Shown here one piece after another: positions 1 to 64,000 of a stretch of 64,000 nucleotides of DNA. The stretch is taken from positions 2,432,001 to 2,496,000 of the forward strand of contig CAWJET010000001.1 in NCBI GenBank assembly GCA_963842085.1, given 5' to 3'. How positions within the stretch are numbered: position 1 is the first letter of the stretch; each line of letters opens with the position of its first letter. The notes beneath the pieces were generated by a model. It saw nothing but the letters and a program-made list of their open reading frames with translations, searched no databases and was not told the origin of the DNA. This DNA is from an uncultured delta proteobacterium. GTDB taxonomy: Bacteria > Desulfobacterota > Binatia > Binatales > Binataceae. The translations under genes and the position numbers were made by a program.

Positions 1-21
1 GGTTAGGTGAGGGTTCTGCGG
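1..21 (-). repeat. REP-like repeat family A, left copy (truncated by window edge)
   Basis: Reverse complement CCGCAGAACCCTCACCTAACC matches 456-476 at 20/21 nt. Confidence 0.85.
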
Positions 22-67
22 TTCACCACCATTTCATGTCACGCGCAAAAGTGAGATTGTCCCATCG

Positions 68-454
68 ATGGCCGACCTCACGCCGCCGCGACTCCTTCCA
101 AAAGTACCACTCGCTCGTTCTCGTGCACTGCGTCGCGATTCCACCGAAGCTGTGAAGCGACTGTGGGCGATTCTGCAGAATCGACAACTCGACGGCAGGA
201 AGTTTCGTCGTCAGGTTGCGCTCGATTCGTACATCGTAGATTTCTGCTGCAGCGCGGCGAGGTTGATCGTCGAAATCGATGGCGAACAGCATGCTGACAA
301 ACGCAAGCGCTACGACGACGCACGTACGCGAGAACTGGAAGCGCGCGGTTTCAGAGTGATCAGATTCTGGAACTACGAAGTGTTGCAGGGCGCTGAGGGC
401 GTGGTCGAGGAGATTCGACGCCTATTGTCTGACGCTGGCCGATCACCACGATGA
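68..454 (+). CDS. DUF559 (Vsr-like, PD-(D/E)XK) endonuclease domain protein
   Basis: Typical motifs: ARALRRDST, KFRRQ, YIVDF, LIVEIDGEQH, YDDARTRELEARGFRVIRFWN. Confidence 0.9.
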   Translation: MADLTPPRLLPKVPLARSRALRRDSTEAVKRLWAILQNRQLDGRKFRRQVALDSYIVDFCCSAARLIVEIDGEQHADKRKRYDDARTRELEARGFRVIRFWNYEVLQGAEGVVEEIRRLLSDAGRSPR

Positions 455-455
455 T

Positions 456-500
456 CCGCAGTACCCTCACCTAACCTCTCCCGTAAACTAACGGGCGAGG
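456..500 (+). repeat. REP-like repeat family A, right copy with hairpin
   Basis: ACCCTCACCTAA followed by imperfect hairpin CCTCTCCCGT-aaacta-ACGGGCGAGG. Confidence 0.85.
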
Positions 501-517
501 CATCAGAAAGAGACCAC

Positions 518-994
518 ATGGCGATGAAATGGCCGGCGGGATTTGAACCTGACAAATCATCGGTTTGCGCGCGCAACGAAATTGCGATTGCTGCGCCGCC
601 GGAGCGCGTTTGGCGATGGCTCATTCGCGCCGTCAAGTGGCCTGAGTGGTACAGCAACAGCGCCAACGTTAATTTCATTCGCGGCAATCCGCCCGACCTT
701 GCGCCCGGCACCGAATTCAAATGGAAGACCTTTGGCGCGACCGTCGCCAGCCGCGTGATCGTCTTCGATCCGCCGCATGAACTCGGATGGGACGCGCATG
801 GCGTGTTGAGCGCCTATCACGGCTGGCTTATCGAGCCGGACGGCGGCGGCGGATGCCGCGTCGTCACCGAGGAATGCCAGAACGGCCTCGTGCCGAAACT
901 TGCATGGTGGTATCTGCGCCCGATGCTCGAGCGCGGGCATCAGAACTGGGTCGAGAGCCTCAAACGCGTTGCCGAAGGCGGAGATCCGTCGTAG
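518..994 (+). CDS. SRPBCC/START (polyketide cyclase-like) family protein
   Basis: I.IAAPPERVW..L...WPEW N-terminal signature; C-terminal LK..AE helix. Confidence 0.85.
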   Translation: MAMKWPAGFEPDKSSVCARNEIAIAAPPERVWRWLIRAVKWPEWYSNSANVNFIRGNPPDLAPGTEFKWKTFGATVASRVIVFDPPHELGWDAHGVLSAYHGWLIEPDGGGGCRVVTEECQNGLVPKLAWWYLRPMLERGHQNWVESLKRVAEGGDPS

Positions 995-1012
995 CAATCC
1001 GCCGGCGTCGTG

Positions 1013-1408
1013 CTAGTCGTCCGCCAGGATCACTTCGAAGGCGGCGCTGTTGTCGCGGATAATACCCATCGACGCTAGAAATCGCGCCAGCCGAAGCATC
1101 GGAATCACGTACCAGTATTTGCGCTCGACCAGGCCGCTCACCTTTTCGCGTTCCTGCGCGTCCGTAATCTCGCGCACGTCGCCGTTGAAAGCTTCGTTGC
1201 CAACCCGAAGCGAGACGGCGGGTCGCACTTTCACGTTGCGCACCCAGTTGCGATCGGCATTTGCCGAGACCAGGTACAGCCGGTCGCCATCGACCAGGTA
1301 CCAGATAGTCACCTCGTAGGGGCGGCCGCTCTTGCGTCCGTAGTGAGTCAGGCGCAGCGTCTGCCGGTCACCGGCCTTGCGCAGCCGTTCGAAAGATTTC
1401 GATGCCAT
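1013..1408 (-). CDS. Deazaflavin (F420)-dependent nitroreductase family (split barrel, DUF385-like)
   Basis: LRLTHYGRKSG and NWVRNV..P.V motifs. Confidence 0.75.
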   Translation of the reverse strand: MASKSFERLRKAGDRQTLRLTHYGRKSGRPYEVTIWYLVDGDRLYLVSANADRNWVRNVKVRPAVSLRVGNEAFNGDVREITDAQEREKVSGLVERKYWYVIPMLRLARFLASMGIIRDNSAAFEVILADD

Positions 1409-1433
1409 CGTAGTGCACCTCGCGTTCTTCGCT

Positions 1434-1967
1434 TTATCGCGCCGCCGCGGCCTCGTAGTCCTGTCGCAAAAGCGCCATCATGAAAACGTCGCGATATTTT
1501 CCATCGACGAAACTCTCCTGACGCAGAAGTCCTTCGCGGACGAAGCCGCACTTCTCGTAGCATCGCACCGCGCGGGAATTGTCGACCAGGGTGGTGAGCC
1601 ACAATCGATTCAGGTTCATTTTGTCGAACGCCAGGCGAATTACGATTCGCAGCGCGTCGCTGCCAAGACCCTTGTCCCAGAGCTGTTTCTCGCCGATCGT
1701 GATGAAGAACTCGGCCTTGCGGCTTTTCCAGTCGATCTTTCGCAGTCCGCAATCGCCGACCAGCTTTCCGTCGAGCGTTTCGATTGCGAAGTACTTCGCA
1801 TCGTCGCCCGCTGCCTGTGCGAGCTCGATGAATTTTTCCTGCTGCGCGCGCGAGGGCAGATTCGGCGGCCCGAGCCATCGCGTGACTTCCTCGTCAGAGA
1901 ACCATCGGAACAGCGCGTCGACGTCGGATTTTTCGTAACCGCGCAGCCTGGTCAGTTTTCCCTGCAT
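1434..1967 (-). CDS. GNAT acetyltransferase, RimJ/RimL type
   Basis: IGEK..WDKGLG, LNRLWL, N.RA.RCYEKCGF.REG.LR motifs. Confidence 0.9.
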   Translation of the reverse strand: MQGKLTRLRGYEKSDVDALFRWFSDEEVTRWLGPPNLPSRAQQEKFIELAQAAGDDAKYFAIETLDGKLVGDCGLRKIDWKSRKAEFFITIGEKQLWDKGLGSDALRIVIRLAFDKMNLNRLWLTTLVDNSRAVRCYEKCGFVREGLLRQESFVDGKYRDVFMMALLRQDYEAAAAR

Positions 1968-2003
1968 CCGGCTCCATCGCGCGATTGATATTCGCGCAGT
2001 CGG

Positions 2004-3377
2004 TTACTGAGTGATGGTTTCCATGACGCGGCCGCTCGCACCGTCAACGATATTGACCTCGACCGGCGCCGAAATGTTGTTGTCTTTCTTGGCGCTGTCG
2101 ATGCCCGCCTTCAGATCGGACAGGAACTTGTCCTTGGCAAACGGCGGCATTTGATCCATCGGAAAGTTGTCCATCAGGACCTTGGCCTTGAACTTGTCGG
2201 GCCACTCGACGGAGCCGACTTTTGGTCCCGCAACCGGCAAGCCTCGCACCATCTGCTCGATAGCACCGTGAAAATCCTTTGCACCAGCCGCTGGCGCCGC
2301 CGCGGGCGCGCCGGAGGTTTGCGCCACCATCGCGGCTGACGCAGCGGGAGCGCCCGCCGCCGCATTCTGCGCCGCCGGCGCAGCGGCAGGCGTCGCCGAC
2401 ACCGCCTGCATCGACGCGCTCGCGGCCGGCGCGCCGCTGAACTTTGCGATCAGATCCTTCACCTGGCTGCGCGCAGTATCGTCCGGCGCGAGCGCCAGCG
2501 CTTGCTTGAGCGCGGCCGCCGCGTCATCGGGCTTGTTCTCCTGCGTGTACGCGATCCCCATGTTGTAGTACGCCTGGAAAAATCCGGGCTTGGCGGCGAG
2601 CGCTTTCTTGTATTGCACGATCGCCTGATCGGCGTTGCCGGTGTAGAGGTACATCGTGCCGAGGTCGGTGCGAACTTCCGGATCGTCCGGCTTCTTCTTC
2701 AGGTAATGCTCGTACGCGGCAATCGCTTCGTCGTAGAGCTGCTTGTCGTAGTCGATGTCGCCGATGCCGCGCAGCGCGTCGAGGTTGTCCGGCTCCAGCT
2801 TCAGCACGTGGCCGTACGCTTCCTCGGCCTTGCCGTAGTAAGTTTGATCGAACATCGCCGCGCGCATCGAGACGGCGCCGAATTTGTTCCATGCCGCGAC
2901 GTCGCGGGGTTTCGCGAGCGCGTCTTTTTCGATCTTGTCGACAAAAGTGCGAGCTTCGGTCGGCAGCTCGATCGTGGGATGTCCCGGCGGCAGACTGCCG
3001 TTCTGACTTCCACCAGCCGCGGGATTTGCTGTGACATTCTGCGGCGCGGCCGGGTTGGGCGCGACACTGCCCGGATTCAAAGCGGGCGCGGCGGCGCTCG
3101 GTGCGTTGGCGACGGGTGGCGCAACCGCGATTTGTTCGCGCACCACTTCGGGGGTGCGCAGATATATCCATCCGGCCACAGCCAGGCACGCCACGGCGAG
3201 CGTGATGAACACGGACGCAAACGCCGTCGTGATCGTTGTGCCGCGTCCGCGAGCCGCGCTGACGCCGCCCGATTCTCCCGCGCCCGATGCAGCGGCGTCG
3301 AGAGCGCGGCCGCATTCCACGCAGAACTTGGCTCCGGCCAGCAGGGGCGCTCCACATTGCGGACAAAATCGCATCAT
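2004..3377 (-). CDS. Zinc-ribbon, TM and TPR protein
   Basis: FCPQCG...FCVECG double zinc ribbon, one TM helix, LPPGHP motif, several TPR repeats; start is one of several adjacent codons. Confidence 0.8.
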   Translation of the reverse strand: MMRFCPQCGAPLLAGAKFCVECGRALDAAASGAGESGGVSAARGRGTTITTAFASVFITLAVACLAVAGWIYLRTPEVVREQIAVAPPVANAPSAAAPALNPGSVAPNPAAPQNVTANPAAGGSQNGSLPPGHPTIELPTEARTFVDKIEKDALAKPRDVAAWNKFGAVSMRAAMFDQTYYGKAEEAYGHVLKLEPDNLDALRGIGDIDYDKQLYDEAIAAYEHYLKKKPDDPEVRTDLGTMYLYTGNADQAIVQYKKALAAKPGFFQAYYNMGIAYTQENKPDDAAAALKQALALAPDDTARSQVKDLIAKFSGAPAASASMQAVSATPAAAPAAQNAAAGAPAASAAMVAQTSGAPAAAPAAGAKDFHGAIEQMVRGLPVAGPKVGSVEWPDKFKAKVLMDNFPMDQMPPFAKDKFLSDLKAGIDSAKKDNNISAPVEVNIVDGASGRVMETITQ

Positions 3378-3494
3378 CAAATTCCTACATGACCCGTTCG
3401 TTCCAGCGCAACACGCCCCGGATTCGGGTTCCCGCGCTTGAGGCGCCTGATGTATAGTCCCGCTCGCAAGTCTAATTGTGCGAGGTAACCGGCC

Positions 3495-4145
3495 ATGCTG
3501 CTCTACGACTCATTTGGACCCAACCCGCGCGCGACGCGAATGTTTCTGGCGGAGAAGGGAATTACCATCCCGAGCAAGAATGTCGATCTGATGGCGGCGG
3601 AAAATCGCAGGCCGCCCTACACCGATCGCAATCCCGGCGGACAACTGCCGGCGCTCGAGCTCGACAACGGCAAGTGTATCGGCGAGACCGTCGCGATCTG
3701 GGAATACCTCGAGGAAAAACATCCGACGCCCGCGCTGATCGGCGCCACCGCCGAAGAACGCGCCGAGACCCGCCAGTGGCAGCGCCGAATCGAGCTGCTG
3801 ATCACCGAGCCTCTTTACAGCGCCTTCCGCTATTCCGAGGGCGCCGAGCTGTTCAAGGATCGGATGCGCATCCTGCCCGAGGCGGCGCCCGGAATGAAGG
3901 CGGCCGTGCAGGACAAGCTCAAGTGGCTCGACAAGCTGCTCGAGGGCAAGCAATACATCGCGGGCGATCGATTCACCGTCGCCGACATCATTCTGTATTG
4001 CGCGCTCGACTTCGGCGCCAGCGTCAAGCAGCCGCTCGACCCGTCGCTGAAGAACGTGAACGCGTGGTTCAAGCGCGTCGATTCGCGGCCCAGCGCCAGG
4101 TCGAGCCTGCATCCCGCGTCGGCGCAAGTCGGGATGAAGGGTTAG
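3495..4145 (+). CDS. Glutathione S-transferase family protein
   Basis: PNPR...FLAEKG, NP.GQLPALELD, ET.AI.EYLEE, F.VADI. Confidence 0.92.
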   Translation: MLLYDSFGPNPRATRMFLAEKGITIPSKNVDLMAAENRRPPYTDRNPGGQLPALELDNGKCIGETVAIWEYLEEKHPTPALIGATAEERAETRQWQRRIELLITEPLYSAFRYSEGAELFKDRMRILPEAAPGMKAAVQDKLKWLDKLLEGKQYIAGDRFTVADIILYCALDFGASVKQPLDPSLKNVNAWFKRVDSRPSARSSLHPASAQVGMKG

Positions 4146-4163
4146 CCGGCGAGACGCGTCGCG

Positions 4164-5171
4164 ATGCCCGGAAATTTCGAACAGGTAACCGCGCAACTGA
4201 CCGCGTTGGTGCGCGCGAAGACGGGCGACCCCGGCGCGCGAGCGCATTCGCTCGCGGCGCTGCCGGGTCACGCCGGCTTCAGTTACAGCTTTATTCTCGA
4301 ACGGAGCCGGCCGGGCGCGGCGCCGGCGGGAAAATTCGTCGTGCGCATCGCGCCTCCCGGCGTGAAAATTTCCGGCCCCGCCGACATCGTGCGCCAGGCG
4401 CGCGTGATGGCGTCGCTGGCCGACACCCCGGTCGCAGTGCCGCCGATCGTCTGGTACGGCGACGAGCCCGAGTTCTTCGAGCGTCCGTACTTCGTCGCCG
4501 GCTTCGTCGAGGGCTTCAAGCTCGGCGAATCTTCCCTGCCACTCGCGCACCTGAAACGCCTCGCGCGCAACGGGATCGCGACGATGGCCGCGCTGCACAA
4601 CGTCCCGTGGGAGCCGCGCTGCGCCGCATGGGGCGAGCCGTTCGCGCTGAGCGAGGAGCTCAAGCGCCTGGACTACCTGCTCGACCGTCCGACGCTCGAT
4701 CCCGCGGTGGTCGCGCGCGCGCCCGAACTTCGCGAGCGCCTGCGCTCGAGCCTGCCCGCGGGCGCGCGCATCGGATGCGTCCACGGCGACTTCCAATGGT
4801 CGAACGTGCTGTTCAACGAGGTGCGCGTGGTCGCGCTGATCGACTGGGAAATCTCGCTGGTCGGCGCGACGCTGCTCGACCTCGGCTGGATTTGCTTCTT
4901 TTCAGATCCCGAAAGCTGGGTCGGAGCCGATGTTCGCGGCTCGCTGCTCAACGCCGACGAAATCGTCGACGCGTACGCCGAGGCCGCCGGCTTCCCCGTC
5001 TCGATTCCCGAAGTGCGATGGTTCCGCGCATTCGCGGGCTACCGTTTCGGTGTGATCACGTGCTTCAACCTGATGCTCCACCGCCGCGGCAAGCGCCCCG
5101 ACCCGTTGTGGGAAGATACCGCTCTGTCTGCGCCGCGAATGTTCGAGCGCGGCCTCGAACTGTTGGGCTAG
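4164..5171 (+). CDS. Phosphotransferase (APH/ACAD10-like kinase) family protein
   Basis: HGDFQWSN and IDWE kinase motifs. Confidence 0.85.
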   Translation: MPGNFEQVTAQLTALVRAKTGDPGARAHSLAALPGHAGFSYSFILERSRPGAAPAGKFVVRIAPPGVKISGPADIVRQARVMASLADTPVAVPPIVWYGDEPEFFERPYFVAGFVEGFKLGESSLPLAHLKRLARNGIATMAALHNVPWEPRCAAWGEPFALSEELKRLDYLLDRPTLDPAVVARAPELRERLRSSLPAGARIGCVHGDFQWSNVLFNEVRVVALIDWEISLVGATLLDLGWICFFSDPESWVGADVRGSLLNADEIVDAYAEAAGFPVSIPEVRWFRAFAGYRFGVITCFNLMLHRRGKRPDPLWEDTALSAPRMFERGLELLG

Positions 5172-5203
5172 GGAGCATACTTTTAGGATCGGGAGGTGGC
5201 GAA

Positions 5204-6913
5204 ATGGACGGTGCAGCCAAACGTCAGCCTGAAATTCAGACGCCCGAGGAAAACCATCCCGCGCTGAACGCGATTCTGGGCGCCAATCCGTTCGTCGGCC
5301 TCGACGCCACGCAGGTGGTCGGAACGTTGACGACCTTGCTGACCCATCTGGCGTCGGAGCCCGCTGCCGTCGCCTCGCGAGCGATTCAACTGTGGCTTGA
5401 GCTGGGGCAGATTGCGGCGGGCGTTTCCTCGGTGGCTCCCGAAGCCGGTGACAGACGTTTCGCCGATCCCGCATGGACGCAGCATCCGCTCTACCATCGC
5501 ATGATGCAGACCTACCTCGCGTGGCGCGCCGCGATGCACGATCTCGTCGACCAGGATGAAAGCGTCGAGTGGAAGGAGGTCGAGCAGCAGAAGTTCGCGG
5601 TCACGCTGATGACCGAGGCGCTCGCGCCCACCAACGTGTTCTGGCTCAATCCCGCGGCGCTCAAGCGCGCCTTCGACACCGCGGGGATGAGCGTGCTCTG
5701 GGGCATGCGCAATTTCATCGGCGATCTGTGGAACAACGGCGGGATGCCGTCGACGGTGGACAAGCGGCCGTTCGAAGTCGGCAGAAATCTCGCGCTATCG
5801 CCGGGCGCCGTCGTGTTCCGCAACCCGGTCTGCGAGGTGATCCAGTACGCGCCCGCGACCGACAAGGTTTACGAGCGCCCGCTGCTCTTCATCCCGCCGC
5901 AAATCAACAAGTTCTACATCATGGATCTCGCGCCCGGCCGGAGCTTCGTCGAGTACGCGGTCAAGCACGGCATTCCGATGTTCACGATCAGCTGGCGCAA
6001 TCCGACCCCGCGCGATCGCAACTGGGGGCTCGACGCGTACGTCACGGCGTGCAAGGACGCCATCGCGGCCGCCTGCGAGATCACCGGCAGTCCCGATTGC
6101 AACGTGCTCGGAGTATGCGCCGGCGGTATCACGACCTCGCTCATGCTCGGGCATCTCGCGGCGTCGGGTGACAAGCGGGTCAACGCAGTCACGCTGCTGG
6201 TGACGATGCTCGATACGAGCCTGCCCTCGATGACCGGGATGTTCGCGACCGCGGACGCGATCAGGGCGGCGCGCGATCGTTCTGCGGAAAAAGGCGTGCT
6301 CGACGGCGGCGACATGGCGCGAGTCTTCGCCTGGCTGCGTCCGAACGATCTGGTGTGGAACTATTGGGTCAACAATTATCTGCTCGGCAACGATCCCGCG
6401 CCGTTCGACATCCTCTATTGGAACGCCGACTCCACCAATCTTCCGGCCAAGCTGCACGCGGGCTTCCTGGATCTGTTCCTGAGAAATCCTTTGACACGCG
6501 GCGGCGAAGTCTCGGTGCTCGGCACGCCGATCGATCTGCGCGCCGTCAAGAACGATCTTTACCTGGTCGCCGGCATGACCGACCACATCTGCGCATGGCG
6601 CGCGTGCTATCGCGCGACTCGGATGTTCGGCGGACGAATCGAATTCGTGCTCGGCTCCAGCGGCCATATCCAGAGCCTCGTCAATCCGCCGGGCAACTTC
6701 AAAGCCCGCTACTACATCGGCGCGCGCCTACCGGAAGATCCCGACGAATGGGTCAAGGGCGCAGTTGAAAACAAGGGCACCTGGTGGGACCACTGGATCA
6801 AGTGGATAGTCGCGCGCTCCGGCGGCGAACGCCCGGCGCCAAAATCCCTGGGCAGCGAGTTGTATAAGGCAGGCGAACCCGCCCCCGGCCTATACGTCCA
6901 CGAACGCCACTAG
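5204..6913 (+). CDS. phaC: Polyhydroxyalkanoate synthase (class II-like)
   Basis: GGAGG RBS before ATG 5204; D.RF.DPAW, PPQINKFYIMDL, lipase box GVCAGG, W.RPNDLVWNYWVNNYL, DH, SGHIQS. Confidence 0.93.
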   Translation: MDGAAKRQPEIQTPEENHPALNAILGANPFVGLDATQVVGTLTTLLTHLASEPAAVASRAIQLWLELGQIAAGVSSVAPEAGDRRFADPAWTQHPLYHRMMQTYLAWRAAMHDLVDQDESVEWKEVEQQKFAVTLMTEALAPTNVFWLNPAALKRAFDTAGMSVLWGMRNFIGDLWNNGGMPSTVDKRPFEVGRNLALSPGAVVFRNPVCEVIQYAPATDKVYERPLLFIPPQINKFYIMDLAPGRSFVEYAVKHGIPMFTISWRNPTPRDRNWGLDAYVTACKDAIAAACEITGSPDCNVLGVCAGGITTSLMLGHLAASGDKRVNAVTLLVTMLDTSLPSMTGMFATADAIRAARDRSAEKGVLDGGDMARVFAWLRPNDLVWNYWVNNYLLGNDPAPFDILYWNADSTNLPAKLHAGFLDLFLRNPLTRGGEVSVLGTPIDLRAVKNDLYLVAGMTDHICAWRACYRATRMFGGRIEFVLGSSGHIQSLVNPPGNFKARYYIGARLPEDPDEWVKGAVENKGTWWDHWIKWIVARSGGERPAPKSLGSELYKAGEPAPGLYVHERH

Positions 6914-6922
6914 TTTCTGTCT

Positions 6923-6957
6923 CCTCTCCCTGCAAGGGAGAGGATGAAGGTGAGGGT
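6923..6957 (-). repeat. REP-like repeat family A copy between convergent genes (possible bidirectional terminator)
   Basis: Perfect hairpin CCTCTCCC-tgcaa-GGGAGAGG followed by AGGTGAGGGT. Confidence 0.75.
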
Positions 6958-7014
6958 CCGATTGCAGCGCGGCTTCTCTTTCGCGCGCGATTAAAGACTC
7001 TGTCTTCCGACCGC

Positions 7015-7737
7015 TCACCTCGCAGCCAGCACCTCCGCCAGATGCCGCACCTCGATCTTCTCGCCCGCGCGGCTCAAGCCTCCACCGATCTGCATCAGGC
7101 ATCCGCAATCGTTGGCGACCACGACCTCGGCGCCACTCTCCTTGATACGCTCCATCTTGTCGTCGAGCATCGACGCCGAGATATGCGGGAACTTCACCGA
7201 GAACATCCCGCCGAAGCCGCAGCACTCCTCGCGATCGCGCAGCTCGCATATCTTGATTCCCGCCACCGCGCTCAGCAGCGTCATCGGCTCGGCGCGCACG
7301 CCCAGCTCGCGCATCAGGTGACACGACGGATGATACGCAACCGCCCGCTCGTAGCGCGCGCCCAAATACTTCACCTTCAGCACGTTGACGATGAACTGCG
7401 AGAGCTCGAATACCCACGGCCGAATCGCCATCGCCTTGGCGGCCAGTGCGGGATCGTCGGCGAGCAAGTCGCCGTAAAAAATCTTCAGCATGCTTGTGCA
7501 TGAGCCCGACGGAACGACGATCGGAACGCCGGGCTCGACCGAGTTCAGAAAACGTCGCGCGAGATCGAGCGCCTGGTCGCGCATGCCTTCGTTGAATGCC
7601 ACCTGCCCGCAGCAGAACGCGCCGCGCACGGGAGTCACCTTGAGCCGCAGCCGCTCGAGCACCGTTGCGGCAGCGTCGTTGACCTCGGGGAAAAATTCCT
7701 CTGCGAGGCAGGTTGAGAATAATTGGACTTCAGTCAT
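7015..7737 (-). CDS. lutA: L-lactate utilization protein A (CCG Fe-S domain)
   Basis: CCGQ, PSGSC, YHPSCH, CCGFGGMFSVK, D.GCLMQI. Confidence 0.9.
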   Translation of the reverse strand: MTEVQLFSTCLAEEFFPEVNDAAATVLERLRLKVTPVRGAFCCGQVAFNEGMRDQALDLARRFLNSVEPGVPIVVPSGSCTSMLKIFYGDLLADDPALAAKAMAIRPWVFELSQFIVNVLKVKYLGARYERAVAYHPSCHLMRELGVRAEPMTLLSAVAGIKICELRDREECCGFGGMFSVKFPHISASMLDDKMERIKESGAEVVVANDCGCLMQIGGGLSRAGEKIEVRHLAEVLAAR

Positions 7738-8422
7738 CGCGTGGCCACACCACCATCACGTGCAACGACTTGGGGCCATGCACACCGAGTACGATTCGCT
7801 TCTCTATATCCGCGGTCCTGCTCGGTCCGGTGATCAAAGTCAATCGATTCTCCGCGACGCCAGCCGGGCCCAACTGGGCGAGCACCGCCGCGAGATTGGC
7901 TTTTATCCGGTCGATCTGAACGATTGCCAGGCTCGCCGGCGGCAGCAGTGTAAGCGAACTCGGCCGATTCGCGGTTGAAACCACGGCCAACGTGCCGGTC
8001 GAGGCGATCGCGAACTCGGCTTCGGCGATCCCGAGCTCGGCATCCGCGACGCGCGCGCGCATCGCGGCGCGCTCGGTGTCCGCCACCGGCACCGTGCGGA
8101 CGATCCTGAAGTCTGCGCGCTCGAGCGCCTCGCCGATCGCATCCATGTCGCTCACGACGCCTTGTCCAACCGCTACCGTCCTGGCGCCGATCTCGCCGGC
8201 GAGAGTGACTATTCGATTAGTCACTTCGGCCGGAGTGAGTATTCCAAGAAACTTGCCGCCGACCTCTTCGAGCTCGCGTGCGAACGTCGATGCGAGCTCG
8301 GCGCGCTGCGCCGACTGTGCCACAGGCACCGCTGCGCTCGCGTCCGCGTCGTGCAAGTTGCTCCGCGCGCCGGCGCCCAGGGCGTCCTTTACGCTCGCGA
8401 TTATTTTGTGCAGCTCGGCCAC
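7730..8422 (-). CDS. lutC: L-lactate utilization protein C (LUD domain)
   Basis: AIASTGT, SLLPP-like segment, ITGPSRTADIE...VLGVHGP. Confidence 0.88.
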   Translation of the reverse strand: MAELHKIIASVKDALGAGARSNLHDADASAAVPVAQSAQRAELASTFARELEEVGGKFLGILTPAEVTNRIVTLAGEIGARTVAVGQGVVSDMDAIGEALERADFRIVRTVPVADTERAAMRARVADAELGIAEAEFAIASTGTLAVVSTANRPSSLTLLPPASLAIVQIDRIKANLAAVLAQLGPAGVAENRLTLITGPSRTADIEKRIVLGVHGPKSLHVMVVWPRDD

Positions 8423-8424
8423 GT

Positions 8425-9849
8425 TCAGCTCGGCGGCCGCTCGGGCTCGGGGCGCTTATGTGGCCGTGGGCGCGGGAAGTCGCGATACTTCGTCCAGTTC
8501 CCGAACGGCCCCGGCATCCGACGCAGATAACCGTTGTGCGCGAACGGTTTCAGCACCATCGCGGCAAATTTTCCAAGCGCTCGAGCCGTCCGTGGATGCC
8601 GCGCCGTCGCCGCGAACCGCCGCGCGCCCCGCCGCGCCCGCTCGATCGCGCGCGGCCATTTGAGCGGACGCCTGCCCATGCTCTCTTTCCAGCGCAGATG
8701 GAGCAGGATTCGCGGGATATCGATCTTGACGGGACAGATGTCCTTGCACGCGCCGCACAGTGTCGACGCGAACGGCAGGTACCCCGCGGCGCTGCCGAAA
8801 AGATTTGGACTGATGATCGACCCGATCGGTCCCGGATACACCGAGCGATACGCGTGACCCCCGATGCGCCGGTAAATCGGGCACATATTCAGGCACGCGC
8901 CGCATCGGATGCAATTCAACGTCTCGCGCAGGACCGGATCCGCCAGCATCGCGCTACGGCCGTTGTCCACGATGACGACGTGCATCTCGCCCGGCCCGTC
9001 GAGCTCGCCCTCGCGCCGCGGACCCGTGATGAAGCTGGTGTAGGTCGTGAGCTTCTGCCCGGTCGCGGTGCGCGCGAGGATTTCCAGGAAGTGGCTCAGG
9101 TCTTCGAGCCGCGGGATAACCTTCTCGATTCCCATGACGGCCACGAACGTCTCCGGCATCGTGCTCGAGAGCCGGCCGTTGCCTTCATTCTCGACGACAA
9201 TCAGCGTGCCGGTCTCCGCGATCGCAAAATTGACGCCAGTGACGCCGAAATCCGCGGCCAGAAAAATCGCGCGCAATCGCGCACGCGCTTCGGCCGTGAG
9301 CTTTTCGGGCTCCGCGGTGTATTCGATGCCGAATTTGTCGGTGAACAGTTGTCCGATGTCTTCCTTCGACAGGTGAATCGCGGGCGTGATGATATGCGAC
9401 GGGCGCTCGCCGCGAAGCTGCACGATATACTCGCCGAGGTCCGTCTCGACCGCGTCGATGCCGGCCTTTGCGAGCGCGTCGTTGAGATCGATCTCCTCGG
9501 TCGTCATCGACTTGCCCTTGACGACGTTCTTCGCACCCTTGGCCTTCGCGAGTTTGACGATGTAGTCGCGTGCCTGTGTCGCATCCTCGGCGAAGAACAC
9601 CTTGCATCCGCGCGCTTCGAGCTTCGAGGTCAGCTCGATGAGCAACTCGTCGAGATGCGCAATCGCGTCGGTCTTGATTCGATGCGCGGCGTCGCGCTCG
9701 CTGTCATACGGCGGAAACTCCGCCTTGACTTGCGCGAAGTGATCGAGATGCCGCGCGCTGGCGCTCTCGAGCTTGCGCCGCAACTCATGGTCGCCGATGG
9801 CGGCGGTGCTCGACTCGAAGAAATCGCGGGCTTTCGGAAATTCAGCCAT
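8425..9849 (-). CDS. lutB: L-lactate utilization Fe-S protein B
   Basis: KSM.TEEI, ETDLGEYIVQL, PSHII.PAIH, NEGNGR, CIRCGAC...CP, C..CPVKIDIP. Confidence 0.93.
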   Translation of the reverse strand: MAEFPKARDFFESSTAAIGDHELRRKLESASARHLDHFAQVKAEFPPYDSERDAAHRIKTDAIAHLDELLIELTSKLEARGCKVFFAEDATQARDYIVKLAKAKGAKNVVKGKSMTTEEIDLNDALAKAGIDAVETDLGEYIVQLRGERPSHIITPAIHLSKEDIGQLFTDKFGIEYTAEPEKLTAEARARLRAIFLAADFGVTGVNFAIAETGTLIVVENEGNGRLSSTMPETFVAVMGIEKVIPRLEDLSHFLEILARTATGQKLTTYTSFITGPRREGELDGPGEMHVVIVDNGRSAMLADPVLRETLNCIRCGACLNMCPIYRRIGGHAYRSVYPGPIGSIISPNLFGSAAGYLPFASTLCGACKDICPVKIDIPRILLHLRWKESMGRRPLKWPRAIERARRGARRFAATARHPRTARALGKFAAMVLKPFAHNGYLRRMPGPFGNWTKYRDFPRPRPHKRPEPERPPS

Positions 9850-9883
9850 CGAGGATGTCGCGCGTCAGTTTATCGGCGCAACT

Positions 9884-10708
9884 TTAGTTTATCAGGGCCA
9901 CTTGCCGAATCAGGCGCAGCACCGCTTCGCGCGCCGACTCGGCCGCAGGATGCTCGGGCGCCTGCGAAAGAAAACTCTGGTAGTCGTCGAGCGCCGGCTT
10001 GAAGCATTCCAGCCGCTCGAACAGACCGCCGCGCTCCACCAGCTCGTCGAGCGCGCGCGGCTCCAGCATGATAATCCGATCGAGCGCCGCCAGCGCGCGC
10101 GTCCAGTCCGACGCTCTCATATAGATGATCTTCAGGTTGCGCAGCATCCGCGCCAGGATGTGTCGGGCGCCGCGCGGCTTCAACATCGCGGGATTCAACT
10201 CGACCGGCTGTCCGTAAATTTGCGTCAGGCGCGCGCGAATCTCGTCGAGCGCGAGAATCTTTCCGCCGACGAACGGGTCGATGATCAGCTCGCCCCGCTC
10301 GTCCACCGCCTTGACCAGGAAATGGGTCGGGAACGAAACCCCGTAAAGATTGATCCCGAGCCGCCGGCCCACTTCGAGATATACCACCGACAGTGTGATC
10401 GGAATTCCGAGCCGGCGATTGATGACGTCGTTCAGAAACGAGTTGCGCGGGTCGTTGTAGTTCTCCGCGTTGCCCTCGAAGCCCTTCAGCTCGAACAGAA
10501 AATGCGACAGCAACTGGACGCGCTCGACCGTGTCCTCGCCCGCGCGCACGATCGGTTCCGCTTCGCGCGCCAGTGTCGCAATCTTGTCCAGGTACTCCTC
10601 GATGTCGAGGTCGGGGTACTCTTCTTTCGCGATCAACAGCGCGCCGCGCGCCAGTGGCACCGGCTCCTTCGCCGCAATCATCGCAAATTCCCGCCGTGCG
10701 TCGTTCAT
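9884..10708 (-). CDS. SirB1 / transglutaminase-like TPR protein
   Basis: F.GN..NY.DPRNSFL, R.GIPITLS, FP.HFL, IDPF, RML.NLK. Confidence 0.88.
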   Translation of the reverse strand: MNDARREFAMIAAKEPVPLARGALLIAKEEYPDLDIEEYLDKIATLAREAEPIVRAGEDTVERVQLLSHFLFELKGFEGNAENYNDPRNSFLNDVINRRLGIPITLSVVYLEVGRRLGINLYGVSFPTHFLVKAVDERGELIIDPFVGGKILALDEIRARLTQIYGQPVELNPAMLKPRGARHILARMLRNLKIIYMRASDWTRALAALDRIIMLEPRALDELVERGGLFERLECFKPALDDYQSFLSQAPEHPAAESAREAVLRLIRQVALIN

Positions 10709-10768
10709 CAGGTGGGCACCGTTCGTAACAGTGTTGCTTTGCGCGGATGCTTTGACAAGCGTCTGCGA

Positions 10769-11878
10769 TCAGTTTGTTTCGAGCGCCGCCGCTGCCTCTG
10801 TGCGCACCGCAGGGTCGCGGTCCCGGAGCGCGCGCTCGAGTGCGCGTCGCGCCGCGCTTCCCCCGATTTGTCCGAGCGCCCATGCCGCATGCGAGCGGAT
10901 GAGCGGCTCATTTTCGGTTTGCAGTGCGCGCGCGAGCGGAGCCACCGCCGCGGGATTTTGCGTATTGCCGAGCACGACCGCGACGTTGCGCAGCAACCCG
11001 CGCCGCTTGGCGCGCTTCACCGCGCTCACTGTAAAGCGGCGGCCGAACTCATCGTCGTTGAGCGCCAGCAGCCCGGGAAGATAGGGGAGGAGATCGTCAG
11101 AGCCTGCCGCGGACGCATGCTCGCCGTTCCATGGACAAACGTCGTTGCAAATGTCGCAGCCGAAGATCCAGTTGCCGAGTTTCGAGCGCATCTCGCGCGG
11201 AATCGCGCCGCGATTTTCGATCGTCTGATACGAGATGCACAGATCCGAGCGCATCACGTAGCCGTCCGCGAGCGCGCCGGTTGGACACAGCTCGAGGCAT
11301 CGCCGGCACGTCCCGCAATGTTCGCGGTAAGGCCCGGTCGTCGCCTCGAATTCGGCGTCGGTGAAAATCTCGGCGAGAAAAAAGTACGAACCGTGGTCGC
11401 GGTTCAGGAGCATCGTGTTCTTGCCGAACCATCCGATGCGCGCATCCGCCGCCCATTCGCGCTCGAGGACCGGCCCCGTGTCCACGTACGCGCGCGTGAT
11501 CGAGCAGGGACGAAGCTGCGAAATCACTCCGGCAACGGCGCGCGCCCGCCGCAGCACTACGTCGTGATAGTCGCGGCCAAGCGCGTACGCCGCGATTCTG
11601 CCGCGCAACTCGCCGCGCCAATCGACCTTCGGCGTCGCGCGCGCGGCGTACGGATAGCCCAGGCTCACGACCGACTTGTAGCGCGCGTCGAGGAGGCGCG
11701 GGTCGAACCTGCGCTCGGGCTCCCGCGCCAGGTAAGCCATGGTCGCGTGACCGCCCTCTGCGAGCCATTGGCGATAAAACGCTTCGCGTTCATCTAGCTG
11801 ACGCAGCCGCGCGAATCCCACCAGCACGAATCCTTGCTCGATGGCGGCGCGCTTCAAGCTTTCACGTGAAAGGTCCAT
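10769..11878 (-). CDS. queG: Epoxyqueuosine reductase
   Basis: YA.GRDYH, VDTGPVLER, GW.GKN, CGTCRRC...CPT, CISY.TIE, FGCDIC..VCPWN; C-terminal HEAT repeats. Confidence 0.95.
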   Translation of the reverse strand: MDLSRESLKRAAIEQGFVLVGFARLRQLDEREAFYRQWLAEGGHATMAYLAREPERRFDPRLLDARYKSVVSLGYPYAARATPKVDWRGELRGRIAAYALGRDYHDVVLRRARAVAGVISQLRPCSITRAYVDTGPVLEREWAADARIGWFGKNTMLLNRDHGSYFFLAEIFTDAEFEATTGPYREHCGTCRRCLELCPTGALADGYVMRSDLCISYQTIENRGAIPREMRSKLGNWIFGCDICNDVCPWNGEHASAAGSDDLLPYLPGLLALNDDEFGRRFTVSAVKRAKRRGLLRNVAVVLGNTQNPAAVAPLARALQTENEPLIRSHAAWALGQIGGSAARRALERALRDRDPAVRTEAAAALETN

Positions 11879-12023
11879 CGCGATGCCAAAACGCTAGCAT
11901 CTGTCTAGGCTTTTTGCGCTGATAATTGTGGATGCATTGACTCGACTATTGGGCTACGATTAATTTCTTGGTGGAGCGCATGATTGACAGGTAAGCGCTT
12001 CTTACCGGAGGTTGGCAGTAAAA

Positions 12024-12449
12024 ATGGCCGAAGGACTTCACATCGAGCATAATGGTCACGAGCATGAGCACGAGCGTGCCGAGCAGCAGGCGCCAGTTCA
12101 GCCAATCGACACCGCGTCGTTGCCCGACGTCAAGCTGACGCCCAAGGCGATCGAGATGGTCCGCAAGATGCACGCGAAGGAAGGTCTCGGCGCCGAGCAC
12201 GGGATGCGAATCGGCGTGGTCGGCGGCGGATGCTCCGGCTTTCAGTATTCGCTCAACTTCGACACGCGGAAAGAAGGCGACCGGGTGACGGATTTCGGCG
12301 GCGTGCTGGTATTCGTCGACGAGATTTCGCTGCCGTATATCGCGGGCACGACGCTCGACTACGTCGAGGGGCTGCACAGCGCGGGATTCCGCTTCGATAA
12401 TCCGCGCGCTAGCCGCACGTGCGGATGCGGGTCGTCGTTCAGCGCGTAA
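12024..12449 (+). CDS. iscA: A-type Fe-S carrier (HesB/IscA/ErpA)
   Basis: GGGCSGFQY and NP...TCGCGSSF; His-rich N-terminus. Confidence 0.9.
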   Translation: MAEGLHIEHNGHEHEHERAEQQAPVQPIDTASLPDVKLTPKAIEMVRKMHAKEGLGAEHGMRIGVVGGGCSGFQYSLNFDTRKEGDRVTDFGGVLVFVDEISLPYIAGTTLDYVEGLHSAGFRFDNPRASRTCGCGSSFSA

Positions 12450-12471
12450 CATTAGCCACTGCTCTATTTAC

Positions 12472-12504
12472 AAGGCCGCTCCCTCCGAGCGGCCTTTTTC
12501 TTTT
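12472..12504 (+). terminator. Intrinsic terminator
   Basis: AAGGCCGCTC-cctcc-GAGCGGCCTT followed by T-tract. Confidence 0.85.
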
Positions 12505-12515
12505 CAGGAAAGGGC

Positions 12516-13091
12516 GTGTTAGACGGATCGATGATGCTGGCTGGATTGCTCAACTGGCTGTCTCCGGCGCGACGGCGCTTCATGCGGCGGCTGGCGAAGC
12601 CGGGACTCGACGCGACGCGCGCGCGGCTGGCCGAGGCGGGGTCGCCGCGCGCCGTTCAGTTCATCTCGACGATTCTGGACGCCAACGCCGACTTCCTTGC
12701 CTACGCGCTATCGCCCAAGGGTCCGCTTAAGATGTATTGCGATCGCGCGACGCCCGCGACGGTTACAGCGTGTATCGTCACGATGCTGATCTACTCGGTG
12801 AACCTGTTCGCGCGCGACGAAATGCAGAACAACGAGAGCGAGATGCTCGCGCTGCTGGCGCATATCGCGGGTGTCAAGCCGACGCAGGTGATGCTGCGGC
12901 GCGACGCGCTGCGCAAGGCGCCGCGCTCCGAGGAGTGGATGGTGCTGACGTGGCTCGCGAAGGACCTTGGCGCCGAGCCGCCGAAGTACGACGCCGAGCT
13001 TGAGCGCGCCTTCGGATACAATTATCTGTCGTACATCGCTCAGTACCGGCCGACGCTCGAGCGTGAGATTGCCGCGGCGGACACGGCCTGA
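12516..13091 (+). CDS. Hypothetical protein
   Basis: ORF with host-like GC3 bias filling the gap between iscA and fabG; start uncertain. Confidence 0.7.
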   Translation: MLDGSMMLAGLLNWLSPARRRFMRRLAKPGLDATRARLAEAGSPRAVQFISTILDANADFLAYALSPKGPLKMYCDRATPATVTACIVTMLIYSVNLFARDEMQNNESEMLALLAHIAGVKPTQVMLRRDALRKAPRSEEWMVLTWLAKDLGAEPPKYDAELERAFGYNYLSYIAQYRPTLEREIAAADTA

Positions 13092-13107
13092 ACTTCAGGA
13101 GCTCAAG

Positions 13108-13854
13108 ATGAAAGACCTCGAAGGGCGGGGAGTTATCGTCACCGGCGCGACACGCGGAATCGGGCACGCGATCGCGCTGGAAGTCGCGCGGCGCGGCGCC
13201 AACGTGTCGTTCAACTACGTCAAGAGCGATCAGAATGCGGCGGAGCTCAAAACCGAAATCGAAAAGCTCGGCGTGAAGGTGCTCGCGTACAAGGTCGATG
13301 TCGGCGACCTCAAGAGCGTGCGCGAGATGGTCAACGCGACCAAGAAGGAATTCGGACAAATCGACGGGCTGGTCAACAACGCCGGCATGACGCGCGACAA
13401 GGTGTTCGTGATGATGTCGGAAGAGGACTGGAACGAGGTCATCCGTGTCAACCTGACAGGGGCGTTCAACTTCGCGCGCGCGGCGGCGTTCATGATGATG
13501 AAAGCGAAGCGCGGCTCGATCCTCAATATAACATCGGTCAGCGGGCTTATCGGACTGCCGGGACAGGCGAACTATTCTGCGGCAAAGGCGGGACTGATAG
13601 GTCTTACAAAATCCGTCGCCAAAGAAGTAGGGCGGCTCGGCGTCCGCGTCAACGCACTGGCACTGGGATTCATCGAAACCGACATGACCGCATCACTCCC
13701 CGAAGAGAATCGAGCCCAGGCACTCGCGATGATTCCGCTAGGCCGCTTCGGCAAAGTGGAGGACGTAGTGCCGATGGCGGCATTCCTGCTGAGCGACGCC
13801 GCATCATACATAACCGGCGCAGTAATCCAGGTTGACGGCGGCCTCGCGATGTAA
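13108..13854 (+). CDS. fabG: 3-oxoacyl-ACP reductase (SDR)
   Basis: AGGAG RBS; TGATRGIG, NNAG, G.PGQANYSAAK, GFIETDMT, VDGG. Confidence 0.85.
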   Translation: MKDLEGRGVIVTGATRGIGHAIALEVARRGANVSFNYVKSDQNAAELKTEIEKLGVKVLAYKVDVGDLKSVREMVNATKKEFGQIDGLVNNAGMTRDKVFVMMSEEDWNEVIRVNLTGAFNFARAAAFMMMKAKRGSILNITSVSGLIGLPGQANYSAAKAGLIGLTKSVAKEVGRLGVRVNALALGFIETDMTASLPEENRAQALAMIPLGRFGKVEDVVPMAAFLLSDAASYITGAVIQVDGGLAM

Positions 13855-13958
13855 GCGCGCGGCGCGCGTTTCGGGGAAACCGGGGTCGCACTGCGTGCGT
13901 GATTTGGTGGCCTTGTGCCTGCGGCGAGCGCGATAGTGTCGACGCCCACCAGCGTATG

Positions 13959-16229
13959 TCAGTGCCCCCAGGAGCGGGCGCAGCTTAAGATGTCGATCGG
14001 CGTGCCGTCCTCGACTGCGCGGTACTTTTGCCAGAAGCTCGAATCGATTTGCTTGAGCGCCGGCGGCTCGCGCCGGCGCCATCGATTGCACGCTCCCGGG
14101 CCGCCGTTGTAGGCCGCATACGCCGAGCGCGCGAGATGGCTGGCTACCGGCACAGGATCGAACTTCGGTTGCGCGGCCGACGCATACTGCATCATGCGCG
14201 CCAGGATCTCGCACCCCGCGCCCGCGTTGTAGAGCACGTCCCACTTGAGGCGCTCGATATCGTAAAACCCGCGCCACACGTGCTTGTTCACCTGCATCAG
14301 GCCGATGTCGCCGGTCGCGGACTCGAGCCATCGCAGGCGCGCGCCGTCCAACACGAATTGGCGCCAGCAGCTTTCCTCCCATGCGGTGCTGAGCACGAGC
14401 GTTACGTAAGTCTGTGAATTGTTGGCGTCGATGGCGGCGGTGCTGAGTTGGTGCTCGGCGCTGAGATTGAGCAGCAGGCCCATGTCGTGGCGATAGGAGT
14501 CGGCGTTCGCTTCGGTCACGACGAGATGGTAGAGGCGGCCGGCGACATCCTGCAGGCGAGGCATCAGTGCGGTGTCGTCCTCGGCAGCGTCGGCCTCTTG
14601 CGGTGAGAGGAGGTTTAGCAACCTAACCCCTAACCCAGGGGCAGCAGAACCCGCACCTGCCTCGCTACGCGAGGTCGCCTCTCCCGTAAAGTAACAGGCG
14701 AGGTAATTTCGGAACATTCGCGCGGAAGGCCCGGGCGTCGGGAGAATTGATCCGCGCGGCGACGGGACCGCCGCCGGCGTGCTTGCGCTGCTTGAACCTG
14801 GCAACGCGCCGCCCGCGGAGGAGGGAGGGATGTTTTCTTCTTCGATTGGATGGTGGCTTGCGGTCGGCACCGCCGCGGTCGGCACCGCCGCGGGCGGCTC
14901 CGCCGCGGGCGGCTCCGGGAATGCGAAGAGCTTTTTCAGGTCACGATCTTCGCTGTAGTTGAACTGAAGCGGATCGCCGGTGGCAGTGGGCGCCATGATA
15001 TGCGCGAGGCGGCGAAGATCGGCGGCCGAGATGCGCATCCCAAGCGCGGGCGCCGCCTGATCGAGCGCAAACAGCGCGTCGCCGGCCGAGATGAACGACA
15101 TGAATTCGAGCGCGCTCGGCCCCAGCATCCCGCGCCGCGCGGCGGCGCGGACCGCGTCGTGGAGCTGGCGCCATTCGTCGAGGAACAAAACGCGCACCGG
15201 ATCGGGCCCCGCCGCGGCGGGCGGATTGTTCAGCGCCTGGACGAGGCGATAGCGGCTGTCGAGCAGGATTTGCAGCAACTGGTCGCGGAATTGATGGTCG
15301 CCGACCGCGTCGCCGAGATGCTTGATCGAGAAAACCAGAAACGCGTCCCATTGATCGAGCGTGTCCTGGAAGGCTTTCAGCTCGGCCGGCCTGGGCGAGG
15401 CCGCGGCGCCGGGAATCGCGGTCGGAGTCGGGAAGTCAGGCACCGTCATCACGAGCGTGATGCGGACGCCGTCGTCGAGCGCGGCGATGTCCCGCTCGGC
15501 GGTCAGACTTGCGATCGCGGCGCGGACGCGCTCGGCGGCGTCGGGCGGAATCGCATCGGCGGCCATCGCGGCGAGCTGCTGAACCGCGGGATTGAGATCG
15601 TAGGAAAAGTCGTCGAGCCGCGGAATGAGATAGCTCTTGATGAGGTCGAAGCCCCGGCTGACGAGCTCCGTTTCCTGATGGGCCGTATCGTAGAGATTCA
15701 AATCGGTGAAGTGAAATTTGAGCTGGAGGCCGGGCGCGATGTACGGGACGCCGAGCGCCTCGACGATGCCGCTCCATTGTATGGCGTTGAGGCATTGCGA
15801 TCCCATCGCGACGCCCAGCGCGAGGCTGTTGGCGGTTTCGAGCCGCACCGTTGCGGCGCCGCCGGCGGTGGCGCGTGAGAACTCGGGATTTTCGGCGTAG
15901 AGATACTGGCAATCGCTGAGGCCCTTCCAAAGCTCGGCGCGCCCGCCGGGCGCGGTGTAGAGCTTGCGCTTGAGCGCTTCGCGCAGCGTGATGTAGTCGA
16001 TGGTGAGCGGAATGCGCACTTGCGATGCGCGCGCGGGAGCGGAGTGGCCGAGGAAGATTGACATCGCGACGGCGATAATTGTCCACAACCTAACTGCTGA
16101 GGTCTTTGGTGCAACCTGAGCGGCCGCGTTACGCGAGGCCGCCTCTCCCCTAAAATAGTGGGCGAGGTAATCGCGGAAAAATCGCGGACAGAGGAGGCGC
16201 GGCGAGTCGGATCTAACGAGCATGGTCAT
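13959..16229 (-). CDS. Large secreted protein with C-terminal lytic transglycosylase (SLT) domain
   Basis: AWEES catalytic Glu, GLMQVN, YN, YAAYNGG; signal-like segment ending APARA; start uncertain (ORF extends to 16262). Confidence 0.8.
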   Translation of the reverse strand: MTMLVRSDSPRLLCPRFFRDYLAHYFRGEAASRNAAAQVAPKTSAVRLWTIIAVAMSIFLGHSAPARASQVRIPLTIDYITLREALKRKLYTAPGGRAELWKGLSDCQYLYAENPEFSRATAGGAATVRLETANSLALGVAMGSQCLNAIQWSGIVEALGVPYIAPGLQLKFHFTDLNLYDTAHQETELVSRGFDLIKSYLIPRLDDFSYDLNPAVQQLAAMAADAIPPDAAERVRAAIASLTAERDIAALDDGVRITLVMTVPDFPTPTAIPGAAASPRPAELKAFQDTLDQWDAFLVFSIKHLGDAVGDHQFRDQLLQILLDSRYRLVQALNNPPAAAGPDPVRVLFLDEWRQLHDAVRAAARRGMLGPSALEFMSFISAGDALFALDQAAPALGMRISAADLRRLAHIMAPTATGDPLQFNYSEDRDLKKLFAFPEPPAAEPPAAVPTAAVPTASHHPIEEENIPPSSAGGALPGSSSASTPAAVPSPRGSILPTPGPSARMFRNYLACYFTGEATSRSEAGAGSAAPGLGVRLLNLLSPQEADAAEDDTALMPRLQDVAGRLYHLVVTEANADSYRHDMGLLLNLSAEHQLSTAAIDANNSQTYVTLVLSTAWEESCWRQFVLDGARLRWLESATGDIGLMQVNKHVWRGFYDIERLKWDVLYNAGAGCEILARMMQYASAAQPKFDPVPVASHLARSAYAAYNGGPGACNRWRRREPPALKQIDSSFWQKYRAVEDGTPIDILSCARSWGH
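14619..14722 (+). repeat. Family A repeat variant in frame within the SLT gene
   Basis: GCAGAACCCGCACCT...GCCTCTCCCGTAAAGTAACAGGCGAGG matches 458-500 and 16086-16186. Confidence 0.8.
16086..16186 (+). repeat. Family A repeat variant at the 5' end of the SLT ORF
   Basis: CAACCTAAC...TACGCGAGG.CGCCTCTCCC.TAAA...GGCGAGGTAAT...CGGAA...TCGCG shared with 14619-14722. Confidence 0.78.
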
Positions 16230-16392
16230 GAATTGCCGGTTTTGGTTACGAAGGCGACTCAACTCGCGCGCATCAGGCGCGCACTCCTGTCATGAGTCAA
16301 CTATTATGGCAACTGCGTTCGTCCTTGAAAGCGGTTGCGCCGGTTACGATAATCATGTCCGAAGTATCGCCGGAAGCTGACGGGTAAGCCCG

Positions 16393-16908
16393 ATGAGTAC
16401 AGAACGTCAGGCAGATTTTTACGAAGCGGAGCCGCCGCAGGCGTCGCGCGAACTGGCGAAGCTGCGAGCCTCGAGCGACTACGTGGCGCCGTTCGAGATC
16501 GTGCGGCGGCGCGTGATCGACGACGTCTACGAAGGCAAGATGACGGTCGATGCGACGCTCATAATCCGCATCGGCGACATCGAGGAAACCGAAGCGGCGT
16601 CGGGTGTCGGCGTGCTGCACGCGCTCGACGTGGCGCTGCGCAAGGCCCTGCTCAAATATTTTCCGTACCTCGAACCGGTAAAAGTGATCGAAACTTATCA
16701 GCACGCGACCGGCGCTTCGACCGAGGCGGACGTCGTGTCGGTCAAGAAATTTTCCGACGGGCAGATGTTGTGGACCACGCTGGCGAAGTCGTCCAACACG
16801 ATCGAGGCGGCATGGATGTCGCTGCTCGACGGCTACGAATGGCGAATCATCAACGAGAACGCCCGGCTGCGCCGGCTGAACGCGAATTCGCGGCTGTCGC
16901 GGCGCTGA
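16393..16908 (+). CDS. Stand-alone LeuA/CimA allosteric (regulatory) domain protein
   Basis: A.G.G..HALD.ALRKAL...FP.L..V and W.T...S.N.IEA.W.SL.DG.E resemble the citramalate/IPM synthase C-terminus. Confidence 0.75.
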   Translation: MSTERQADFYEAEPPQASRELAKLRASSDYVAPFEIVRRRVIDDVYEGKMTVDATLIIRIGDIEETEAASGVGVLHALDVALRKALLKYFPYLEPVKVIETYQHATGASTEADVVSVKKFSDGQMLWTTLAKSSNTIEAAWMSLLDGYEWRIINENARLRRLNANSRLSRR

Positions 16909-16928
16909 CGGGACAAGGGACGAGCGCG

Positions 16929-17357
16929 ATGACCGTGGGTGAGCAAGCGGCAAACGTCGGCAAGGCGTCGCCGGGCAAGCTGGCGATTTTGTACGACGGC
17001 TCGTGCGAGATGTGCCGCGCGAGCCTCGACGGAATCCGCCAATTCGACAACTCAGGAAACATTGAGCCGCTCGACCTTCATGAAGAAGAAGTGCGCGCAC
17101 AGTTTCCGGAGTTGAAGCTGGAGAACCTGCTCGAGGAATTGCACGCAGTGGACGAGAGCGGGCGCGTGTACCGCGGCGCGCGTGCGATCAACGAAATCCT
17201 GCGGCGGCAGCGCGGGCTCAAGGGCTGCCTCGCATACCTGTGGTATGTCCCCGGCTACGCGTGGCTGGCGGACCGGCAGTACAAGCGGATCGCGGCGTCG
17301 AGATACGCACGCGATGCGCGCGGCAGGCTCAAGGGGCAGCCGGCCGGGGAGCAATAG
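16929..17357 (+). CDS. DCC family thiol-disulfide oxidoreductase (DUF393)
   Basis: YDGSCEMC, G..Y.GARA, Y..IA.SRY. Confidence 0.85.
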   Translation: MTVGEQAANVGKASPGKLAILYDGSCEMCRASLDGIRQFDNSGNIEPLDLHEEEVRAQFPELKLENLLEELHAVDESGRVYRGARAINEILRRQRGLKGCLAYLWYVPGYAWLADRQYKRIAASRYARDARGRLKGQPAGEQ

Positions 17358-17389
17358 TCGCCTCTTCCCCCAAGCCCCGCATCTCTGTT

Positions 17390-17433
17390 TTAACATTGGG
17401 TGCAGGGGATGCGCCGGGGGCGATCGCCCCTGC
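17390..17433 (+). repeat. REP-like repeat family B
   Basis: TTAACATTGGGTGCAGGGG...CCCCTGC; relatives at 18914 and 63256. Confidence 0.6.
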
Positions 17434-17453
17434 TAAGCTTGGCGCTCGCACTC

Positions 17454-18881
17454 GTGAAACCATTCTACATTTTCAATTCGCTCAACCGCGCGGTCGAGGA
17501 GTTTCGGCCGCTCAATCCGCCCGAGGTCACGCTGTATTCGTGCGGGCCGACGGTCTATCTGCCGCAGCATCTCGGGAATTTGCGCGCGTACGTGTTCGTC
17601 GACAGCCTGCGCCGAACGCTGGAGTTCAACGGCTACCGGGTGCGTCACGTGATGAACGTGACGGACGTCGGGCACATGACGGGCGACCTGGACGAGGGCG
17701 AGGACAAAGTCGAGAAAACCGCACGCGCGCAGGGTAAATCGCCGCTCGCGGTCGCGAACTATTATCTCGAGCAGTTCCAGCGCGATTGCGCGGCGCTCAA
17801 TCTCGAGCCGCCGCACGTGTGGTCGCGCGCGACCGATCATATCGGCGACATGATCGCGCTGACCGCGAGAATTATCGACGCGGGATTTGCCTACGTCACC
17901 AACAGCGGCGTGTACTTCGACGTCGAGAAGTATCGCGGGGAGAATCGCCTCGGGCGGCTCTCGCGCCAGAGCCTCGATGAGCAGAACGCCGCGCAACGCC
18001 TCGAGCATTCGGCGGACAAGCGTAGCCCGCACGATTTCACGCTGTGGGTGCTCGGCCAGCCCGGCCATCTGATGCAATGGGACAGTCCGTGGGGACGCGG
18101 CTATCCGGGCTGGCATATCGAGTGCTCGGCGATGGCGATGAAATACCTGGGCGAGACTATCGACATCCACACCGGCGGCATCGATCACATCCCGGTGCAT
18201 CACGAGAACGAAATCGCGCAGTCGGAAAGCGCAACTCACAAACCGTTCGCGCGATATTTTGTACATAACGCGTTTCTCGTCGGCAAGGAGGGATCCAAGA
18301 TCAGCAAGAGCGCGGGCAAGTTCCCGCTGCTGAGCGATCTTGGGCCGGCGGGAATCGAGCCGCTGGCGTTCAGGATCTTCTGCTACGGCGCGAAGTACCG
18401 CTCCGAGCTTGCCTTCAACGACGAGGCCATCCGCGCGGCGCAGCGCAATCTCGATTACTTTCGGGAGTTCGCGCGCGGCGTGCCCGACGAGGCGGCGGCC
18501 GACGGGGTCGAGGCGGCGGGATGGGCGGCGGAGTACTACGAACGCTTTCACGACGCGATTAACAACGATCTGAATACGCCGCAGGCGCTTGCAGTGGCGC
18601 TGGAACTGATCGCGGAGGTATACCGGCGCAAGGATTTCCGCGCGTGGCCGACCTTGCGCGCGCTCGACACGGTGTTGGGGCTCGAACTCGGAAAGCATCG
18701 CGCGACGGCGCGCGCGGGTGCGATCGCGTCAGACGTGCAGCAACTGATCGACAATCGAACGGCAGCCCGCAAGGCGAAGGACTTCATACTCGCCGACGAG
18801 CTGCGCAAGGAAATCGAGCGGCGCGGCTACGAGGTCAAGGACAATCGCGACGGCACGGCGACCTATCAGCGGCGCGGCTGA
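17454..18881 (+). CDS. cysS: Cysteine--tRNA ligase
   Basis: YSCGPTVY, HLGN, N.TDVGH, DF.LW, W.SPWG.G.PGWHIECSAM, HHENEIAQSE, KISKS; GTG start inferred. Confidence 0.95.
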   Translation: MKPFYIFNSLNRAVEEFRPLNPPEVTLYSCGPTVYLPQHLGNLRAYVFVDSLRRTLEFNGYRVRHVMNVTDVGHMTGDLDEGEDKVEKTARAQGKSPLAVANYYLEQFQRDCAALNLEPPHVWSRATDHIGDMIALTARIIDAGFAYVTNSGVYFDVEKYRGENRLGRLSRQSLDEQNAAQRLEHSADKRSPHDFTLWVLGQPGHLMQWDSPWGRGYPGWHIECSAMAMKYLGETIDIHTGGIDHIPVHHENEIAQSESATHKPFARYFVHNAFLVGKEGSKISKSAGKFPLLSDLGPAGIEPLAFRIFCYGAKYRSELAFNDEAIRAAQRNLDYFREFARGVPDEAAADGVEAAGWAAEYYERFHDAINNDLNTPQALAVALELIAEVYRRKDFRAWPTLRALDTVLGLELGKHRATARAGAIASDVQQLIDNRTAARKAKDFILADELRKEIERRGYEVKDNRDGTATYQRRG

Positions 18882-18913
18882 TCTACCAAGCCAAGGAAAT
18901 AGCGGATTTTTTC

Positions 18914-18941
18914 TTAATACTGGTGCAGGGGTCACCCCTGC
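18914..18941 (+). repeat. REP-like repeat family B
   Basis: TTAATACTGGTGCAGGGG-tca-CCCCTGC perfect 7-bp hairpin. Confidence 0.6.
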
Positions 18942-19015
18942 TGCCTTGAATGGTTGCGCGAAAGTCTCTTAGAATCGCGCCTTGACGCTTCGAATTGTCT
19001 GCCCAGAAGGAACCA

Positions 19016-19882
19016 ATGGGGATCGAGTTAAAGAAGTTCGACACCAGGCTGCAGGCCGAGGGACCCGAGGTACGCCATCTCGACCCCGCCGCAGCGCCGT
19101 TCTACCTGCCGATTAGCGACGAGGTGGAAATCTTCACCGCCGCCTACAAGGCGCGACTGCCGTTGCTGCTCAAGGGACCGACGGGATGCGGCAAGACCCG
19201 CTTCGTCGAGCACATGGCGCATCAGTTGTCATCGCTCGCCAACGGCCCCAATGAGCTGATCACGGTTGCGTGTCACGAGGATCTCACCGGCAGCGACCTG
19301 GTCGGCCGCTTCCTGATCCAGGCCGACGAGACGGTTTGGGTCGACGGTCCGCTGACACAGGCCGTGCGGCGCGGCGCGATTTGTTACCTGGACGAAGTGG
19401 TCGAGGCGCGCAAGGACACGACCGTGCTGATCCATCCGCTGTCGGATCACCGGCGGATTCTGCCGATCGAAAAGCGCGGCGAGACGATCGAGGCGCACGA
19501 CGGATTTCTGCTGGTGATTTCGTATAACCCCGGCTACCAGAGCATCCAGAAAAACCTGAAGCATTCGACGCGCCAGCGCTTCGTGACGATCGAGTTCACC
19601 TATCCGCCGGCGGACAAGGAAGTCGAGATTATCGCGCACGAGGCAGGCGTCGAGCAGGATATCGCGTCGCAACTGGCGGTGCTGGGCGAGAAGGTGCGTC
19701 ATCTTAAGGCGTCGGGCCTGGAGGAGGGCGTTTCGACGCGCCTGTTGATCTACGCCGGTGAACTGATCCGGCAGGGGATTGCGCCGCGGCGCGCGGCGAC
19801 GGTCGCGGTCACGTGGTCGCTGACCGACGAAGCCGACAGCAAGCGCGCGATCGACGAAGTGGTAAAAGCGATCTTTCCATAA
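19016..19882 (+). CDS. CbbQ/NirQ/NorQ family AAA+ ATPase
   Basis: [60 protein letters not shown]. Confidence 0.93.
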
Positions 19883-19943
19883 GTTGCGGCAAGATTCGTG
19901 ACTCGACGCGAATGACTCCAACCAATCCAGCGAGGTCGCGTAA

Positions 19944-20984
19944 ATGACAGTCTCCGCAAACTTCAAGGTGATTCTGGCTTTGGCCGCGACGCTCGCGATG
20001 CTCGGCTTGGGGGCGCCTGCGATGGCGCAGGAACCGATGGCCGGGCTCCAGGCACAGTCGGGACCGCGGCTGGATTTTCCGGCCGGGCTGGCGACCGACG
20101 GCCGCGCCGTTTACGTCGCTAACAGCCGCAACAATACCGTCGAGGCGATTGATACGGCGACGAGGTCGCTCCGAATCGTGGCGGGCAAGCTCTTCCAGGA
20201 AGGCAGCAACGACGGCGTTGGCGACACTGCGCGCTTCAACAGCCCGGACGGGATGACGATGTCGGGGCAGAACCTCTACCTTTGCGACACCAACAATTCC
20301 GACGTTCGCCAGGTCAACGTCAGCAGCGGAGCTGTCACCACCATCGCGGGCACGGCGAATATCTCCGGCACCGAAGACGGCTCCGGCGCGGCGGCGCACT
20401 TCAACCTGCCCACCCAGATCGCGACCGACGGCACCTCGCTGTACGTGGCTGACAGCGGCAACAACACCATCCGGCGCATCACGCTCGGCGACATGAAAGT
20501 CAAGACGATCGGTGGACAGGCAGGCACTGCGGGCAAGACCGAAGGCGGTCCGGACAAGTCACAGTTCAGCAGCCCGCGCGGAATCGCGGTTGACAAGAAA
20601 GCGATCTACGTCTCGGATACCGGCAACGACGTGATCCGCAAGATCGATATCACGACGCTCCAGACCAGCACCTTGGCGGGCACCGGCGAGGAAGGCGACA
20701 AAGACGGTCCCGCCCTGCAGGCGCAGTTCAACGACCCCGGCGCGTTGTGCACCGACGGCACGATGCTCTACGTGCTGGACGCCGACAATCATTCGATTCG
20801 CAAGATCGATCTGAACGCCAACACCGTGACCAAAGTGACTCTCGTCAACGGCCATATCGGTTCGGGCTGTGCGCTCAGCAGCGATGGCAAGCAGCTCTAC
20901 TTCTCCGACACCACCGAGAACGCCGTCGAGGTCGTCGATACCACCAGCGGCAACTTCACCACGCTCTATCCTCCGGGGCAGTAA
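19944..20984 (+). CDS. Secreted NHL-repeat beta-propeller protein
   Basis: Signal peptide (PAMA); repeated F..P.G.A.DG..LYVAD..N..IR.I units. Confidence 0.88.
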   Translation: MTVSANFKVILALAATLAMLGLGAPAMAQEPMAGLQAQSGPRLDFPAGLATDGRAVYVANSRNNTVEAIDTATRSLRIVAGKLFQEGSNDGVGDTARFNSPDGMTMSGQNLYLCDTNNSDVRQVNVSSGAVTTIAGTANISGTEDGSGAAAHFNLPTQIATDGTSLYVADSGNNTIRRITLGDMKVKTIGGQAGTAGKTEGGPDKSQFSSPRGIAVDKKAIYVSDTGNDVIRKIDITTLQTSTLAGTGEEGDKDGPALQAQFNDPGALCTDGTMLYVLDADNHSIRKIDLNANTVTKVTLVNGHIGSGCALSSDGKQLYFSDTTENAVEVVDTTSGNFTTLYPPGQ

Positions 20985-21011
20985 CACGGCACGCGCGGCG
21001 GGCATCGCGAC

Positions 21012-22058
21012 TTGATCGATCTGCGCAGCGACACTGTAACCTTGCCGACGCCCGCGATGCGCGAGGCAATCGCGCGCGCCGAGCTGGGTGACGACGTTTA
21101 CGGCGAAGACCCCAGCGTGAACCGGCTCCAGGCGATGGCGGCGTCGCTGATGGGCAAGGAGGCGGCGCTGCTCGTGCCGAGCGGCACGATGGGCAACCTG
21201 GCCGCGATGCTGACGCACTGCGCGCGCGGCACCAAGGCAATAGTCGGCTCCCAGTCGCACACCAATCTTTACGAGGCGGGCGGCGCGTCGGCTCTGGGAA
21301 GCATCGTGCTCACCGCGGTCGCCAACACCGAGGACGGCGAGCTCGACCCGGGCGAACTCGCGCGCGAGCTCGGTACGCCGGCCGACGATCACTTCGCGCA
21401 GCCGTCGCTGGTGGTGATAGAGAACACTCATAACCGATGCGGCGGCGCGCCGATCAAGCTCTCGCACATGGCGGAGGTTTCCGGCGCGGCGCATCGCCGA
21501 GGAGTTCCGCTGCATCTTGACGGCGCGCGAATCTTCAACGCCGCGCTGGCGCTCGAGACGACTCCGAAAGAAATCGCCGGCATCGCGGATACGGTTTCGT
21601 TCTGCCTGTCGAAGGGACTCGGATGTCCGGTGGGCTCTCTCCTGTGCGGGAGCCGCGAGTTTATCGCGCGCGCGCATCGCACGCGCAAGGTGCTGGGCGG
21701 CGGAATGCGGCAGGCGGGAATAATCGCCGCGGCCGGAATCGTCGCGCTGACCACGATGGTCGATCGGCTGGCCGAAGATCATCAGAATGCGCGCGCGCTG
21801 GCGCAGGGCCTGGCGCTGGTCGCCGGACTGAACGTGCGGCCGGTCGCGAACCGGACCAACATGGTCGTGTTCGACGTCGACGGCGACGCCGAAACGTCGC
21901 GGCGTTTCGCGGCGGCGATGCGTGAGCGGGGGGTCCTGATCTCGCCGCGCGAGGCGACCTCGTTCCGCGCCGTGACCCATCATGGAATTTCGCGCGCCGA
22001 CATCGATCGCGCGGTCGCGGCGGCCGCCCAAGCCGCCGGCGAAGTTTTCGGCGACTGA
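21012..22058 (+). CDS. ltaE: Low-specificity L-threonine aldolase
   Basis: IDLRSDTVT, GDDVYGEDP, PSGTMGN, ENTHN, HLDGARIFNA, CLSKGL, GGGMRQAG. Confidence 0.95.
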   Translation: MIDLRSDTVTLPTPAMREAIARAELGDDVYGEDPSVNRLQAMAASLMGKEAALLVPSGTMGNLAAMLTHCARGTKAIVGSQSHTNLYEAGGASALGSIVLTAVANTEDGELDPGELARELGTPADDHFAQPSLVVIENTHNRCGGAPIKLSHMAEVSGAAHRRGVPLHLDGARIFNAALALETTPKEIAGIADTVSFCLSKGLGCPVGSLLCGSREFIARAHRTRKVLGGGMRQAGIIAAAGIVALTTMVDRLAEDHQNARALAQGLALVAGLNVRPVANRTNMVVFDVDGDAETSRRFAAAMRERGVLISPREATSFRAVTHHGISRADIDRAVAAAAQAAGEVFGD

Positions 22059-22079
22059 AAACTTTAATGTGAGGTTGCT

Positions 22080-22460
22080 ATGATCAAACTCGTTTACGTG
22101 GTCCGAAAACGCGCTGACGTCTCCGAAAAAGATTTCCACGAGTACTGGCTGAAGAAGCACGGACCGCTGGTGCGCAGCTTCGCGAAAGCGATGCGCGCGA
22201 GAAAATACGTGCAGAGCCACACCGTGTTGGAAGACGCGGGCAGGCAGATTCGCGCCACCCGCCCCAGGATGACGGAGACCTATGACGGCATCACCGAGGT
22301 ATGGTGGGACACGCTCGAGGATTTCAGTTCAGTCACCGACCCCAATGACCGTACTGAGGCGGCCCGCGCCCTGCTCGAAGACGAATCCAAGTTCGTTGAT
22401 TTCGAGCGCTCCTCGATTTTCTTCACCGAAGAGCACGAGATCTTTGACTACACGAAGTAG
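22080..22460 (+). CDS. EthD domain protein
   Basis: F.EYW...HGPL, YVQ.H, YDGITE.WWD, L.EDE..FVD. Confidence 0.85.
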   Translation: MIKLVYVVRKRADVSEKDFHEYWLKKHGPLVRSFAKAMRARKYVQSHTVLEDAGRQIRATRPRMTETYDGITEVWWDTLEDFSSVTDPNDRTEAARALLEDESKFVDFERSSIFFTEEHEIFDYTK

Positions 22461-23274
22461 CCTGGAACCAGGCTTCGTCCGGGGCGAAGACTCGGATTCG
22501 CTCGAAGCTCTTTTCTCTCTGCGCGGACATCGCGCACTGGTCACCGGCGCGTCGTCCGGGCTGGGCGTGGAATGCGCGAAAGCGCTGGCGATTGCGGGCG
22601 CCGACGTGGCGCTCGTCGCGCGTCGCAAGGACCGCGTCACGCAAGTTGCGGCCGTGCTGGCGAAAGCCCACGGCGTCAAGGCTGTTGGAATCGGCGCCGA
22701 CGTGACGCGCGAGGCCGACCTCGATCGCGTGATGGCCGAGACGACGGCCGCGCTTGGCGACGTGGACATCCTGGTGAACAACGCGGGCGTGTCGCCGACC
22801 GGTCGCGCCGAGAACTTCAAGCGCGAGGCGTGGGACGAAGCAATCGCGGTCAACCTGACCGCGCCGATGATGCTCGCGCAGCGCGTCGCGCGCCGCCTGA
22901 TCGAGACCAAACAGCCGGGCCGCATCATCAACATGGTTTCGATTTACGCATCGGTGGCGAGTTCCGTGTACCGGCTGTCGGCCTACGCGGCGACCAAGGC
23001 GGCGTTGGCGAATCTGACGCGTCAGTTGGCGGTCGAATGGGCCGGCTACGGGATCCTGGTCAACGCGATCGCGCCGGGATGGATCCCCACCGAGGCGACC
23101 GAAGGCGGAATCGCCAAGCCCGCGAACAAGGATCGGATGGAAGCGTTCACGCCGATGAAGCGGCTCGGGCTGCCGCATGAGGTTCGCGGCGCGGTCATCT
23201 TCCTTGCCAGTCCGGCTTCAAGCTACGTTACGGGGTCGGTGATTTCGGTGGACGGCGGATACCAGGCGTGGTGA
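22444..23274 (+). CDS. Short-chain dehydrogenase/reductase
   Basis: FSL.G..ALVTGASSGLG, NNAG, YAATK, VDGG; start uncertain (in-frame TTG at 22444). Confidence 0.85.
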   Translation: MTTRSSLEPGFVRGEDSDSLEALFSLRGHRALVTGASSGLGVECAKALAIAGADVALVARRKDRVTQVAAVLAKAHGVKAVGIGADVTREADLDRVMAETTAALGDVDILVNNAGVSPTGRAENFKREAWDEAIAVNLTAPMMLAQRVARRLIETKQPGRIINMVSIYASVASSVYRLSAYAATKAALANLTRQLAVEWAGYGILVNAIAPGWIPTEATEGGIAKPANKDRMEAFTPMKRLGLPHEVRGAVIFLASPASSYVTGSVISVDGGYQAW

Positions 23275-24713
23275 ACGATACCGGGCTTAGAGCGCAACTT
23301 TTCCGGCGCAAGCCGGCTGCCACCTTGATGGCGGAGGCGGACTCGCGCGACGGGGGCCTCAAGCGGGCTCTGGGAGCGCTCGATCTCACGCTGCTGGGGA
23401 TAGGCGCGATCGTTGGCGCTGGAATTTTCGTGCTCACCGGCGTAGCCGCGGCAAGATACGCGGGCCCGGCAATCGTGCTCTCGTTCGTAGTGTCGGGCTT
23501 CGCCTGCGCGATGGCGGCGCTGTGCTATGCGGAGTTCGCCGCGATGATCCCGGTGGCCGGCAGCGCGTATTCATATTCGTACGCGACGATGGGCGAGCTG
23601 GTCGGCTGGATCATCGGATGGGACCTGGTGCTCGAATACGCGGTCGGCGCGGCCGCCGTCGCCGTGGGATGGTCGGGCTATCTTACCGTCATTCTCCACG
23701 GACTTGGGCTGCACCTGCCGGTTGCGATAACCAGCGCACCCGGCTCCGCTCCCGGCGCGATCGTCAACCTGCCCGCGTTGCTGATCGTGATGCTGATCAC
23801 GTGGGTGCTGTACATCGGAATTTCGGAGAGCGCGCGGCTCAATTCGATCATCGTCGGGATCAAGCTGTGCGTGATCGGCGCCGTGATCGTTGTCGGCGCG
23901 TTCTTCGTCAGGCCGGCGAACTGGAGTCCGTTCGCGCCGATGGGATGGTCGGGAGTGATGAAGGGCGCGGCGGTGATTTTTTTCGCATACATCGGCTTCG
24001 ATGCGGTCTCGACAGCGGCGGAAGAGGTCGTCGATCCCAATCGCGACCTGCCGCTCGGCATTCTCGGTTCGCTGTTCGTCTGCACCTTGCTCTACATCCT
24101 GGTCGCGGGCGTGTTGACCGGGATGGTGCCGGCGCATCTGATCGACGTGAACGCGCCGCTGGCCTCGGCGTTTGTGCTGCGCGGGATGCATGCGTTGTCG
24201 GGATTTATTTCGCTCGGCGCGGTGGCGGGCCTGACCTCGGTGCTGCTGGTGCTGATGCTCGGGCAGTCGCGGGTTTTTTTCGCCGTGTCGCGCGACGGCC
24301 TGCTGCCGCCCGCCTTCAGCCGGATTCATCCGAAGTATCGCACGCCTTATATTCCGACCACGCTGACGGGTTTCGCGGTCGGAATCACCGCGGCGCTCCT
24401 GCCGATCCAGGAAATCGCCGAGCTGACCAATATCGGGACGCTGTTCGCGTTCGTGCTGGTATGTTTCGGCGTATGGATCCTGCGCCACGTCGAGCCCGGC
24501 TTGAAGCGCCCGTTCCGCACGCCGCTGGTGCCGCTGGTGCCGATTCTCGGCGTCGTTTTTTGCCTCTACCTGATGGCGAGTCTGCCGGTGGTGACGTGGA
24601 TTCGTTTCTTTGTGTGGCTGGTGATCGGCCTGGTCATCTACTTCAGCTACGGCCGCTTCCACAGCCGGGTACAGAACAACGTAGTCGATCAGGCCGCCGC
24701 GTCAGGCAGATAG
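23268..24713 (+). CDS. APC-family amino acid permease (cationic amino acid transporter-like)
   Basis: LGIGAIVGAGIF, CYAEFA...P.AGSAY.Y, FFAYIGFD, GTL.AF; ~12 TM. Confidence 0.93.
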   Translation: MVNDTGLRAQLFRRKPAATLMAEADSRDGGLKRALGALDLTLLGIGAIVGAGIFVLTGVAAARYAGPAIVLSFVVSGFACAMAALCYAEFAAMIPVAGSAYSYSYATMGELVGWIIGWDLVLEYAVGAAAVAVGWSGYLTVILHGLGLHLPVAITSAPGSAPGAIVNLPALLIVMLITWVLYIGISESARLNSIIVGIKLCVIGAVIVVGAFFVRPANWSPFAPMGWSGVMKGAAVIFFAYIGFDAVSTAAEEVVDPNRDLPLGILGSLFVCTLLYILVAGVLTGMVPAHLIDVNAPLASAFVLRGMHALSGFISLGAVAGLTSVLLVLMLGQSRVFFAVSRDGLLPPAFSRIHPKYRTPYIPTTLTGFAVGITAALLPIQEIAELTNIGTLFAFVLVCFGVWILRHVEPGLKRPFRTPLVPLVPILGVVFCLYLMASLPVVTWIRFFVWLVIGLVIYFSYGRFHSRVQNNVVDQAAASGR

Positions 24714-24758
24714 GCACTGGTTCAGTTTGGCTTGATTTGGCCTTTTGTTTCTCGACGC

Positions 24759-25058
24759 TTAGGGATGTGGAGTGATCGCCAGGATCGTCATTTGCCCAGT
24801 TTTAGGACCATAGCAGAAGAAGACTCGAAAAGCCGCGGGCGTCCTGTTCTCTGCATACGCCTCAAAAACTTTCTGGCCTTGCGGACCGGAAAGCTTCGAG
24901 TACTCATGCGTATTTAAGCTCGGATGGCGAGGGTTCATTTCTAAGAGGCCGAGTGTTTTCTGAACGGCGCGAAGTCGCTTGCCGGCACCGGGATCTTTCG
25001 ACAGCAGCGCAAGCGCGTCTCGTGCTGATGGCGTGAAAACCAGGCGAAACTTCCCCAC
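24759..25058 (-). CDS. RelE/ParE-superfamily toxin-like protein
   Basis: 99 aa, basic; FT..A, NPRHPSL.TH, FEAY, RVF, I.AITPHP; downstream of an acidic-tailed partner. Confidence 0.75.
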   Translation of the reverse strand: MGKFRLVFTPSARDALALLSKDPGAGKRLRAVQKTLGLLEMNPRHPSLNTHEYSKLSGPQGQKVFEAYAENRTPAAFRVFFCYGPKTGQMTILAITPHP

Positions 25059-25069
25059 CGGACCTTCCC

Positions 25070-25408
25070 CTAGTCAATCTCGTCGTCTGCATATTTTTCG
25101 AACGATCCCACGTCCATCAGTTTTCCTTCGCGCGCCTCCTCCAAGCCTCTCACGACCATTTTCAGCGCTTCAGGGTTGCGGTACAGCCAAAGTTCGTGCA
25201 TCGGCACTGAAATCTCTGGTGAGAGCAACACTTGCCCAGCGTCGTTTACGTAGATGCCAAATCGGATCGCTGGGTCCAATTCGCCTCCGAGGATTTGCTT
25301 CAAGGATTCCAACGTCTTCGCCAGCGAGACCCGTTTTCGTTCATCGAGTGATGCTTCGCCGATTCGTTTAAAGCTGTCGTTCAATACCGCGGTCGCCATC
25401 TGTGCCAT
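25070..25408 (-). CDS. Putative antitoxin (AbrB/MazE-like N-terminus)
   Basis: AGGAG RBS; LDERKRVSL, P..ELWL..NPEA....RGL..A..GK, acidic C-terminus. Confidence 0.7.
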   Translation of the reverse strand: MAQMATAVLNDSFKRIGEASLDERKRVSLAKTLESLKQILGGELDPAIRFGIYVNDAGQVLLSPEISVPMHELWLYRNPEALKMVVRGLEEAREGKLMDVGSFEKYADDEID

Positions 25409-25432
25409 CTCTGTTTCTCCTATTGCGTCGAC

Positions 25433-25447
25433 TGTTACGACGTAACA
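25433..25447. promoter_or_regulatory. Palindromic operator upstream of TA operon
   Basis: TGTTACG-A-CGTAACA perfect inverted repeat 25 nt before the antitoxin start. Confidence 0.6.
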
Positions 25448-25491
25448 ATGGGGATAATATTCAAATGCAACAATGAGCCAATAAGCTAAAC

Positions 25492-25707
25492 GTGTCAAAT
25501 GTACCGACTACCCCTCTTAATGCCGCTCGACTTGCAAAACACCTTGAGATTACGCGCGAAGCTGCGCGACTGAGGCTTCAAAAAGCCGCAAAAGCCGGCT
25601 TGATCTCGCGAATGGCTAACGGGCGGTATCGGACGCGGAAACCGCAAGAGTCAAAGGCCGACGCGATGTTATCTAGGATACAGGAGGGCGAGACAGTGGA
25701 AGAATAA
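25492..25707 (+). CDS. Small winged-HTH-like protein or remnant
   Basis: LNAARLAKHLEITREAARLRLQK...GLI HTH pattern. Confidence 0.45.
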   Translation: MSNVPTTPLNAARLAKHLEITREAARLRLQKAAKAGLISRMANGRYRTRKPQESKADAMLSRIQEGETVEE

Positions 25708-25836
25708 AAAAGCGGCTCAGACTATCACCGTCACAAACTGAACCACTACCGCCCGATAGCAAGTCGCCGCGATATTGCGTTGCCACGACTGAAAAACGTC
25801 CGCTGCCCGGATTGCTGACGAAAAAACGTATGCGCG

Positions 25837-26421
25837 CTATTGGCTGGAGCGGTCGGCCGCCTTTTGCGCGGCTGCGGCCGCTGCCGCCGCAGCGGCGCGG
25901 GTCTGCGCGGCTTTTTCCATCGCGGCCTGGCGCTTCTCGCCGCGTGCGAGATTCTGGTTCATCTGCTTGGCGCCCGCTATCCCGAGGTCCTGCGACTCCC
26001 ACTTGGGCTTCGCTACGGAGACCCATTTCCCATCGTCAAGCGCGTAGGTGAAGACCAAATACTTGAGCTTGCCGGTGGCGAGGCCCTTGGCGGTGCCGCC
26101 TTTTTTGGTCGGGTCGTACTCGACGCCGCCGAGCTTGCAGCTCACGACGAGATGATTGTGCGGGCCGTAAGTCGGCAGGTACTCGAACTTCTGCTGGAGG
26201 TCGATGTATATCTGCCCCTTGCCTTTCTTTTCATCCTGCTCGTCAAAATAAGGCTCGGCTACATCCGAAAGTTTATCCTGCAGCGACTGCTCCAGGGCAG
26301 GCGTGAGGTCCTTTTGCGCGCGCGCGTGCCGCAAGTCCACCGCATGTGCAGGCGGCGCCTCGAGCGAAAACGAAAGCGCAGCCGCAAGGGCGACCGCGCC
26401 GAGTATCCTGAGATTTTTCAT
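25837..26421 (-). CDS. Secreted hypothetical protein, last gene of the exbB operon
   Basis: Signal peptide MKNLRILG...PAHA; Ala-rich C-terminal helix. Confidence 0.8.
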   Translation of the reverse strand: MKNLRILGAVALAAALSFSLEAPPAHAVDLRHARAQKDLTPALEQSLQDKLSDVAEPYFDEQDEKKGKGQIYIDLQQKFEYLPTYGPHNHLVVSCKLGGVEYDPTKKGGTAKGLATGKLKYLVFTYALDDGKWVSVAKPKWESQDLGIAGAKQMNQNLARGEKRQAAMEKAAQTRAAAAAAAAAAQKAADRSSQ

Positions 26422-26468
26422 GACGTCCCGGCCACCATCATAGTAGACGATTGGCCGGGCGCAAATAT

Positions 26469-27689
26469 TTACGGGCTGGAGCTGCTGTTGTTCAGCCCGC
26501 GCCCAAAGGCTGCGACCTGCGACTGCCATTGATCGCCGAACGCGAGGATCAGCACCTGCTGGTTGATGTGCGCGTCCTTGGTCAGCGACTTCATCGAGCC
26601 GCCACCAGCCGTCGCCAGCACTTTGTACGCCGCCTGCGTCTGCCGGTAGAACTCCGGCAGCGGCGAGATCTTCGGCGGCTCCTCGCGATGCACCTTGAGC
26701 CAGAACTCGCGCTCGAAACGCTCGTGCTCTTCAGCCGCCACGTCCACCGTGTTGAAAGTGCCGTTGTTGGTCTTGAACTGGCGGATCAGCGCCAGCAGCG
26801 GTCCGAAGTCCTCCTTATGCGGCGGCGAATCGCCCACCAGCACCACCACCTTCTTGGCGTACGGCTTCCAGTCCATCTTGTTGATTGCCGTCTGACACGC
26901 GCCAAAGGTGTCCTCTTCCCATTCACCGCCGCCCATCGCCTGGATGCCGTTAAGGAAGGTGCTCAGTTTTTGCGGCGACAAGGTCAGCGGCTGGATATGC
27001 ATTGGCTCGCCTTGGCCGCCGAACACGATTATTCCAATTCGCGCGATCGGCACCAGCCGGTGAATCGACTGGACCAACTGCTCCATCTTGGCCTTGACGT
27101 CGTCGATGATCAGTTTCATCGAGCCGGTGCCGTCGATCACCAGCACCACGTCCAGTCCCTTGCGCCGCAGTTCGCCGATAAATCCGCCGAAGCCCGAGCC
27201 GATGCCGTGGCCGTAGCCCGAGCCCATGCCGCCGCCGCGGCCGATGCCGATACCGCCGCCGCCGGCGGCGCGCACGTAGTCGCTGGCCAGGCCCACCGCC
27301 TGCGACGTGTCGACCGCGGTCGGCTGCTCCATCTGCTGCGGCGCCGTGTCGGGCATCGGCACTTCGGGCATGTCGAGATCCTGCATCTCGTTGCCGCCCC
27401 CGCCGCCGCCGCCTGCCTCCAGGTTCACCATGATCAACTCGCGACCCCGCTGCTCGTGCACCGTGATGATCAGGAACAGCAACGCCAGGACGTGAAGGGC
27501 GACCGAGAGGGGAAAGGGCCCGATCAGCAGACCGAGCGCATCTCTCATCTTCTGCAGACGGGTCGCGTCCGCTTCGTCATCGTCGCGGCGCGCTTCGGCC
27601 TCGAGCTCTCGTTTGCCGATTATGCGGTAGAAGATGAAAGCGACGACGAACGTCGAGAGGACGAGCAAAATTATAATTGCTGCGATCAT
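26469..27689 (-). CDS. Membrane-anchored vWA-domain protein with TonB-like anchor and linker
   Basis: Two TM helices, the second with SVALH; Pro- and Gly-rich linker; MIDAS-type DGTGSM; LVGDSPPH. Confidence 0.85.
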   Translation of the reverse strand: MIAAIIILLVLSTFVVAFIFYRIIGKRELEAEARRDDDEADATRLQKMRDALGLLIGPFPLSVALHVLALLFLIITVHEQRGRELIMVNLEAGGGGGGGNEMQDLDMPEVPMPDTAPQQMEQPTAVDTSQAVGLASDYVRAAGGGGIGIGRGGGMGSGYGHGIGSGFGGFIGELRRKGLDVVLVIDGTGSMKLIIDDVKAKMEQLVQSIHRLVPIARIGIIVFGGQGEPMHIQPLTLSPQKLSTFLNGIQAMGGGEWEEDTFGACQTAINKMDWKPYAKKVVVLVGDSPPHKEDFGPLLALIRQFKTNNGTFNTVDVAAEEHERFEREFWLKVHREEPPKISPLPEFYRQTQAAYKVLATAGGGSMKSLTKDAHINQQVLILAFGDQWQSQVAAFGRGLNNSSSSP

Positions 27690-27812
27690 ATAGAAACGTG
27701 CTCCCCGCTTGGGCCACGCTTGACGGAGCGGCCGAGGCCGAGGTCCTTATACATTAAGTTTAAGGCCGCGCGGTCTCCGCGGCAACGCGTGATTCCTCCA
27801 AAAGTCAAATTC

Positions 27813-28277
27813 CTACGCTCCGCCGCCCGGCGCTGGCGCACCACCGCCGCCGCCGCCAGGAGGTAGCGACGACACCGCGATCGCGATCGCCTCCGCGCCC
27901 GCCGACTTTGCCACGTCCAGAATACGAACCATATCACCAAGTATAACCTTTGGGTCACCCTGGAAAATCACTATTTTGTCGGTCGAATTCTGGAGCGCGT
28001 CATGAAGCTGCGGCATCAACTCGGGCTCCGTGACCTGCTTGTCGTTCAGATAGATCAAATGGTCGGCGGTGTAAGTGACAATGATGCCCTTGGGCTTTTC
28101 GTTTGGCGCGGTCGAAGCTTCGGCCTTGGGCAAATCGACGTGCGCCGCAGACTCGATTGTCACAGCCGTCGTCACCATGAAAATGATCAGCAGGACCAGA
28201 AAGATATCGGTCAGCGGGGTGATGTTGATATCGGCGAACACCCCGCCGCCCTGGTTTTTACTCATTGCCATGTGCAA
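27813..28277 (-). CDS. exbD: ExbD/TolR family protein (copy 2)
   Basis: DINITPLTDIFLVLLIIFMVT, VDLP, GD. Confidence 0.92.
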   Translation of the reverse strand: MHMAMSKNQGGGVFADINITPLTDIFLVLLIIFMVTTAVTIESAAHVDLPKAEASTAPNEKPKGIIVTYTADHLIYLNDKQVTEPELMPQLHDALQNSTDKIVIFQGDPKVILGDMVRILDVAKSAGAEAIAIAVSSLPPGGGGGGAPAPGGGA

Positions 28278-28326
28278 ATACCTCTGCGGGTGTCGATGCT
28301 CGGGTCAGCCACGGCGGCCGGCCCGC

Positions 28327-28773
28327 TCAACCTCCGGCACCCGACGAGTTGGCTAGTTGCGCACCCGTAACCCGCTTGGCCGCGATTGCAATTTGCGAGG
28401 CTCCGGCAGCCTTGGCAATATTGAGGATCCGTACCATGTCACCGAGCAGCACTTTGCGATCGCCCTGAAACACGACGATCTTCTGGTCAACCTTGCCCAA
28501 CGCGTCGGCCAGACTGGAGCGGAGTTCGCGCTCGGGAACGTCCCTGGAGTTCACGAACAGCTCGTGCTGGGCGGTGTAGGTCACGATGACGCCCTTGTTC
28601 TCGGGCGCGGTGTTGGTCGCGGTCGGCAGATCGACGTGCGCGGCGGACTCGATGGTGACCGAAGTGGTCACCATGAAGATGATCAGCAGCACCAGGAAGA
28701 TATCGGTCAGCGGCGTGATATTGATGTCGGCGAAAACGCCGCCACCGCTGGTATGCGGTCCGCTAATTGCCAC
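28327..28773 (-). CDS. exbD: ExbD/TolR family protein (copy 1)
   Basis: DINITPLTDIFLVLLIIFMVT, GD...G.MV.IL..AK.AG. Confidence 0.92.
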   Translation of the reverse strand: MAISGPHTSGGGVFADINITPLTDIFLVLLIIFMVTTSVTIESAAHVDLPTATNTAPENKGVIVTYTAQHELFVNSRDVPERELRSSLADALGKVDQKIVVFQGDRKVLLGDMVRILNIAKAAGASQIAIAAKRVTGAQLANSSGAGG

Positions 28774-29404
28774 GCGCCTGTCTCCCCTGGAGTACTGCGT
28801 CGATCAGGCGGTCGTCATTGATGTGCTGGATGGCGCTGATGTTCTCAACCTTGACTGAGAAATAGTTGTAGAAGATAACCGCGACGATCGCGACCGCGAG
28901 TCCAAGCGCCGTCGAAATCAACGCTTCCGAAATACCGGCCGCGACGACCGAGAAACCGCCGGTGCCCATGATTGCCATCGATTGGAACGCCACCAGAATG
29001 CCGACGACCGTGCCGAACAGCCCGATGAACGGCGCCGACGCGCCGGCGGTTGCCAGCACCCAGATGTAGCGCTTGAATTCGAGACCTTCCTGGTAACGGC
29101 GTTCGTCGTCGAGCTCGAGCAGATGATCGCGGTCCATCGTCTGCGAACCCGAAATCAGGGTGTGGTAAATGCGCTCGGCCGCGGTGGCGCGCGCCTGGGT
29201 CGCCTGCAACGCTTCGTTGATCTTGCCCTGCCGCAGTTGGGGAATCAGCGAGTCGGCCAGCTTGGCCGTCTTGGGTCCGACACCCCACAGCGCCCAGACC
29301 CGTTCGAAAATGATTGCCAGGCAGACCACCGAAATGAAGAGCAGGGGATACGTCGCGTAGTAGCCCTGCTGAATCATCGCCAGAATACCGAAGTTGCTTT
29401 GCAT
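28763..29404 (-). CDS. exbB: MotA/TolQ/ExbB proton channel protein
   Basis: APFIGLFGTVVGI, GISEALISTALGL.VAI. Confidence 0.93.
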   Translation of the reverse strand: MQSNFGILAMIQQGYYATYPLLFISVVCLAIIFERVWALWGVGPKTAKLADSLIPQLRQGKINEALQATQARATAAERIYHTLISGSQTMDRDHLLELDDERRYQEGLEFKRYIWVLATAGASAPFIGLFGTVVGILVAFQSMAIMGTGGFSVVAAGISEALISTALGLAVAIVAVIFYNYFSVKVENISAIQHINDDRLIDAVLQGRQARGN

Positions 29405-29728
29405 CTCTTATCCCTCTCGAGAGTGTAATAGATTAGAGCGGCGAAATTTTGGCTCCGCTCGAACCGTTGAATAACTGCCCCAAACTGCCTTAGCGGTTCT
29501 CCCTTGAACCGGTCGTTAGCCCAGTTTTAACGGATTGGGTTCCCACCAGCCGGTCAAACTCGTCCGCGATGGCGCGGAAAGTCTGAATGCAACAATAGGA
29601 AGTATTTGTCAAGAGTCGCCGCAAGGAAGCAAAATTGCCGTTTGGCTCGTCCATAATTGCGAACGAGCACGGTGACTTCCCGCGCCGTGCCACGCTGCGC
29701 AACGCTCCCCCCACGCTCGATTATCGGG

Positions 29729-29914
29729 TTGAAGCATCACTTAATCTACGCCATTGTCAATGCCGGCGACTACCGCAAACCGGTCCCCGACGGCACCGCC
29801 GGCGCAACTCGTCGCCTTGACTTCTTGGTCCCTCACGTCTATCCAGAAGCTTGTCAGGCCACGCCGCAGGTTGACCGCGATGCGGTCATTATTTTTTTGG
29901 CGATTGACGCTTGA
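29729..29914 (+). CDS. Possible small protein (61 aa)
   Basis: TTG-start ORF with partly coding-like GC3 bias directly upstream of the lipoprotein gene; no recognisable motif. Confidence 0.3.
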   Translation: MKHHLIYAIVNAGDYRKPVPDGTAGATRRLDFLVPHVYPEACQATPQVDRDAVIIFLAIDA

Positions 29915-29943
29915 GAAATCTGTACCCACCATGTCTTTTGACG

Positions 29944-30510
29944 ATGAATAGTCCCGGTCTGTTCATTCGGGCTGCGCTGGCCGCCGCGTGCGTGCTCGGA
30001 TTCGCCGCTTGCAAAGCAAAGCCGGTGGTTGCTCCCGTTGCACCTCCCGTCGTGCAGGTTTCGATGACCGCGCCGGATGAGCCCACCAACGCATTGCCGC
30101 CGGACCTGTACAAGGCGATGCCGATATATCCAGGCGCCGCGATCGACCATGTCCGCAAACCAAAAGGTGCGATGCGCGAGATTCTGTTCATTTCCAACGC
30201 CTCGATGCCGCAGATGGTTGCCTACTACAAGGACGCGCTGAAGAAGGGTGACTTCCACATCACCTCGTCGCTCATCATGCCGGCGCGCAGGACCTGGTCG
30301 TGCGATTTCAACTACGATGGGCGCCCCGGCAGCCTCATGCTGTACCCGAGCGATCAGGATAAGTCGAAGATGACGATCGATCTCATCTACGAGCTGCCGG
30401 CGCATATGGACGAATCCATGATGGAACCCCAGGAAAAGTTTGACATAGAAGGACCGGGCGAAATGGCCCAGCAAGCACCAAATCCCACGGAGAAAGAGAA
30501 GAGGAATTAG
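29944..30510 (+). CDS. Lipoprotein of unknown function
   Basis: Lipobox FAAC; P.YPGA...V.YY...L...G pattern. Confidence 0.75.
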   Translation: MNSPGLFIRAALAAACVLGFAACKAKPVVAPVAPPVVQVSMTAPDEPTNALPPDLYKAMPIYPGAAIDHVRKPKGAMREILFISNASMPQMVAYYKDALKKGDFHITSSLIMPARRTWSCDFNYDGRPGSLMLYPSDQDKSKMTIDLIYELPAHMDESMMEPQEKFDIEGPGEMAQQAPNPTEKEKRN

Positions 30511-30514
30511 CGAA

Positions 30515-31447
30515 ATGGCACTACTGACAGGCAAAGTTGCGGTAATCACTGGCGCCGGCCGCGGCATCGGGCGCGAAGAGGCGTTGTTGCTGGCCAAGCA
30601 CGGGGCCAAGGTGGTCGTCAATGACCTTGGCGGTCACTTCGACGGGACCGGGCAGTCGCGCTCCCCGGCCGAGGACGTCGTCAAGGAAATCCGCTCGGCT
30701 GGCGGCGAGGCGGTCGCCAACTTCGAGAGCGTGACCGACTTCAAGGCCGCCAAGCGAATCGTCGATTGCGCCATCGACAACTTCGGCAAGTTGAACATCG
30801 TCGTCAACAACGCCGGCATCCTGCGCGACCGCATGATCTTCAACATGAGCGAAGAAGACTGGGACGCGATCGTCACCGTCCATCTGAAAGGCTCATTCAA
30901 CGTCGCCCGCCACGCGACCGCCTACTGGCGCGAGCAGCACAAGGCCGGCAACGTGCTCAACGGCCGGCTCATCAACACCAGCTCCGACTCGGGCATCCTG
31001 GGCAACGCGGGGCAGAGCAACTACGGCTCGGCCAAGGCGGCGGTCGCCGCGATGGCGATAATCGTCGATCGCGAGATGAGCCGCTACGGCGTCACCGCCA
31101 ACGCGATCGCGCCGGTCGCGCGCACCCGCCTGACCGTCGACGCGACTCCGCAGACCGCCGCCGGCATGGCGCAGAAGGCGGGCGAATGGGACGCATTCAC
31201 GCCCGCGCACGTCGCGCCGCTGGTCGCGTGGCTGGCGAGCGACGACGCCAAAGACGTTCACGGCGAAGTGTTCCGCGTCGGCATGGGCAACGTGTGGCTG
31301 ATGCGCGGATGGCACACCGGCGCCAGGGTCTCGAAGAAAGGCTCGATGTGGGAGCCGGCGGAACTCGGCGCCAAGCTCAAGGAAGAGCTCGCCAAGGGCG
31401 TGACCAAGAAGGAGAGCATGGGCGAGGTGATGGGCGGGGGCGTGTAA
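30515..31447 (+). CDS. SDR oxidoreductase (3-hydroxyacyl-CoA dehydrogenase-like)
   Basis: TGAGRGIG, VVNDLG, NNAGILRDR, GN.GQSNYGSAK. Confidence 0.92.
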   Translation: MALLTGKVAVITGAGRGIGREEALLLAKHGAKVVVNDLGGHFDGTGQSRSPAEDVVKEIRSAGGEAVANFESVTDFKAAKRIVDCAIDNFGKLNIVVNNAGILRDRMIFNMSEEDWDAIVTVHLKGSFNVARHATAYWREQHKAGNVLNGRLINTSSDSGILGNAGQSNYGSAKAAVAAMAIIVDREMSRYGVTANAIAPVARTRLTVDATPQTAAGMAQKAGEWDAFTPAHVAPLVAWLASDDAKDVHGEVFRVGMGNVWLMRGWHTGARVSKKGSMWEPAELGAKLKEELAKGVTKKESMGEVMGGGV

Positions 31448-31451
31448 ATTT

Positions 31452-31973
31452 TTGACGGCCGAGAAGCAACCGAAGCGCGCGGCTCATCGTGAGCCGCGCT
31501 TTCGTTCCATCCTGTTCATTTGCGCCGCCAACACCGCGCGCAGCGTGATGGCCGAGCATATCCTGCGCCGCGAGCTCGACGCGCTCGGCTTCGAGCACAA
31601 TATTACGATTACCTCGGCCGGAATCGCGCCGTACGCGCGCGACGGCGCATTGGTCTCGCTCGACACGCGGATGGCGCTGCGCGAAGTCGGCATCGACATC
31701 GGCGACGAAGCGACCTCCACTGATCTGAAGCGGCACCCCGAGATGCTCGAGCAGACCGATCTCATCATCGCGATGACCGAGCAGCAGGCGCGCGAGCTGG
31801 TCGAGCGCTTTCCCGGCGCGCGGGAGCGGCCGGTGTTCACCCTGCGTTCGTTCGCGGGTGAGGCCGGCGATATCGACGACCCCTACGAAAAGGGCGACCT
31901 CGTATTCGCCGAATGCCGCCAGGAAATCCATCGCCTCGTCTCGACGATCATCGAGCGGCTGTTTCATCCCTAA
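31452..31973 (+). CDS. Low-molecular-weight phosphatase (LMW-PTP/arginine phosphatase fold)
   Basis: ILFICAANTARS P-loop (CX5R), SAG, DI.DPY. Confidence 0.85.
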   Translation: MTAEKQPKRAAHREPRFRSILFICAANTARSVMAEHILRRELDALGFEHNITITSAGIAPYARDGALVSLDTRMALREVGIDIGDEATSTDLKRHPEMLEQTDLIIAMTEQQARELVERFPGARERPVFTLRSFAGEAGDIDDPYEKGDLVFAECRQEIHRLVSTIIERLFHP

Positions 31974-31977
31974 TCAG

Positions 31978-32412
31978 ATGGCGACCGAATTCAGCAATCC
32001 AGGCGACGCCGAGATTCGCGCGATTCTCTCGCGGCCGACCACAGTCGCGGTAGTCGGATGCTCCGACAACCCGGCGCGCGACTCGCTTCGAATCGCAAAA
32101 TTGCTCAAAAGCCGCGGGTTCAAGGTGATCCCGGTCAATCCGCAGCTCGATGCCGACGCGCTGTGCGACGTTCTCGGAGAAAAATGCTACCCCGACCTGG
32201 CGTCGATTCGCGAGCCGGTTGAGATGGTGGACGTGTTTCGCCGCTCTGAGTTCGTGCCGCAAATCGTCGAGGACGCGATCGCAAAAGGTGCGCGCGTGCT
32301 GTGGTGCCAACTCGGCGTGATCCACCTCGACGCAGCCCGACGCGCGCAGCAAGCCGGCATGACAGTCGTGATGGATCGATGCCCGGCAATCGAATACGCG
32401 CGCCTGTTTTAG
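31978..32412 (+). CDS. CoA-binding protein (YccU-like)
   Basis: AVVG.S.NP.R.S, PVNP, VDVFR, W.QLG, VVMDRC. Confidence 0.92.
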   Translation: MATEFSNPGDAEIRAILSRPTTVAVVGCSDNPARDSLRIAKLLKSRGFKVIPVNPQLDADALCDVLGEKCYPDLASIREPVEMVDVFRRSEFVPQIVEDAIAKGARVLWCQLGVIHLDAARRAQQAGMTVVMDRCPAIEYARLF

Positions 32413-32431
32413 GGCCGCCTCAAAATTTCCG

Positions 32432-32998
32432 ATGAAACCGCGGAAGTGGAGGACGCTCAGGAGCGACGTTGCTTACCGGACGTCGATCTTCGATCTTCAT
32501 CGACGGCGCTCGGAGCATGCGCGGCGCGGCGAACGCGACTTCTTCATCCTCGACGCGCCCAACTGGGTGAATGTCATCCCGCTCGCGAAAAACGGCGACG
32601 TCGTGATGATCCGCCAATGGCGTCACGGCATTTCTGAATTCACCCTCGAGGTGCCGGGCGGGATGGTCGATCCCGAGGATCCGTCGCCGATGTATGCGGC
32701 GCGCCGCGAAATGATCGAGGAGACCGGCTTCGATTCGGACTCGATCCTGGAACTCGGCAAAGTGCATCCGAATCCCGCAATCCAGGGCAACATCTGTTTC
32801 TCCTTCCTTGCCGAGAACGTGCACCAGGTCGAACGGGTGGTATTGCTCGGCGACGAAGAGACCGAAGTCGTGATGGTGCCGATGCGCGCAATACGCGGTC
32901 TGATCGCGTCGGGCAAGGTCATGCACGCACTGACGATCGCCGCATTTTCGTTCCTGCACGTGTACAACCCTCCGCCGAAGCGCCGCCGCAGGAAGTAG
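32432..32998 (+). CDS. NUDIX hydrolase (ADP-ribose pyrophosphatase-like)
   Basis: LEVPGG.VD......AARREM.EETG Nudix box. Confidence 0.9.
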   Translation: MKPRKWRTLRSDVAYRTSIFDLHRRRSEHARRGERDFFILDAPNWVNVIPLAKNGDVVMIRQWRHGISEFTLEVPGGMVDPEDPSPMYAARREMIEETGFDSDSILELGKVHPNPAIQGNICFSFLAENVHQVERVVLLGDEETEVVMVPMRAIRGLIASGKVMHALTIAAFSFLHVYNPPPKRRRRK

Positions 32999-33010
32999 AG
33001 GCTCTGATCT

Positions 33011-33036
33011 CTCTCCTGTAAACCGAACGGGCGAGG
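33011..33036 (+). repeat. REP-like repeat family A hairpin copy
   Basis: CTCTCCTGTAAACCGAACGGGCGAGG versus CTCTCCCGTAAACTAACGGGCGAGG at 476-500. Confidence 0.7.
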
Positions 33037-33129
33037 TAGGAATTCGGACGCTCGCCCGCGGCCGCTTCCTGAAAAAAAACTGCAAGAAAATTCGGCGGGC
33101 GCGTTCATAGGGTCGAGAGGTACGACTCG

Positions 33130-34065
33130 ATGGACGAACACATCGCCGCGGCGGACTCGATCGCATCGAGGCTCAGGCCCTGGCCGCACTTCGCGATGCC
33201 GGCCGCGCTCGCCGACCCGCGCCTGTTTCAGATCTTTTCGCTTGGCATTCTGCTTGCTGTCGGCGCCTACTTCCGCGACTTCAGCCTCCGCCCGGAGCAG
33301 GTCGTCCTGACCTTTGCCGCCGGCCTGCTGACGCAAAGCACGTGCTGGAGGCTTAGCCCGTCGAAGCCGCGCACATTGCGCAGCGCCGTCATCACCTGCC
33401 TCGCTCTGTCGCTGCTGCTGCGCGCCGATAACCTGTTCGCGCATCCGATCGCAGCGGCCACCGCGATCTCCTCGAAATCGATTTTCAGATTTCGCAACAA
33501 GCATCTGTTCAATCCCGCGACCTTCGGCCTCATCTTCGCGATCGTTTTTCTTCCCGGCACGTGGGTATCCCCGGGCCAGTGGGGCCAGGATTTTGCCATC
33601 GCGGGATGGGTGATGATGCTGGGCGTGCTGGTGACGAATCGTGCGCGCCGCGGCGACATCAGCTGGACGTTTCTCGCGTTCTATCTTGGCGCGCTCGCGC
33701 TTCGCGTCGAATATCTCGGCAATCGATTTGCCGTGTGGACGCATCAGCTCGAGAGCGGCGCGCTGCTGCTGTTCGCGTTCTTCATGATTTCCGATCCGAT
33801 GACCGGGCCCAACGACCGCCGCGGAAGAATCGCGCACGCCGCGATTGTCGCCGCGATCGCGTACGCGTGGCAGGTCCGGCTCTTCCACACCAACGGACTC
33901 ATCTGGGCTTTGTTTATCGCGGCGCCATGCGTTCCGCTGTGGGACGCGATTTGGCCCGCGCGCAAATTCGAATGGGCACAAAATGGAGGTGGCTATGTTT
34001 TTTCAGCGAATCCCGATTCTCGTTTCGGTGATGCTGGCAGCGCTGATTCTTGGCGCGCCGCGTGA
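33130..34065 (+). CDS. RnfD/NqrB-like integral membrane protein
   Basis: K.IF....H.FNPA..G and LFAFFMISDP.T.P motifs; multiple TM helices. Confidence 0.8.
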   Translation: MDEHIAAADSIASRLRPWPHFAMPAALADPRLFQIFSLGILLAVGAYFRDFSLRPEQVVLTFAAGLLTQSTCWRLSPSKPRTLRSAVITCLALSLLLRADNLFAHPIAAATAISSKSIFRFRNKHLFNPATFGLIFAIVFLPGTWVSPGQWGQDFAIAGWVMMLGVLVTNRARRGDISWTFLAFYLGALALRVEYLGNRFAVWTHQLESGALLLFAFFMISDPMTGPNDRRGRIAHAAIVAAIAYAWQVRLFHTNGLIWALFIAAPCVPLWDAIWPARKFEWAQNGGGYVFSANPDSRFGDAGSADSWRAA

Positions 34066-35389
34066 CGCACGCGCGTTCTGCGGCTTCTACGTCGGCAAGG
34101 CCGATGACAGCCTGGTCAATCACTCGTCGCAAGTCGTGATGGCGCATCATGACGACAAGACCGTCATCAGCCTTATGAACGATTACCAGGGCGAGCCGTC
34201 GGAGTTCGCGCTGGTGGTCCCGGTGCCGGTCGTGCTGCAGAAGGGTCAGGTGCATATCGGCGATCGCCAGTTGTTCGAGAAGATTGACGCGTACAGTTCG
34301 CCGCGGCTGGTCGAGTATTACGATCCGGATCCTTGCCAGATCATGCGCCCGATGGCCATGGGAGCAGCCGGGGCGATAGCAAGGAACTCGGTCGCCGCGG
34401 CCCCCAGCGCGGCCGAAGCTGCCGCGCTGGGCGTCAAGATCGAGGCGGAATACACCGTCGGCGAATACGACATCGTGATTTTGTCGGCCAAGGAGTCGCT
34501 CGGCTTGCAAACCTGGTTGCAGCTCAACGGCTACAAGATCCCGCTGGGCGCCGACCGCGCGCTCGAGCCGTATATTCGCAGCGACATGAAGTTCTTCGTC
34601 GCCAAGGTCAATCTGACCGAGCATAAGCGCACGGGTCTGACCTACCTGCGGCCGCTCCAGTTCGCATTCGAATCGCCCAAGTTCATGCTGCCGATTCGGC
34701 TCGGGATGATCAATTCGCAGGGACCGCAGGACCTCGTCATTTACATGCTCACCGAAGACGGCCGCGTCGAGACCACCAACTATCGCACGGTGAAATTGCC
34801 GACCGGCATGGATATTCCCGAGTACGTGCGTGCCGACTTCGGCGGCTTCTACAAGGCGATGTTCGACGAGCAGGTCAAGCGCAACGACATGCGCGCCGTC
34901 TTCACCGAGTACGTATGGAACATGGGATGGTGCGATCCGTGCGCGGGACCGCCGCTGTCGCGCGACGAATTGCGCAGCCTCGGCGTCTTCTGGCTCGACG
35001 ACCAGCCGGGCGGCGCGATGCCGATGTATCGCCGTTCCGGCGGGTTCATGCCGTACCCGCAGCCGGGCGGCGGTCCGATGCCGGTGATGCTCACGCGGCT
35101 GCACGTCCGCTACAGCGCGGACACGTTCCCCGAGGATCTGATTTTTCAGGAAACGCAGGACCAGGAAAACTTCCAGGCGCGCTACGTGCTGCATCGTCCG
35201 TGGGATGGCTCGCCCAGCGCATGCGAGGCGGCGCGAAACTACTTCGAGGAATTGAACAAGCGCCGAGCGCATGAGGCGGAGACGCTAGCGGATCTAACGG
35301 GATGGAACCTGCAGGACGTAATCAAAAAGGCGGGACTGACTCCGGGCACAGAGCCGAAGGCATGGTGGCAAGGCCTCTGGGGATCGTGA
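33995..35389 (+). CDS. DUF2330 family secreted protein
   Basis: GGAGG RBS; signal peptide then AFCGFYV; FA.VVPVP, PRLVEY.D..PC, VG.Y, WL..NGY, LPIRL, LTRLH. Confidence 0.85.
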   Translation: MFFQRIPILVSVMLAALILGAPRDARAFCGFYVGKADDSLVNHSSQVVMAHHDDKTVISLMNDYQGEPSEFALVVPVPVVLQKGQVHIGDRQLFEKIDAYSSPRLVEYYDPDPCQIMRPMAMGAAGAIARNSVAAAPSAAEAAALGVKIEAEYTVGEYDIVILSAKESLGLQTWLQLNGYKIPLGADRALEPYIRSDMKFFVAKVNLTEHKRTGLTYLRPLQFAFESPKFMLPIRLGMINSQGPQDLVIYMLTEDGRVETTNYRTVKLPTGMDIPEYVRADFGGFYKAMFDEQVKRNDMRAVFTEYVWNMGWCDPCAGPPLSRDELRSLGVFWLDDQPGGAMPMYRRSGGFMPYPQPGGGPMPVMLTRLHVRYSADTFPEDLIFQETQDQENFQARYVLHRPWDGSPSACEAARNYFEELNKRRAHEAETLADLTGWNLQDVIKKAGLTPGTEPKAWWQGLWGS

Positions 35390-35412
35390 GGGCGGTCGAT
35401 GGTGCGGAGAGA

Positions 35413-35447
35413 GCGCGCGGGGTCGTCGCGACCCCGCGCGCGCGTTT
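35413..35447 (+). terminator. GC-rich hairpin, probable terminator
   Basis: Perfect 13-bp stem GCGCGCGGGGTCG/CGACCCCGCGCGC with a short T run. Confidence 0.55.
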
Positions 35448-35501
35448 CACAATTCGTTTCACAACGTGAATCGCGATCCCCCACTGGCTATATTTGCTCG
35501 C

Positions 35502-36080
35502 ATGCCTGCCCCTCGTCTCGAATTCCGGGAAGTCGATCGAGACAACTGGGACGATCTCGCACGTCTCTTCGACGCGCGCGGCGGCCCCAAGAGTTGCTAC
35601 TGCATGGTTTGGCGGGCCACGCCCGCTGAAGCTAAACGTCCCGACGGCAAAAGCCGCAAAGCTGCCCTGCGCTCGCGGGTTACTCGCGGCGTGCCCGTCG
35701 GAATTCTTGGCTACCACCATGATGTGCCGGTGGCATGGTGCTCGATCGCTCCGCGCCCGACCTATCGGCGTCTTGGCGGTCCCGCTGACTTCGCCGAGGA
35801 ACCCGACGCGGTCTGGTCTCTTGCCTGCTTCTTCGTCAAACGCGAGTACCGGGGTCAAAAGGTGACCGACCAGCTCCTCCAAGCGGCGATTGCGCAAGCT
35901 GACCTGCACGGCGCGAAGATCGTCGAGGCTTATCCAGTCGATCCGGAATCGCCGAGCTACCGCTTCATGGGATTCGTAAGTCTCTTCAAAAGAGCGGGCT
36001 TCAAAAGGGTCTCGGACGCAGGGACAAGGCGTCACGTCATGCGCCTGCAGCTCGCCGGACCTCGCCGCTCGCGACACTAA
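35502..36080 (+). CDS. GNAT family acetyltransferase
   Basis: C.CM.WR, WCSIAPR..Y, W...CFFV...YRG, VEAYPVD, F..AGF. Confidence 0.88.
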   Translation: MPAPRLEFREVDRDNWDDLARLFDARGGPKSCYCMVWRATPAEAKRPDGKSRKAALRSRVTRGVPVGILGYHHDVPVAWCSIAPRPTYRRLGGPADFAEEPDAVWSLACFFVKREYRGQKVTDQLLQAAIAQADLHGAKIVEAYPVDPESPSYRFMGFVSLFKRAGFKRVSDAGTRRHVMRLQLAGPRRSRH

Positions 36081-36094
36081 CCTGATCTCCCGCA

Positions 36095-36123
36095 TTGACA
36101 GCGGCGACAGTGTGCCCTAGCGT
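36095..36123 (+). promoter_or_regulatory. Candidate sigma70 promoter of the ffh operon
   Basis: TTGACA-N17-TAGCGT; an alternative TGcTATATT lies just downstream. Confidence 0.5.
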
Positions 36124-36203
36124 TGACGGTTTGCTATATTATTCAACTCACCCGACTGGGCCGGAGCCGGTTACCTCGACCTGCCGCAACCGAGTTTTTA
36201 CCC

Positions 36204-37544
36204 ATGTTTGACACGCTCAGCGACCGCCTCGAAGGGGTCTTCAAAAAACTCAAGGGCCAGGGCCGCATCACCGAACGGAATATCGAGGATGCGCTGCGCG
36301 AAGTCCGGCTCGCGCTGCTCGAAGCTGACGTCAATATCAAGGTCGTTCGCGATTTTATCGAGCACGTCAAGTCCAAGGCGTTCGGCGCGGAAGTGCTGCG
36401 CTCGCTCACGCCCGAGCAGCATCTGATCAAGTTCGTTGCGACCGAGCTGCAGAACGCGATGGGCGGATCGGCGCGCGAGCTCGATCTGAAGGTCAAGCCG
36501 CCGGTCAAAATCATGGTGGTTGGCCTGCAGGGCTCGGGCAAAACGACGTCGGTCGCGAAGCTCGCGTTATGGCTCAAGTCGGAGCGCAAGCGTCATCCGA
36601 TTTTGGCGTCCACCGACGTTTATCGCCCGGCTGCGATGGAGCAATTACGCGTGCTCGGCGCGCAGGCGCAAATTCCGGTTCTGGACAGCAACGAGAATCA
36701 GAATCCGATCGAGATCGCCTCGCGCGCGATGGCCCGCGCCGAGACCGGCGGCCATGACGCGATACTGATCGACACTGCCGGCCGCCTGCAAATCGACGAA
36801 GAGCTGATGGACGAGCTGGCGCGGCTGAAGGCCGCGCTCAATCCGCATCACATCATTTTCGTCGCCGACGCGATGACCGGGCAGGAAGCGGCGAACGTGG
36901 CGGCGGGATTCCATCAGCGGCTGGGAATTTCCGGCGTCATCCTGACCAAGCTCGACTCCGACGCGCGCGGCGGCGCAGCGCTTTCGGTGCGGACCATCAC
37001 CGGCGCGCCGATTCTGTTTGCGGCCACCGGCGAGAAGCTCGACGCGTTCGAGATTTTCTACCCGGACCGGCTCACCTCGCGGATCCTCGGGATGGGCGAC
37101 GTGCTGACGCTCATCGAAAAGGCGCAGCAGAACTACGATCAGACCAAGGCCAAAGAGCTCGAGCGCAAGTTTAAGAAGAACGAGTTCACGATCAAGGACT
37201 TCGCCGAGCAGATCAAGGCGATAAAGAAGATGGGCTCGCTTGGCGATCTGATGGGCATGATCCCCGGACTAAAAAAGGTCGCGGGCGCCGCCGATTCCGA
37301 ACAGGCGAAGCGCGAGCTCGAGCGCATCCAGGCGATTATCGACTCGATGACCCTCCAGGAGCGCGGCAATCATCTGATTATCAACGGGCGCCGGCGCGCG
37401 CGCATCGCCGGCGGCAGCGGCACCTCAGTCCAGGACGTAAACCGCTTTCTGAAACAGTTCGAGCAGACGCGCAAGATGATGAAAAAAATCACCCGCATGG
37501 GCGCGGGAAAAATGATGATGCGCGGGCTGGGGCTCGGCAGCTAG
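36204..37544 (+). CDS. ffh: Signal recognition particle protein
   Basis: [40 protein letters not shown] domain. Confidence 0.98.
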
Positions 37545-37566
37545 AATAAAGCAACAGGAGAATCGC

Positions 37567-37821
37567 ATGGGACTTGTAATCCGGTTGCGCCGCCATGGCG
37601 CGCGCAAGAAACCTTTCTACCGCATCGTGGTGGCGGATTCGCGCTCGCCGCGCGACGGACGCTTCGTCGCGCAGGTCGGCACCTACGATCCGGCTTTCGA
37701 TCCGCCGCGCGTCACGATCAAAAAAGACCTGACGGACCGCTGGCTCAAGGCTGGCGCTAAGCCGAGCGACACGGTAAGAAAACTAATTAAACGGGCCGAA
37801 ACGGCAACGGTCTCCGCCTGA
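37567..37821 (+). CDS. rpsP: 30S ribosomal protein S16
   Basis: [25 protein letters not shown]. Confidence 0.98.
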
Positions 37822-37848
37822 TGCGACCCGCTGCAACGGAGCCATCCC

Positions 37849-38085
37849 ATGAAGGAGCTCGTTCAGTTCCTCGCGCAACAACTGGTAAACAATCCTGACG
37901 CGGTGGACGTGAAGGAGACGCAGGGCGACACCGCCTCGGTACTTGAGCTGCGGGTGGCGAAGGAAGATTTGGGGCGCGTGATCGGCAAGCAGGGGCGGAC
38001 CGCCAAGTCGATTCGCACGATTCTGAACGCGGTCGCCTCGCGCACCAACCGCAAGGTGGTTCTCGAAATCGTCGAGGACAAGTGA
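37849..38085 (+). CDS. khpA: KH-domain RNA-binding protein
   Basis: V..EDLGRVIGKQGRTA.SIRT; conserved position after rpsP. Confidence 0.95.
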   Translation: MKELVQFLAQQLVNNPDAVDVKETQGDTASVLELRVAKEDLGRVIGKQGRTAKSIRTILNAVASRTNRKVVLEIVEDK

Positions 38086-38134
38086 TCGCGCGGCCGGCAC
38101 CCTGCGCGATGATACCGGGCAAGCTACCGAATCG

Positions 38135-38635
38135 ATGCTCCGCGTCGGCCGCATAACCGGCGCCCATGGGCTCAAGGGCGCGCTCCGATTTCGGCCCGAC
38201 AATCCCGACTCCGACACATTGGAACTGGTCACGCGCGTGTTCCTCGAGAGCGCGGGAGCGGCCCGCGAGTTTCGGCTGACCGGAATGACGCGGCTGAACG
38301 CGACCACGCGGCGAATCGCGCTCGAAGGGGTCGCGGACGCAAACGCGGCCGAGTCGCTCAAGGGCGCGGTCGTGATGCTCGCGACGGAGGATGTCCCGCC
38401 CGCCAGGCCGGGTGAGTTCTATTACTACGAGGCGATCGGATGCGAGGTGTTCCTGACCGACGGCGCCCGCCTCGGCGCGATCGAAGAAATCTTCTCGAAC
38501 GGCGCCCACGACATCTGGGTGGTGCGAGACGGCGAGCGCGAAGTGCTGGTCCCGGTGATCGAGGACGTCGTCAAGGCGATGGACTTCGCCGCCCGGCGCG
38601 TCACGATCGAGCCGCTTCCCGGCCTGCTCGATTGA
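38135..38635 (+). CDS. rimM: Ribosome maturation factor
   Basis: VG.I.GAHGLKG, EFY...IG..V, GAHD, LVP; operon position. Confidence 0.95.
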   Translation: MLRVGRITGAHGLKGALRFRPDNPDSDTLELVTRVFLESAGAAREFRLTGMTRLNATTRRIALEGVADANAAESLKGAVVMLATEDVPPARPGEFYYYEAIGCEVFLTDGARLGAIEEIFSNGAHDIWVVRDGEREVLVPVIEDVVKAMDFAARRVTIEPLPGLLD

Positions 38636-38681
38636 CCATCTGGCCCCAGGCGACTCACCCGGATAGATTTGGATTCGCGCG

Positions 38682-39368
38682 ATGGAATTTCACGTAATCA
38701 CACTGTTCCCCGAGATGTTCGAGTCGCCGTTTCGCGGCGGCATGATTGGACGCGCTGTGGAGCAGGGACTGATCGCGATCAAGGCGCATCCGCTGCGCGA
38801 GCACGGCCTCGGCAACTACCGGCAGGTCGATGACGCGCCGTACGGGGGAGGCAGCGGGATGGTGATGCGGCCGGAGCCGATTGCCGCCGCGATCGACGCG
38901 GTCAATGCGCAGCGGCCGGGTTTGTGGCGCATCCTGATGACACCGCAGGGCGAAGTGTTCGACAACTCGATGGCGCGTGACCTCGCCCGGCGCGCGCCCG
39001 GCCTGATGATCGTCGCGGGGCGCTACGAGGGAATCGACGAGCGCGTGCGCTCGCTGGTTGACCAGGAAATTTCGATCGGCGACTACGTGCTGAGCGGCGG
39101 AGAAATCCCCGCGATGGCGGTGATCGAGGCGGTGGGCAGAATTCTGCCGGGCGTGCTCGGCAATCCCGAGTCGCTCGACGAGGAATCGTTCGCGGCCGGG
39201 ATGCTCGAGTATCCGCAATACACGCGACCCGAGGAATTTCGCGGGATGACGGTGCCGGAAATCCTGCTCAGTGGCGACCACGGCAAGATTCGCGCGTGGC
39301 GCGAGGCCGAAGCGAAACGGCGCACCGCCAGGCGGCGTCCCGACCTGCTCCAACGCCGCAAGCTCTGA
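38682..39368 (+). CDS. trmD: tRNA (guanine-N1)-methyltransferase
   Basis: TLFPEMF, VDD.PYGGG.GM, GRYEGIDER, SIGDYVLSGGE, LEYPQYTRP. Confidence 0.98.
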   Translation: MEFHVITLFPEMFESPFRGGMIGRAVEQGLIAIKAHPLREHGLGNYRQVDDAPYGGGSGMVMRPEPIAAAIDAVNAQRPGLWRILMTPQGEVFDNSMARDLARRAPGLMIVAGRYEGIDERVRSLVDQEISIGDYVLSGGEIPAMAVIEAVGRILPGVLGNPESLDEESFAAGMLEYPQYTRPEEFRGMTVPEILLSGDHGKIRAWREAEAKRRTARRRPDLLQRRKL

Positions 39369-39375
39369 CCGTGCC

Positions 39376-39407
39376 AATTCTGAAAACGTGCAAATTCTGA
39401 AAACGTG
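39376..39407 (+). repeat. 15-bp tandem duplication overlapping the next start codon
   Basis: AATTCTGAAAACGTG at 39376-39390 and 39393-39407. Confidence 0.8.
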
Positions 39408-39962
39408 AACGACCTCTTCGTAGCGTTGATTCATCATCCGGTGCTCGATCGGAACGCAAAGATTGTCACGTCGGCGATCACCAGCCTGGACATCCACGAT
39501 ATCGCGCGCGCGTCGCGAACCTACGACGTGCGGGGCGTGTTCATCGTGCATCCAATTCCCGAGCAGCGTAAATTCGCGGCCAGCGTGATCGATCACTGGC
39601 GCTTCGACTTCGGCCGCACTCACGATTCGCGCCGTCGCGAGGCGCTCGAGCGCGTGCAAATAGTCGCCGACCTCGACGACGCCATCGCCGAAGCATCGCG
39701 AATCTCCGGCGCGCGCCCGCGGGTAGTACACACCTCCGCGCGCACCGAAGGCGGCACCAGCTATTCCGATTTGCGCAAACGGCTCGAGGCCCCGGACGCG
39801 CCGCCGATGATGATCCTGCTCGGCACCGGATTTGGAATGTCGCCCGAGGTCGCCGAGCGCGCCGACGTGGTGCTCGCGCCGATCGTCGGCCCCGGCGACT
39901 ACAACCATCTGTCAGTGCGCTCCGCCGCGGGAATTATTTTGGATCGTCTTCGCGGCAAGTGA
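39405..39962 (+). CDS. SPOUT-class RNA methyltransferase (type found after or fused to TrmD)
   Basis: ALIH.PV, TSAIT.LDIHDIAR..RTY, TSAR, GTG.G, YNHLSVRSA..IILDRL. Confidence 0.88.
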   Translation: MNDLFVALIHHPVLDRNAKIVTSAITSLDIHDIARASRTYDVRGVFIVHPIPEQRKFAASVIDHWRFDFGRTHDSRRREALERVQIVADLDDAIAEASRISGARPRVVHTSARTEGGTSYSDLRKRLEAPDAPPMMILLGTGFGMSPEVAERADVVLAPIVGPGDYNHLSVRSAAGIILDRLRGK

Positions 39963-40493
39963 CGCGCGCAGCTTCGTGACGAAGCGGCGCATGTGCGGAT
40001 CGGAGCGCTCGGACGGAATCTCGTCGAAGCCGAACCATCGCACGCCGTGAAACTCGCCGCGATCGAACTCAATCGCGCGCGAGTTGTCCCCCCGTAGAAC
40101 ATACCAAAGCGACACGTCAGTGTGCCCGCCGACTTTGCGGGTGGGCGTCACCGTGATGAACAGTGGATCTGGAAGGATGAACTCCGCATCGAGGTTCAAC
40201 TCCTCCGACAGTTCTCTGACTACGGTTGCCATCGGATCTTCGTCGGGCTCGACGTGGCCTCCGCTCGGCAGCCACAAGTCCGCGAGCTTGTGATCGACCA
40301 GCAGCAACTCGCTGCGCTGCTCATCTACGAGAGCGAAGTAACTCACCAGGTGCTTGGGCGGGACGTCCGGTTTTTTAGTCCTGAAGATGGGCGCACCCGA
40401 ACGAATCCATTCGATCGTCGAGTCGCGATGCTCCCGCTCGAGCTCGTCGAGAGGCTCGATCGTCGCGATTATTTCGGCGATCCTGTCGCGCAT
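39912..40493 (-). CDS. NUDIX hydrolase
   Basis: P.HLVSYF, HK...LWLPSGGHVEPDE.....V.REL.EEL; H.DVSLWY. Confidence 0.88.
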   Translation of the reverse strand: MRDRIAEIIATIEPLDELEREHRDSTIEWIRSGAPIFRTKKPDVPPKHLVSYFALVDEQRSELLLVDHKLADLWLPSGGHVEPDEDPMATVVRELSEELNLDAEFILPDPLFITVTPTRKVGGHTDVSLWYVLRGDNSRAIEFDRGEFHGVRWFGFDEIPSERSDPHMRRFVTKLRASLAAKTIQNNSRGGAH

Positions 40494-40510
40494 TGGATTC
40501 GTAAAGCCGC

Positions 40511-40936
40511 CTATTGTTGCATATGTCCGTCCGGTAACGGCAGGTCTGTGCCCTCCAGAGGCAGTGACACTTCGACCGGGACACCCTCGACTGACTTAGG
40601 CGCGGCGCGCTTCACCGCCGCGAGTTTTTTGGGATCCCAAACCCACAGTTGAATCCAAAAGTTACAGGCCGCAATCGCTGCACGCGCGGCAGACGGGCTC
40701 TTCGTTTTGGAGACAGGAATTCCGCACCCCACGGAATCGACACCGGGTATTGCCAGCAGCTTTTTCATATTTCGGTCGCGCACCTGCTGGACCCGTATGC
40801 TGGCTGAACAGCACGGATTTTCGCTCGCGGGACCGGAATCGCACACGGATTGCGCCGCGGCTCGCGAACCGGGTACCGACGACAACGCCAGATACCAGCC
40901 CAAAAGCGCGAGCACGGCCGCATAGCGGGGCTTCAT
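40511..40936 (-). CDS. Small secreted hypothetical protein
   Basis: Signal peptide MKPRYAAVLALLGWYL; L.IPGV..VG...P..VEGVPV pattern. Confidence 0.7.
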   Translation of the reverse strand: MKPRYAAVLALLGWYLALSSVPGSRAAAQSVCDSGPASENPCCSASIRVQQVRDRNMKKLLAIPGVDSVGCGIPVSKTKSPSAARAAIAACNFWIQLWVWDPKKLAAVKRAAPKSVEGVPVEVSLPLEGTDLPLPDGHMQQ

Positions 40937-40975
40937 GCGGGCAGACTCTACCACTGCGCAATAACGGGTAGTGTC

Positions 40976-41230
40976 CTAATTTGACGGCGGCTCGCCAATT
41001 TCCGTGACAACGCGAGGCTCATGCTCAAGAACGAGTCTTGCAAGCTGATCGGGTAACTGAAACCACTGTTGTTTCCCGCGAGTGTTCGGATAACCGCTGC
41101 GATGAATGTCGTCCGGATTCCACGTAACTCCGAGCACTGTTTTCTTGTCTCGCTGCAATTCAGCGATCGTAAACGCGGGGCAATCCGCCACATATCTCAG
41201 AACTTTGTGTGTCTTTGTGTCATGCAACAT
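40976..41230 (-). CDS. Hypothetical passenger protein inside the mini-IS
   Basis: 84-aa ORF (LGV.WN...GYPN.RG...WF.LP); stop codon lies in the terminal IR. Confidence 0.55.
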   Translation of the reverse strand: MLHDTKTHKVLRYVADCPAFTIAELQRDKKTVLGVTWNPDDIHRSGYPNTRGKQQWFQLPDQLARLVLEHEPRVVTEIGEPPSN

Positions 41231-41379
41231 CGGCCTGCGCTCCTGCGGATGCGGTAATCAATTCCTCGACCGACCATAGCCGATCCGTCACGCCAGCGGA
41301 CATAGCTGGCGTACAGCGCAGCGTCCGATGCACGCGCACGAAATTGTAATTTGCGTAGTGCAGCGCAACTGACGCCTTG

Positions 41380-41432
41380 AGATTCGCCAGCCATCAAACG
41401 CATCACCGTGTCGCGATGGATTCCGGACCGGT
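41380..41432 (-). pseudogene. Remnant of an IS1-family-like transposase HTH
   Basis: SGIHRDTVMRL resembles the HTH segment of IS1-like transposases; directly abuts the IR. Confidence 0.5.
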
Positions 41433-41527
41433 CCGCCAAATTAGGACACTACCCAATAACGCGCACCCATTGAGTGGGGGCGCGCATTTGGGTAGCTTGG
41501 ATGGCTCGACTCGAGGTCTTTTCTCCC

Positions 41528-41872
41528 ATGAATACCGTTATCCAGAAGCTCGAAGAGCGGGGCCTGCGCAAGGACCTGCCCGAATTCCGCGTCGGCGACT
41601 CGGTTCGCGTTCACGTCAAGGTCGTCGAAGGCGAAAAAGAGCGCATCCAATCCTTCGAAGGCATCGTGATCAAAATCAACCGGGGCGCCAGCCGCGCGAC
41701 CTTTACCGTCCGCAAGATTTCGTACGGGGTCGGCGTCGAGCGTATCTTCCCGATGCATTCGCCGCGAATCGACAAGCTGCAGGTGCTGACGCGAAGCCGC
41801 GTGCGCCGCGCGCGCCTGTACTACCTCCGCGACCTGTCGGGCAAAGCGGCGCGACTCGACACCGCGACCTGA
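41528..41872 (+). CDS. rplS: 50S ribosomal protein L19
   Basis: PEFR.GD.V.V...[38 protein letters not shown]. Confidence 0.98.
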
Positions 41873-41891
41873 GCGGCCGCCGTATCCTCGA

Positions 41892-42293
41892 CTATCGGTC
41901 GTTGGAGGCGGCGGTCTTTTCGACGGCAGCCCGCGTCATGCGTACGTTGCCGTCCAGGTACGCGCCTTCGGACACCGTCAAGTTGCGCGTCTCGATATTG
42001 CCAAACACTTTAGCGCGCGGTCCGAGCACCACGCGCTCGCATCCGACGAGATCGCCGCGCAGTTCACCCATTATGAGCAGTCGCGGCGCGAAGACTTTGC
42101 CCTCGATCATTCCTTCTTCGCCGACCACGACCAACTCGACCGAACGAACCTCGCCGCGGAAGCGCCCTTCGATCCTGACCGGTTCGTGAAAGATCAACTT
42201 GCCCGAGACGTTGATGTTGCGGCCGACCGCTACGCGCGTGCGCGCTTCGGCCCACGCCACGCCTGCATCCTGCGGTATCTGTGTTGAATCCAT
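41892..42293 (-). CDS. Bactofilin (polymer-forming cytoskeletal protein)
   Basis: Beta-helix repeats: G.L.F...VRIEG...G, G.I.G, A.V.GNI, EGA...G. Confidence 0.88.
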   Translation of the reverse strand: MDSTQIPQDAGVAWAEARTRVAVGRNINVSGKLIFHEPVRIEGRFRGEVRSVELVVVGEEGMIEGKVFAPRLLIMGELRGDLVGCERVVLGPRAKVFGNIETRNLTVSEGAYLDGNVRMTRAAVEKTAASNDR

Positions 42294-42296
42294 CCG

Positions 42297-43334
42297 CTAC
42301 GGGGCCGGGAATACGTGGCACGCCACCGCGTGGCCGCCGCGCCCGGTTTCCAATTTCGGTTCGATGCTGCTGCACACATCTTTCGCATAAGGGCATCTTG
42401 GATGGAAGGCGCAGCCGGGCGGTGGGTTCATCGGGCTCGGCATTTCGCCGGGCAGCTTGATGCGGTCGGGTTTGTGCGCGGCGTCGATCGTCGGAATCGC
42501 CGAGAGCAGCGCGCGCGTGTAGGGATGCCGCGGGTTCAGGTAGATCTCGTCGCGCGACGCTATCTCGACAATCTTGCCCAGGTACATGATCGCGACGCGA
42601 TTGCTGATGTGCTCGACTACGCGCAGGTCGTGCGCGATGAACAGGTACGTAAGCTTCAGTTTCTCCTGCAGGTCCTGCAGCAGGTTGATTATCTGCGCCT
42701 GGATCGAGACGTCGAGCGCCGAGACCGGCTCGTCCAGCACGAGGAAGCGGGGATTCACCGCGAGCGCCCGCGCGATCCCGATTCGCTGACGCTGCCCGCC
42801 CGAGAACTCGTGGGGCAAACGATCCATCGCGTCGGCGCTCATCCCGACCATCGCGAGCAGCTCGGCGATTCGCCGCTCCTTTTCCGCGCCGCGCGCGAGT
42901 TTGTGAATCTCGATTCCTTCGCCGACGATCGCTCTCACGCGCATCCGCGGATTCAACGACGCGTACGGGTCCTGAAACACGAGCTGCATCTGCCGGCGCA
43001 GCGTGCGAAGTTCCGCGCGGCCGAGCGTCGAGAGATCGCGCCCGTCGAAATAGACGGCGCCCTCGGTCGGCTCGAGCAGTTTCAGAATCAGCCGTCCCAG
43101 CGTCGACTTGCCCGAACCCGACTCGCCCACCAGTCCCAGTGTTTCGCCGGGCTCGATCTCCAGGTTGACGCCGGCCACCGCTTTTATCGAGAGGTTCTTT
43201 CCGCCGATGATTCCCGTCGATCCCGCCGGGAACTCCTTGCTGAGATGCTCGACGCGAACCAGCGGCGCGCCGAACGCGGTTGCGGTGGTGTTGCCGGCGG
43301 GCGATGCGGGACTAGGCGCGGATGCAGGCGACAT
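42297..43334 (-). CDS. oppF: Oligopeptide/dipeptide ABC ATPase
   Basis: [37 protein letters not shown]. Confidence 0.93.
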
Positions 43335-44274
43335 AGTGGTTGGGGCCCTTGTTCTCCAGCGGCGGTTCCGCCGCCGAGCATTGAGGAATTACGCGCGGGC
43401 ATCGCGGATGAAATCTGCAGCCCGCCGGAGGATTCAGCGCGCTCGGAATCGAACCGGGAATCGCCTGCAAGCGGTGGTGTCGGTTGCCGTCGATGCCGGG
43501 AATCGAATCGAGCAATCCGCGCGTGTACGGGTTGAGCGGATTTCGAAACAGCTCCGCGCTCGGCGCTTGCTCCATCACGCGCGCCGCGTAGAGGATCGTC
43601 ACGTCGTCGGCATACTCGGAGACAATTCCGAGATCGTGTGTAACCAGTATAACGGCAAGGCCGAGCCGCACCTGCAACTCGCGGATCAGATCGAGAATCT
43701 GCGCCTGGATCGTCACGTCGAGCGCGGTGGTCGGCTCGTCCGCGATCAGCAGGCGCGGGTTGCACGACAACGCCATCGCGATCATGACGCGCTGGCGCAT
43801 GCCGCCGGACAACTGATGCGGATAGTCATCGATGCGGCGCTCGGGGTCGGCAATCCCGACCATCCTGAGCGCTTCGATGGTGCGATTGCGAGTCTCGGCG
43901 CGATTGGTGTGCTGATGAAGCCGGACCGCCTCGCCAATCTGGCTGCCGATGGTGAAGACCGGATTCAGCGAGGTCATCGGCTCCTGGAAGATCATCGCGA
44001 TCCGCGCGCCGCGGACGTGGCGCATCTCGGGTTCGCTGAGCTTGAGCAGGTCCTGATCTTCGAAGATTACTTCGCCGCCGACGATTCGCGCCGACTCGGG
44101 CAGCAGCCGCATGATCGATAGCACGCTGGCCGTCTTGCCCGATCCCGACTCGCCGACCAGGCCCATCAGCTTTCCCGGCGCGACGGAAAAACTCACGCCG
44201 TCCACCGCCCGCACTTCTCCCGCATCGGTGAAAAACGAAGTGCGCAGCGACTTAACTTCGAGCAGAGGTTTCAC
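43312..44274 (-). CDS. oppD: Oligopeptide/dipeptide ABC ATPase
   Basis: [40 protein letters not shown]. Confidence 0.93.
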
Positions 44275-44326
44275 GTGAGGTTCAGCGTATCATCGCCCCG
44301 CCGCGCCCATCCAGACTGATCCGAAA

Positions 44327-44502
44327 TCATGCGGCGGTGGCGGGGTCCAGTCTGTCGCGCAGATGGTCGCCGAGAAAGTTGAACGACATCACCGCGAGAA
44401 AAATGAAAATGCCCGGAATCAGAATCCACGGGTAACGCGCGAGATTCTGTACGTCCTGCGCCTGCGCCAGCAGGTTGCCCAGCTCGCGGCCGGCTCCTAG
44501 AT
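44327..44502 (-). pseudogene. Duplicated 3' end of oppC (orphan copy with 1-nt deletion)
   Basis: Direct repeat of 45255-45431 with about 10 substitutions and one deletion. Confidence 0.92.
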
Positions 44503-44874
44503 TGCGATGCGGAGCGCAATTTCCTCAAACAGGACGTGCGGCACTTTGACTCTTCGCTTGCCCCGCGGCTCTTTTGCAATCCGCACAAGACCGTGCCGTT
44601 CCAGAATTCGAACGTCTTCCTGGACGTTCTTGAAATCGCGCTTGACCATTTTCGCCAGTTCATAGAGCGATCCGGGATGGCGGGTTCGGATCGTGCGCAT
44701 AAGAGCGAGCCTCTCACGCGTCAGAAAGTTACGGGCAGCCTCAATGCTCGTGAAGCCGACCTCGTCGCGTGGTTTCTGCGGAATGCGCCGCCCGGTCCGA
44801 ACGGCGTCGAAGGTCCTGGAGAAATCGTCTGCGAGTTGCGCCAGCGGCCCGATCGAAAATGTCACTGTCTTCAT
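44497..44874 (-). CDS. HTH antitoxin-like regulator (HVO_A0114-like)
   Basis: F.SIE....LT.ER..L...I....P.SLYELA....RDFKNV..DV..L...GLV. Confidence 0.8.
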   Translation of the reverse strand: MKTVTFSIGPLAQLADDFSRTFDAVRTGRRIPQKPRDEVGFTSIEAARNFLTRERLALMRTIRTRHPGSLYELAKMVKRDFKNVQEDVRILERHGLVRIAKEPRGKRRVKVPHVLFEEIALRIAI

Positions 44875-45167
44875 TTTTCATCTCCCGCGAATTGCCTTGC
44901 CTGTGCGAAAAAATCGGCGATGAGCCGCCGCGCCGTCGAAAACTTGTACGACTCCTCGTGGCTGCCAATGTGACGGTGGTGGCCCTTGGGGTGATGATTG
45001 TCATACAGAACCGCGGGCGTTTCTTCACCGGAACGAATGAACGCAAGCCGATAGCGAACACCTTCGGGGTGTCGAGTACTCTGCTCGACTTTCCACAGGA
45101 CAATCTCGTAGAGATTTCCTCGCTCGTCCGTCCACTTCCACCGCCTGATCAGTTTAGCCCGCGCCAC
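44871..45167 (-). CDS. DUF6516 (TumE-like) putative toxin
   Basis: W.V......P.G..YRL, YDNHH.KGHHRH, Y.F...L..DF; ATGA overlap with the HTH gene. Confidence 0.8.
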   Translation of the reverse strand: MARAKLIRRWKWTDERGNLYEIVLWKVEQSTRHPEGVRYRLAFIRSGEETPAVLYDNHHPKGHHRHIGSHEESYKFSTARRLIADFFAQARQFAGDEK

Positions 45168-45182
45168 CCCTCAAGAGCCCTC

Positions 45183-45219
45183 TACATGGCATGATACGCC
45201 ATGTACTCTGGTCTTCCAA
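45183..45219 (-). promoter_or_regulatory. Sigma70 promoter with overlapping palindromic operator
   Basis: Minus strand TTGGAA-N17-TATCAT; the -10 box sits inside the perfect IR TACATGGC-N7-GCCATGTA. Confidence 0.7.
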
Positions 45220-45254
45220 CAGGCAATAACGCAAGCTCGCGGAGAAGAGAGGGA

Positions 45255-46337
45255 TTATGCGGAGGTGGCGGGGTCCAGTCGGTCGCGCAGATGGTCGCCG
45301 AGAAAATTGAACGACATCACCGCGAGAAAAATGAAAATGCCCGGAATCAGGATCCACGGGTAGCGCGCGAGATTCTGCACGTCTTGCGCCTGCGCCAGCA
45401 GATTGCCCCAGCTCGCGGCCGGCTCCTGGATTCCCAGACCCAGCAGCGAGAGCGCGCTCTCGCCGAGGATGTAGCCCGGAATCGAGAGCGTGGCGGCGAC
45501 GATCGCGTAGCCCATCACCGACGGAATGATGTGCCGCGTGATGATGCGCCAGCGCGACGCGCCCAGCGCGCGGGCCGCCTCGACGTACGGCCGCGAGCGC
45601 ACCGAAGACGCCATCCCGCGGATGATCCGCGCAAAGCCGGCCCAACTGATGAAGCTCATGATCGCCACGATCATGAAAAACGTCGCGACCGTGCTCATCC
45701 CCGACGGAATCACCGCCGCCAGCGCCAGCAGGAAATAGAATGACGGCAGCGACATCTCGATTTCGGACCATCGCATGATCAGGAAATCGACCGTCCCGCC
45801 GAGATAGCCGGACAGCGCGCCAATCGTGATGCCCAGCGAAAAACTGATCAGCACGCCGATCAAACCGACGCACATGCTCACGCGCGAGCCGTACACGATT
45901 CGCGAGTAGAGGTCGCGCCCCAGGCCGTCGCTGCCGAGCATGAAGTACGGCTCGCGCTCGCTGTCGGTGGTGAACAGGTGGCCGCGCGTGAACAGATGGA
46001 TGTCGAGCCGGCGCGAACCGTCGGCGACGAACGTGCGCGCGACCGGGTCCTGCATGTGCATCGGATGGGTATAGAAGATCGCGCGCGACCAGTCGGATGG
46101 CGCATTCAAGTGGAGCGACATCGGCGGGCAATCGGGCATCGCACGGTTCTGATAAGCCGGATCGTAACTCGCGAAGAACGGCGACGCGGCCGTCAGGAGG
46201 TAGAAGAAGGCGAGGCAGATCGCCGAGAAGCGAACGGTCCACGACGCCAGCCGCCATTCGCGGGCCACGCCCGACGTTTTTCGCGCGGATACCGCAGCGC
46301 CCTGCAGATTCGCCTGGATCGCGCTGTCCACGTTCAT
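45255..46337 (-). CDS. oppC: Peptide ABC permease
   Basis: LG.D.LGRD.YSR..YG.R.S, YVEAARALGAS, ES.LS.LGLG, FNFLGD.LRD.LDP. Confidence 0.93.
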   Translation of the reverse strand: MNVDSAIQANLQGAAVSARKTSGVAREWRLASWTVRFSAICLAFFYLLTAASPFFASYDPAYQNRAMPDCPPMSLHLNAPSDWSRAIFYTHPMHMQDPVARTFVADGSRRLDIHLFTRGHLFTTDSEREPYFMLGSDGLGRDLYSRIVYGSRVSMCVGLIGVLISFSLGITIGALSGYLGGTVDFLIMRWSEIEMSLPSFYFLLALAAVIPSGMSTVATFFMIVAIMSFISWAGFARIIRGMASSVRSRPYVEAARALGASRWRIITRHIIPSVMGYAIVAATLSIPGYILGESALSLLGLGIQEPAASWGNLLAQAQDVQNLARYPWILIPGIFIFLAVMSFNFLGDHLRDRLDPATSA

Positions 46338-46338
46338 C

Positions 46339-47319
46339 TCACTCGGCCGCCACCGACGAAAAATCCACGCGCGGATCCACCGCCACCAGCGCGATGTCGG
46401 CGAGCAGGTTGCCGACCAGCAGCAGGATCGTCCCCATCAGCACCGAGCCCATCACCAGGTAGATGTCGAGCGAACGCACCGCGTCGAGCATCAGCAGCCC
46501 CAGTCCCTGCAGGTTCATCACGGCCTCGACCAGAGCGGCGCCGCCGAGCAGATCGCCCAACGAATATCCGGCCATCGTGACGAACGGATTCATCGCGTTG
46601 CGCAGCACGTGCTTGTAGATGACGACGCGCTCGGACAATCCCTTGGCGCGCGCGGTACGCACGAATTCTGAATTTTTGATTTCGAGAATCTGCGAGCGCA
46701 TCAGGCGCATCAGTCCCGCCGTGCCGGAGATGCCGAGCACGAACACCGGCAGAATGAGATGGTTGATGCGATCGGCGATGCGGTTCACCGTACTGAGTGT
46801 CGAGTAGTCGGGCGAGTAGGTGCCCCCAATCGGAAACCATCCGGTTTTCAGCGCCAGGTACATCATCAGGAAGGCGAGAAAAAAGCTCGGCAGCGACATC
46901 CCGAAGAATGCGAGGAACGAAAGGAAGCGATCCCAGATCGAATTCTGGTTTACCGCGACGATGATTCCGATCGGAATCGCGATCAACCACGACAAGGTCA
47001 TGCTGCTGGCCGCCAGGATGATCGTGTTGACGGCGCGTGACGCGATGAGTCCGGTGACGCTGACACGGTACTGCAGCGAGAAGCCGAAGTTCAGATGCAG
47101 CACGCCCCACAGCCACTTGAAGTAACGGACCATCAGCGGCTGATCGAGGCCGAACTGCGCCTCGAGCTGGTGAATCACCTCGGGCGTGATGGTGGGGTTG
47201 AGCTTGAGATTCGAAACGAAGTCGCCCGGCACCAGCGACATCGCGAGGAACGAAATAAAAGTGATCCCCAGGATGAGTGGGATCATGTTGAGCAGGCGGC
47301 GGATCAGAAAGCGGGTCAT
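46339..47319 (-). CDS. oppB: Peptide ABC permease
   Basis: GLDQP...Y..W, HLILP, RTARAKGL, KH.LRNA, NLLAD.....DPR. Confidence 0.93.
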   Translation of the reverse strand: MTRFLIRRLLNMIPLILGITFISFLAMSLVPGDFVSNLKLNPTITPEVIHQLEAQFGLDQPLMVRYFKWLWGVLHLNFGFSLQYRVSVTGLIASRAVNTIILAASSMTLSWLIAIPIGIIVAVNQNSIWDRFLSFLAFFGMSLPSFFLAFLMMYLALKTGWFPIGGTYSPDYSTLSTVNRIADRINHLILPVFVLGISGTAGLMRLMRSQILEIKNSEFVRTARAKGLSERVVIYKHVLRNAMNPFVTMAGYSLGDLLGGAALVEAVMNLQGLGLLMLDAVRSLDIYLVMGSVLMGTILLLVGNLLADIALVAVDPRVDFSSVAAE

Positions 47320-47364
47320 CTTTTCAGCGGCCTGATACTTCGACGTGCGTGCGGCGCGGGATGT

Positions 47365-49092
47365 TCAGTCGGCCTTGAATTGAATCCACTCCGGCTTGTA
47401 CAGGCCCCACACTTTGGGCTGGTAATTTTCCAGCGAGTTTTTCCACGACGCGTAGCGCTGCGAGCGCACCGTCTCGAGTATCGGCAACTGGTCATGGAGA
47501 ATTTGCTGAATTTTCCAGTAGTACGGCGCGCGCTTGTTGGGATCCATCTCGGACGCGCCCTCGTCGAGCAGCGTGTCGATCTCCGCCTCCCACGGCGTGG
47601 CAGGTTTGGGTTGATCCGGATTCCAGAGATGAAGGTTGCCCGATGAGCGGTAGAAGTTCGCGCCATCGTTCGGCTCGATGCCGCCGGTGAATCCGATCAG
47701 CACGCAGTCCCAGTCGAAAGACGAATCGAGCTTGTCCACCAGCGTGGTGAACTCGAGCGGCCGATAGTTCACCTTGATGCCGAGGCTTTCGATATCCTGC
47801 TTGAAGATGGTGCACATCTCGTTGCGCTCGGGCGAGCCGGTGTTGGTGGTGAGATCGAATTCGAGGCGATTGCCTTTCGGATCGGTCCGCACGCCGGGTC
47901 GCACAAGGTGGTAGCCCGCCGCCTCGAGCATGCCGGCCGCCAGCTTCGGATCGTAATCGTAGTCCTTGAGATCCGGATTGTGGAAGATTTTATTCTCCGG
48001 CGAGATGTCCGCCACTGCCGGCACCGCGAGTTGGTGAAAGACCAGCTCGATCATCGATTTCTTGTCGATCATGTGCGCGATCGCCTGCAGGAACTTCAGG
48101 TCCGTGAACCACTCGAGCTTCGGATTGGTGACGCCGTTTTTGACGTAATGGCGCGGATTGCGGTTGAAGGTAAAAAACAGCGAGCCCGTGTCGCTCCCGA
48201 TTTGCTCAACCGCGATATCGAGTTGATGGTTCTTGACCTTCTCCTGTAACGGCGCAACCTCTTCCGTTCGCGGTCCGTAAACGTCGATTTGCCCCGACAG
48301 GTAGCGCAGGTAAGCGGCGTTCTGGTCCTGCACAATCGTCACCGTCTGCCCGTGCAGGCGCGGCAACTGACCGCCGTGCTCGTCCTTCATCCAAAAATCG
48401 TTGTTGTGCTCGTAGCGAACGAGCTGGCTCTGCGCGTAGCGCGTCATGCGATACGGGCCGTCGCCGACGAGCTTGTCCGGACTCGTGTCGATGCCCCAGG
48501 TGTGGTTGAAATTTCCCGCCTTCCACACCGGTTCGAGGATGTGCGCCGGAATCACCGGGATGCCGATCGAATAGAGCAGCGGTGCGAACGGTTTCGGAAT
48601 GTGCATGACAACGGTGTAGTCGTCGGGCGCCTCGGCGATGATGCGTTGGTGGTCGATGGTGATCGCGGGGCGGATGCTGTTGGGCACCTTGGGATCGTAG
48701 ATAACGTCGAGCGTGAACAGCACGTCGTGCGCGGTAACCGGCTGGCCGTCAAACCATTTCACGTCGTGGCGCAGATGAAACGTGATCGTCTTGCCGTCGG
48801 GCGCGATCTCCCATTTCTCAGCCAGCCCCGGCTCCGGCAGCGTCGTGACGGGGTTCAGCCGGATGAGGCTCTCGAACAGGTCACCGGTAAGCGCGCCCGA
48901 GGTCGCGTCGGTGATCAGAATCGGATTAAAGGTACGCGGATCGCTGGCCACGGCGGTGTAGAGGATTTGATTGATCGCGTGATCGTTCGCGGGCCGGTTC
49001 ACGCGGCATCCGGGGAAAAGCGCGAGCGCCGACAGGGCAATCGCGCAGGTAACAGCCGGCAAAATCCGGTTGCGCAAGTTTTCAGCTTTCAT
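47365..49092 (-). CDS. oppA: Peptide ABC substrate-binding lipoprotein (family 5)
   Basis: Lipobox FPGC; DP.TFNP, P.LAEKW, LR..VKW.DG.P.TA.DV, GPY. Confidence 0.92.
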   Translation of the reverse strand: MKAENLRNRILPAVTCAIALSALALFPGCRVNRPANDHAINQILYTAVASDPRTFNPILITDATSGALTGDLFESLIRLNPVTTLPEPGLAEKWEIAPDGKTITFHLRHDVKWFDGQPVTAHDVLFTLDVIYDPKVPNSIRPAITIDHQRIIAEAPDDYTVVMHIPKPFAPLLYSIGIPVIPAHILEPVWKAGNFNHTWGIDTSPDKLVGDGPYRMTRYAQSQLVRYEHNNDFWMKDEHGGQLPRLHGQTVTIVQDQNAAYLRYLSGQIDVYGPRTEEVAPLQEKVKNHQLDIAVEQIGSDTGSLFFTFNRNPRHYVKNGVTNPKLEWFTDLKFLQAIAHMIDKKSMIELVFHQLAVPAVADISPENKIFHNPDLKDYDYDPKLAAGMLEAAGYHLVRPGVRTDPKGNRLEFDLTTNTGSPERNEMCTIFKQDIESLGIKVNYRPLEFTTLVDKLDSSFDWDCVLIGFTGGIEPNDGANFYRSSGNLHLWNPDQPKPATPWEAEIDTLLDEGASEMDPNKRAPYYWKIQQILHDQLPILETVRSQRYASWKNSLENYQPKVWGLYKPEWIQFKAD

Positions 49093-49972
49093 TTGAAGGC
49101 GTGCGGCCTGCGTCCAGACTAAGATTCATCATGGTGGCTCCTGGAGCCGGTGTTAGCACGAACGTCGAATCAGGGATGGCGCCATTGACGATCGGCCGCA
49201 GATAACGGAACGTCACCCGGCTGCCGGACGCCGGAAAAGCCGCGTCGACGACGTACGGAAACATCACTCCGCCGATATCATGATAGTCGCTGTAACGCAC
49301 CTCGTAATTGACACGGCCGTCGGCCGCCGTTTCCCGCACCATCGCGAGATTGCCGCCCGAGAATCCAAGCTCGCGAGTCCCCGACGCGCTGTTGCCGTAC
49401 GTCGCGACCATCATCGCGCCGTCGTTCGTCACCAGGTCCGGGTTGCTATTGAGCGCGAAATCGGGCGGCGCCAGTCCCATCAGCAGACCCACGGCGTCCG
49501 TGGGCGCCATCGGGATTCGCACGTATCGGTAAAGCGTGTCGGCGGTCGCCTGTCCGCGCATGAAGCGATTCTGTCCCGGCTCGAAGATCGAAAGCTCCGA
49601 GCCCTGTGCCGCCAGCAGCAGCGCCACCCCGAACGGTGCCATCGCCTCGACCCGCAGGCTGTCCGGCTGCCGGACGACGATATCTTCCTTCGCCTTCACG
49701 TGCTGAGCGCCGGCAGTGTATTCCATGACCGCCGGGGTCTGCATCGAGGCGAGCCGTTGGTCACGCTCGGCCAGCGCCGCGATCAACCTCTGGGCTTGAT
49801 AATTGTTCTCGCTCCAGCCCGGGATTGGCGTCTCGGGCTCTGGAACTGGCGGAGTGTGTATGATGAGGCAGGCGGAAGTTTCGAGCGTCGCCAGCAGGAG
49901 CATCGATACGACCGCCGCGAGTGAGGCTATTTTTCGGCGCCGAGCGCGTTCAGTGGCCCGCGCTGGCGGCAT
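49082..49972 (-). CDS. LolA/LolB-like (DUF4292-type) lipoprotein
   Basis: Lipobox TSAC; P..LRVE...PFG; F....P.G tail; follows the TPR gene. Confidence 0.65.
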   Translation of the reverse strand: MPPARATERARRRKIASLAAVVSMLLLATLETSACLIIHTPPVPEPETPIPGWSENNYQAQRLIAALAERDQRLASMQTPAVMEYTAGAQHVKAKEDIVVRQPDSLRVEAMAPFGVALLLAAQGSELSIFEPGQNRFMRGQATADTLYRYVRIPMAPTDAVGLLMGLAPPDFALNSNPDLVTNDGAMMVATYGNSASGTRELGFSGGNLAMVRETAADGRVNYEVRYSDYHDIGGVMFPYVVDAAFPASGSRVTFRYLRPIVNGAIPDSTFVLTPAPGATMMNLSLDAGRTPSNES

Positions 49973-51719
49973 TCTGCAGGACCTGGATTTTATCCTTGAG
50001 GCGTGCGACCTGGTCGGTTTCCTGCGCTTTCTTCAGCGCGTCCGAGTATTCGTGGCCGGCTTCCTTGACCTTGCCCAGCTTGCGATACGCGTCGCCCAGA
50101 TGCTCGGTGATCGTGGGGTCGCTGCCGGTCAGGTTGACCGCCCGCTCCAGCTCCTCGACGGCTTTCTGGTAGTCGCCTTTCTGATAGTAAACCCATCCCA
50201 GGCTGTCGACATAAAATCCGTCTTCGGGCTCGATGTCGAGCGCGCGCTTGATTAGCTTTTCGGCCTCGCCGAGGTTGGTGCCCTGTTCGGCGTAACTGTA
50301 GCCGAGGTAGTTCAGCGCCTGTGCATTGGAGGGATTCAGCTCGATCGCTTTCTTCATCTCGGCCATGCCCTCGGCGCGCTGTTTGTTCTGATCGAGCGCG
50401 GCGCCGAGCGTGAAGTGGAACTTGTCGTTCTTGGGATCGGCCGCGACCATTTTGCGCGCCAGCGCGATTGCCGCCGGGTAATCCTTCTTTTCCTGGTAGA
50501 CCCCGACCATGAAGCCCATGATTTCGGCGTCGTTGGGCTTCTTGGCCAGCGCGTCTTTCAGCGCGTCCAGGGCCTCGTCGTATTTGTTCTGCTTATCGTA
50601 CAGGTAGGCGAGCTGCAGGCGCGACTCGACGTAATGCTCGTTGTCGGCGGGAATCTTGTCGAACTCGCTGATCGCCTTGTCGCTTTCTGAAAGCTCCGTG
50701 TACACCGTGCCGAGATAGTAGTGGACGCGGTAGTTGTTCGGCTCGGAGCCGAGCACGAGGTTGAACTCGGTCGCGGCGTCGTCAAAATTACCCTGCTCGA
50801 CGTACAGCAGGCCGATCTTCGTGCGTGTGTCCGCGGGATTGGTCTCGATCTGTTCGGCGCGTTTGAGCTCATCCAATGCCTGGTCGTATTTTTTCTGACC
50901 GACCAGTATTTCGGCCTTGCGCTTGCGGACCAGCTCGTTGTTCGGGTTGATTTGCGTGATCTTGTTGTAGTAGACCAGCGCGTCCTGCGGGCGGTCCTGC
51001 CGCTCGCGCAACAACGCAAAATCAAGCAGCACCAGCTCCGATTGCGGATTGAGGTCGAGCGCCTTCTGATAATATTTTTCGGCGGCCGCGTAGTTCTTCG
51101 AGGCCACCATCACTTTGCCGGCGTAGTAGTAACCGAGAAACGAATTGGGATCGAGCGTGATTAGCTGCTGAAACGTCTTCTCGGCTTCGCCGTAATCGCC
51201 GCGCTTCGCATAGAGAGTGCCGAGATAGAGATAGGCTTCCTGGTTCTTGGGATTGAGGCGCAGGACCTCCTGGTAGTCCTTCTCCGCCGTTGTGTCGTCG
51301 CCGAGCGCCGAGCTGATGCCCGCGCCGAGCAGACGGGCGTCGGCGGAATTCGGATTGATCGCCAGCGCCTGGTTAACCTGGTCGAGCGCCTCTTTCAGCC
51401 GCCCGTCGCGGACGTAGAGCGTGGCCAGCCGAACCTTCAGCGCGGCGTTGGTGGGATCGTACTGGACCGCCTCGGCGTAATCCTTGAGCGCCTCTTCGCG
51501 ATCGCCTTCATTCATCGCGAACTCGGCCTTCAGGAACGCGCTCATCGCCCGTGCGTCCGAGGGCACCTCCACCGCCGGCACGCCGCCGAAGGGATTATCC
51601 CCGCCTACGCTGGCGCTGCGGACGAGTTCAGGTTTCGCATTCGTAATTTGTGAGCAGCCGAGAAACGCGATCGACGCGGCGCCGAGCGCAATTATCGCGC
51701 GTGTGCTGAAACCTATCAT
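49950..51719 (-). CDS. TPR-repeat lipoprotein
   Basis: Lipobox FLGC; many TPRs; ALNYLGYS...DSLGWVYY...I.EHLGD. Confidence 0.92.
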   Translation of the reverse strand: MIGFSTRAIIALGAASIAFLGCSQITNAKPELVRSASVGGDNPFGGVPAVEVPSDARAMSAFLKAEFAMNEGDREEALKDYAEAVQYDPTNAALKVRLATLYVRDGRLKEALDQVNQALAINPNSADARLLGAGISSALGDDTTAEKDYQEVLRLNPKNQEAYLYLGTLYAKRGDYGEAEKTFQQLITLDPNSFLGYYYAGKVMVASKNYAAAEKYYQKALDLNPQSELVLLDFALLRERQDRPQDALVYYNKITQINPNNELVRKRKAEILVGQKKYDQALDELKRAEQIETNPADTRTKIGLLYVEQGNFDDAATEFNLVLGSEPNNYRVHYYLGTVYTELSESDKAISEFDKIPADNEHYVESRLQLAYLYDKQNKYDEALDALKDALAKKPNDAEIMGFMVGVYQEKKDYPAAIALARKMVAADPKNDKFHFTLGAALDQNKQRAEGMAEMKKAIELNPSNAQALNYLGYSYAEQGTNLGEAEKLIKRALDIEPEDGFYVDSLGWVYYQKGDYQKAVEELERAVNLTGSDPTITEHLGDAYRKLGKVKEAGHEYSDALKKAQETDQVARLKDKIQVLQNAASAGH

Positions 51720-51950
51720 CGCTAAAACAGATTCCTGGGAGAAATTCTCAATTGCGGCTAACACCACGCCATTTCGATCATCAACGCGAGGTGTCCCGCG
51801 GCTTCACCACCGTCCGCGGACCTTTGCGCATCTATTACATTACAAGATCTCCGCCATTGGATGCGACCGTGCAACCCTCATTTGATTTGAGCCCATGCTT
51901 GCCACCACGCATCGCCTCGGCTAGGGAGGGGAGCCGGAGCCGCCCCGCAA

Positions 51951-53354
51951 TTGCCGCACCGCCCCACCGATAGCCCGCCTCACCGGGAGCCCTCGAGCGC
52001 CACGTCACTCACGCTGCGCTCGCCGCGCAAGCTCGGCCTCATCCCGCTGGTATGCGTGATGTACCTGGTCGTGAGCGGTGGCGCGTACGGCCTCGAGGAC
52101 GCCGTCCGGATGGCGGGGCCGCGCCTGACGCTCCTGCTATGCCTCGTCGTACCACTCACGCTCAGCCTGCCGACGGCCCTGATGGCGGCCGAGTTGACGG
52201 CGCTGATGCCGGTGGAAGGCGGCTTCTACTTCTGGGTCAAGGAAGCGCTCGGACCGTTCGCCGGTTTCGCCGAGGCTTACCTGACAATTCTTTACACCGC
52301 CGTCGACATGGCAATTTATCCGGTACTTTTCGCCGTCTATCTTTCGTTCATCCTGCCGCTTGGCCCGGCCGCCCAAATCGCGATCGGTATCGCGCTGGTA
52401 TGGCTGGCGGGTGGCCTCAACTTTCTCGGCGTCAGGCCGGTCGGGATGGCGTCGATCGTGCTCGCCGCGATCCTCGTCTCGCCGTTCGCGGCCCTGGTGC
52501 TCGTCGGCCTCCCGCGCCTGGTCCACTTCACGATGCCGACGCCGCCGCTGTTCGGCGCAGATCCGTGGGGCGCGATTGGGGCCGGACTGACCGTGGTCAT
52601 CTGGAACTTCAGCGGATGGGAAAACCTGAGCGTCGTGTCCGCGGAAATCGAAAATCCACGCCGCAACTATCTGCGCGCCATCCTGATCGCGCTGCCGGTA
52701 ATCGTTGCCGGCTACGTGCTTCCGCTGGCCGTTTCCGTCTCCGGCGCCACCACCGCCGCCGGCTGGGGCACCGGCTCGTTCTCGCACGTCGGCTATGCGA
52801 TCGGCGGGCGCGCGCTCGGCGGCGCGCTGGCGCTCGGCGGCGCCGTGATGTCGTTCGCGGTGTTCGAAGCCGCGATGCTGTGGGTGTCGCGGATGCCCTT
52901 CGTGCTCGCGCGCGAGCGCTACCTGTCGCCGCCGCTCGCCGAGCTCTGGTCGACGACCGCGACGCCCGGCAAATCGATCCTGCTCTGCTGCATCGTCTTC
53001 ACGATTCTGGTGCCAATCGGATTCGTCGCGTTGGTCGTGCTCGACGTTTTTTTCTACATGGCGGCGCTCGCGCTGGAGCTGTTCGCATTGTTGCGGCTGC
53101 GCAAGCTGATGCCGGATCGCAGCGGGAAATTCACGATTGGCGGCGGCCGCGCCGGCCTGGCACTCATCGTAGCGCTTCCCATTCTAACGTGGGCCGCGAC
53201 TTTCGGTCTGGCAATCTCAGCCGGCGTCGCCAAGGCGGATTTCATCCTCGCGATCGCGCTAGGCATATGCGTCTGGCCCGCCTACGCGATCAGCCGCCGC
53301 CACTACGGCGGCCCGCCCGCGATCGATCCCCCGCCAACAACCATCACCGCATAA
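51951..53354 (+). CDS. APC family permease (polyamine/amino-acid type)
   Basis: VSGG.YG.E, AEL....P.EGG...WV..A.G, WN.SGWE...EI.NP.R.Y; start uncertain. Confidence 0.85.
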   Translation: MPHRPTDSPPHREPSSATSLTLRSPRKLGLIPLVCVMYLVVSGGAYGLEDAVRMAGPRLTLLLCLVVPLTLSLPTALMAAELTALMPVEGGFYFWVKEALGPFAGFAEAYLTILYTAVDMAIYPVLFAVYLSFILPLGPAAQIAIGIALVWLAGGLNFLGVRPVGMASIVLAAILVSPFAALVLVGLPRLVHFTMPTPPLFGADPWGAIGAGLTVVIWNFSGWENLSVVSAEIENPRRNYLRAILIALPVIVAGYVLPLAVSVSGATTAAGWGTGSFSHVGYAIGGRALGGALALGGAVMSFAVFEAAMLWVSRMPFVLARERYLSPPLAELWSTTATPGKSILLCCIVFTILVPIGFVALVVLDVFFYMAALALELFALLRLRKLMPDRSGKFTIGGGRAGLALIVALPILTWAATFGLAISAGVAKADFILAIALGICVWPAYAISRRHYGGPPAIDPPPTTITA

Positions 53355-53430
53355 CAACTTCAGCGCCGAAGCCCACCGCGCTATCAGGAACGAAGTTCGG
53401 ACGGCGTGTTTCCTCGCACCGCTTTTTTTG

Positions 53431-53474
53431 TGTCATCCTGACGAAGCGAGCAACGCGAGCGGCAGGAAGGATCT
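53431..53474 (+). repeat. REP-like element family C (GTCATCCTG...GAAGGATCT)
   Basis: TGTCATCCTGACGAAG...GGAAGGATCT between convergent genes; ATCCT/AGGAT arms; single copy here. Confidence 0.5.
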
Positions 53475-53754
53475 CGGACAGCTTCGCGTCAGCGAAGCCG
53501 GTACCGGCTTTGAAAATCGCGAAGCGGTCTTCTTCCCAATTCAGCGATGAACTTTTCAGGCTGATCAAACAGGCCCAAGCCTGCTACTACTCATCTAATG
53601 GACAACACACCGGATACTCGTCTTGAAGGCCGTCGCCACGATTCAACGTCCAGCATCGTCCGAGTTCGAAAAAACACAAAATTTGACGGAACGAAGCCAC
53701 CGATGGTAGTGCGATCGTCACTAGACCACAACAGGTGGTGTAGATCGCTCCTTT

Positions 53755-55533
53755 CTACTTGCGCGCAGTCAGCCGATATAGCGCGACCGCCTCGTTCTGC
53801 GAGACCGGCTCAACTGCGAATTTCCCCTGCAACTGATCGAGTTCGCCCTTCAACGCATCGGCATAATCCTGCGACTCAGGTGCGGCGAGCATCAGAAACA
53901 CCGGCGTCTTCGCGTCAATCGCCGATGCGAGCGAATCCGCCTCCGCCGGCGACATCTGCGCGCCGTCGAACACGACCGCCGGCACCGGGCCGTTCCATCC
54001 CGCCGCGCGTTTTACGTATAGGCGATGCAGATGGTAGTCGGTGAATCTCTCGCCCGGGTCGAGCGAGTTGAGTCCGACGAATCGGCGCTGTTCTCCCAAA
54101 TACAAATCGAGAAACTGCAGCGAGATGTTGCTGACTATGGTCGCATCGCGCGGCAGCGTGGAATCCAAAGACTCCAGCGATTCAACCATCGCGGAATCCG
54201 TGGGCCGCGCGTTCAAGCGCACAGCCGTTTCTGTAGCCAACGATACGATCAGCATCAGGTCGAGCGCGATCACTCCCGCCGCCGCCCCGAGCTGACCGGC
54301 ACTTCGATCGTGGTTGCGCAGTACCTCGCGCATCCACCGATTCGCCAGCGCCGCTCCCGCGCCCGCTGCGATAAACAGCACGAACGCCGCCGGCAGGATG
54401 AACGCCACATCGGTGAACAGGTAGAAACAGTAGAGCGCGGTCAGAGCGGCGAGGTAGCCGAGCCCGAACCACATCAGGCGGCGCGCCGCGGCTTTTTCGG
54501 GCGCGCGAAGGATCGCGATGAACCCGACAATCGCGAACGCCGCCGCCGCGAACGGGTAGAGGAAGTAGCGCGCGTCGCCGCGATCGCCAAGCATCCCGTC
54601 GAGTCCGAGTAGCGTCGTGGCGTACACGAGCACGTTGCCGTGCGGATTTCGCGGCATCGTAGGACCGAACAGATACGCGGCGCTGAAGGGCCGGCCCATC
54701 GCGCCGTAGACCTCCGGCACCCACCACGAGTATCCGCTGGCGAACGCGCTGCCGAGATTAATCGCGTTCTGATGCAACTGCCACGCGACCGGAACCGCGA
54801 AACCGACTGCGACTGCTATCGCGGCCTTGAGCAGACTCGCCGGATCTCGATTCTCCAGTGGCACCATCACGATGCAAACCGCGAGGCCCGCAAGGATGGT
54901 TGCGTTGGTCGGACGGATGATCGTCGAGAAGCCGGCGAACAGACCGAACATCGCCCAGACCGGGATTCGCTTCCATTGAATCGATTCGCCCGTATTGTGC
55001 GACCCGACCGAGAACAAAATCACGGCGGCGCAGAGCGTGACGAATAACGTCGGCACATCGCTCATCACCAGCGACGAGTACGTGATGAAGACGGGCGAGA
55101 GCGCGAGCGTCAGCGCCGCAATGGTTCCGGCCGCGCGTCCGAACAGTGCACGTGCAAGAATGAAGAGGATGCCGACCGAGAGCATCCCAAGGATCCCCGA
55201 CGTAACTGCCAGGAATGGGATTGGGATATGTCGGCCAAATAGGCGGTAGAAGAATTCCAGGATCAGCGGGTAGCCGCCGGTATAGCGCGACGGGTAAGTA
55301 TATCCACCGAAATGCAGCACTGCTCCGTGCCCATTTACAAGGTTAACCGCCGCCGCCGCGTATTCGAGTCCGTCCGGCCACGGCATCAGTTCGAGTCCTC
55401 GTCGCAAGCCGGCAGATCTGCTCGTCAAATTCGTCAGCAACAGGATCGCTGCGAGGATTATCCAGTCCGGAAGGCTAAGAGATATGCGAAGATCGGACGC
55501 CGCGGGCGCCTTCGATGACTTCACCCGGCTCAT
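53755..55533 (-). CDS. GT-C fold (ArnT/PMT-like) membrane glycosyltransferase
   Basis: PDG.EY...A.NL, Y..GYP, A..LA.SP, MSD, IRP; many TM helices. Confidence 0.75.
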   Translation of the reverse strand: MSRVKSSKAPAASDLRISLSLPDWIILAAILLLTNLTSRSAGLRRGLELMPWPDGLEYAAAAVNLVNGHGAVLHFGGYTYPSRYTGGYPLILEFFYRLFGRHIPIPFLAVTSGILGMLSVGILFILARALFGRAAGTIAALTLALSPVFITYSSLVMSDVPTLFVTLCAAVILFSVGSHNTGESIQWKRIPVWAMFGLFAGFSTIIRPTNATILAGLAVCIVMVPLENRDPASLLKAAIAVAVGFAVPVAWQLHQNAINLGSAFASGYSWWVPEVYGAMGRPFSAAYLFGPTMPRNPHGNVLVYATTLLGLDGMLGDRGDARYFLYPFAAAAFAIVGFIAILRAPEKAAARRLMWFGLGYLAALTALYCFYLFTDVAFILPAAFVLFIAAGAGAALANRWMREVLRNHDRSAGQLGAAAGVIALDLMLIVSLATETAVRLNARPTDSAMVESLESLDSTLPRDATIVSNISLQFLDLYLGEQRRFVGLNSLDPGERFTDYHLHRLYVKRAAGWNGPVPAVVFDGAQMSPAEADSLASAIDAKTPVFLMLAAPESQDYADALKGELDQLQGKFAVEPVSQNEAVALYRLTARK

Positions 55534-57077
55534 CGCGGCGCGTCTCCGCGAGCGCTGACAACGCCTACGCTGCGCGCATCGGCGCATGGCTCGTCGTAGT
55601 GCTGCTCATCCCGCGCGTCGTGCGCATGCTCTATCCTGAAATATGGGTCGAGGACGATTTCTACCTCGAGAGCGCGTGGCTGGTGAGCGTCGGGATGCGC
55701 CCGTACCTGGATTTCGTTCAACCGCATATGCCGCTGCTCGAATGGATTGCGGGATGCTATCTCAAGTTGTTCGGCGCAAGCTATCTGTCGATCGAATTCC
55801 TGAACGAGGCCGCGATTTTCACGGCGAGCATCCTGACTTACGCGCTCGCCCGCCGTGTCGCCGGCCGTCCCGCCGCCATCGCCGCGTCGATTTTGTACGC
55901 ATACAGCTCACTCGTCTTTCGCTACCACGCCTACGAGCGCGAGAGCTTCGTCGCACCGCTGCTTCTGCTAGCGGCGATCGTCGCGCTCGACGACACGATG
56001 CCGGCGCTTCGCCAGGCCGTTTTCGTTGCGCTCATTTTCTTCGTCGCCTGCGCGATCAAGCTGACCGCCGTGATTCCGTTTGCCGTGACGCTGATGTTCA
56101 TCGCCGTCGCTTACCGCCGAATCGCTGGCGCGTTCGTCTCTGGTGTCATCTGCACGCTCGCGCTCGCCGCGTTCAGCGCGCTCCTGTATCGACTCTACGG
56201 CAACGAGTTCATCCTGCAGACGTTCGTGTTTCATTTCATGAAAGGCCGCGACACGCTCCTCAGCACCGCGTTGTTTCCGCGGATGGTCCTGGACGTGCTG
56301 GTGCCGCTCTTCATCCTCGGATGCATCCGGCTGATCGCGGAGCGGATGTTCGGCCGCGGCGTGATTCTGGTGCTGGCGATCGTCGCCGCCGAGTACGCCT
56401 TTTACGGCGTACTGAGTCCGACCGCGTGGGCGCACAACTATCTCGAGGCGCTACCGTTCATCGCGATCGTCGCGGCGATCGGCGCGATGACGCTGGTCGT
56501 GCCCATTCGGGATCTGATCGCCGGGGAGGCGGCGCCGCATCAATGGCAGCTCCTTGCCGGCCGCGCCGTGCTGATCGCGATTTTTCTGATCTGGATCACG
56601 CCGATCGTGAACGATAGCTGGCTGCATGGCTCCGTCTACGGATTCGGCTTCGTGCCGCGCGCGGAAATCTCGCAGCTCGCCGACGCCTTGCGCGCAGCCA
56701 GCAAACCGGACGACGAGGTGATCGCGCCATCGTTCATCTGCTTCGAGGCCAACCGGCGCGAATTGATCCGCTATCCCGAAACCTACGGCGTGTATCGCGA
56801 AGCGAAGGCCGAGTACGAGCGCGATGGCTTCTTTGCCGCACACCGCCGCCTCGGTGCGGCCGATTTTTTCGAGCTTATCTCGGATACGCGACATTACTGG
56901 ACCGAACAGATGCGCGACGCGATCGTCAGCGGAAAAGTCTCGGCCGTCATCAGCGACTCGCCGATTCAACTGGTGCCGCTAGTGCTGGTTCCCGAAGACT
57001 TCCTGTTGAGCAACGGCTTTCGCCCGGTCCTGACGACCGATCATTTCAGGCTCTGGGCGCGAACGCCCGCGCCGTGA
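55515..57077 (+). CDS. GT-C fold (ArnT/PMT-like) membrane glycosyltransferase
   Basis: EDD.Y...A....G..PY.DF..PH.PL, E.F, IK; many TM helices; start uncertain. Confidence 0.75.
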   Translation: MTSPGSSRRVSASADNAYAARIGAWLVVVLLIPRVVRMLYPEIWVEDDFYLESAWLVSVGMRPYLDFVQPHMPLLEWIAGCYLKLFGASYLSIEFLNEAAIFTASILTYALARRVAGRPAAIAASILYAYSSLVFRYHAYERESFVAPLLLLAAIVALDDTMPALRQAVFVALIFFVACAIKLTAVIPFAVTLMFIAVAYRRIAGAFVSGVICTLALAAFSALLYRLYGNEFILQTFVFHFMKGRDTLLSTALFPRMVLDVLVPLFILGCIRLIAERMFGRGVILVLAIVAAEYAFYGVLSPTAWAHNYLEALPFIAIVAAIGAMTLVVPIRDLIAGEAAPHQWQLLAGRAVLIAIFLIWITPIVNDSWLHGSVYGFGFVPRAEISQLADALRAASKPDDEVIAPSFICFEANRRELIRYPETYGVYREAKAEYERDGFFAAHRRLGAADFFELISDTRHYWTEQMRDAIVSGKVSAVISDSPIQLVPLVLVPEDFLLSNGFRPVLTTDHFRLWARTPAP

Positions 57078-57096
57078 GGCTGGAATCAGACGGGGG

Positions 57097-58174
57097 CTAC
57101 TGCTGATGCCAGCTTGCGCCGCCATCGGAGGTGACGAAACTTTTGCCGGTGGCCGCCGTGATGGTTGCGTTGTTGGCGCTGCTGGAGGACACCGCCACAA
57201 AATTTTCCGTGGTCGGAGCGGCCACGGGCGTCCAATGCTCGCCGTCCGTGGTGCGGATGACCGTTCCATTGTTCCCGACCACCCAGCACACGCTCGAAGA
57301 CGGCGCCGCACCCGCAACCAGGTCAGCGCTGACGCCGCTACGCTGTACATGCGTCCCGCCACGCGCGTCGAGTCGCCGGATCATTCCGTTCTTGCCCACG
57401 ATCCACGTGACCGATCGATCGGATGGCGAGACCGTGGCTAGCACTCCTGCCTCTACGTTGTATCCAGCACTCGAGCTCAGCGCGTTGCCTGTAACTGTCG
57501 CGCCGTATGAACCTTGCCCGCGACTGTTTGCAGTGGCGCCGCCCTGCGCGATCATCGCCCTCGCGCCGGGCGCCTCCGCGGGTTTTGCCATTCGATGGAG
57601 AAGGGTGCCGCTCATCGCCGCCGCACGAGGCACCGCTTCCGCCTTCGGTTCATTCATCGCGAGTTCATTCGATGCAGACCCGGCAACCCGCGGAGACGGC
57701 GCAGCCAGTTCAGCGGCCGGCACCGCGGCTGGCGCAGCGGGAGCAACTGCCGGCGCCGGCGCAGCGAGGTCCACGGCGGGAGCCTCATGCTTCGCCATCG
57801 CGACGACTTGGCCGCTCGGCGACTCCTCGTTTGCGGGACGCCCGCATCGCAATGAAGACGACGACGGCCGCGACTGCCGCGAGCGCGGGAACCGCGACCC
57901 GCCATCTTCGATACCACGGGACTTCAGATGCCGCGTTCGCGCCGCGCGCGCTCTCGTCAGCGCGAGCGATATCCGCCAGCAACACCTGGCATCGCATGCA
58001 ATCGGCAAAGTGCGCTTCAAGACGCTCGCGCTCCGCCGCCGACAACGACCTGTCACTGTACGCGGCGAGCGACTCTGCGTTCGCGCAGTCGGGCGTCGCC
58101 GCGTCCGGCTGCTCACGCATCGCACGGCGCAGGATCGCGTCGAGCGGCTCGTTATTTCGGTCAGCATTTTTCAC
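57097..58174 (-). pseudogene. zf-HC2 anti-sigma factor with YCF48/BNR-like C-terminus, frameshifted near 57842
   Basis: H..DC.RC plus TM in ORF 57785-58174; removing one G from ATGCGGGCG joins it to the frame with W.VG..G.., RTTDG..W, TSDGG.SW. Confidence 0.8.
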
Positions 58175-58246
58175 GGTTTCATGCTATCCGCGATTCCTTA
58201 CTCTTTGAACGAACCGCGGCCGGAAAATTGCACTGTGCGCGTCGTT

Positions 58247-58609
58247 TCATTTGACGTCCGGAAGCGCGCGCGACAGGTCGAGCTGCAAATCGCCCGCAGC
58301 CCAATCATAACACAGCTGAATCTGATCGTGGCTCAGCTTGTCGCCGTCGTGCAGCGTGTGCTCGATCTCACGCTTGAGATAGTCGCGTGTGCGTGCCAGG
58401 CGGCGCGACACCGTGGACTCATGCTCGTCCATCACGCGCCCAATTTCCTTGAGCGAAAGCTCGTGCCGGTAATAGTACGCCATCCGCATCCGGTCCCGCG
58501 GCGCGAGCGACTTAAGCGCGGCGTCGAGCGCCTTGCCCAGCATCGCCACGTAGCGGGCGCGGTCGGAGCCGGCGTCGAGCGGATCGGCCCGAAGGTCGCT
58601 GTCGCTCAC
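58247..58609 (-). CDS. ECF sigma factor, region 4 half
   Basis: AL.SL..RDR...YY...LSLKEIG......STVSR.L.R. Confidence 0.75.
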   Translation of the reverse strand: MSDSDLRADPLDAGSDRARYVAMLGKALDAALKSLAPRDRMRMAYYYRHELSLKEIGRVMDEHESTVSRRLARTRDYLKREIEHTLHDGDKLSHDQIQLCYDWAAGDLQLDLSRALPDVK

Positions 58610-59124
58610 CCAGGTTTTTCCACGTCATCGTCGAGTGGCTGGAGGCGGCTCTGAGAGCGGATATAATCGACGTGACGCTGCGCCAAAACGGCCCGCAGCC
58701 AGGTCAGGAGCGAGCTGCGGCCGTGGAAGTAGCTGAGGATCGAGCGGCGGCGGCCGTCGCGCACCTCGATGCCGTACAACTCGGCCCATAACGAATCCGC
58801 CAGTTCGCGCCCGCGCATCTCGTCGCCGGCAATCGCGCGCGCGGCGGCGTAGAGCGCCGGCCTGAAGCTGGTGATGAAATGTTCCCACGCGGCGGATTCT
58901 CCATTGCGGCACGCGATCGCCAGGCCCAGGTCTTCGGCGTGGAGCGCGCCGATAAATGATTCGACGCCGGCGCGATCGAGCACGCCCGCCGTGTGCGCGC
59001 CCAGATACACCGCGTCGTGGAGAGAATCATCGCTGATGCTCCATCGCGCGGCGCCCGCGCGTTTGCATAGACGCCCGAGGGCGCGAGCGTGCTGTGCAAC
59101 GAATTCCGGTGGCGCTTTGCTCAC
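58606..59124 (-). CDS. ECF sigma factor, region 2 half
   Basis: LHAEDL.LA.AC..G...AW..F, Y.GRSSL.TWLRAV; stops at TGA overlapping the GTG of the region 4 ORF. Confidence 0.75.
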   Translation of the reverse strand: MSKAPPEFVAQHARALGRLCKRAGAARWSISDDSLHDAVYLGAHTAGVLDRAGVESFIGALHAEDLGLAIACRNGESAAWEHFITSFRPALYAAARAIAGDEMRGRELADSLWAELYGIEVRDGRRRSILSYFHGRSSLLTWLRAVLAQRHVDYIRSQSRLQPLDDDVEKPG

Positions 59125-59132
59125 CTCACTGG

Positions 59133-59160
59133 ATTGTATGGAAACCCGGCGTGGGTTTCA
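59133..59160 (-). promoter_or_regulatory. Candidate ECF-type promoter
   Basis: GAAAC-N16-TACAAT just before the sigma gene. Confidence 0.45.
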
Positions 59161-59270
59161 CGCTGCCTTGCGCAGGAGCCGGCCCCGGCATCTTTTGTGA
59201 GGAAACGTCAAGCGCCGAGCGATGTCATCGCTCGGCGCCTTTCGGACCTCACCGCCGCCTGCCCTGTCAT

Positions 59271-59786
59271 TTAGTGCTTCTGATCGAAGTGCCGCTCGGC
59301 TGTCATGTAGCGGAACGGATGCGACTTCCAATCGCGTCGCGCTACGGGATGATTTTGCAGGTACTCATGCAGGCCCGGATGGCTGTCGACGTATGCGCGA
59401 TTGTCGACCAGCGCCGGATCCTTGTTGAGCTGCTGCGCGACTTCGGGATGCGAGTCCATGTAGTGATCGGTGGTCGCCAGCGGATGCGCACCGTTCCATT
59501 CGCCGTGGTGTTCGTAGTAGTGCTCCCGCGCCATGAAGCGGTCGGGATGATGCCGCAGCTCCTCGCGAACTTCGGGATGGTTCCTGAAGTAGGTGACGAG
59601 GCCCGGGTGACTGGCGAGGAACTGCGGATTGTCCACCAAGTGCGGATCGTGCGCCAGTTGCTCCGCCACTTCGGGATGCTCGTCGAGATAGCCGTTGTCG
59701 AAGCGGCCGACGGGACCGGCGATGGCGGCGGAGGTCATCGCGCCGACGAAAGCGATTGCCGCGAGAGTTGTGAGAGTCTTTTTCAT
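59271..59786 (-). CDS. Secreted His-Pro repeat protein
   Basis: AGGAG RBS, signal peptide; two copies of Y.D.HPEVA.QL..DP.LVDN......HPGL..Y..NHP. Confidence 0.85.
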   Translation of the reverse strand: MKKTLTTLAAIAFVGAMTSAAIAGPVGRFDNGYLDEHPEVAEQLAHDPHLVDNPQFLASHPGLVTYFRNHPEVREELRHHPDRFMAREHYYEHHGEWNGAHPLATTDHYMDSHPEVAQQLNKDPALVDNRAYVDSHPGLHEYLQNHPVARRDWKSHPFRYMTAERHFDQKH

Positions 59787-59927
59787 GATCGGTCTCCTGT
59801 TGGATATGAGCGTTTCAGTTGGCGTTGCCGCCGCTGCGCGTGTTCTCGATGAGGGTTGGACGCAGCGGGTGGAGGCTCCGTTTACGTCCCGATGACGGAG
59901 TGCGGGCGTGTCGAATTGCGCGGGGAG

Positions 59928-59955
59928 AGTGTAAACGAACCGTAAGGTTGTTTCG
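59928..59955 (-). promoter_or_regulatory. Candidate ECF-type promoter
   Basis: GAAAC-N16-TACACT upstream of the repeat-protein gene. Confidence 0.45.
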
Positions 59956-60026
59956 TCAAATAGGTCGGGAAATTGTAATATCGGTCTCCGGGGCGAGCGG
60001 GATTGACGGGCCCCGGACTGATTACG

Positions 60027-60596
60027 GTGGAGCCTTCGGATGAGGAGCTGTGCAGGAGAATCGCGGAGCGCGATGCGGACGCATTCGAGCTTATGGTGGA
60101 CCGCCATCAGGCCCGCGCGTACCGGCTCGCGGCGTCGATCCTCGGCAACGAAGCCGACGCGCGCGACGTCTCGCAGGACGCGTTCCTCCGGCTGTACGAA
60201 TCCGCCGGCCGGTTCGACGGGCGGTCGCGCTTTTCGACCTGGTTCTACCGGATACTGGTCAACCTCTGCATCGACCATCAGAGGCGGAATCGATGGTGGA
60301 GACGGATGGCGCCGCTTGCGAATCCCGGCGGCGGCGACCCCGACGAACACGCCTTCGATCCGCCCTCGGATGAGACCGGCCCCGAGGGCGAGGCGATGCT
60401 GAAGCAATCGTTAAGCCGGCTGCGTCCCGCGCTGGAAAAGCTCTCGCCGCAGCAGCGTGCGGCGGTGCTGCTGCAGGCGCAGGAGGGATTCACCAGCCGC
60501 GAAATAGGCGAGGTGCTCAAGTGCTCGGAGAACACGGCGAGGGTCCATGTGCATCGCGGGATCGTCCAGCTCCGTAAACTACTGCAGCAGGATTGA
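60027..60596 (+). CDS. ECF RNA polymerase sigma factor
   Basis: SDEEL, AFE.......A..DVSQDAF, F.G.SRFSTW.YRI.VN.C.D, EI...L.....T....HR; start could be 60003. Confidence 0.92.
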   Translation: MEPSDEELCRRIAERDADAFELMVDRHQARAYRLAASILGNEADARDVSQDAFLRLYESAGRFDGRSRFSTWFYRILVNLCIDHQRRNRWWRRMAPLANPGGGDPDEHAFDPPSDETGPEGEAMLKQSLSRLRPALEKLSPQQRAAVLLQAQEGFTSREIGEVLKCSENTARVHVHRGIVQLRKLLQQD

Positions 60597-60676
60597 CTAA
60601 TTGATCAACTAATCGAGTGACTAATCAGGAAACGGACTGACTGAGACGCGACTGACTATTCAGAAAAGACTGACTA
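60593..60676 (+). repeat. Degenerate (GAC)TGACTA short-repeat array
   Basis: About six GACT(A/G)-type units: TTGACTAAT, CAACTAAT, GTGACTAAT, GACTGACTG, GACTGACTAT, GACTGACTAC. Confidence 0.6.
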
Positions 60677-60678
60677 CG

Positions 60679-61233
60679 ATGGCCGGCAATCATCCCGAGA
60701 TTGAACTGATACCGTATCTGCGTGGAGAGTTGAGCGCGGACGAGCGCACCCGCGTGGCGGCGCATCTGGAGGGATGCGCGGATTGCCGCGAGTCGGCCGC
60801 GGCGGCGTCGGCGATACTGTCGAGGCTGGCCAAGGCTGTTGATGACGTACGCGAGCCGGATTGGGCAAACTATCGGGGTGAGCTCGGGCGCAAGCTGCGG
60901 GCAGCGCAGGCGAGTCGCGGCCCTGCGCGTGGGCGATGGTGGGCCGATCTTCAGTTGCCGGTCTTCGGCTGGCCGTCGATGGCGATGGCCACAGCGGCGG
61001 TCGCGGTGCTCGCGCTCGCGATCGTGATGCATCGCGGGGCCGGCGGTGTGCAGCTGCCGGGAGTCGATCAACTCGAGCTGCAACAGGAGTTGAGCAGCGC
61101 GGACGCGGATGTCGGCCTGCTGGCCAACTATCGCGTGGTCGAGCATCTCGATTTGCTCGAGAACTACGACGTGATCGAGCATCTGGACGAGCTGGGCCCC
61201 GGCAACCGCCAGACCAATGAAACTCCATCGTAA
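60679..61233 (+). CDS. zf-HC2 anti-sigma factor
   Basis: L..Y..GEL...E...V..HL.GC.DC plus TM. Confidence 0.9.
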   Translation: MAGNHPEIELIPYLRGELSADERTRVAAHLEGCADCRESAAAASAILSRLAKAVDDVREPDWANYRGELGRKLRAAQASRGPARGRWWADLQLPVFGWPSMAMATAAVAVLALAIVMHRGAGGVQLPGVDQLELQQELSSADADVGLLANYRVVEHLDLLENYDVIEHLDELGPGNRQTNETPS

Positions 61234-61612
61234 AGTGGCCGCGATCATGCTGTTCGCGGCCGTCGCTGTCGGAACCGAAAGCGGGAAAGCGCCGGCGCAG
61301 CAGGGGCCGCCGGACTTGAGAATGTTGATGAATCTGGACCTGTTCGAGCCCCCTTCGCGCAATGAGGTGAAAGGCGCGTCGGCGCCCGCCGCAGCGCCAA
61401 CGGATGACTCGATGCTCGAGCAGATACGCACGCTTGACGCGATGGGTTACCTGGGAAATCACGGGGGCGCGGATGGAAACGGCGCACCCGCTCCCAGAGC
61501 CACGTTCGGGAGCGCGCCGGCCGAGACGGTCGGCGCTCCTGCTCCTGCGGCAGCGTCCGAGCCGGCGCCGTCGAGTCAGCCCAGCTACGACGTCGAGGGG
61601 CCGCAGCCATGA
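61217..61612 (+). CDS. Small exported hypothetical protein
   Basis: Signal-like N-terminus; overlaps both neighbours; L..MGYL motif. Confidence 0.7.
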   Translation: MKLHRKVAAIMLFAAVAVGTESGKAPAQQGPPDLRMLMNLDLFEPPSRNEVKGASAPAAAPTDDSMLEQIRTLDAMGYLGNHGGADGNGAPAPRATFGSAPAETVGAPAPAAASEPAPSSQPSYDVEGPQP

Positions 61613-62193
61613 CGGGTAGCGGGCGCATATTGAGCGGATTCGTGCTCGCGGTGTTCCTGCTGTGCGGATGGCATGCGGCGGTTCCCGCCTACGCCCAAGC
61701 GTTGTCGTTGCCTCCGGGGGCGTCGGAGCCTATGAACGACGCCGAGCGCGCGCTTGTCGCGTCGCATCCGAAGGAATGGGCACAGCTCAGTCCGGACCAG
61801 CGTCAGCGCGTGCTCGAGAACTACCGGCGATGGCAGGCGATGAAGCCCGAAGAGCGCCTGCGAGTGCAGCAGAACTTCCAGACGTTCCGCAATCTGCCGC
61901 CGGAAGAACGCAAGCGGGTACTCGAAGGATTGCGCAAGTGGCGTCAGCTCCCCGAGGCGCGGCGCGACGAATTGCAGCATGAGTATGCGCGCTGGCGGGG
62001 TCTGCCGCCCGATCAGCGCGATCGGATGATGAAGCGATACCAGCAATTCGAGCAGCTTCCGCCGGAGCAGCGCGAACGGATGCTCACGAACTGGCATCGC
62101 TGGCAGCAAATGACGCCGGAGCAGCGGCGCGAGGCGCGCCGGCGGCTGGGATTGTGGCGTCAGCATCCGCGCCAGACGCCCCCGGGTCCGTAG
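61609..62193 (+). CDS. DUF3106-like helical repeat periplasmic protein
   Basis: Signal peptide; repeated W..L.P.QR......Y..(W/F) units. Confidence 0.85.
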   Translation: MTGSGRILSGFVLAVFLLCGWHAAVPAYAQALSLPPGASEPMNDAERALVASHPKEWAQLSPDQRQRVLENYRRWQAMKPEERLRVQQNFQTFRNLPPEERKRVLEGLRKWRQLPEARRDELQHEYARWRGLPPDQRDRMMKRYQQFEQLPPEQRERMLTNWHRWQQMTPEQRREARRRLGLWRQHPRQTPPGP

Positions 62194-62279
62194 GCGGCGG
62201 CAATAGAAGTCGAACTCAATCGCGGTGAAACCGCGTGCAGGTTTCACATCTGATCGTGAGCCGCGCCGCCGCGTCCGCG

Positions 62280-63239
62280 TTAGAGACCCTTCAAGAACTC
62301 GATCAGGACCTCATTGATTTCCTTGGGGCGTTCTTGCTGCACCCAATGACCTGCGCCGGGGACTATTACCTTCTTCTTCAGATTGGGAGTGAAGGCTCCC
62401 GCCAACTCGTAGCCGCCGGGAAGCATTTTGCCGACCACGTCATGCTCACCGGCGGCGAAGACTGCCGGCTGGCGCAGCTTCGCGCCGTCGAGGAACGGCG
62501 TCAGCTCCCAGTTGCGATCGAAATTGCGATACCAGTTGACGCCGCCGCGAAAGCCCGCACGCTTGAACTCGCCGGCGAAGAAATCGAGGTCGGCCTCCGT
62601 CAGCCAAGGCGGCAGCTTCTCCGGCACCATCCCGGTCTCGATAAACTTTTTGGTCTTGGGGAACAGGAACGAGAACTCCCCTTCGCGCGGCGCATCGCCC
62701 GATGCCGAGTACAGGATCATCGCCATCGAGCGGCGCGGATCGGCGTCGAGTTCCTTCTCGACCTTGCCCGGCTCCTGGAAATAGAGCTGGTAAAAATTCT
62801 GGTCGCCGGCGAGCGCCTTCATCCCGTCGGTCGGACGCAGCGGAGTGCGCGGAAGGTATGGAACGCTGAGCAGCGCGATCGCGCGAAAGATGTCGGGGCG
62901 CAGCAGCGCCGAGTTCCACGCGACCGGCGCGCCCCAATCGTGACCGGCGATCACTGCCGACTCGACGCCAAGGCTGTTGACCAGCCCGACGATATCGCCG
63001 ACCAGGTTAAGGATGTTGTACGACTCGATCGGCGCAGGCGCGTCGGTCTGCCCGTAGCCGCGCTGGTCGGGCACCACGACGCGAAAACCCGCCGCTGCGA
63101 GCGCGGGAATCTGATGCCGCCACGAGTACCACGACTCGGGCCATCCGTGGCACAACACCACGAGCGGCCCCGCGCCCTGCTCGACGAAATGCATCCGGAT
63201 GCCATTGGTGTTGACGAATTTGTGCCGCAGCTCAGACAT
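62280..63239 (-). CDS. Epoxide hydrolase (alpha/beta hydrolase)
   Basis: HGWPESWYSWRHQ, PDQRGYG, GHDWGA, Y..YFQ, N.YRN, GHW.QQE. Confidence 0.93.
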   Translation of the reverse strand: MSELRHKFVNTNGIRMHFVEQGAGPLVVLCHGWPESWYSWRHQIPALAAAGFRVVVPDQRGYGQTDAPAPIESYNILNLVGDIVGLVNSLGVESAVIAGHDWGAPVAWNSALLRPDIFRAIALLSVPYLPRTPLRPTDGMKALAGDQNFYQLYFQEPGKVEKELDADPRRSMAMILYSASGDAPREGEFSFLFPKTKKFIETGMVPEKLPPWLTEADLDFFAGEFKRAGFRGGVNWYRNFDRNWELTPFLDGAKLRQPAVFAAGEHDVVGKMLPGGYELAGAFTPNLKKKVIVPGAGHWVQQERPKEINEVLIEFLKGL

Positions 63240-63255
63240 CGGGCTTTACTCCGTC

Positions 63256-63285
63256 TTTAAATTGGGTGCAGGGGTAACCCCCCGC
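63256..63285 (+). repeat. REP-like repeat family B
   Basis: TTTAAATTGGGTGCAGGGGTAACCCCCCGC. Confidence 0.6.
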
Positions 63286-64000
63286 CTACGAATGCTTGAG
63301 CCTTTTGATTTCCTCGGCCATCTCGGGGACCGCCTTGAACAGATCGGCGACCAGGCCGTAGTCGGCGACCGCGAAAATCGGCGCCTCTTCGTCTTTGTTG
63401 ATCGCGCAGATAACCTTCGAGTCTTTCATCCCCGCCAGATGCTGAATCGCGCCCGAGATTCCGACCGCGATGTAGAGTTCAGGCGCAACCACCTTGCCCG
63501 TCTGTCCAACTTGCAGGTCGTTGGGCACGAAGCCGGCATCGACCGCCGCGCGCGACGCGCCCATCGCAGCGCCCATCTCATCAACCAGCGGCTCGAGCAC
63601 GGTCTTGAAGTTCTCGCCCGACTTGAGGCCGCGTCCGCCGGAGACGATGATCCGCGCTTCGGTGAGCTGCGGGCGGTCGCTCTTGGTCGCGTTGAACGAG
63701 ACGAATTCCATCTTGAGCGCGCCCGCGTCGATCTCGGCATCCTGCTTTTCGACCGGAGCGGCAGCGTCGCCCGGCTTGGCGGCGTCGAACGCGGTGCCGC
63801 GCACCGTCAATACTTTAATCGGCCCGTCGAGTTCGACCGTCGCCATCACGTTGCCGGCGTAGGTCGGGCGCACGAAGGTATGGTCGTCGCTGATCGCGGT
63901 GATTTCCGACGCCATCGGAGCGCCAAGTCGCGCGGCCAGCCGTGGAAACAAGTCCTTGCCCATCGCAGTCGCGGTCGCGAGAACAAATTCCGCGCCTTCT
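63286..64000 (-). CDS. etfA: Electron transfer flavoprotein alpha subunit (5' end outside window)
   Basis: [39 protein letters not shown]. Confidence 0.97.

Follow-up and report, generated by a model that had tools for sequence, protein, structure and literature searches.

To our knowledge, TonB and TolA were for a long time the only systems known to carry proton energy from the inner membrane to the outer envelope. [quoted passage not shown] Their genes lie next to tolQ and a pair of differing tolR genes, and a family from Tichowtungia aerotolerans exemplifies the class. According to the same excerpts, TonB/TolA coupling is defined by an S-x3-H helix together with a strand that follows it, and a motor box is predicted in the vWA force transducers as well. 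The linkage between vWA gene and motor is reported there for phyla other than the one studied here, with two different tolR-like genes in Kiritimatiellota; a role in gliding is suggested, and an upstream TPR gene is frequent in the PVC group without being described as obligatory.

Here we analyse a window of 64,000 nucleotides (the whole stretch of DNA that was studied) from an uncultured Binatia soil bacterium, whose minus strand carries a five-gene operon. Its co-oriented order, exbB, exbD, exbD, vWA protein and secreted protein, had been read in an earlier note made from the sequence alone and is borne out by the ORFs, all of which lie on the minus strand. The exbB/tolQ-like gene (28763..29404; 213 aa, three predicted TM helices) and the first exbD/tolR-like gene (28327..28773; 148 aa) overlap by 11 bases; gaps of 49, 123 and 47 bases separate the latter from the second exbD/tolR-like gene (27813..28277; 154 aa), this one from the gene of a TonB/TolA-like anchored vWA protein (26469..27689; 406 aa), and the vWA gene from that of the secreted protein (25837..26421; 194 aa). 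Upstream of exbB there are 500 non-coding bases, followed by a divergent gene (29911-30510) with a lipoprotein-like product; no TPR gene lies beside the operon, the nearest TPR proteins being encoded at 2004-3380 and 49950-51767. Pfam scans of 71 ORFs from the window (5 + 49 + 17) detected no TonB_C, TolA, TolB, Pal or TonB-dependent receptor family, in agreement with the earlier note, and family scans of the window found no CpoB, Glt or Agl. Based on its architecture and gene order, we classify the operon as a new member of the published class of vWA force transducers, and we consider it probable (roughly 60%) that it encodes a PMF-driven stator together with an inner-membrane-anchored, TonB/TolA-like transducer ending in a vWA domain.

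The exbB-like protein matches PF01618 with 93.3 bits (gathering cut-off 22.9), which places it in the MotA/TolQ/ExbB channel family. Its best NCBIfam matches are TolQ (107.6 bits) and ExbB (80.4 bits), both under the equivalog cut-offs, which neither of the ExbD-like proteins reaches either. It can be aligned to solved TolQ and ExbB chains (9avi, 7ajq, 5sv0), and in this alignment the pore Thr residues within GLFGTV and ISTALG are retained, while Val replaces the Pro of the "AIPAV" stretch. Both ExbD-like proteins match PF02472 (82 bits for the first and 86.9 bits for the second; gathering cut-off 25.4); they share 66% identity and their TM segments are identical. The second is alignable to the ExbD chains 7ajq_F and 6tyi_Y, and D24 of each stands opposite D25 of the E. 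coli ExbD in the solved chain 6tyi_Y, which confirms that both ExbDs keep the TM Asp.

The vWA protein carries two TM helices connected by a loop of 30 residues, with no cytoplasmic signalling domain. The first, an extra N-terminal helix (residues 2-24; 27618..27686, minus strand), lies where the AlphaFold2 (AF2) model has a helix across residues 2-34; this hydrophobic segment is confined to the Binataceae clade, being present in P0122, P0124, P0126 and P0127 and missing from more distant relatives. The second (residues 55-78; 27456..27527, minus strand) is the proposed motor-docking helix with S62-x3-H66: residues 61-73 read LSVALHVLALLFL, and the codons of S62 and H66 were checked by hand. 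Its sequence LSVALHVLALL resembles LSIALHVVLL of a Colwellia TolA (AAZ24973.1) shown in the PMC12204202 supplement. SxxxH occurs in a hydrophobic segment of 72 of the 81 usable representatives taken from the best 150 of 3417 matches, with [AGTC]xxxH in five more and no motif in four. Conservation reaches relatives of only ~27% identity, and S62 and H66 are at least 90% conserved in an alignment of 68 sequences (A4). Because it is conserved across such distant relatives, we do not regard the motif as a product of chance, and the claim of a conserved TonB/TolA-type S-x3-H in the second TM helix stands. The named relatives belong to Binataceae and also to Gammaproteobacteria (Porticoccaceae and Halieaceae).

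Twenty residues past H66, the alternating-hydrophobic strand ELIMVNLE (residues 84-91; 27417..27440, minus strand) is a candidate "motor/stator box". An ad hoc search pattern picked up such a strand 14-47 residues past the His for 39 of 72 relatives; in the next 34 residues, which served as control, it did so for 6 of 72. It belongs to a low-complexity linker (residues 83-164; 27198..27443, minus strand) of roughly 80 residues, predicted to be disordered (AF2 pLDDT <50), in which seven Gly (93-99) are followed by five Pro within 106-121 and a Gly-rich stretch at about 141-168. The linker had been described as Pro-rich and then Gly-rich; these two stretches do exist in that order, but the description is only roughly right because the seven-Gly run precedes them. 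At E <= 0.1 the vWA protein has no Pfam or NCBIfam match to the TonB family, including the C-terminal domain PF03544, and the same databases revealed no TolA domain III in it or in the window. A canonical TonB identity was rejected for want of the TonB C-terminal domain, and a TolA identity for want of both domain III and a tolB-pal neighbourhood.

The vWA domain proper (residues 165-406; 26472..27197, minus strand) is matched by the Pfam families VWA_2 (43.7 bits), VWA_4 and VWA (29.8 bits). Its AF2 pLDDT is mostly >90 from residue 170 to 370, and Foldseek searches against the PDB retrieved the vWA domains of Rpn10, integrin I domains and BatB (3ibs and 4jdu) with E about 1e-9 to 1e-8. The sequence DGTGSM corresponds to residues 186-191, with DxTxS at 186-190 (window 27120-27134); in 68 sequences D186 and E259 never vary and the conservation of T188 and S190 is 90% or higher. 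Family matches and fold support the vWA domain that had been recognized in the sequence with its DGTGSM motif. A complete vWA/MIDAS metal site consists of DxSxS plus Thr plus Asp. D287, the residue after strand beta-4, occupies what we take to be the position where canonical vWA domains carry the last metal-site Asp, and among relatives it is D, G or S. The NCBIfam BatB model NF047506 gives 15.1 bits against a cut-off of 350, which speaks against a BatB-type aerotolerance identity.

The secreted-protein ORF extends over 25837-26529, and translation probably begins at the ATG at 26421, which yields 194 aa with a signal peptide ending in AHA and agrees with the alignment of 28 orthologues, in which 29 columns are invariant. 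After the signal peptide (1-27) come a helix, a sheet of four strands and, at the C-terminus, a long helix rich in Ala (AF2 mean pLDDT 83.5); the protein has no Pfam or NCBIfam match, and its model retrieved no PDB fold at E <= 0.001. Of the 53 type-A loci with sufficient flank, 50 carry its gene directly downstream of that of the vWA protein, and by this conserved adjacency only is it a candidate ligand of the vWA domain. Upstream flank was sufficient at 57 type-A Binataceae loci, and in 55 of these the exbB gene and both exbD genes accompany the vWA gene, so that the predicted linkage is conserved. The genome scan covered the best 80 of 256 relatives, all 80 of them Binataceae, and SDR, phosphatase, permease and lipoprotein genes around the operon recur in 45-55 loci; because the whole neighbourhood is syntenic in this family, the linkage within it is weak evidence alone.

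As far as the excerpts of PMC12204202 describe the Tichowtungia family, the Binataceae protein has in common with it the Ser/His TM helix, a disordered linker of ~100 residues with Pro and the C-terminal vWA fold, and its gene likewise follows a tolQ-like gene and two tolR-like genes that differ from each other. The Tichowtungia linker has a short box after the helix; here the candidate box is the pattern match ELIMVNLE. The Binataceae operon differs in that its host phylum, Binatota, is absent from the phyla listed in these excerpts, in the lack of an upstream TPR gene, in the extra N-terminal TM helix, in having one transducer per locus instead of two, and in the conserved secreted 194-aa gene downstream. 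A second family in the excerpts, the TolQ-only loci with paired vWA proteins, also couples a vWA head to a TolQ-like channel, but its vWA proteins have no Ser/His motif; they bear a TolR-like trans-pore helix and the Asp themselves and have no tolR/exbD neighbour, whereas in Binataceae the Asp resides in two ExbD proteins and S-x3-H in the vWA protein.

The classical TonB-ExbB-ExbD system resembles the operon in its motor families, the ExbD TM Asp, the S-x3-H helix with N-in/C-out orientation and the extended linker; the operon differs in possessing neither a TonB C-terminal domain nor a TonB-dependent receptor, and in having two different ExbD genes, a vWA head and an extra TM helix. TolQ-TolR-TolA is approached by the channel subunit, which scores highest against TolQ, and by the helix, which is like the TolA helices in the part of the PMC12204202 supplement used here; on the other hand, TolA domain III, TolB, Pal and CpoB are missing from the operon, and the scores stay under the equivalog cut-offs. 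In the Agl-Glt gliding machinery of Myxococcus, as excerpted from PMC9946355, a TolQR-type motor also acts with an envelope vWA protein, CglB, which is, however, an outer-membrane lipoprotein and not an inner-membrane TonB-like protein; the Glt/Agl genes are absent here. BatA/BatB share a membrane-anchored bacterial vWA domain, and 3ibs and 4jdu rank near the top of the fold matches, but the Binataceae locus has no Bat operon or adjoining MoxR ATPase, and the NF047506 score is far below its cut-off. We know of no description of S-x3-H in Bat proteins.

Relatives with additional domains bear on the topology. Of 29 long representatives scanned, 13 have an FHA domain N-terminal of the S-x3-H helix, and the relative P0107 has zf-HC2 there; in 18/18 type-B Binataceae loci a sigma gene (sigma70 region-4) is accompanied by an anti-sigma N-domain of the zinc type ahead of this helix. 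The vWA head is probably periplasmic, since cytoplasmic FHA and zinc anti-sigma domains precede the helix, and nothing among these architectures contradicts the earlier placement of the vWA domain outside the cytoplasm. The paralogue with the cytoplasmic-type N-domain is 92% identical to the motor-linked vWA protein. In the same genomes its TM helix, linker and vWA part are 96-97% identical at the DNA level to those of the motor-linked copy, the second TM helix forming the 5' edge of the common segment; such an anti-sigma paralogue with near-identical helix-linker-vWA DNA is apparently new. No exbB was found within 7 kb of the type-B paralogues (0/14 loci with flank), nor of the type-C copies and L059, which have the same helix.

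The fusions of the helix-linker-vWA module to the zinc anti-sigma-type N-domain behind the sigma70 region-4 gene (18 Binataceae loci) and to FHA (13/29), together with the missing exbB at the sigma/anti-sigma loci (0/14) and the vWA-domain anti-sigma factors recorded for ECF289 in the excerpts of PMC7826278, speak for a transmembrane sensor that would pass a ligand signal inward, as anti-sigma factors or FHA-linked receptors do. The Ser and His would then serve helix packing or regulated intramembrane proteolysis, and ExbBD would power something else. We consider this rather unlikely for the window copy, which in place of a cytoplasmic signalling domain has just the second TM helix and the 30-residue loop, and whose gene sits within the exbB-exbD-exbD operon in 55/57 loci. 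Moreover, an S-x3-H helix with a following strand defines TonB/TolA coupling in the excerpts of PMC12204202, and sensing by the paralogue would be compatible with motor coupling of either copy.

An incidental adjacency would have the motor serve a canonical TonB or TolA whose gene lies at another place in the genome, with the vWA protein as a passive, membrane-anchored periplasmic scaffold or adhesin like BatA/BatB. It would suit the block synteny of the region in Binataceae, the presence of BatB (3ibs and 4jdu) among the top fold matches and the fact that tonB and exbBD often occupy separate loci. We find this very unlikely: a passive anchor would not need an S-x3-H helix that is kept to ~27% identity, the BatB model scores 15.1 bits against 350, and in the excerpts of PMC12204202 this gene order, again with a pair of distinct tolR-like genes, appears in the unrelated phylum Kiritimatiellota. 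A Tol-Pal-like tether or a gliding/adhesion machine, where the vWA head would replace TolA domain III or act in a CglB-like manner and the secreted protein would shuttle in the manner of TolB or CpoB, is one functional form of the motor-transducer explanation and not a mechanistic alternative to it. The preference of the channel subunit for TolQ over ExbB (107.6 vs 80.4 bits), the gliding role suggested in the excerpts of PMC12204202 and the conserved downstream gene of a periplasmic partner (50/53 loci) lean towards it, but Pal, TolB, CpoB, Glt and Agl families were not found in the window, the secreted protein has no counterpart among solved folds (0 at E <= 0.001) and all scores lie under the equivalog cut-offs, and we give it little credence.

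If the operon encodes a motor with a vWA-tipped transducer, the stator would presumably be an ExbB/TolQ-like pentamer around the two ExbD/TolR-like proteins paired as a heterodimer, each with its TM Asp. The second TM helix of the vWA protein would dock on the outer face of the ExbB ring via H66 and S62, and the strand ELIMVNLE would contact the periplasmic part of ExbD. Proton flow would drive the movement of the stator, the ~80-residue disordered linker would transmit the pull through the periplasm, and the vWA head would grip an envelope partner via its DxTxS metal-site region; candidate partners are the secreted protein, the lipoprotein-like product of 29911-30510 or an unlinked outer-membrane protein. 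The term "force-responsive grip" is applied to this head by analogy. The PMF-driven vWA machine of the earlier note matches the published proposal and is refuted by none of the three tests that the note had named, whereas its grip and its ligand went unsupported. It is also conceivable, though quite unlikely, that the motor serves several S-x3-H vWA paralogues, one of them an anti-sigma factor, and that pulling on the ligand-bound copy frees the sigma factor. Gene conversion would keep the anti-sigma protein near-identical to the motor-linked copy in its helix, linker and vWA head, so that the two would share stator docking and ligand grip; this PMF-powered expression switch, as proposed, would be distinct from FecR-type surface signalling.

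The Binataceae operon widens the vWA force-transducer class to another phylum and offers three experimental handles: the conserved secreted neighbour as a candidate partner, the clade-specific second TM helix, and the sigma/anti-sigma paralogue, which has the same periplasmic module, held near-identical through concerted evolution. If the vWA module is not motor-driven, the S-x3-H helix calls for another explanation; if it is, the paralogue would couple mechanical work in the envelope to transcription.

The ORF layout and the Pfam matches bear out the five co-oriented genes that the earlier note had read at 25837-29404 of the window, all of them on the minus strand. An ExbB/TolQ-like gene (28763-29404; PF01618, 93.3 bits) is followed by two ExbD/TolR-like genes (28327-28773 and 27813-28277; PF02472, 82 and 86.9 bits, respectively), by the gene for the 406-aa vWA protein (26469-27689; Pfam VWA_2, VWA_4 and VWA) and by a gene for a secreted protein (25837..26421), with an 11-base overlap and then gaps of 49, 123 and 47 bases at the successive junctions. 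For the last gene, translation most likely begins with the ATG at 26421 rather than at 26529, which gives a product of 194 aa with a signal peptide ending in AHA. The claimed lack of TonB, TolA, TolB, Pal and a TonB-dependent receptor also holds, as Pfam detected none of them in 71 ORFs of the window that were scanned. A scan for promoters and terminators returned consensus-level matches only and was uninformative. Judging by the source names of close homologs, the window comes from Candidatus Binatus / Binataceae.

The ExbB/TolQ-like subunit can be aligned to solved TolQ and ExbB chains and retains the Thr residues of both GLFGTV and ISTALG, while the Pro of "AIPAV" in these chains is replaced by Val. 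The two ExbD paralogs are 66% identical overall and have identical TM segments; D24 of both aligns with D25 of the E. coli ExbD chain 6tyi_Y, a TM Asp that we take to be essential. None of the three motor proteins reaches the NCBIfam equivalog cut-off for TolQ, ExbB, TolR or ExbD, and therefore we regard them as members of the superfamilies that belong to neither classical system.

The vWA protein begins with a TM helix (residues 2-24) and a charged loop (25-54), followed by a second TM helix (55-78) that contains ...PLSVALHVLALLFL..., including S62 and H66. Beyond the strand-like ELIMVNLE (residues 84-91), a linker with a seven-Gly run, five Pro and a Gly-rich part extends to about residue 164, and the vWA domain carries DGTGSM at residues 186-191. 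In the AlphaFold2 model, built on an alignment of 68 sequences, pLDDT is below 50 at residues 83-164 and mostly above 90 at residues 170-370; a Foldseek search of the PDB identified only vWA domains (Rpn10, integrin I domains, BatB 3ibs, and 4jdu) with E-values of about 1e-9 to 1e-8. A start at M48 was considered and dropped, as helix 1 is kept as a hydrophobic segment in orthologs down to 50% identity. This first helix is limited to the Binataceae clade, and distant relatives have one helix.

The S-x3-H signature claimed for the second helix is widely conserved. Searched exhaustively with phmmer, 1.84 billion representatives yielded 3417 matches at E <= 0.001, roughly 680 of them at E <= 1e-10, and the motif was counted in the best 150 of these, from which 69 were left out (43 fragments without a recognizable DxTxSM and 26 sequences with fewer than 120 residues upstream of it). 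S-x3-H is kept in a hydrophobic segment in 72 of the 81 usable relatives, with [AGTC]-x3-H in 5/81 and neither pattern in 4/81; the 72 extend down to about 27% identity, and many of them show RRxPW..S...H..LL. S62 and H66 are invariant in our alignment of relatives (A1), but its members were picked with the motif in view, and the fair count is 72/81. An alternating-hydrophobic strand was found 14-47 residues past the His in 39 of the 72 sequences, against 6/72 in the control (the next 34 residues), which, given an ad hoc pattern, is only suggestive. A profile search with A1 returned only Binataceae. With a profile made without Binataceae, the named matches came solely from Gammaproteobacteria (Porticoccaceae, Halieaceae), within the range stated for the published class in the text of PMC12204202, and tblastn against plasmids gave no match.

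An FHA domain precedes the S-x3-H helix in 13 of the 29 long representatives scanned, as does zf-HC2 in one Binataceae paralog. Since both FHA and zinc anti-sigma domains reside in the cytoplasm, the helix should run from inside to outside and the vWA head should be periplasmic. For the protein of the window we infer an external N-terminus, helix 1, a cytoplasmic loop with seven Lys/Arg, helix 2, and a periplasmic linker and head. The FHA proteins (570-730 aa; P0223, P0228, P0231, P0245, P0246, P0254, P0257, P0259-P0262, P0266 and P0269) form a large branch of the relatives, in which an N-terminal FHA domain is followed by an RRxPW..S...H helix, a linker and the vWA domain; this links the helix-linker-vWA module to cytoplasmic phospho-threonine signaling.

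A genome scan with an 11-sequence alignment found 256 relatives, and the best 80 of these gave 79 loci, all from Binataceae. In type-A copies, defined by a match to the query from residue 1, the linkage to exbBD is retained: exbB and both exbD genes are present in 55 of the 57 loci with enough upstream flank, and the gene for the secreted protein in 50 of the 53 with enough downstream flank. The exceptions are L046 and L059, which represent other paralogs, and L018. Lipoprotein-like, SDR, phosphatase and permease genes likewise recur in 45-55 loci, and because the entire region is syntenic in Binataceae, linkage within this family says little alone. Locus L009 has three consecutive ExbD-like matches (5987-6970) between exbB and the vWA gene, compared to two in other type-A loci.

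The secreted protein has no Pfam or NCBIfam family. Its AlphaFold2 model is confident (mean pLDDT 83.5) and comprises a helix (residues 41-67), four strands (72-145) and a second helix (147-192) with a run of Ala at its end; the fold has no match in the PDB at E <= 0.001, and the best score against the Atlas, 0.80, is under the lead level. The secreted protein diverges more quickly than the vWA protein (41-88% identity, 27 orthologs). Gene adjacency makes it a candidate ligand of the vWA domain; a predicted complex of vWA residues 165-406, secreted protein residues 28-194 and Mg scored 0.00 ("no answer"), which speaks neither for nor against binding. Another possible envelope partner for the vWA system is encoded on the plus strand at 29911-30510, 500 bases from exbB and transcribed away from it. 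This lipoprotein-like product, in whose signal peptide ...GFAA is followed by a Cys, has no Pfam family; its gene adjoins exbB in 53 loci and is fast-evolving (46-80% identity).

Between the secreted-protein and permease genes, two short ORFs, of 99 and 142 aa (24759-25498, minus strand), have no Pfam match at 1e-5 and no counterpart in the 79 Binataceae loci; they are a genome-specific insertion with a toxin-antitoxin-like layout. At 18995-19882, on the plus strand, there is a CbbQ/NorQ-type AAA ATPase gene, followed by one for an NHL-repeat protein. ATPases of this type usually come with a vWA partner. We dropped a MoxR/vWA pairing with the vWA protein, since the genes are 7 kb apart and not adjacent and the NHL-repeat protein gene stands next to the ATPase gene, which is probably unrelated to the vWA gene.

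A class of proposed vWA force transducers has been described by Williams-Jones et al. 2025 (PMC12204202), so the transducer idea of the earlier note is an independent rediscovery. According to the sections of that paper devoted to the class, its members have a TM helix in which the SHLS motif is found, a C-terminal vWA domain and, between the two, a disordered linker that includes a motor box; they are encoded beside one tolQ-like and two different tolR-like genes and occur in Proteobacteria, Planctomycetes, Verrucomicrobia, Bacteroidetes and Rhodothermaeota; their function is given there as unknown, with no deletion phenotype reported. Unlike the class as described in these sections, the Binataceae operon lacks a TPR gene and has a conserved secreted neighbor, its vWA protein has an extra TM helix, and there is one transducer instead of the two of Tichowtungia, a comparison by description rather than by sequence. 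The string "Binat" is absent from the supplement of the paper. We rate the operon as belonging to this already proposed class, with the Binataceae member as new. The operon observation of the earlier note stands. The predicted coupling of the vWA protein to the motor has good support in the logic of the sequence and agrees with the published proposal.

Eighteen Binataceae loci carry a second copy (type B; 17 assigned by the main match), in which the match to the query begins only at about residue 48. All 18 encode an N-domain with H-x3-C-x2-C upstream of the match start (its zf-HC2 match is 24.5 bits in P0107 and is not reached in P0079 and P0086), and a sigma70 region 4 gene directly precedes the type-B gene in every one of them; exbB was found in none of the 14 with enough flank. 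A further divergent copy (type C, 46-62% identity, two TM helices) lies just downstream in 11 loci. The window itself has a second sigma/anti-sigma pair, 35-37% identical to the type-B pair, at 57097-59124 on the minus strand. It consists of a split sigma-like gene (58606-59124 and 58247-58609, the latter with Sigma70_r4) and a zf-HC2 anti-sigma ORF (57785-58174), followed in another frame by a long ORF (57097-58167); frameshifts or errors in the sequencing may account for this arrangement.

Within a single genome, the A and B copies have about 1.04 kb of DNA in common, 96-97% identical in three clade-1 pairs and 86% identical in two clade-2 pairs (L013 7164-8199 vs L042 7023-8058, L019 vs L043, L012 vs L047, L036 vs L061 and L041 vs L057). 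The start of helix 2, at about codon 55, marks one sharp edge of this segment and the stop codon the other, with no similarity beyond. At the protein level, the median identity of the shared module between A and B of one genome is 97.4% in clade 1 (n=7) and 88.1% in clade 2 (n=4), compared to 86.8% for A vs A (n=28) and 83.9% for B vs B (n=28) between the two clades; the B-specific sigma gene and N-domain are merely 48-57% identical between the same clades. In a quick tree, A and B from the Binatus clade fall into one group (SH-aLRT 99). Such a pattern in the sequences indicates that the helix-linker-vWA module has been subject to concerted evolution or to repeated replacement.

A swap of downstream contexts is seen within one MAG, between its contigs L018 and L050: in L018 the secreted-protein gene is missing next to the type-A copy, and the anti-sigma-fused copy of L050 is followed by secreted-protein, permease and SDR genes, the usual followers of type A. 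The swap reflects either a recombination event or an assembly error at the 1-kb repeat.

Anti-sigma factors that bear a vWA domain have been recorded for ECF289 in PMC7826278. Our literature searches found no account of a motor-linked and anti-sigma pair such as A and B, which is no proof of its being unpublished. The concerted-evolution pattern suggests a shared set of partners that both A and B must fit, and we consider the anti-sigma paralog the part most worth pursuing.
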